A stretch of 24,429 bases of DNA from a virus (taxonomy: Duplodnaviria > Caudoviricetes), in IMG/VR virus record IMGVR_UViG_3300020043_006654, positions 1 through 24,429 of that record; one strand, 5' to 3'. Numbering within the stretch: the first letter of the stretch is position 1; each line of letters begins with the position of its first letter. The translations under genes and the position numbers were made by a program. The notes below the pieces were generated by a model that saw nothing but the letters and a program-made list of their open reading frames with translations, was not told where the DNA came from and did not search any database. This document shows, in pieces, positions 1 to 24,429 of this stretch.

Positions 1-2
1 TT

Positions 3-242
3 TTTGCTATTGATATAGATAATGACCAAAATGGTAAAGGTGCTGAAAATGTTCCTTTTTCCCCCACCCCTTTTTTTGCTGTTGCCGATGATCTTTCTTT
101 GTCTGTTACAAGAACTCAAATTTTGAAAGTTGGTTTAAGAGAAATTAGACCACAAGTCTTTGTATCAAGCGGTACCGCTCAATGGCAATATCCCTATACG
201 ACAGTCTGGCTAGGTTTGATTAGCAAGATGGGGAAACTATGA
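3..242 (+). CDS. C-terminal fragment of a virion structural (tail-region) protein, truncated at window start
   Basis: Open frame FAIDIDNDQNG...WLGLISKMGKL*, translated by hand. Its TGA overlaps the ATG of 239 (ATGA). Function is inferred from position only. Confidence 0.6.
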   Translation, partial: FAIDIDNDQNGKGAENVPFSPTPFFAVADDLSLSVTRTQILKVGLREIRPQVFVSSGTAQWQYPYTTVWLGLISKMGKL

Positions 243-685
243 AAAAAGCTAACGTCACTGTACGTAAAGCCACTGTCTCCCATGAAGACATCAAGAGCAT
301 TCTTACTATGGGTGAGAACATGTTCCTATGGTCTGGAGTTAAAGAGCAGGGAGCGGAATACGACGCGCACAGTATAGCAACCACAGCGCAAACGCTCATT
401 AATCATCCTGACAGTGCCATTTTCATGGCGGAGGCCGATGGTAAAAAGGTTGGGATGGTTGCGGTGACCAAAATGCCGGCGTTTTACAATATGACACAGA
501 GCATTGTTAATGAGTTTATCTGGTGGATTGAACCTGATTATCGCTGTTCCAGTGTTATCAAGCAATTAATTTCATCGGTTAAGACATGGGCAAAAAACAA
601 ACGTACTCCGTGGCTGCATCTCCATTTATCAAATAATGGTCATAAGCAGTACCGGTTACGTAACATGATAAGAGAGGAGAGCTAA
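239..685 (+). CDS. GNAT-family acetyltransferase-like protein
   Basis: IFMAEADGKKVGMV and EFIWWIEPDYR...LISSVKTWAK match the GNAT motif A region. Lies just before the ejection genes, as in many podoviruses. Confidence 0.75.
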   Translation: MKKANVTVRKATVSHEDIKSILTMGENMFLWSGVKEQGAEYDAHSIATTAQTLINHPDSAIFMAEADGKKVGMVAVTKMPAFYNMTQSIVNEFIWWIEPDYRCSSVIKQLISSVKTWAKNKRTPWLHLHLSNNGHKQYRLRNMIREES

Positions 686-686
686 T

Positions 687-1763
687 ATGCCTCCAGCAGC
701 AGCGGCAGCCGCTCCAGCAGCGGCAGCAATAGGTGGCGGAGCAGCCGCAGGTGGGGTTGGTTTAGGTACTGCCACGTTAGTCACGGGATTGGCAGGTGCA
801 GCTACTACCGGTCTAGGTTTGGCTTTACAGGACACCCCTACACCAGCAGGGCTTGTTAAGCTTCCTCCTGAGTTAGAGCAGCAACAGTTAGACATCATCC
901 AGCAGTCTATTGATGACTATCAGCGTGAACGTGACCGTGCGACGGCGATCGCTTCAACTCTAGAGAATCGTGCGAATATGCAGGCTCAGGTTGCTTCTGG
1001 GCTCATTCCACAGCAACAGGCTCTGCAAGAAATCACCAGACAGAATGAGCAGATCGCTAAACAGTTTGGAACACAGATCCTTGGTCTTACTAATCAATTA
1101 GGCGCTGATAGTAGCTTTGGAATTGGACTTGAAAACGATATTCGCGCTCAGGCTCAACGTTTGGTGTCTGGTAACTATGAAGATTTCAAAGATCCTACAG
1201 TAGAAAGAGAGATTCAAGACGGCGAGCAGCAAATGAGAGAAAGGCTCGCCCGTCAATTAGGACCAGGATGGGAGAATAGCGAAGCTGGAATGAGAGCTAT
1301 GGAGGCTTTCCGTCAAGGGTCTGCAGAGCTTCGCAGCAACACACGTAATCAAGAGGTTCAACGTCTTGGCGCTCTAACAGGTGTAGCGCAAGGAACACGT
1401 CAATCACAATTAGCTCTTTTAGATTCTTTACAGAGTGGTAGAAACACAGCTCAAGGAACTTTAGCCGCAGGGATTTACGCTCAAAACCCAGCCTCTCAGA
1501 ATCTCATTCAAGCACAACAGGTTGGGCAACAAGCGTTGAATCTTGGGCAGGTGCCTTTCGGTCAAATACAGAGCTTCGGACAGCAGGAGCTTTCTGGGGA
1601 TATTCTCAATGCAATTCAAAATGGAAATGCTGGTGTGCCGAGTTTAGGTTACTCTACGAACAAACCCAACATTCCTTTCAATCCTGCCGCAGCCTCTTAT
1701 GGTGGTAAGGGAGTAGTCAATCAATTTGGCGTACCAAGTATAGCCAAGAAATTATACGGGTGA
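687..1763 (+). CDS. Internal virion / DNA ejection protein (P22 gp7-like position)
   Basis: Ala/Gly-rich hydrophobic N-terminus, Gln-rich helical body, GAGGAG RBS. First of three consecutive helical proteins. Confidence 0.6.
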   Translation: MPPAAAAAAPAAAAIGGGAAAGGVGLGTATLVTGLAGAATTGLGLALQDTPTPAGLVKLPPELEQQQLDIIQQSIDDYQRERDRATAIASTLENRANMQAQVASGLIPQQQALQEITRQNEQIAKQFGTQILGLTNQLGADSSFGIGLENDIRAQAQRLVSGNYEDFKDPTVEREIQDGEQQMRERLARQLGPGWENSEAGMRAMEAFRQGSAELRSNTRNQEVQRLGALTGVAQGTRQSQLALLDSLQSGRNTAQGTLAAGIYAQNPASQNLIQAQQVGQQALNLGQVPFGQIQSFGQQELSGDILNAIQNGNAGVPSLGYSTNKPNIPFNPAAASYGGKGVVNQFGVPSIAKKLYG

Positions 1764-1767
1764 TTAT

Positions 1768-3150
1768 ATGGCAGACGCATCACAAGCACTATTAGGAGTT
1801 GGGGCTGGCCTTACACAGTCAAGCCAAACCCTTGCTAACGCCGCACGGCTACGTCAAGAGGAGCAACTTTACGGAGTTAAACTTCAAGAGCTTCAGGCCC
1901 AACGAGAAGAAAGGCTTTATGGACAGGCTCTACAGAGAGTGCAGATGGGTATAAATTTACCCGAAGCTAACAAGAATGATTATTTTCTCAAAGGCCCTGG
2001 AAGAAAATACATTAACACGGTTTTAGGTGGAGAAGCTACTGACGATGTAATCAAGGTTTTCACTTCGAATAAGACAAGAGATAAGACGGAACAGGTTTTA
2101 ACCTATCTTCCTGAGTTGATCAAAGATCCTGCTAAATTTAACGAGGTAACGAAGAAAATTAAAGGTGCTATTAGCGATCCTGCTTTAGCATTCGATGCGA
2201 TTAATACGTTATCTGATATGGTCGCTAAGAGTCAGCAGAGCCAAAAGACCACAGCTGAAATCAGAAAACTAGAAACAGAAGCTCAGTCTCCTTTTGGAGA
2301 TCCTAAGTTTGCTTACAAACAAGGATTTGATCAGGCTAAAGCGCAAAAGGATCAAGCCGATACAGCACTAGGAGAGTACAGAAAACAGATCGGTCAATTG
2401 CAACAGGCAAACAGGATGGATCCAAGAATCAATGATCCAGCGTTTCAATCATCCATGAAAAAACAGGCTTTAGATGCGGCTGGCATCAGTGAAGCTCAAT
2501 TAGGTGAGTATGACCGAATTTCTAAAACCCCCTATCCTGAGTTGATTTCACAGTTTACAAAACAAGGGTCTATTCAAGGCGCTCCTGCGACTCAAGAGGC
2601 CACAATCAATCAACCCACTGGAGCTGGTGGGGATTTTGGTGTCCTACCAACAGAAGCCCCTAAACCAATATCTTCAGAGATAGCCAATAAGGTTGCTTAT
2701 TTACAAACAAATAGCATCCCAGCTGTTGAGGATTTAAAAAACCTTGTTGATTCTGGTGATATCAACAAACTTAAAGTTCAGTTTAAGGCTGGAACAAACC
2801 CGTCGATTAATCGAGCGGTGAACGCTATTAAATTAGGGATAGGCTTCACATTGTCTGGAGCTAATCTTGGGAAAAACGAAGAGAAAACGATTTTAAATCA
2901 ATCGGAGTTGGGGATTTTTGATAGCCCAGAAAGCTACACAAAAGCACTGGCTAATCTACAAACCTTCATGACGAATTATGTTCAATCAACTGCAGATAAG
3001 AATCTAACCCCTGATCAAAAGGCCGACATTGTAAGAGCACAGGCTAGAGCGGTTGGGTGGTTGTCAGAAGGTCAAAAGAAAGGCTCTGTCATAACTCCAG
3101 AAAACAAACTATCTCCAGCAGTACAAAGCGCTGTTGATGCGGTGAAGTAA
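1768..3150 (+). CDS. Internal virion / DNA ejection protein
   Basis: 460 aa, Cys-free, A/Q/K-rich helical composition, in synteny with its neighbours. Confidence 0.55.
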   Translation: MADASQALLGVGAGLTQSSQTLANAARLRQEEQLYGVKLQELQAQREERLYGQALQRVQMGINLPEANKNDYFLKGPGRKYINTVLGGEATDDVIKVFTSNKTRDKTEQVLTYLPELIKDPAKFNEVTKKIKGAISDPALAFDAINTLSDMVAKSQQSQKTTAEIRKLETEAQSPFGDPKFAYKQGFDQAKAQKDQADTALGEYRKQIGQLQQANRMDPRINDPAFQSSMKKQALDAAGISEAQLGEYDRISKTPYPELISQFTKQGSIQGAPATQEATINQPTGAGGDFGVLPTEAPKPISSEIANKVAYLQTNSIPAVEDLKNLVDSGDINKLKVQFKAGTNPSINRAVNAIKLGIGFTLSGANLGKNEEKTILNQSELGIFDSPESYTKALANLQTFMTNYVQSTADKNLTPDQKADIVRAQARAVGWLSEGQKKGSVITPENKLSPAVQSAVDAVK

Positions 3151-5240
3151 TGGCGAAAGAGTTTGAAACTAAGGTTTTAACAGCTCTTGAGGAACGCGGG
3201 AATGATATGGCGGCCATTACCAAGAGCTTGCAAGGTATGAGTGTTCAAGAACAGTCACAGTTCTTTAATGCTGCAGCGCAGAAAATTGGTCTGCAATCTG
3301 ATCGTGCTACAATGACGGTTACACCTGATAAAGTTTCGGAAATGTCTCCCTATGAAAAAAACCAAATTGCTCAGAATCCACAGGGAGAACTACAGAGAGG
3401 GCAGTCACAAATCATTAAAGAAGATCTTGGGGCGCCAGCGGCATTAGTTAGAGGTTATGGGAACACGGCTCTATTGGGACATGCGGAAAATGCTGGGGCG
3501 GCAGTTCAGGCGGCCACAGGAGATAAGAATTTTGAATTTTATCAACGAGAGCAGCAGGAAAGAACGCAGGCTTTACAGACCGAACATCCAATTGCCTACA
3601 CGGTTGGTGAGGTTTTGGGATTTCTCACACCACAATCATTAGGTGCTAAGTTAACATCAGGTGTTGGGAAAGGCGTATCAGCTCTATTTGGGAATATCAG
3701 CAATCCTACTCTTTTACGCTATCTCGGAAGAGCCTTTGTTACTGGTGCTGCAGAGATGGGAGCTTTTGAAGGGGCGCAGACCGCAGCTAAGACAGGTGAT
3801 TTTAATGAGGCTATTAAGGCTGGGGCTAAAGGTGCGGCTGCTGGTGGGCTTACTGGCGCTGCCATAGCCGGCGGTGGATTGGGCATTAACAAGCTCTTGA
3901 GTGGGGATAGCATTCAATCCATTATGGCAAAGGGGATTGAAAAGCAGGGGCTGATTAACGCTGCAGAGAAGCGTGGAGAGCAAGTTGATGATCTGAGTAA
4001 AAAAATACTCAGTGAAGACGATCCTCAGATTTTAGCCGCTATTAAGAAGCAACCGGAGCGCATCAAGGAACTAGTCGATAATGGAACCATGAGTTCTTAT
4101 GACATCGGTTCAAAACTGCAGAAAGAATTTTCCAATCTTAAAGATCACTTAGTTAAAAAGGTTGGCAATTTAAAAGAAGAAGTCAGAAAAGACACAACTC
4201 CTTCGATTGATACCAAGCAATTCAAGGATATGTTTCAGACTCTAGAGAATAAGTTAACCACAAGCGCTGTTCCAGAGGGCTCTTCTAAGGGGATTAGTGT
4301 CCTATCATCGGCTGATAAAAAACAGGTTAACGAAATCAAGAATTTGATGTTTTCTAATAAGATCAGCCCAAGCGATGCCATTTTAATTACGGATAAAATC
4401 GATAGCCTTGTCACCTATGGTGAGCGCTCAAGTAGTAACATCAGCGCTCTTGCACAGAACATGTTGAAAGATATCCGTCGTCAAATCAAAAACAGAGTGC
4501 ATTTAGACCATCCAGAATACTCTAAAGCCGATGACAACTTGCAGCAATTCTTCGCTAATTCAGAACTTGTTAAATCTCAGATTACCAATAACCCAGAACA
4601 GTTTGTGAATCGCCTTTTTGGTCAGGGTAAAACTCAGGTTCGCAAAGACTTGATGCAGCTTGTCGTTCTAGCAAATCGCATTGACCCAAAGAGTGGGGCA
4701 AAAAATGTGCAATTTGCTAGAGACATTTTCAATATGAAGGTGGCTGGACAAATAAAAGAGGGGTTGATAAAAAAAGCCGATCCCACAGCCGACAGAATCA
4801 ATCGTATCAGACAGCGCTACACGGCTGGCGGTGCAACTATAGGTGCCGGCATTGGGGCTAAATTTGGCGGACCTTATGGAGCAGCCGCAGGAGCCGCTGG
4901 CGGTGGCGTAGTCGGTGATCGTATTGGACAGGTGATTGGAAACCCAATGAGGATTTTAAATGCAGCTATCCGCTCTAAACAATTAACCCAGCAGGCTAAA
5001 AAAGTGGCCGTTGATCTTCGCGCTATTACCGCTATGGGAGGTCCAGAAGCCTTTGCGAAGTTCATTGATCAAGTTCCAGTTGGAACTAAAGCTGCTGAGT
5101 CTCTTGCTAATTTTATTATCGACAACAGCTCTTTAAATCATAGTGATATTTTAGGGGATGATGGCGCCGATGTTATGAAGTTAAAAGGGAATGTTGGAGA
5201 TTTGGTTGATAAATCGATGGAGCAGATCAGCGGACAGTGA
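3150..5240 (+). CDS. Large internal virion / DNA ejection protein
   Basis: 696 aa, Cys-free, with Gly/Ala-rich membrane-seeking segments (GAAAGGLTGAAIAGGGLG; GGATIGAGIGAKFGGPYGAAAG). TAATG overlap with the previous gene. Confidence 0.6.
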   Translation: MAKEFETKVLTALEERGNDMAAITKSLQGMSVQEQSQFFNAAAQKIGLQSDRATMTVTPDKVSEMSPYEKNQIAQNPQGELQRGQSQIIKEDLGAPAALVRGYGNTALLGHAENAGAAVQAATGDKNFEFYQREQQERTQALQTEHPIAYTVGEVLGFLTPQSLGAKLTSGVGKGVSALFGNISNPTLLRYLGRAFVTGAAEMGAFEGAQTAAKTGDFNEAIKAGAKGAAAGGLTGAAIAGGGLGINKLLSGDSIQSIMAKGIEKQGLINAAEKRGEQVDDLSKKILSEDDPQILAAIKKQPERIKELVDNGTMSSYDIGSKLQKEFSNLKDHLVKKVGNLKEEVRKDTTPSIDTKQFKDMFQTLENKLTTSAVPEGSSKGISVLSSADKKQVNEIKNLMFSNKISPSDAILITDKIDSLVTYGERSSSNISALAQNMLKDIRRQIKNRVHLDHPEYSKADDNLQQFFANSELVKSQITNNPEQFVNRLFGQGKTQVRKDLMQLVVLANRIDPKSGAKNVQFARDIFNMKVAGQIKEGLIKKADPTADRINRIRQRYTAGGATIGAGIGAKFGGPYGAAAGAAGGGVVGDRIGQVIGNPMRILNAAIRSKQLTQQAKKVAVDLRAITAMGGPEAFAKFIDQVPVGTKAAESLANFIIDNSSLNHSDILGDDGADVMKLKGNVGDLVDKSMEQISGQ

Positions 5241-5293
5241 AAAATATAAGAAAGAGGATATCTAATGCATAGTAATGGGGGATATCTAGCTGC

Positions 5294-5584
5294 ATGTCTA
5301 AGAAAAGATCATTATGGACGTTGGAGGAATGGAATTTCGCAGCGGATAGAGGCCGTGTTGTGGAACCGGCGTATACAATGGGACTTATTCCACACTCTGG
5401 CGTCGGGTGTCCTGCATCTAATAAGCTTATTGGAGGCGGTGTTTGTGGGGCTCATCTCACGGATAGGTTCGGGACAAAACTTATCAGAGGTAAGCTACAC
5501 AGGCGCGTTAAGTGCTACGTATGCGGTTGGAAAGGACATAGAAGAATTGGAAAAGAACCCCACACAAATGGGCGCATAAGGTAA
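5294..5584 (+). CDS. Small basic Zn-ribbon-like hypothetical protein
   Basis: CP...CG...CYVCGWKG Cys pattern, with GGGGGA upstream. Competes with the overlapping ORF 5265-5579. Confidence 0.55.
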   Translation: MSKKRSLWTLEEWNFAADRGRVVEPAYTMGLIPHSGVGCPASNKLIGGGVCGAHLTDRFGTKLIRGKLHRRVKCYVCGWKGHRRIGKEPHTNGRIR

Positions 5585-5599
5585 TTCAATGGAGATCTT

Positions 5600-5923
5600 T
5601 TGGACGAAGAGTCAAAAACAAATCTTGATGAAACTCCACGGGTACAGCCGCGTAAGAGCGAGCGTCCTCTTTGGGCTGCCATTCCTATTCTACTCACTAT
5701 TGCTAGTGGTATCTGGTCTCTTAGGGGTGACTTTAATAGAGTCGGCGATGAGGCAACTTCAAAGGCAGTCGCATTATGCACAGATAGAATCGATCAAGCA
5801 ACAAAAGAACTTGAAACCGCAATCAACAGAGAACGTGAACGAGCTCAAGAAAGAGAGCGAGAATTACAATCCGACATCAGGGAGCTTAGAACACAAACCC
5901 TATCCCTCAGAGGAAGGCGATGA
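5600..5923 (+). CDS. Single-TM coiled-coil membrane protein (holin/lysis accessory-like)
   Basis: GGAGA RBS plus TTG start, TM segment LWAAIPILLTIASGIWSL, charged coiled coil, ATGA coupling to 5920. Confidence 0.6.
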   Translation: MDEESKTNLDETPRVQPRKSERPLWAAIPILLTIASGIWSLRGDFNRVGDEATSKAVALCTDRIDQATKELETAINRERERAQERERELQSDIRELRTQTLSLRGRR

Positions 5924-6261
5924 GTAGATTTATACTCTTACTTTTATTTGTCTCATTTCCTGCGGCAGCACAAACACCATTAAAGAATGTTGTTTTGAAA
6001 GAAGGCCCTCAGTCTGGCTGGACGTGTTACGACCCGAAGAGCTTAGAAGCTATTGACGCTTCGCAAAAGAGGGGGCTTGATTGTGAAGTGAAGTTGAAAG
6101 CCGCACAACAACAACTTGATATCTTAAAAAATCAAATTCAACAAAGCGCGTTAACGTTTAATGAACCTATTCCTGAGTGGTATGATGCGACGTGGTTTAA
6201 AATCACTATAGGTGCAGCCTTGGGATTGAGCGTGGGGCTTATAGCAGGATCAAGCTTTTAG
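5920..6261 (+). CDS. Exported protein with signal peptide, coiled coil and C-terminal TM anchor
   Basis: N-terminal MSRFILLLLFVSFPAAA signal peptide and C-terminal hydrophobic ITIGAALGLSVGLIAG. Confidence 0.7.
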   Translation: MSRFILLLLFVSFPAAAQTPLKNVVLKEGPQSGWTCYDPKSLEAIDASQKRGLDCEVKLKAAQQQLDILKNQIQQSALTFNEPIPEWYDATWFKITIGAALGLSVGLIAGSSF

Positions 6262-6273
6262 GGAGGTTATCCG

Positions 6274-7857
6274 ATGGCATATTGTGAAAATCCAGCAACC
6301 GTTGACCAGGAAATGATGGAATATAATATTCTGAAATGGGGTGGAAACAATACCTACACGATCAAAGACGGTGAGGACAGCACCACGGTTCAGGCTGCGG
6401 TTACTGCTATGATCGCTTCTGGCAAACCAGGTATTATCCAATTACAACAAGGTGATTTTGATTTTCACAGCGAAGTGCTGATGGACGCCAGGATGAGTGG
6501 CGTTTGGATTCGAGGCATGGGCGACGATACAGTCGTTCACCACTGCGGTGATTTTGATGGCTACTGTTTTAAATACTACCCGCCGACATTTTTAGGTGGC
6601 AACGTGCCGATGGACGACGTGGACTATGACGACATGTCGATTACGTTTACCACTCATTCGGAGGCGTATCGTCTCAAGAAAGGCGATTACTTTTCTATCA
6701 TCGGAATTGATGACACCGGATTGCAAGACATGTTGGTTTTGATTGCGGCTGAAGATGGCGACATAAGCACAGGCATTGTTCCTATCGAGTGGCCGATTGA
6801 AAAGTCTCTAACCTCTGTAACAAGCGGCGTGACCACCATGGCAAGAAACAGCCGCGCGAATGGCTACGGCAATATGCGTATTGTTCTGGATACCACGACA
6901 CCGACGGGTCCGGTGACAGGCGCGCTATTCATGACCTCTCAAAACCGCTCGTTTATCCATGATGTTTCAATCGACGGCTTCAAATACGATAACGGCACGT
7001 TGACTGTGGCAACGGTGACGTTGTGGGATTGTTTTTATCATACTACAGAGCGCGTCCACATCAATGGTGCTGGTGGCACGGGGCTTTACTACTCAACTAA
7101 TTTACGCTCCCTAATTAGTAACTGTCAGGTTGTTGGGGCTGCGTATCAAAACAACGGCTCTGGGATTGTCATGGGGACCAGCTTTGATAACAAGGTGGAG
7201 CGCACGCAGATCTATAATTGTAAAGGTGATGGGATATCGTTCAAGACATCAGGGAGACGCGATAAATTCTTTAACAACACCATTAGTGGCATAAAGGGCA
7301 ATGGTATTGATACTCTGCTAGCGCGGCAGGCTAATATTAATTCTTGCACGTTCACCAACATCAATAAAGGCTCAGGCTCACAATATGCGATCTATGTCCG
7401 TTCAGCTAGCCAACTAACCAACATATCTAAGAACGACTTCGAGAACTGCATCTATGGCGTTTATAACGAGGGGGCGGATAATGTTGAGATCAGCGTTAAC
7501 ACGTTCTCGAATATGAAGAATACCCCAATCACATCAGCGGCATTTGCTGAGTGTGCTACGATATCTGGCAACACCATTAAGAACAGCAATGGTATTAATA
7601 AAGGAATTCATCTCTCGCAAACCAACAACAGCACGATTACTAACAACACAATTGATAGCGACAGCGCCTATGGCATTTTGGTTGAAGATTCTGACAAGAA
7701 CAACATCAGCATGAATACCATCAAAGGCACAACCACAGCCGCGCTCCACTTCACATCCAATGCAGGGGATAATTTGGCGATTGGTAACATAGCCTTTGGT
7801 CAGAATATCACTAATCTAGGCACCAATAACGATCTAGCAAACAATAAGGTGGCTTGA
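6274..7857 (+). CDS. Tailspike / receptor-binding protein with right-handed parallel beta-helix (pectin-lyase-like)
   Basis: GGGAGG RBS; D.TTVQAAV...IIQL..GDF...IRGMG N-cap; many Asn-ladder repeats (ISGNTI, ITNNTI, ISMNTI, YGI). Confidence 0.8.
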   Translation: MAYCENPATVDQEMMEYNILKWGGNNTYTIKDGEDSTTVQAAVTAMIASGKPGIIQLQQGDFDFHSEVLMDARMSGVWIRGMGDDTVVHHCGDFDGYCFKYYPPTFLGGNVPMDDVDYDDMSITFTTHSEAYRLKKGDYFSIIGIDDTGLQDMLVLIAAEDGDISTGIVPIEWPIEKSLTSVTSGVTTMARNSRANGYGNMRIVLDTTTPTGPVTGALFMTSQNRSFIHDVSIDGFKYDNGTLTVATVTLWDCFYHTTERVHINGAGGTGLYYSTNLRSLISNCQVVGAAYQNNGSGIVMGTSFDNKVERTQIYNCKGDGISFKTSGRRDKFFNNTISGIKGNGIDTLLARQANINSCTFTNINKGSGSQYAIYVRSASQLTNISKNDFENCIYGVYNEGADNVEISVNTFSNMKNTPITSAAFAECATISGNTIKNSNGINKGIHLSQTNNSTITNNTIDSDSAYGILVEDSDKNNISMNTIKGTTTAALHFTSNAGDNLAIGNIAFGQNITNLGTNNDLANNKVA

Positions 7858-8402
7858 GCATGAACGAATTTTGGGAGCCAAACGCATCACGTCTAAAGCA
7901 GATCATCAAAGATACTGCCTTTGCTTTGGAGCCTCACGTTGTTAACATTGGCAACCCTATTTATATCCTTGCCACGATCGCTACGGTAGAATCGAGTTTT
8001 GGGGAGAGAAGTATTTTAAGGCATGAGCCAGCGTATATGCCGGATGGGTATTATTATAAGAACAGTACGCAAGTTCAGGAACGATGGAAACGCTGGCAGA
8101 TTTTGTCAGCCTGTTCATTCTCAAGTTTCCAGATTCTCTACACAACGGCGTGTGAATTAGGGTTTGATCATCAGCCGTGGGATCGTAATCCTATTGAGTT
8201 GTGGGACGACCGCATAGCCGCACAATTTGTGGTAAAGTATCTCGTAAAGCGAGTCATATCAAAAATGCCAGATAACTCATTAGAACGTCTTTTTGATGGT
8301 TATAACAGCGGCAATCCAAGGGATGGAATCATTCCACATGAGTATATTCAAAAGTCTCTAAAGGCTTATGAAAGCCTGTCCACAAACAAAGTCATTATCT
8401 AA
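7854..8402 (+). CDS. Endolysin, lysozyme-like / lytic transglycosylase (SLT) fold
   Basis: IATVESS (catalytic Glu), SFQI and GYNSG correspond to SLT motifs I-III. Directly upstream of the holin and spanins. Start may be the ATG at 7860. Confidence 0.75.
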   Translation: MSMNEFWEPNASRLKQIIKDTAFALEPHVVNIGNPIYILATIATVESSFGERSILRHEPAYMPDGYYYKNSTQVQERWKRWQILSACSFSSFQILYTTACELGFDHQPWDRNPIELWDDRIAAQFVVKYLVKRVISKMPDNSLERLFDGYNSGNPRDGIIPHEYIQKSLKAYESLSTNKVII

Positions 8403-8414
8403 AAGGAGTCTCAG

Positions 8415-8606
8415 ATGGAAGAATTAGTTAAACCAGGGTGGAAAACTTCAGAATTTTGGTTAGTCGTTGCAACAAACGTCATCGGCATGATTATCCAATT
8501 TAACGTTATTCCTGCTGAAAATCCAGTATTTAAAATAGTTGCTTTTGTAGCGCAGGTTTTAGCAACGATGGGATATACCTATAGCCGTACTCAAGTTAAA
8601 AAATGA
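8415..8606 (+). CDS. Holin (two TM segments)
   Basis: AAGGAG RBS, PGWKTSEFW N-terminal motif seen in small phage holins, two hydrophobic helices and a basic C-terminus. Confidence 0.75.
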   Translation: MEELVKPGWKTSEFWLVVATNVIGMIIQFNVIPAENPVFKIVAFVAQVLATMGYTYSRTQVKK

Positions 8607-8899
8607 TTTCAGTCGTTGTTATTTTACTCCTCCTTTATAGCGGGGTTGTCACATGGGCTTTAGTTTACTATAAAGGGAAGGCTGACAAGTCCGATGAATA
8701 TCATGCATCGTTGGCAGAATCTGAACATGCGCGCATGATTGAGAGAGAAACCTATTATAAGAATAATAAGGCGTATCAACATGAAGTGGATATACTTAAA
8801 AACCTCGTTCACAATATGCACAATGATCTTAGTGCTTGTCGTGATAAGTTGCGGAAAAGTAATCAAAGTAAGCCAACCGACGATTCCAAGCCCTCTTGA
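8603..8899 (+). CDS. Inner-membrane spanin (Rz-like)
   Basis: N-terminal TM helix, then a helical periplasmic region. Follows the holin with an ATGA overlap. Confidence 0.65.
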   Translation: MISVVVILLLLYSGVVTWALVYYKGKADKSDEYHASLAESEHARMIERETYYKNNKAYQHEVDILKNLVHNMHNDLSACRDKLRKSNQSKPTDDSKPS

Positions 8900-9044
8900 G
8901 CCAGTGGAGAGGTTTAATATTTTTTTTCCTTACTCAATAGAGGATGATCAATATGTTTGCACTCCTAGAGCTTTCTTTGAAGTCTTTAAAGCAGAAGACG
9001 ACAGATTCCACGAGCAGTGTAAAAACTGTCCTAATTGGCAGTGA
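8781..9044 (+). CDS. Outer-membrane spanin lipoprotein (Rz1-like), overlapping the i-spanin in the +1 frame
   Basis: From ATG 8781: MKWIYLK...ILVLVVIS-C (lipobox-like) followed by a Pro-rich linker QPTIPSPLEP. Classic overlapped spanin layout. Confidence 0.65.
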   Translation: MKWIYLKTSFTICTMILVLVVISCGKVIKVSQPTIPSPLEPVERFNIFFPYSIEDDQYVCTPRAFFEVFKAEDDRFHEQCKNCPNWQ

Positions 9045-9270
9045 TCTTTAATTTGTATTTTGTGGCGAACGTTTTCTTGCCAATTGCATGAATTTCAGTG
9101 TGATGAATACGGCATAATGGGATAAGATTGTCTTTGGTATCACTTCCCCATGCGCCTTTAGAGCGGATATGATGTGGGTCAGATGGTGATTGCCCACAAA
9201 CGGCGCATGGGGAGTCTTGCATTTCCTTAAGGAGTTTCTTGTTTTTTATTCGAGGTTGTTTCAGAAACAT
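9031..9270 (-). CDS. HNH-like nuclease (DUF968/Ref-like)
   Basis: CAVCG..SDPHHI....NLIPLCRIHHTEIH motif. Confidence 0.75.
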   Translation of the reverse strand: MFLKQPRIKNKKLLKEMQDSPCAVCGQSPSDPHHIRSKGAWGSDTKDNLIPLCRIHHTEIHAIGKKTFATKYKLKITAN

Positions 9271-9583
9271 TCTCTAGCCTTACGATGTCTCGTTGAATGA
9301 ACCAGGCGGCTTTTTTGAGATCTTCAATCTCTTTTGAGGGATCTTTTCTGCCGGCTCTTGCGATGTATTTTACGGCGTTACCGCGATGATAGTTAAGTCC
9401 CCAATCTTCGATAGCCTCAATGACTTCTATATTGCCCATTGTGTAGTGGGCTGGGGAATTAACATCATCTTCGATTTTTAATTTATGATATGATTGATTT
9501 TGAGCTTGTATCCTTTCCGCATAGGCTTGATCTATCGTGGGGTTTCTCTTGTAAAACTGTTCTTCAACAAATTTCATTGACAT
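9227..9583 (-). CDS. DUF3310-family phage protein
   Basis: DDVNSPAHY..GNIEVIEAI...GNAVKYIARAGRK...EDLKKAAWF. Start moved to 9583, after GAGGAGG. Confidence 0.85.
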   Translation of the reverse strand: MSMKFVEEQFYKRNPTIDQAYAERIQAQNQSYHKLKIEDDVNSPAHYTMGNIEVIEAIEDWGLNYHRGNAVKYIARAGRKDPSKEIEDLKKAAWFIQRDIVRLENVSETTSNKKQETP

Positions 9584-9809
9584 TTTTTTCCTCCTCACCA
9601 TAAACCAATCCCTTCCCACTGCAGACCGTGCATTTTTCTTCTGAGAATCCTTTTGTAAATCCATGCGCATCTAGCAATGAAAGCATATTTCTGCCTCTGC
9701 CCTCACAGTGCCAGCACTGGACATGATAGGATTTAGGATTAATAGTCTTTTTAGATTGCTTTGTTATTGGGCGCCATTTAGGTGGCGGGAAGTATATTCT
9801 TTTACTCAT
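9564..9809 (-). CDS. DnaJ-type Zn-finger (CxxCxGxG x2) small protein
   Basis: CWHCEGRG and CTVCSGKG. Confidence 0.7.
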   Translation of the reverse strand: MSKRIYFPPPKWRPITKQSKKTINPKSYHVQCWHCEGRGRNMLSLLDAHGFTKGFSEEKCTVCSGKGLVYGEEEKNVNEIC

Positions 9810-10024
9810 TGGAGTTGATTGACTGGGTTTTCAGCCATTGCTTTTTTAGCAAAGAAACTGGCCTCTTCTAGTTTTGTAAATGCAATCGATTTGGAACGAC
9901 CATCTGCAGCGAATGAGTCAATTATCTCAGTTAGTTCATTGAACTTGTCGGCTAATTCCTGAGCCTTAGACATTCCGGCTTCATTGAGTTTATGCACTGC
10001 GAAAAGATGTTTTGTATCAGACAT
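9806..10024 (-). CDS. Acb2/Tad1-like helical hairpin protein (candidate nucleotide-signal sponge)
   Basis: 72 aa, with C-terminal GRSKSIAFTKLEEASFFAKKAMA resembling the R.(S)LA.TKLEEA..WA..A.A hairpin motif. AGGAG RBS. Confidence 0.6.
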   Translation of the reverse strand: MSDTKHLFAVHKLNEAGMSKAQELADKFNELTEIIDSFAADGRSKSIAFTKLEEASFFAKKAMAENPVNQLQ

Positions 10025-10079
10025 AAAAACTCCTGATTAAGGTTTGCAACATATATATCTAAAAATTTTTATTTGTCAC

Positions 10080-10295
10080 TTATAATTCAAAGCCCTGTTC
10101 TCTAATACACATCAACAATTCCATCTGATCGAAGGGCGTGCATCGCTCTTCACCGAAGATGTCAGCGAGTAAGTCGAACCATTGGCGGAGGGTGACGACG
10201 TGTGGCTGCACATAAAAAACCCACTGTGTCTGAGTTTCTGGTAGCAGTGGCGTTCTATAAACCAAGTCGTCAAGATTAGTTCCAGGTATCTTCAT
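10080..10295 (-). CDS. Hypothetical protein
   Basis: ATGA-coupled to the upstream gene. Confidence 0.6.
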   Translation of the reverse strand: MKIPGTNLDDLVYRTPLLPETQTQWVFYVQPHVVTLRQWFDLLADIFGEERCTPFDQMELLMCIREQGFEL

Positions 10296-10534
10296 TTCTT
10301 CAGCTCCGCTATTTTGGCCTCACAAACCTTTAATTTCTCACAAATTTCTTTCGCCATTTCCTGAGCTTGATAAGCACATTTTTTATAAGTCTCAACCTCA
10401 TCCAACAGCCTCTGGCGGTCGGCTATCAGTGCATCAATGAAGTCTTTACGGACTCTCACGAATTCAACGTTGTCATTAAAAAGGGCGCTATTAAATATTT
10501 TAACTAGTTCGTCAAGACTCTTTGGTGTGGTCAT
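10292..10534 (-). CDS. Hypothetical coiled-coil protein
   Basis: GGAGA RBS and ATGA overlaps on both sides. Confidence 0.65.
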   Translation of the reverse strand: MTTPKSLDELVKIFNSALFNDNVEFVRVRKDFIDALIADRQRLLDEVETYKKCAYQAQEMAKEICEKLKVCEAKIAELKK

Positions 10535-10806
10535 TTAACAATCTCCATAATAGTAACCTTAACGATCTTCCCGTGCTCTTTATAAGTATTGGCAAATAGA
10601 ATTCGCTTATTCAGCAAGGTCGATAGCGCTATACCTAATGGCATGGCTAGCAAGCACCCTATACATAGCTTCAATTTCAACCATGTAGATAGATCCTTGC
10701 TTTCGTTGGTGTAGTTAAACTCAAATGCGCTTTGGCGGCCATCGCCTACATGCAAATACTTTGGTGTGGTGGTCATAAAGGCAGAACCTCTTGCGATAAT
10801 CGGCAT
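10531..10806 (-). CDS. Hypothetical membrane protein
   Basis: AAGGAG RBS and a hydrophobic segment LCIGCLLAMPLGIALSTLL. Alternative start at 10776 (MTTTPK). Confidence 0.6.
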   Translation of the reverse strand: MPIIARGSAFMTTTPKYLHVGDGRQSAFEFNYTNESKDLSTWLKLKLCIGCLLAMPLGIALSTLLNKRILFANTYKEHGKIVKVTIMEIVK

Positions 10807-10865
10807 TTAATCTCCTTGTTAAAGTTTCTCGCCATTCTCTTTAATAAGAATTTCGTTATTAAAGT

Positions 10866-11360
10866 TTATTTAATCTTCCCTTCCATATTCTCTATTGGTT
10901 TAGTTGCTGGCTGTGGATTAGGTGACGTGCCATAATTAGGCACCGTAACTGTCGGCGGCGTGTATTGCTGCGCTGGTTGTGCATAAACAGGACGAACATT
11001 CACCGTCGATAACTTATCATTCAGCCGCTGCAAGTTCCCATCAATGCGCGCCGTTTCAGATGCTAGGTGTTCTTCAAGTGCTTCGATACGAGATGTGAGA
11101 GCTAGGAACGTGGTCACGAACTGTTGATTTATTTCTAGGTCGTCAATAGCGCCACCTTCAGAGGCGACCTTAACCGTGTCAGCAGATTTGCAAGCGTGGT
11201 ACTCGACGGCTGGAACGGTCTTAGTTCCAAAGCGTCGTTGAATCTCTTCGGTTGTTGGTCGTCCGAGAGCGTAACGGTCCGCATCGCAGTTTACCTGTTG
11301 TCTGCCTTGTGCGAGCAAGGGGGTTGATAAGAGTAGTAGCGTTATAAGTAATAGCTTCAT
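10866..11360 (-). CDS. Secreted/periplasmic protein with signal peptide and coiled coil
   Basis: MKLLLITLLLLSTPLLA signal peptide, AGGAG RBS, Pro-rich tail. Confidence 0.75.
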   Translation of the reverse strand: MKLLLITLLLLSTPLLAQGRQQVNCDADRYALGRPTTEEIQRRFGTKTVPAVEYHACKSADTVKVASEGGAIDDLEINQQFVTTFLALTSRIEALEEHLASETARIDGNLQRLNDKLSTVNVRPVYAQPAQQYTPPTVTVPNYGTSPNPQPATKPIENMEGKIK

Positions 11361-11668
11361 TTTTTATTCTCCTGTGTAATTTGGTTTAAATCCGATTCGG
11401 TTCCATGGATAGGACATTGTGAACAACTACCGACGATTTGGCCTTGTTCATCTTTTAAACACCAACATTTACCAGTCTCAACGGTTGCAACGCCTAAAGA
11501 TTTTGGTTTGCATTCTGCAATAGCTTTTTTAAATTCATTGAGCACAAACAATAAAAGTTTGCGATCAGCGATGATCTCATTAACAAACTCAGTATGTGGG
11601 TGCCAACCATCTTTAGGGCCTATACCATCAAGCCAGTTAGCGATTCTCTCATCAAGCGATTTCTTCAT
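11357..11668 (-). CDS. Hypothetical protein with C-terminal Cys cluster
   Basis: Start moved to 11668 (ATGA overlap, GGGGAGGGGG RBS). CWC...CSQCPIH motif. Confidence 0.65.
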   Translation of the reverse strand: MKKSLDERIANWLDGIGPKDGWHPHTEFVNEIIADRKLLLFVLNEFKKAIAECKPKSLGVATVETGKCWCLKDEQGQIVGSCSQCPIHGTESDLNQITQENKK

Positions 11669-12075
11669 TCCCCCTCCCCACATTTCTTTAACGCCACAAT
11701 CTCAACAGCTCCACCCTTCATGCTCGCCATTGCACACGATAGCGCCGCATTAACACAAGCATCGTATTCTTCACCCGCATCTAAACGCCGACCACATGCA
11801 CTGCCGTAGGTGTCAACGAGAGTTAGAGCTAGTTGTGCTTTCTGAACGGCTTCGATACGGCGGACTTGTTCAATCAGGCCAGCTAGTGAAGGTGCGGCTG
11901 GTTCAGTCTTTGGTGGTTCTTTAGGTTTAGCAACTTCCTCAACAACAGCAGCGAAGGGGGGAAGTGTGGCGGTAGGTTGAGTGGAGGCGGTGGTGCAGCT
12001 TGTTACCAACAGCGCCAGAAAGATAATGACAGCGCCTATGAGGGTGAGAATTAGGAATTTGGTGAAGCGGTTCAT
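11665..12075 (-). CDS. Putative lipoprotein
   Basis: Basic N-terminus, hydrophobic stretch, LVTS-C lipobox, then a Thr/Pro linker. Confidence 0.7.
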   Translation of the reverse strand: MNRFTKFLILTLIGAVIIFLALLVTSCTTASTQPTATLPPFAAVVEEVAKPKEPPKTEPAAPSLAGLIEQVRRIEAVQKAQLALTLVDTYGSACGRRLDAGEEYDACVNAALSCAMASMKGGAVEIVALKKCGEGE

Positions 12076-12983
12076 TTTTCATTCTCCTGTGGTGGTTGTT
12101 TTGAAACCAATAAGTCTTTCAAACGCTTCGCGCGCTTGCTCTGGAACCACTGCATTGCCCAATCCTCTAAGGCGGTGTGATCGATATTGTACCCCATCAA
12201 CCACTCTACCCACTGCGGGTTCAGTTTCCCAGGTTGTCCATTGGTGGCAACCCAAGTAATCCCCGGACTCTTGCGGTTCCCCTCCGCTTGGCCGGCTCTG
12301 GTTGCCTCTGATGCGCGCGGGGTTGGGAACATTTTTACTACCGTTGCCAGTCCATTCCCACTCGTCTTGCTCGCACCTCTGCGGTTGTAATTGCCGTGAA
12401 CTACTGGCGTTGGCCAAAGGTTTTTTGACGCCATTGTTGTTAGGGTCGGTCGCTTCTTTGATGTCGGTGAGCTCTGATTGTAGCCGCCCTCTTGAGCTGT
12501 TGGCGTGGGCAAGACAGAACCATCTCTCTCGATAGTGCGGCGCTCCCATGTCATAAGCGGATAACATTCCCCAGCGACAATCATACCCGACCGCGGCCAG
12601 AGCTCCTGTAATGGTTCCAAGAAAGGGAGTAACTCCTGCGACATTTTCCAAGAAGATGAACTGTGGTCGTATCTCGCGAACGAGCCGTATGATCTCGAAA
12701 AAAAGTCCGCTTCGCTCTCCAGCCAAGCCTTTTTGGCGTCCTGCAACGCTGATATCCTGGCAAGGGAACCCTCCGTAAACAATGTCCACAGGAACTTGCA
12801 GCTCATCGGCATTGAGCGTTTTGATGTCGTCCCATATAGGAGCCACTGGCAAAGATCCGTCTGACATTCTGGAAAGCAAGACAGCTTGAGCGTATCTATC
12901 GTTTTCACAATAGGCGACCGGCCTAACAATGCCCTCCAAGGCGATGGTGAGTCCACCGATTCCGCTAAATAGATCCAAGCCAT
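12072..12983 (-). CDS. Alternative-frame beta chain of the C5 methyltransferase (motif IX and PTP repeats)
   Basis: Stop-free for 303 codons over the alpha gene. Carries LPTP/WPTP/FPTP repeats and LNPQWVEWLMGY (motif IX-like). Its stop is ATGA-coupled to the next gene. True start uncertain. Confidence 0.7.
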   Translation of the reverse strand: MAWIYLAESVDSPSPWRALLGRSPIVKTIDTLKLSCFPECQTDLCQWLLYGTTSKRSMPMSCKFLWTLFTEGSLARISALQDAKKAWLESEADFFSRSYGSFARYDHSSSSWKMSQELLPFLEPLQELWPRSGMIVAGECYPLMTWERRTIERDGSVLPTPTAQEGGYNQSSPTSKKRPTLTTMASKNLWPTPVVHGNYNRRGASKTSGNGLATVVKMFPTPRASEATRAGQAEGNRKSPGITWVATNGQPGKLNPQWVEWLMGYNIDHTALEDWAMQWFQSKRAKRLKDLLVSKQPPQENEK

Positions 12984-12990
12984 TAAGCAC
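12079..12990 (-). CDS. DNA (cytosine-5) methyltransferase, catalytic alpha chain
   Basis: Motif I LDLFSGIGG, IV GGFPCQDIS, VI ENV, VIII RERWF and X LGNAVVP. No recognisable motif IX in this frame. Confidence 0.92.
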   Translation of the reverse strand: MLNGLDLFSGIGGLTIALEGIVRPVAYCENDRYAQAVLLSRMSDGSLPVAPIWDDIKTLNADELQVPVDIVYGGFPCQDISVAGRQKGLAGERSGLFFEIIRLVREIRPQFIFLENVAGVTPFLGTITGALAAVGYDCRWGMLSAYDMGAPHYRERWFCLAHANSSRGRLQSELTDIKEATDPNNNGVKKPLANASSSRQLQPQRCEQDEWEWTGNGSKNVPNPARIRGNQSRPSGGEPQESGDYLGCHQWTTWETEPAVGRVVDGVQYRSHRLRGLGNAVVPEQAREAFERLIGFKTTTTGE

Positions 12991-13068
12991 CTACTCCCCC
13001 ACCCCCATCATCACCAACAGGTAGATAATGAAAAAGAGAGGGAAGAATAGTTTGTCGAGAGTGGTCAT
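12991..13068 (-). CDS. 25-aa hydrophobic peptide (not in ORF track)
   Basis: MTTLDKLFFPLFFIIYLLVMMGVGE*. Fills the gap between neighbours, and its TAG abuts the MTase GTG. Confidence 0.5.
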   Translation of the reverse strand: MTTLDKLFFPLFFIIYLLVMMGVGE

Positions 13069-13071
13069 GAC

Positions 13072-13404
13072 TTAATCCATCACCGCACGCCACTTACGTT
13101 CAACCACATCCACTTCGCGCTGCGGGTAAATCTCATAAACCCCTGGTTCAATCACTGCGGGGTGATGACCTTCAGTGGCACCACTACCATGTCGTAGCTC
13201 TGTCTTATTAATTACTTTTAGATATTTCTGAGCGGCACGTACTGCGCCATAGAGAGCGAATTTCCCCCCTTGCAATTGATGTAAACCGCCGGTTTCACCA
13301 TAAGCAACAGCGCCCTCTTTATTCTCTTGTGGCAACTGCTCTGGTAGTTGCTCGATCTGTCTGATTACCACTTCACCCTGAACAATAACTTTTAGCTTTT
13401 TCAT
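13072..13404 (-). CDS. Conserved partner protein of DUF6745-type genes (QGxV...GE.G..H...H...QRE)
   Basis: QGEVVI, AYGETGGLH, LRH..HH..IEPGVYEI..QRE. Start moved to 13404, after AGGAG. Confidence 0.65.
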   Translation of the reverse strand: MKKLKVIVQGEVVIRQIEQLPEQLPQENKEGAVAYGETGGLHQLQGGKFALYGAVRAAQKYLKVINKTELRHGSGATEGHHPAVIEPGVYEIYPQREVDVVERKWRAVMD

Positions 13405-13420
13405 AACGCTCCTTTTAGGT

Positions 13421-14641
13421 TTAAGATTCATAAACAATTTCATATTTTGACGTGTCGATCCTCATCGTAGCGAGACGAACCAACTCCGCATTATTAACGT
13501 CCGTTGGCACCACGCCAAACATCTCTTTAAACTCTTGCTGCGTATTCGGGACGACAAGAAACGTTTCTTGTTCTACCTTAGTGTCCCACCAAGTTAACTT
13601 TAACAAACGAGTTGCACCGATTTCAGGCAACTGCAATTCCCACAATTGAACCGGTTTGGATGATCCGCGTGTTGATGGCGTCTCACTAATCAATTTACCT
13701 TTTAGGTCTTTGATGAATTTCCCGTAGCCCTCTTTACGAATCACCGCCATGCGTATTTGTGCATTGGATTCTTTTAAGAGGTCTTTTGCGGCGACTGGCT
13801 CAAGGATGTATTTTTCTGGCACTATGACGCCATGTAGAACGTATAAAGAGTATCCATCTGAGTAGGCCATGGCGGGACCTTTTTCATTGTGTAAGCGGCC
13901 AAGATTGTCGATTTTCAAAACTGTTGGCCGGTCTGAAACTAAAACAATGTTTTCATAAGGAAACCACCAGTGGCATTGCGCGGCCTCCTCAATCCACATG
14001 TCTAATTTATTAATATCTGTTTCACTATATTTTACTCCAATATCGTAACAAAATTTATAGTAGACTTGCCAAGCACACCAATGGTTGCCGCCAAAATAAT
14101 TTTCTAATTGCCGTCCAAGGTTTGACCGAAGGTTTGACCCAAGGTTTAACCGAAGGTTTGACTCAAGGTTTGACCCAAGGTTTGACCCAAGGTTTGACCG
14201 AAGGTTTGACTCAAGGTTTAACCGAAGGTTTGACTCAAGGTTTGACCCAAGGTTTGACTCAAGGTTTGACCAAAGGTTTGACTCAAGGTTTGACCAAAGG
14301 TTTGACCCAAGGTTTAACCGAAGGTTTGACCCAAGGTTTAACCGAAGGTTTGACTCAAGGTTTGACCCAAGGTTTGACCGAAGGTTGTTTTTTATTGTGC
14401 CCGGTGAAGCCTGATTTTCTAATCGACTCAACAAACCATATGCTAATATGCACGTCATCGGACTTGAGAAAAACCATACTTTGGGGGATGGTTTATTAAT
14501 GGCCGCGTAAAATTTACAGATAATGTTAGTGGCTTTCTCTCTATCAATCCTCTCTGTGGATCTCCCAACAGCCAACCACTTTTCAAGCGTGGCTTGCATA
14601 TCTAGTTCTTGTTCTGGTGTAAGTTTTTTTATTTTCTTCAT
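13421..14641 (-). CDS. DUF6745-like protein with internal (x-S/L-N-L)22 repeat
   Basis: WWFPYENIVLVSDRP....DNLGRLHNEKGPAMAYSDGYSLYVLHGV signature and N-terminal KLTPEQ...W...G.ST. Confidence 0.75.
   Translation of the reverse strand: MKKIKKLTPEQELDMQATLEKWLAVGRSTERIDREKATNIICKFYAAINKPSPKVWFFSSPMTCILAYGLLSRLENQASPGTIKNNLRSNLGSNLESNLRLNLGSNLRLNLGSNLWSNLESNLWSNLESNLGSNLESNLRLNLESNLRSNLGSNLGSNLESNLRLNLGSNLRSNLGRQLENYFGGNHWCAWQVYYKFCYDIGVKYSETDINKLDMWIEEAAQCHWWFPYENIVLVSDRPTVLKIDNLGRLHNEKGPAMAYSDGYSLYVLHGVIVPEKYILEPVAAKDLLKESNAQIRMAVIRKEGYGKFIKDLKGKLISETPSTRGSSKPVQLWELQLPEIGATRLLKLTWWDTKVEQETFLVVPNTQQEFKEMFGVVPTDVNNAELVRLATMRIDTSKYEIVYES
14117..14386. repeat. Coding tandem repeat, 22 full 12-bp units AAGGTTT(G/A)AC(C/T)(C/G/A) plus a partial unit
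   Basis: Units counted directly from 14117 to 14380, with five unit variants. Confidence 0.98.
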
Positions 14642-14805
14642 CTCTTCCCCAAATACTTAGCTGTTAAATCTCCACAAACTAAATTACCATTAACATCTTC
14701 CGCTATCTTCAAACTCAAAGCTGAGCACTGCAAGTAAACCTCATAGTCTGATTCGCGTCCGCAAGAGCAAAGGAGTATAGAGAATAAAATTATCGCTTTA
14801 ACCAT
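14638..14805 (-). CDS. Small lipoprotein, 55 aa (not in ORF track)
   Basis: MVKAIILFSILLCS-CGRES... lipobox, GAGG RBS, and a TGA overlapping the ATG at 14641. Confidence 0.65.
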   Translation of the reverse strand: MVKAIILFSILLCSCGRESDYEVYLQCSALSLKIAEDVNGNLVCGDLTAKYLGKR

Positions 14806-14960
14806 AAAGCAATTGCCTCTCTAATTTGGTCTGATACTCCCTGTCTGGTTTCTAATTTCCGCATACGTAAGGCTTCTAACGACTCAGGAGAAATATAAAA
14901 ACTGTACGTAATTTGCTTTCCATGCTTTGCACCACGAACTTCTTTACGACGGTTTTTCAT
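14790..14960 (-). CDS. Ribbon-helix-helix DNA-binding protein, 56 aa (not in ORF track)
   Basis: ...ITYSFYISPESLEALRMRKLETRQGVSDQIREAIALWLKR gives the beta-strand, helix, S..IR.A pattern. ATGA-coupled to the upstream gene. Confidence 0.7.
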   Translation of the reverse strand: MKNRRKEVRGAKHGKQITYSFYISPESLEALRMRKLETRQGVSDQIREAIALWLKR

Positions 14961-15403
14961 TCTTTCCTCAACATCCCAACAATATCTTCAACCACAACTC
15001 TTTGAGCGTAGCCAACATGCTGGGGGTGGACTGAAGGCAAGCACATACGGCGCTGGACCTCTTTCAGAACACTATCAAGAGCAGAATTGTGAATCATTAC
15101 CGATTTAGGAGTTACTTTTTCTAACTTAACAGGGCTCTTTCCAGTAACATCCCATAATTTATTGTAAGCTTGTGTAACTTCATCTTTTCGCTCACCCACT
15201 ATTTCGATAACTCCCATGCGCTTCAATTCACTGAACCGTGTTGTGATAACACCGCTATTAGAGTTATGGCTGATGCGCCTCCAGGAGTCTAGTTCAGTGC
15301 ATGGCCCATGCACACAAATGTCTTTGAATACCTGCATACGTCGGTTGTTTAATAGTCCAGATTCTTCCGCTACTTTGTAAGCTTTTAAAGTTGTCTCTCT
15401 CAT
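14957..15403 (-). CDS. Winged-helix-like DNA-binding protein
   Basis: HGPCT.......TTRFSELKRMGVIEIVGERK pattern typical of phage wHTH proteins. Confidence 0.6.
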   Translation of the reverse strand: MRETTLKAYKVAEESGLLNNRRMQVFKDICVHGPCTELDSWRRISHNSNSGVITTRFSELKRMGVIEIVGERKDEVTQAYNKLWDVTGKSPVKLEKVTPKSVMIHNSALDSVLKEVQRRMCLPSVHPQHVGYAQRVVVEDIVGMLRKE

Positions 15404-15606
15404 GCGTGTGCTGCCTGTGGATGAAATTCTGGATATAGTTTTTTACCAGCCTCTTCTCGCGTTGCGGCATCAACAGGCCCCCTGACATCACAACAGAATT
15501 GTGAAGTATAGGCGTCGTCTATGTCCTGCCGGCTGAAATATCTCTTGAGGTGTAGATCGCCTGATTGAGTATGAATATAGCCCCACCATTGATTTCTACA
15601 GAACAT
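15400..15606 (-). CDS. Hypothetical protein
   Basis: Strong GGAGGTGG RBS and ATGA overlap with the downstream gene. Confidence 0.65.
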   Translation of the reverse strand: MFCRNQWWGYIHTQSGDLHLKRYFSRQDIDDAYTSQFCCDVRGPVDAATREEAGKKLYPEFHPQAAHA

Positions 15607-15617
15607 TCACCACCTCC

Positions 15618-15935
15618 TTAAAACCCGCCAAAAATTCCTTTTTTTTGGGCAGCGTTTGCAAGACTATTTAATGCCATATTCTGCATGGCCGCTCCCTGAG
15701 CCATTAATTGCTGTCTTTGCTTGTTCACTATAGCTTCATAAAGATTTTTAGCATCGTTGACTCGCTGTACATGCCTTAGAAGCTCGCGAAGGTCCGTTAA
15801 ATCAAATGCTGGGCTGCTATCGCCACCATCAACCTCTTTTTGTTTTCCAGTCTCTTCAAGAACTAATTGAAGAGCGTCCTGTGCATCGCAAAATCCCTCA
15901 ACTTTTAACCATAATTCGGATTTGTTTTTGTTCAT
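15618..15935 (-). CDS. Hypothetical protein
   Basis: Start moved to 15935 (GGAG RBS, ATGA overlap with the erf stop). Confidence 0.65.
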   Translation of the reverse strand: MNKNKSELWLKVEGFCDAQDALQLVLEETGKQKEVDGGDSSPAFDLTDLRELLRHVQRVNDAKNLYEAIVNKQRQQLMAQGAAMQNMALNSLANAAQKKGIFGGF

Positions 15936-16777
15936 TTGCTTAATCTCCATTCAGCTAATATCCTTTCCAGCTCTTCAGCTGGTGTTTGTGTGAGATGCTT
16001 CAGAACAAACTCAGCCTGAGACATGTTTTTCCCCTGCTTGCGCACGAAGTTCAATTTTCCTATTTCTCTCACGCCACCCATTTGAAGCTCGCCATTGGAG
16101 CGAACTTCGGAAAGCATCTCCAAAACATCTTCCACCATGGGAGCCCATTTTTCGCCCTTCTTAGCGCACTTCTCAATCAACACATTGGCGATTTTATCAA
16201 ACGTTTCTTGCTGTGATTCACTCAAAGCAGATTTATTCACGCCTTCTGGCATTTTAGGAGGTGTTGCCACAGGCTTTGCAGCAGCCTTCGGGGCGCTTGG
16301 CGCCGGTCTTGGTTGATGATCTTTTGGAGCACTTGCGCCGTTTCCATCATCATCCTCATCGGCTACCGCTCCTACTATCGCAGAGAGAGCGTAGCGCCGG
16401 CCATAAGTGATCGCACTCCCCATTCCTTGAGGGTCAGCTTTCACAGGAGTTAAAACCATACAGCTTTTTACCCATTCTCCAGATGAGTGAAGTAGAAGAG
16501 TGGTGATTTCAACACCAGTATTTTTACCGCCAGTTAATTGGGTTATAGCAAGTCCATTGTCTGCGAGCGGTTTTCGAATCGAATCCCAGATACTGGCAAG
16601 AGAGGCATATTTTGCGTTGTTGTAAAAAGGGTTGGTACCGTCTTTTGATGCGGCGCTCATAGCTCCTTGAGCTTTCGAAAGAGCTTTCGCAAGCTCAACA
16701 ATTGATTCTGACATGCTTTTAGGAATTGCTGGGATTACAACGCCATGCTGAATATTTGGATCACTTTCCATTTCCAT
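15932..16777 (-). CDS. erf: ERF-family single-strand annealing protein
   Basis: ALSKAQ...KDGTNPF..KYASL...PLADNGL and PQGMGSAITYGRRYALSAIVG..DEDDDGN. Confidence 0.9.
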   Translation of the reverse strand: MEMESDPNIQHGVVIPAIPKSMSESIVELAKALSKAQGAMSAASKDGTNPFYNNAKYASLASIWDSIRKPLADNGLAITQLTGGKNTGVEITTLLLHSSGEWVKSCMVLTPVKADPQGMGSAITYGRRYALSAIVGAVADEDDDGNGASAPKDHQPRPAPSAPKAAAKPVATPPKMPEGVNKSALSESQQETFDKIANVLIEKCAKKGEKWAPMVEDVLEMLSEVRSNGELQMGGVREIGKLNFVRKQGKNMSQAEFVLKHLTQTPAEELERILAEWRLSK

Positions 16778-16940
16778 CCTCTACTTTTTTAACGGTTTGT
16801 TTTGGTTGTATCTTTTGAAATAAACTCTTCAATCCAGCGCGGATTAAGTCGCTCTGCGTGCGCTTCATCTTGAAAGCGTGCTTTCTTAAGTCTTTCAACA
16901 TTTCTTCAGTGAGATATATTGTCGTCATTTTCATATTCAT
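16761..16940 (-). CDS. CopG/Arc-like ribbon-helix-helix regulator, 59 aa (not in ORF track)
   Basis: MNMKMTTIYLTEEMLKDLRKHAFKMKRTQSDLIRAGLKSLF, a clear RHH pattern. Confidence 0.8.
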   Translation of the reverse strand: MNMKMTTIYLTEEMLKDLRKHAFKMKRTQSDLIRAGLKSLFQKIQPKQTVKKVEDGNGK

Positions 16941-16951
16941 ATGTATATCGT

Positions 16952-16980
16952 GGAATATATATTGTTTTAAAACTTGTCAA
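16952..16980 (-). promoter_or_regulatory. Putative sigma70 promoter for the RHH-erf unit
   Basis: TTGACA at 16980-16975. The -10 is imperfect (TATTCC at 17 bp or TATATT at 15 bp spacing). AT-rich gap. Confidence 0.55.
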
Positions 16981-16983
16981 GAA

Positions 16984-17196
16984 CTATTGCAATCTCCCTG
17001 CATCTCGTAAATCAATTTCATGATTTACTTTCGCTTCAGCTGTTAAGCGTTCAACCATAATTGCCATTTTCTCCTGCTGTGCGAGCTGTCGGCTTTTAAA
17101 TTTTCTTTCATCAAGCCAAGCCGCAGTGTTTTGAAAAATGAGAACTGTTAAGGCTCCGCATTGAAAACCAATTAAAATCAAAACCCACTGCGTCAT
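16984..17196 (-). CDS. Small membrane protein
   Basis: AAGGAG RBS and an N-terminal TM helix. Confidence 0.65.
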   Translation of the reverse strand: MTQWVLILIGFQCGALTVLIFQNTAAWLDERKFKSRQLAQQEKMAIMVERLTAEAKVNHEIDLRDAGRLQ

Positions 17197-17432
17197 AAAA
17201 TCTCCTTTTTTAATTTGACTTTACCTATCGGAACTTTTTCATAGAGCGCATCTTTTACTGTTTTGTAGCCGGCTTTCTTTTCAGCCTCTGTTAACCAGGG
17301 TAGGTCTCCACGTTTTGGCAGGGTTGAAATATAAATTCTTACCAGAAAGGCGAATATGAAAAGTGCTGTTAACAACAAAAGGAAAATCATCTGATTTAGA
17401 AAATTGTAATGATCTAAATAAAAATGAACCAT
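17193..17432 (-). CDS. Small membrane protein
   Basis: TM segment IFLLLLTALFIFAFLV and an ATGA overlap with the next gene. Confidence 0.6.
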   Translation of the reverse strand: MVHFYLDHYNFLNQMIFLLLLTALFIFAFLVRIYISTLPKRGDLPWLTEAEKKAGYKTVKDALYEKVPIGKVKLKKEIL

Positions 17433-17467
17433 ATGTGACCATATAGAGCTATATATGTATTGCAGTT

Positions 17468-17998
17468 TTAAAATGGTTGTTTCTCCTCTCCGGTTTCAAT
17501 TAATTGGATGATTTTTTCTTTTACCGTTGCCGGCATTCCTTTAATCGCCGAATCTTCAAGCCCTTTTTTGTAGATGTGGGGTCGGTTGATCACATCCTGA
17601 TCGCTGGTTTTCAATAACCGCTTGTCTGTGTTTTCACCGAACCACGCTGGGTAATTCTGGAAACGTGCGGCGTTAAAACATTGACAGCGGTAGGCGAACA
17701 CAACTCCCTTTTTGTCGATTGCCTGCACCCGTCCATCCCCACCACACCAAGAACATGGCAACCGCACTTCGTTATTGAGTCGTTGTGAGGCTCTAACTTG
17801 ACGGATAACCTCTGAGGCTCTTGCGGGTGTCGGAAAGCGCTCATCTTCTCTGGCGATACGATTAAACGCTGTCGCTACCGTTGAAATATCTTCTGTTTGG
17901 AAAAATTTATAATAGCGGCGTGCCTTCCCGTCTTTATTCGGCACATGGAAACAATCGAAAAGTATTTCTAAAGCATCGTTGAATTGATCAATAGTCAT
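17468..17998 (-). CDS. Replication accessory / helicase-loader-like protein with Zn finger
   Basis: Follows the initiator. Helical N-domain ending RFPTPA, then CSWCGGDG...CQC. Confidence 0.55.
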   Translation of the reverse strand: MTIDQFNDALEILFDCFHVPNKDGKARRYYKFFQTEDISTVATAFNRIAREDERFPTPARASEVIRQVRASQRLNNEVRLPCSWCGGDGRVQAIDKKGVVFAYRCQCFNAARFQNYPAWFGENTDKRLLKTSDQDVINRPHIYKKGLEDSAIKGMPATVKEKIIQLIETGEEKQPF

Positions 17999-18737
17999 AT
18001 TCTTCCTCTTGAATTAAGGTCTTAGCTCGCGCCTTCCAGTTTTGTGCTTGTGATGGAACTTCCTTTTCCCACATGCGATTGCTGAGGAATTTCGTCAAGT
18101 TAACTACAAACTGCCCGTTGTCTTTGGTCCATAACTCGCTGTTTTTCCAATTCTCTATCCCACAAAGAATGGCGGTGATTAGTTCCTCTGTGGGTTTTAA
18201 GAGTTTTAACTGTCCCCTAGCAGAAGCTGAATAGAGTCTCCCTTGTGGTGGGTAGGCATTTTCTATTTGCCGGAACCAGATATTAAACTGCGCGTCTCTT
18301 ACAGTACGTAGTACTGTATTCTTCTTCTTTCTTTCTTTGTATTCTTCTATTGTCGTTGATTGTTCGTTGTTGGTTCGTTGATCGTTCATTGAACCGTCCG
18401 TTGATTTGCTCGTTACTTTATTTTCTACATCCTGCCATTTGTTATAATTTACAATAGTATAGATGGTAAATCTGTTCGTTGATTTGCTCGTTACTTCGTC
18501 CGTTGATTTTAGTCTTAACAATAGAGTGCATAGAGATTGTTCTGATATTCCTAAATATTCCGATAAGTTGCGCCTAGATGAAACAAAGCTTCCGCGTGGG
18601 ATGATTTGCCCCTCAAAACGCTGATCAGCCCAATTAGCCCGCATTATCAGTTTAATGAAACAACCAACCATTTTACTATTATGAAACCAATCCCATTTCT
18701 CGATATCGCGGAAAATCTTTACAAATCCCTCGCCCAA
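17988..18737 (-). CDS. Phage replication initiator (lambda O / DnaD-like)
   Basis: GFVKIFRDIEKWDWF...LIMRANW...IPRGSFVSSRRNLS...TIYTIVNYNKWQ N-domain and AYP...FL..RMWE C-domain. Start moved to TTG 18737, after GGAGG. Confidence 0.85.
   Translation of the reverse strand: MGEGFVKIFRDIEKWDWFHNSKMVGCFIKLIMRANWADQRFEGQIIPRGSFVSSRRNLSEYLGISEQSLCTLLLRLKSTDEVTSKSTNRFTIYTIVNYNKWQDVENKVTSKSTDGSMNDQRTNNEQSTTIEEYKERKKKNTVLRTVRDAQFNIWFRQIENAYPPQGRLYSASARGQLKLLKPTEELITAILCGIENWKNSELWTKDNGQFVVNLTKFLSNRMWEKEVPSQAQNWKARAKTLIQEEEYDY
18300..18509. other. Putative replication origin (iterons) inside the initiator gene
   Basis: CGTTGATTTGCTCGTTACTT at 18399-18418 and 18477-18496. CGTTGAT cores also at 18354, 18376 and 18501. 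Adjacent pyrimidine tract 18319-18338 and inverted repeat TACAGTAC-gta-GTACTGTA at 18300-18318. Confidence 0.7.
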
Positions 18738-18748
18738 GACGCCTCCGG

Positions 18749-18876
18749 TATGATGCAAAACGGGAGGAAGTCGAAACTCCCTCCCGCAGCTATCGGCAGT
18801 ACGATGCAGCACAAAGGCTGGCTGCCGATATCGATCTGAAAATATTTTGAAAGCACTGCATCGTGATTGCATCATA
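18749..18876 (-). ncRNA. Structured cis-regulatory RNA element in the initiator leader
   Basis: Four complementary arm pairs of 9-12 bp, a UUCG loop, and mismatches that become G-U pairs only on the minus strand. Confidence 0.65.
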
Positions 18877-18889
18877 AATCCCAATTAAT

Positions 18890-19102
18890 TTAAGTCAAGA
18901 TATTCCAGAGAATGCCAAACATATATTTTATCGTTCGGGTTCTCGACAGTTGTTTTCTTAGAGCGATTCTAAAAGCCTCCTCAACCGATTCAGTCCCAAG
19001 CTGTTTTATGAAGTGCTCAATCGTAATATAGAGATCAGGATCAACAGGCTGTTCTCCAGGGAAGTGAGAATCAATTAGGTTTAAAATATATTCTTTACTC
19101 AT
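18890..19102 (-). CDS. Small protein with DnaD-like C-terminal motif
   Basis: LG...V.EAF.IA......KYMFGILWN. Start moved to 19102, overlapping the upstream stop. Confidence 0.5.
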   Translation of the reverse strand: MSKEYILNLIDSHFPGEQPVDPDLYITIEHFIKQLGTESVEEAFRIALRKQLSRTRTIKYMFGILWNILT

Positions 19103-19268
19103 TTTTCTTAATTGATTCCTTGATTGCCCACTGTTCAATAGTTTTAGGTTTCGATTTCTTTAAGTCGTCGGCAATGACTGAATCGGTCGCGCTAGCAATC
19201 CAACGGCAACCATAAAGAACCGCTGGCGTACCGACTAGGATAGCGATTAGGTAAACTTTCCAGTCCAT
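19095..19268 (-). CDS. Small membrane-anchored protein, 57 aa (not in ORF track)
   Basis: AGGAG RBS; MDWKVYLIAILVGTPAVLYGC...KKNE*. Confidence 0.65.
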   Translation of the reverse strand: MDWKVYLIAILVGTPAVLYGCRWIASATDSVIADDLKKSKPKTIEQWAIKESIKKNE

Positions 19269-19269
19269 A

Positions 19270-19521
19270 TTAGCTCCTGATTTCTTTTAGGACCAATTCA
19301 AATTCGCCGTATTCGTGTTGGATGATATTCATGTAGTAAAGTGCAACGGTCTGTGATTCGAAAATAGCGTTATCAATAGGCGTCGAAAGGTCTTCATCTG
19401 TTTTAAAAAACACCCCCCATTTCTTAGGGTTGCGATCCTCAACCATTTTTACTATGCGTAGGATTCTGTCGGCGTTGAGCTTGTTAAGGTCTTTTTTAAT
19501 TTCCTCATAGTCTCTACCCAT
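19270..19521 (-). CDS. Hypothetical protein, first gene of the leftward operon
   Basis: GGAGGT RBS, directly downstream of a consensus promoter. Confidence 0.75.
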   Translation of the reverse strand: MGRDYEEIKKDLNKLNADRILRIVKMVEDRNPKKWGVFFKTDEDLSTPIDNAIFESQTVALYYMNIIQHEYGEFELVLKEIRS

Positions 19522-19553
19522 TTGAAACCTCCATTTCGTTACTGTATATAGTA

Positions 19554-19582
19554 ATTATATATATCATGATATACGTTGTCAA
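19554..19582 (-). promoter_or_regulatory. Leftward (early) sigma70 promoter, perfect consensus
   Basis: TTGACA (19582-19577), 17-bp spacer, TATAAT (19559-19554). Confidence 0.9.
19560..19573. promoter_or_regulatory. Perfect 14-bp palindrome (putative operator) in the promoter spacer
   Basis: TATATCATGATATA. Confidence 0.6.
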
Positions 19583-19591
19583 TAAAATAAA

Positions 19592-19619
19592 TTGACATAT
19601 ATTATGCCTGATATATATT
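19592..19619 (+). promoter_or_regulatory. Rightward sigma70 promoter
   Basis: TTGACA (19592-19597), 16-bp spacer, TATATT (19614-19619). Confidence 0.7.
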
Positions 19620-19645
19620 TATTCGAGTCAATTCATGGAGTTACA

Positions 19646-19849
19646 ATGCAGGCATTAAAGATTAAAAATACTAAGAAAAGCAAAGGAATTCAGGTAGATA
19701 TAAAACACCTGAATGAAATCGCCGGCATGAAATTTACTAACTGTATGCAACTGGTAAGAATAGTTAGCCGTGGTGGTGAAGTCTTTTTAGGTTGCTTGGG
19801 ATGTGGAAAGCATCTCTTAAGCCATGATGAGGACTGTAATTGTATATAA
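19646..19849 (+). CDS. Small Cys-rich hypothetical protein
   Basis: GGAG RBS before ATG 19646; CLGCG and CNC motifs. Confidence 0.6.
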   Translation: MQALKIKNTKKSKGIQVDIKHLNEIAGMKFTNCMQLVRIVSRGGEVFLGCLGCGKHLLSHDEDCNCI

Positions 19850-19859
19850 CGCGCAGCGG

Positions 19860-19875
19860 CGTTCCACGTGAAACA
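19860..19875. promoter_or_regulatory. parS: parS-like centromere site
   Basis: CGTTCCACGTGAAACA, a 15/16 match to the chromosomal parS consensus TGTTNCACGTGAAACA, in a 37-bp intergenic gap. Confidence 0.75.
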
Positions 19876-19886
19876 ATGGAGTAGAA

Positions 19887-20543
19887 ATGAAACTTGCGGT
19901 AGGTATCCCTAGCTTTTCAGGCATTCAAAACGCCTCCTCTCTTTTCCGTATTCGCAGGCCATTTGATTACATCGAATTTCAAGGCTGTCCGGTACTTCCG
20001 CAAGCCAGAAGTGTTGTGTTCAGCCTCTTCCTTGAAAGCGACTGCACTCACCTCCTTTCATTGGATGGAGATATGCACTTTCCTCCAGATGCAGTTGAGG
20101 CATTAATAAAAGCTGATCAGCGCATTGTTGGGCTGCCATGTCCTAAGCGAATTGGTAACGGCTTCAACGTTACTTTTCAATCATCCACAGTTCAATTTAA
20201 GCAGTTAGAGAATGGCACGGTCATCATGCCGGTTCAGGGGATTGGGTTGGCGATGATGTTGATCGCCCGTGACGTTCTAGAACAATACCGCAGCGACAAC
20301 CCAGAGCGAGCTTTCTATGACGACGCCGGTCGTAAAATGTACGCATTCACAGATGTTGGCTTGCATAATGGGGCCTTTGTTTGTGAGTCCTATACATGGT
20401 GCCGGTACATGAGAGAACGAGGAGAAGAGATTTATTGTCTGCCAAATTGGAACGTTAACCACGCCGGCAAAATAGCCTGTTTTGCCAAGTCCATTGGTCT
20501 GCCACATGATAATTGTGAGGTTTGTAAAAATGCTGAACGGTAA
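19887..20543 (+). CDS. GT-A fold (family 2-like) glycosyltransferase
   Basis: AR..V..FLESDCTHLLSLDGDM (DxD), IVG..PKR, GIGLAMMLIARDVLE, CES..WC, H.G. Confidence 0.7.
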   Translation: MKLAVGIPSFSGIQNASSLFRIRRPFDYIEFQGCPVLPQARSVVFSLFLESDCTHLLSLDGDMHFPPDAVEALIKADQRIVGLPCPKRIGNGFNVTFQSSTVQFKQLENGTVIMPVQGIGLAMMLIARDVLEQYRSDNPERAFYDDAGRKMYAFTDVGLHNGAFVCESYTWCRYMRERGEEIYCLPNWNVNHAGKIACFAKSIGLPHDNCEVCKNAER

Positions 20544-21111
20544 AAATATTGTTGTTTATGACCTTGAGATTAAAAAACCAATTGATCAGTGTAGTAAAGG
20601 CTGGAGCAGTCACGATGAAATGGGGATAAGCGTCGGCTGCGCCTTTGATTACCGCCTCATGCGTTACCGAGTATTTATGGACGACAACCTTCAGGAATTA
20701 ACGGCTCGCCTAAATGAACCCGAAACTGTCGTCGTGGCGTTTAACCACATCAGCTTTGATAATAAGTTACTCCGTGCCAGTGGGCAACCTCTCAAGCCAG
20801 ACAATGAATTGAATAATTACGATATGTTAGTTCAAAGTAGAATCGGCGCCAATGCCGACAATTACGCCAAAGGATTCAAATTAGATGACCATTTAAGGGC
20901 TCTCGGATTGCCTATGAAAACAGCCGATGGTGCCGCCGCCCCACAATGGTGGCAGGCTGGTAAGGTCGGAACCCTGGTTGACTATTGTTTGAATGATGTG
21001 GCGCAAGAGAAGGCGCTTTTTGAGTACATTATTGAGCACCGTAAGGTGGCTAATGGATATAATGCTGTGCCTTATTCGATTGCACTACCTAATGGTTTGG
21101 AGATTGAATGA
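20530..21111 (+). CDS. DEDD / RNase H-like 3'-5' exonuclease domain protein
   Basis: VYDLEI (ExoI), VAFNHISFD (ExoII), YCLNDV (ExoIII). Start moved to ATG 20530. Confidence 0.85.
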   Translation: MLNGKNIVVYDLEIKKPIDQCSKGWSSHDEMGISVGCAFDYRLMRYRVFMDDNLQELTARLNEPETVVVAFNHISFDNKLLRASGQPLKPDNELNNYDMLVQSRIGANADNYAKGFKLDDHLRALGLPMKTADGAAAPQWWQAGKVGTLVDYCLNDVAQEKALFEYIIEHRKVANGYNAVPYSIALPNGLEIE

Positions 21112-21302
21112 ACGAATACGACCGCCGGCATCGTTGCAAAGATCAGCGCCATTGTTGGATATCCGTTCATAGAGATTTACCAGGAAATCACGATGAAGAG
21201 TCGTTCTATTGTTGGTGCCTACCGTTCACGTATTGCCCCACCTGTGAGCCAGATTATCGCATTCCCTCAGAAGCAGAACAGATAGCCGAAATTAAACAGT
21301 AA
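21108..21302 (+). CDS. Small Cys/His-rich hypothetical protein
   Basis: ATGA coupling; H...CWC.P..CPTC motif. Confidence 0.6.
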   Translation: MNEYDRRHRCKDQRHCWISVHRDLPGNHDEESFYCWCLPFTYCPTCEPDYRIPSEAEQIAEIKQ

Positions 21303-21394
21303 TCGCTAGTCAGATGATACCCCCGCTTTGAGGGGATTAATCTGCCCCCTATTTTCGCTACCACAATATACATATCGTATGGTAACGTAGTGGC

Positions 21395-21838
21395 ATGGCT
21401 AAAGTCGGTCGTCCTCCAATGCTCACTAAAGCTGTTTATGACAAACTTCCTGAATTAATTCGAGCAGGTAGTTCTGATAGCAAGCTTGCGAAAATTTTCG
21501 GTGTAAGCCAGTCGGCTATTTCTAGATGGAAAGAAAGACATCAAGAATTTGTCATTGCTTACAACATAGAAAAAGAAAAACTCTATGGCTTAATCGAAGA
21601 TTCTGCTGCTATGGCGGCCATTGGGTTTACTCAAGTAGTTAATGATAAAGAACAATATTACCCACCTAATATCAACGCCGCTAAGTTTGTGCTCCCTAAC
21701 GTCCGTCCAGAGAAATGGAAGGTTGAGCAATCCGTTATGCCGGTTGGGCACAATGTCATTGTAAACTTCAATTTCCCACGTCCAGAACTTTCTCCAAAGG
21801 TGATCGATGGAACCATCATCCCAGCAGCAAGAAAGTAA
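21395..21838 (+). CDS. terS: Terminase small subunit
   Basis: GRPP plus HTH (LAKIFGVSQSAISRW...EF), PP...AAKFVL.N..PEKW. Directly before terL. Confidence 0.85.
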   Translation: MAKVGRPPMLTKAVYDKLPELIRAGSSDSKLAKIFGVSQSAISRWKERHQEFVIAYNIEKEKLYGLIEDSAAMAAIGFTQVVNDKEQYYPPNINAAKFVLPNVRPEKWKVEQSVMPVGHNVIVNFNFPRPELSPKVIDGTIIPAARK

Positions 21839-23180
21839 TTCTGATACCATAGTCATCAATTCGACTTACATCCCAAATCCTACTCAAATTGCGGCGCATT
21901 CCAGTCCTGCGCGTTATCGTGGGTTTATGGGCTCTAAAGGGTCTGGAAAGTCACGCTGGTTGATTGAAGAGTCTATTGCTATGGGGTGGGAGAATCCAGG
22001 GAATAGAGGCATCATCGCTCGCTTGGATCTAGAAGACTTAAAAGAAACCACCATGCATTTCTTTTTTGAGTACTGCCCACCTCCACTTATCCTAGACCGT
22101 AACAGAGCCGAACATTGGGTTGTACTCGCAAGTAAAGACCGATTGAAACCATCTCGTATCAAATTCGCTCACTGTAAAGATCCAAAAAGCTTTGAGTCTG
22201 GTGAAATAGGATTCTTCGCGCTGGACGAAACAGACGAAATCCCCAACGAAACGGTTAAAACGCTGCGCTCTCGTATGCGGTTAAAGGGTATGCATCATTC
22301 TGGGCTCATGGCTTTCAACCCACCTAGCAAGATGCACTGGCTTCACGACTTCTTTGTGAAGGAAGTGAAGATGAATCCGGCATTGGCTGAATCACGTCGG
22401 CTCTTTCGTAATAATACCTATGAGAATGAATCCAACCTAGCTCCAGGCTACATCGATGAGCTGAAGTCTATTTATACAGGGGATGAGTTAAACCGCTTCT
22501 TAATGGGCGAATGGGGGAGCACAGCAACGGAATGGTCGGTTTACCCTACCTGGAGAGAAACGTTCTATGTCGCTCCAGGGTCTTTAAAGCATGAAATAGG
22601 CGTACCCATTTTACGTTGTTGGGACTTTGGAATGAAAGCGGCGTGTCTATGGGGGCAAGTGATTGATGGCCGGTTACGAGTGTTATCGGAATACATGAAG
22701 TTTAACGCTGGCGCAGAACAGTTCATTCCTACCTGCAAATCATTGAGTCTCAAATATCCTGGGTGTAAATTTATCGACATCAGCGATCCAACGTTTATTA
22801 ACAACCGATCGCAAGTTGACGCCCGCACGATCTACCAGGTTGCTAAGGCTGAAGGAATTGTTATGAAGGATGGTGCTTCAGTCTGGAAAGAGCGCACGGG
22901 CGCCGTTGAGTGGTTTATGGGTAAGATTGTAAATGGCAAACCAGGTCTTGAAATAGATCCATCATGTACCCAACTCTTATCTGGGTTTGAGGGGGATTAT
23001 CGGTATTCAGAAGGATCTATGCGCCGCCTTGCTGAGGATGTAGAGGATACCGACTCAACACACATTCATGATTGTTTGCAGCACATGGCTTGGTATGGTC
23101 GCAAGAAAATGTCTAGCAACCGCATAGCGCTGCCAATGACAGTAGAGGGGTATAGTTTTGGTGGAGACTCAAGAGACTAG
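21807..23180 (+). CDS. terL: Terminase large subunit
   Basis: Walker A GSKGSGKS, Walker B FALDE, coupling motif FNPP, nuclease WDFG and H..D.L.H. Confidence 0.95.
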   Translation: MEPSSQQQESNSDTIVINSTYIPNPTQIAAHSSPARYRGFMGSKGSGKSRWLIEESIAMGWENPGNRGIIARLDLEDLKETTMHFFFEYCPPPLILDRNRAEHWVVLASKDRLKPSRIKFAHCKDPKSFESGEIGFFALDETDEIPNETVKTLRSRMRLKGMHHSGLMAFNPPSKMHWLHDFFVKEVKMNPALAESRRLFRNNTYENESNLAPGYIDELKSIYTGDELNRFLMGEWGSTATEWSVYPTWRETFYVAPGSLKHEIGVPILRCWDFGMKAACLWGQVIDGRLRVLSEYMKFNAGAEQFIPTCKSLSLKYPGCKFIDISDPTFINNRSQVDARTIYQVAKAEGIVMKDGASVWKERTGAVEWFMGKIVNGKPGLEIDPSCTQLLSGFEGDYRYSEGSMRRLAEDVEDTDSTHIHDCLQHMAWYGRKKMSSNRIALPMTVEGYSFGGDSRD

Positions 23181-23334
23181 TGGACATTTATGCAAATTAT
23201 GCGAAAATGAGCTGCATCCAGCCTTGTACTCAATAGGAGTCTGCGGGTATTGTCTCGTGGAACTAGAAGAGCAAGACGATTCTTGGGTAGAATCTTACTC
23301 TTTTGGTTATGAGGATGATGATGGCGAAATCTAG
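23161..23334 (+). CDS. 57-aa acidic Zn-finger protein (not in ORF track)
   Basis: GTG start; CKLC...CGYC, then EEQDDSWVESYSFGYEDDDGEI*. Overlaps both the terL stop and the portal start. Confidence 0.6.
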   Translation: METQETSGHLCKLCENELHPALYSIGVCGYCLVELEEQDDSWVESYSFGYEDDDGEI

Positions 23335-24429
23335 TTACGACAATGAACTGATTCAAACAGTTCTCCAATATCACCAGCACTCTAAGACTTACAAAAGCGA
23401 GCGTCAACGCCGCAATAATTTCAATTGGAATATTTATCAAGGCAAACAAGATTACAGCCATAAGAGAAAAGGGCAGAGTAAAGAGTTTGTTCCGAAGCTC
23501 GCTCTAGGTGTAGAGTATTTGGTTGCTACCGTTCTTAATGGATTGACCAACCGTTCAGATGATTGGTTCTCGATTCAGAAGGGGTTGCAGCCTGATAGTG
23601 TTTTTGATCCAGATACTATCCGCACCATCATGAGCTATGAACTGTACAACGCAGATGCTTATGTATTTCTCAGCAACGCTATTAAGAATGTAGGGCTCGA
23701 CAGTTTCGTTTCAGCAAAAGTTTATGGGTGCATAGAAAACATTCCTCGCTTTCATGTTGAGCCTGGTACGCCATTTGTTCAAGTTGAAGGGCAGCCGCCA
23801 CAGAAAGCAAAGAAAACTAAAGTTGAAAAGACAGAAGTTAAGCGATGGAAACTCGCCATTGATCTAATTGACTTTGAAAGTTACGATGAAGACCCTGAGC
23901 CAAATCCTAGTGGCCCTTTATACAAAATCCACACAGTTAAAAGAGATTTACACGAGCTAATTGAAGTCGCTGAGAACTACCCCGATGTTTATGACATGAA
24001 GGTTATCAAAAGCATTCAGGAGTCATTCGAAGATCAAGAGGCTGAGGATAATAAGCGGCAGCGCAAAGGACAGACGAAAGCGACTCAAGCAGATTTCCGC
24101 AAAAAGATCACCATGCGTGAAATGTGGGGAACAGTTCTAGATAGGCAGACTGGCAAAGTAAAAGAAAAAAACATTGTTATGACTATTGCTAATGACAAGT
24201 ACTTGATTCGTCCTCCTCAGAAAAATACACGCATGGACGGCAAAGATCCTTTCGTTAGTTCGTCGCTGATTAACATTCCAGGGTCCATTCATGGGAAGGG
24301 ATTCCTAGACGCCGCATCATCAATGAACAAAACCTACAACGAAGGGTACAACCTTTTATTGGATGGGTTCTTTGATCAGATCAAAGGAATTAAACAATTC
24401 CGCCGTGGAATCATGACCAATCCTCGACA
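23321..24429 (+). CDS. Portal protein (podovirus type), truncated at window end
   Basis: GAGGA RBS; MAKSSYDNELIQ...WNIYQG.......QSKEFVP...WFSI. Long frame running off the window, located after terL. Confidence 0.85.
   Translation, partial: MAKSSYDNELIQTVLQYHQHSKTYKSERQRRNNFNWNIYQGKQDYSHKRKGQSKEFVPKLALGVEYLVATVLNGLTNRSDDWFSIQKGLQPDSVFDPDTIRTIMSYELYNADAYVFLSNAIKNVGLDSFVSAKVYGCIENIPRFHVEPGTPFVQVEGQPPQKAKKTKVEKTEVKRWKLAIDLIDFESYDEDPEPNPSGPLYKIHTVKRDLHELIEVAENYPDVYDMKVIKSIQESFEDQEAEDNKRQRKGQTKATQADFRKKITMREMWGTVLDRQTGKVKEKNIVMTIANDKYLIRPPQKNTRMDGKDPFVSSSLINIPGSIHGKGFLDAASSMNKTYNEGYNLLLDGFFDQIKGIKQFRRGIMTNPR

Follow-up and report, generated by a model that had tools for sequence, protein, structure and literature searches.

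A conserved, structured leader RNA before a DnaD-like phage replication initiator, read tentatively as a ribosome-coupled transcription attenuator

In the pyrBI attenuator of E. coli and the stop-proximal tR2 constructs, a short upstream frame lets a coupled ribosome block a terminator hairpin. In the tR2 work, as the accessible part of PMC4824070 describes it, a stop codon moved to 5 bp before tR2 in E. coli lowered termination from ~90% to <10%, and the effect was lost once translation was uncoupled. In the IncI-alpha ColIb-P9 and IncB plasmids, a leader frame and a pseudoknot lie upstream of the initiator. The leader stops in the rep initiation region. The pseudoknot forms beside the rep SD and turns on translation unless an antisense RNA, Inc RNA, prevents it (PMC4705826, in the text available). 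In the IncI2 repR-repA arrangement with PcnR, repR has its own SD and overlaps the repA start, which provides translational coupling (available text of PMC8053102). Mycobacterial short-ORF attenuators are leaderless frames at the start of operon messages; according to the accessible portion of 10.1101/834739, they sense cysteine by codon tracts and act via RNA structure on a downstream ribosome site. Finally, put of phage HK022 is an RNA of ~70 bases, folded into two stem-loops, with which an early phage transcript begins; it binds RNA polymerase and is connected with the control of termination (PMC9378689, in the excerpt available).

Here we describe an RNA element of a tailed phage (Caudoviricetes). 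The window, i.e., the whole stretch of DNA that was analysed, comprises the 24,429 nucleotides of the 24.4-kb virus record IMGVR_UViG_3300020043_006654, which carries terminase, ERF and RHH genes. The element precedes the gene of a DnaD-like replication initiator, and the features of the locus are collected in Table 1. To our knowledge, the dosing of DnaD-type phage initiators is largely unknown for uncultured phages. The TTG at 18737 had been taken as the initiator start in a previous reading of the same DNA (hereafter, the first-pass annotation), and the homologues agreed with this choice: 25 aligned sequences of the 29 found start there, and residue 3 of the protein matches position 3 of the phrog_2514 profile. 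Near-identical DNA was present in sludge, activated sludge and bioreactor runs, with 7 of 21 rows from three studies containing at least half the words.

Table 1. Positions of the leader features and the neighbouring genes in the window. L003 denotes a distant syntenic phage, for which positions on its own contig are given where available.
Feature	Position	Strand	Remarks
Promoter P1, TTGACA-17-TATAAT	19554-19582	minus	12/12 consensus; equivalent at L003:2610-2638
Promoter P2, TTGACT-16-TATGAT	18871-18898	minus	10/12 consensus; L003:2837-2864
Outer-stem 5' arm	18867-18876 (partner 18749-18758)	minus	Upstream of predicted +1; not conserved
Predicted +1	18864	minus	First base of arm A; invariant CA, with A 7 bases after the -10 box
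Leader frame	18790-18861	minus	AUG at +4, 23 codons, stop at +73 to +75
Arm A (S1, 5' side)	18853-18864	minus	Carries leader start codon; 18864-18853 pairs with 18812-18801
Loop L1	18831-18852	minus	A/U-rich; 22 bases in window and L003; two sister-strain changes inside
Arm B (S2, 5' side)	18822-18830	minus	18830-18822 pairs with 18799-18791
Loop L2	18813-18821	minus	9 bases in window and L003; CCAGCCUU invariant
Arm A' (S1, 3' side)	18801-18812	minus	4 double-sided changes relative to L003
Arm B' (S2, 3' side)	18791-18799	minus	Last bases belong to leader stop codon; 3 double-sided changes relative to L003
Hairpin H	18760-18787	minus	12 bp, UUCG loop; 18787-18776 pairs with 18771-18760; 5 double-sided changes relative to L003
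U-run	18753-18760	minus	4 U, GC, then AU; 5/8 U; conservation ends at 18755
Initiator RBS, GGAGG	18742-18746	minus	Also in L003
DnaD-like replication initiator	17988-18737	minus	249 aa, TTG start; phrog_2514 E 2.9e-21
Next operon gene, helicase-loader-like	17468-17998	minus	60% identical in L003; G39P_N is a lead only

The first-pass annotation had proposed a multi-stem RNA on the minus strand from 18876 to 18749, and all four helices were found where it had placed them. These were S1 (A with A', 12 bp), S2 (B with B', 9 bp), the UUCG hairpin H, with one G-U base pair among its twelve, and an outer stem of 10 bp. The strand order A-B-A'-B' corresponds to an H-type pseudoknot. Its geometry is unusual, as the junction between A' and B' measures 1 or 0 bases in the two phages and the 5' end of the RNA falls at the helix junction. 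Two disjoint stems of at least 11 bp together with a third of at least 9 bp occurred in 1 of 5000 dinucleotide shuffles of the window sequence and in none of 5000 for L003, and a descriptor of the stems found the architecture once in the window. As had been claimed, the mismatches are G-U on the minus strand, which applies to all four non-Watson-Crick pairs. The folding z-score ranged from -3.5 to -3.9 for the sense strand and was -3.7 for the opposite strand; therefore, the z-score alone leaves the strand undecided, and the choice of strand was based on the G-U pairs and the gene context. Additionally, the 9-bp helix between the outer arm and A', needed for the suggested exchange of partners between the outer arm and arm A, is possible in the window.

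The expectation that a relative would keep the leader was borne out by L003 (IMGVR_UViG_3300010356_002437), one distant syntenic phage with an initiator 45% identical to that of the window. L003 retains S1, S2 and H. From the 33 pairs of these stems, 17 were identical, 12 were changed on both sides, two showed compatible one-sided changes, and two were broken. The alignment of S1 is gap-free, and its four double changes all preserve pairing, whereas the 5' arm of S2 aligns after a 2-base slip and H was aligned by structure. A formal covariation statistic is absent due to the number of full-length members, which is just two. The conserved stretch runs from the -35 box to the UUUUGC behind H.

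Sister strains were represented by Logan contigs from 8 of the 21 listed runs and showed six changes within 18749-18864. Three of them fall in S1 or H and keep pairing, including one in arm A' that turns a G-U pair into G-C; two lie in L1 and one in a spacer. One contig, from run X17, matches from 18755 upward and then continues into another ribosome site and start codon, which indicates that the module ends at the U-run and can precede a different gene. The different gene behind the element in this contig suggests a swap of the initiator module. The SD sits 10-13 bases behind H in all three contexts (window, L003 and X17).

The outer stem was the part of the proposed structure that stood in the window and did not extend to its relatives. 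It is missing in L003, the X17 variant lacks most of its 3' arm, and its 5' arm, upstream of the predicted +1, coincides with the -10 box of P2. For these reasons, it was rejected as a part of the conserved element; it could form on transcripts from P1 (19582) only, and in this lineage only.

No family of Rfam 15, riboswitches, ribozymes, c4 and RydC included, matched the element in the window (E up to 1) or in L003 (E up to 10), in agreement with the earlier failure to assign the RNA to a known family. Two DNA patterns submitted against IMG/VR gave 96 and 27 loci, and the L003 contig was the only one with the stems among the matches listed. Protein-guided scans with the initiator, the downstream gene, the exonuclease, the initiator C-terminal domain and RHH returned the L003 contig or unrelated loci, and the contig returned by a single metagenome scan begins after the leader. 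In GTDB, nothing was found by protein, and 50 loci were found by pattern; the searches for members yielded one distant phage only, L003. A covariance model of S1 only, which took in 18 of the 36 new loci from one protein-guided scan, recovered just its two training sequences from 79 sources (374,261 bases); the next three hits (11-16 bits) were without the stems. The stem descriptor, applied to 357,571 bases, returned, besides the window and the L003 contig, a single GC-rich match that lacked both promoter and U-run. No blastn match to phage and plasmid records extended over 19% of the query. The element was not found in supplementary files 3-6 of PMC10690425, the searched part of a set of ten thousand candidate viral RNAs. 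Only two full members are known, those of the window and L003. The results show that the stems are real and that the leader RNA is structured, conserved and uncatalogued.

Three features were absent from the first-pass annotation, namely the promoter P2, the U-run that makes H terminator-like, and a leaderless frame. Promoter matches are frequent by chance in this A/T-rich region (9 found against 7.7 expected); hence, the support for P2 comes from its conservation at the same offset. The 16-base spacer and the CA start are common to both phages despite unrelated upstream genes. We infer from these matches that transcription probably starts at 18864, and P1 transcripts would likewise run into the element. 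The free energy of H was -21 kcal/mol in the window and about -23 to -24 kcal/mol in L003, and in both phages its 12 bp are followed by UUUUGC. A terminator scan listed H in L003 and scored it just under the rule in the window. H and the U-run look like an intrinsic terminator between the promoter and the first gene, and the shortness of the U-run is the weak point of this reading.

Other promoter-like matches were seen in the region. A weak one (9/12) on the plus strand at 18847-18875 faces away from the element, overlaps the -10 box of P2 and may be a coincidence. At 19554-19619, near-consensus promoters stand back-to-back on both strands of an A/T-rich stretch; L003 has the same arrangement, and there the divergent side carries RNA genes and a gene for 175 aa. 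One RNA run (X20) gave contigs at 18999-19300 only, with a depth of 2, and was uninformative on expression.

The leader frame of L003 has AUG at +1 and GUG at +4 and stops in the same place as that of the window, the frames having 23-24 codons. In both phages, the start codon lies inside arm A, and the stop is codon 25 counted from +1, 2 and 5 bases before H, respectively. In the window, the stop occupies 18792-18790, 53 bases upstream of the initiator start. The frame was spotted after the fact; a start at +1 to +4 with a stop at most 15 bases from H has a chance of 0.030 and 0.024 per sequence, and with the identical columns fixed, the frame arose by chance in ~0.2 of trials. The sister-strain changes within the frame were synonymous in 3 of 3 cases, against 21 of 69 possible transitions, and one of the three is also accounted for by pairing. 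The columns identical between the window and L003 number 13 at each of the three codon positions, which gives no signal at the level of the peptide, and the two peptides have 7 of 24 positions in common. Judged from these alignments, it is the position of the leader frame, and not its product, that is conserved between the two phages. A conserved regulatory-codon tract, as used by amino-acid-sensing attenuators, was found in neither leader peptide.

The CAGC of L2 is able to pair with arm A' and is thus a decoy that mimics arm A. For the 76-base RNA, the S1 fold and the alternative of S2 with an L2:A' hairpin had energies of -20.8 against -17.2 kcal/mol in the window and -23.3 against -25.6 kcal/mol in L003. 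The S1 fold hides the leader start codon, and the S2 fold leaves it free or weakly paired. The folding programs used score no pseudoknots, and on these models, the pseudoknot may be either stable in itself or a passing stage of refolding. Most invariant bases are accounted for by the start codon and the three-way pairing of A, A' and L2. The invariant C44, C49, U50 and U51 of L2 are left over, which we count against the attenuator reading given below. H was complete in all modelled folds except with a ribosome modelled at the leader stop. Two further pairings were tried and rejected: a helix of B' and the 5' arm of H, which would make a classical antiterminator, was too weak (-4 to -7 kcal/mol against -21 to -23 for H), and an L2-S1 base-triple register, with three canonical triples by eye, was within chance.

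Based on these data, we tentatively favor a ribosome-coupled transcription attenuator that gates the replication operon, rather than a switch on the initiator ribosome site. This reading builds on the stems and their covariation, on the matches to consensus promoters and terminators and on the conserved place of the frame, as described above; the presumed start site, termination, translation of the frame and direction of control are what it would add. P2 would start the RNA at arm A, and H with the U-run would stop most P2 and P1 transcripts ~20 bases short of the initiator start. If a ribosome loaded on the leaderless start and kept pace with RNA polymerase, it would reach the leader stop and cover the base of H. 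With H blocked in this way, transcription would continue into the initiator, helicase-loader-like and recombination genes. S1, by hiding the leader start, would set how often a ribosome loads, and the S2 + L2:A' decoy fold, within ~4 kcal/mol, would free it. Leader translation would thus be switched or timed by the A-B-A'-B' region, the pseudoknot being one of its states or an intermediate, and the operon output would follow the host translation capacity. The distances of 2 and 5 bases between the leader stop and H place a ribosome within range of the hairpin, the range being taken from the tR2 data in the accessible part of PMC4824070. A pause would be needed for leaderless loading before S1 folds or the polymerase reaches the U-run, which, like the sample of two phages, is a weak point of the attenuator reading.

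Alternatively, H terminates and read-through is set by a binder of the pseudoknot, whether the initiator, another phage protein, RNA polymerase or a small molecule, the frame being incidental. We consider this unlikely. The equal lengths of L1 (22) and L2 (9) in both phages point to it, L2 is almost invariant beside an invariant S1 core, as expected of a binding surface, and by geometric reasoning L2 would cross the S1 major groove. There is also a precedent in putL, a promoter-proximal phage RNA that suppresses termination (PMC9378689, in the excerpt available). However, put is described there as two stem-loops, the three-way pairing and the start codon already cover most invariant positions, no riboswitch family matched, and the 16 proteins scanned included no antiterminator gene.

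It is rather unlikely that the stretch from P2 to H is a stand-alone gene of ~110 bases, with the initiator expressed by leaky read-through. Its product would be a trans-acting small RNA with a protected 5' end and L2 as the seed, or the mRNA of a 23-residue peptide. The promoter and terminator of its own fit this explanation, as do the X17 context, in which the module stands before a different gene, and the uniformly synonymous strain changes in the leader frame. On the other hand, no shared target of the L2 seed was found, and L175, which covers 11.7 of the 21.8 kb of the related phage's contig, is without an exact 8-base match besides the element. Moreover, peptide conservation is no greater than the RNA imposes, and the constant spacing of the SD behind H in three contexts is as for a leader.

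It seems quite unlikely that translation is switched by the 3' arm of H or by L2 covering the initiator ribosome site. The 3' arm of H had been noted as an anti-SD, and this held in part: its pairing with the SD region amounts to -8.6 kcal/mol in the window and -8.1 in L003, but the exact 7-base arm was not kept in L003. L2 pairs with the same region at -7.7 kcal/mol in the window and -4.7 in L003, and the TTG start and 4-base spacing of the initiator are weak. Nevertheless, H itself amounts to -21 to -23 kcal/mol and has no conserved competitor among the helices, conservation does not extend to the outer stem, and the U-run and the leader frame would be left unexplained.

A self-cleaving ribozyme, HDV-like or of another class, is highly improbable: the succession of a pseudoknot, a UUCG hairpin and an invariant loop speaks for it, but no ribozyme family appeared at the E limits given above, and the strand order of the HDV ribozyme would require the non-conserved outer arms. 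It is scarcely credible, and largely refuted, that the initiator has an N-terminal extension beginning at 18884 or 18875 and that the stems arose by chance, as the first-pass annotation had assumed: both the window and L003 have an open, in-register frame and GAGGAG precedes an ATG in L003, but chance alone leaves such a frame open in 0.31 and 0.55 of trials, homologues begin at 18737, a stop precedes the downstream start in the X17 context, and strain changes in this frame were synonymous in 0 of 6 cases against 16 of 21 in two neighbouring genes (p = 0.0016), which shows that the region is not ordinary coding sequence.

Several side observations concern the initiator and the rest of the phage. 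Iteron-like direct repeats at 18353-18511, inside the initiator gene, have units of 11 and of 15-23 bases and are a likely replication origin. In P0003, the C-terminal domain of the initiator is joined to an unrelated N-terminal domain. A stand-alone 70-aa ORF at 18890-19102 (minus), just upstream of the leader, resembles the DnaD/DnaB_2 domain by weak matches (PF07261 E 0.0099 and phrog_186 E 0.0035) and was not found in L003. A YrlA-like RNA at L003:1838-1905 (minus) scored 34.7 bits, below the gathering score of 69, and has no counterpart in the window; similarly, L175:1898-1971 (minus) carries a tRNA-Met, and the corresponding region of the window has no tRNA. At 12072-12990 (minus), two same-strand open frames of 303 codons each overlap fully, and one of them has motifs of what we take to be a cytosine DNA methyltransferase. 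At 13421-14641 (minus), a 406-aa ORF contains an internal 8-residue tandem repeat of the NL(E/G/R/W)S(N/L) type.

A parS core was matched exactly at 19861-19874 of the window and at L175:1999-2012, in the same intergenic place, with 0.01 expected by chance; the chromosomal consensus used for comparison is that of PMC7022226, in its accessible part. The core lies 1 kb from the element in both phages and, on the basis of this match, may serve to bring host ParB to the phage DNA. A plasmid-like state that calls for copy control is plausible in view of this core. We rate as unlikely a copy-number control that dispenses with antisense RNA, in which a bistable pseudoknot at first conceals the leaderless start codon with which the message opens and later uncovers it. 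If it is true, initiator transcription would be a race between ribosome loading and RNA folding, and the nearby parS would suggest a plasmid-like prophage whose replication is metered by host translation capacity.

If the attenuator reading is true, a single control on phage replication would combine an intrinsic terminator with leaderless translation and with a pseudoknot or bistable fold, and phage replication would be tied to host protein synthesis. The literature searched held no description of such a combination of leaderless frame, pseudoknot or bistable fold and terminator on phage replication. The mechanism aside, this phage RNA motif is uncatalogued, covaries and contains an unusual pseudoknot, and with ~110 bases, it is amenable to ordinary reporters.

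Compared with the described systems, the locus resembles IncI-alpha ColIb-P9 and IncB in having a leader frame and a pseudoknot upstream of an initiator, which in the window has a non-AUG start. The first-pass annotation had accordingly placed an IncB/IncI-type pseudoknot on the initiator ribosome site, a claim that was not supported. S2 ends at 18791, 44 bases before the SD, with the terminator-like hairpin between them, and the leader stop lies upstream of H. In addition, the L2-SD pairing is weak and differs between the two phages, and the promoter matches of the window and L003 include no antisense promoter common to both. Neither an antisense RNA nor coupling of the IncI/IncB type was found, and the element falls outside the system that the available text of PMC4705826 describes. 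With IncI2 repR-repA, it has one feature in common (PMC8053102, in the text available), and the stop 53 bases upstream contrasts with the overlap of repR and the repA start. As in the mycobacterial attenuators of 10.1101/834739, as far as its accessible portion describes them, a leaderless frame at the start of an operon message acts, in our reading, via RNA structure, but there is no codon tract here. HK022 put is likewise a folded RNA with which an early phage transcript begins, and it too is linked to the control of termination (excerpt of PMC9378689); it differs from the A-B-A'-B' pseudoknot with a terminator-like hairpin directly behind, which is not a pair of stem-loops. Finally, pyrBI and the tR2 constructs share with the proposed attenuator a short upstream frame by which a coupled ribosome would block the terminator hairpin (PMC4824070, in its accessible part), whereas the frame here is leaderless and stops just before the hairpin instead of containing it, its start is hidden in a pseudoknot or bistable fold, and the gene downstream is a phage replication initiator.
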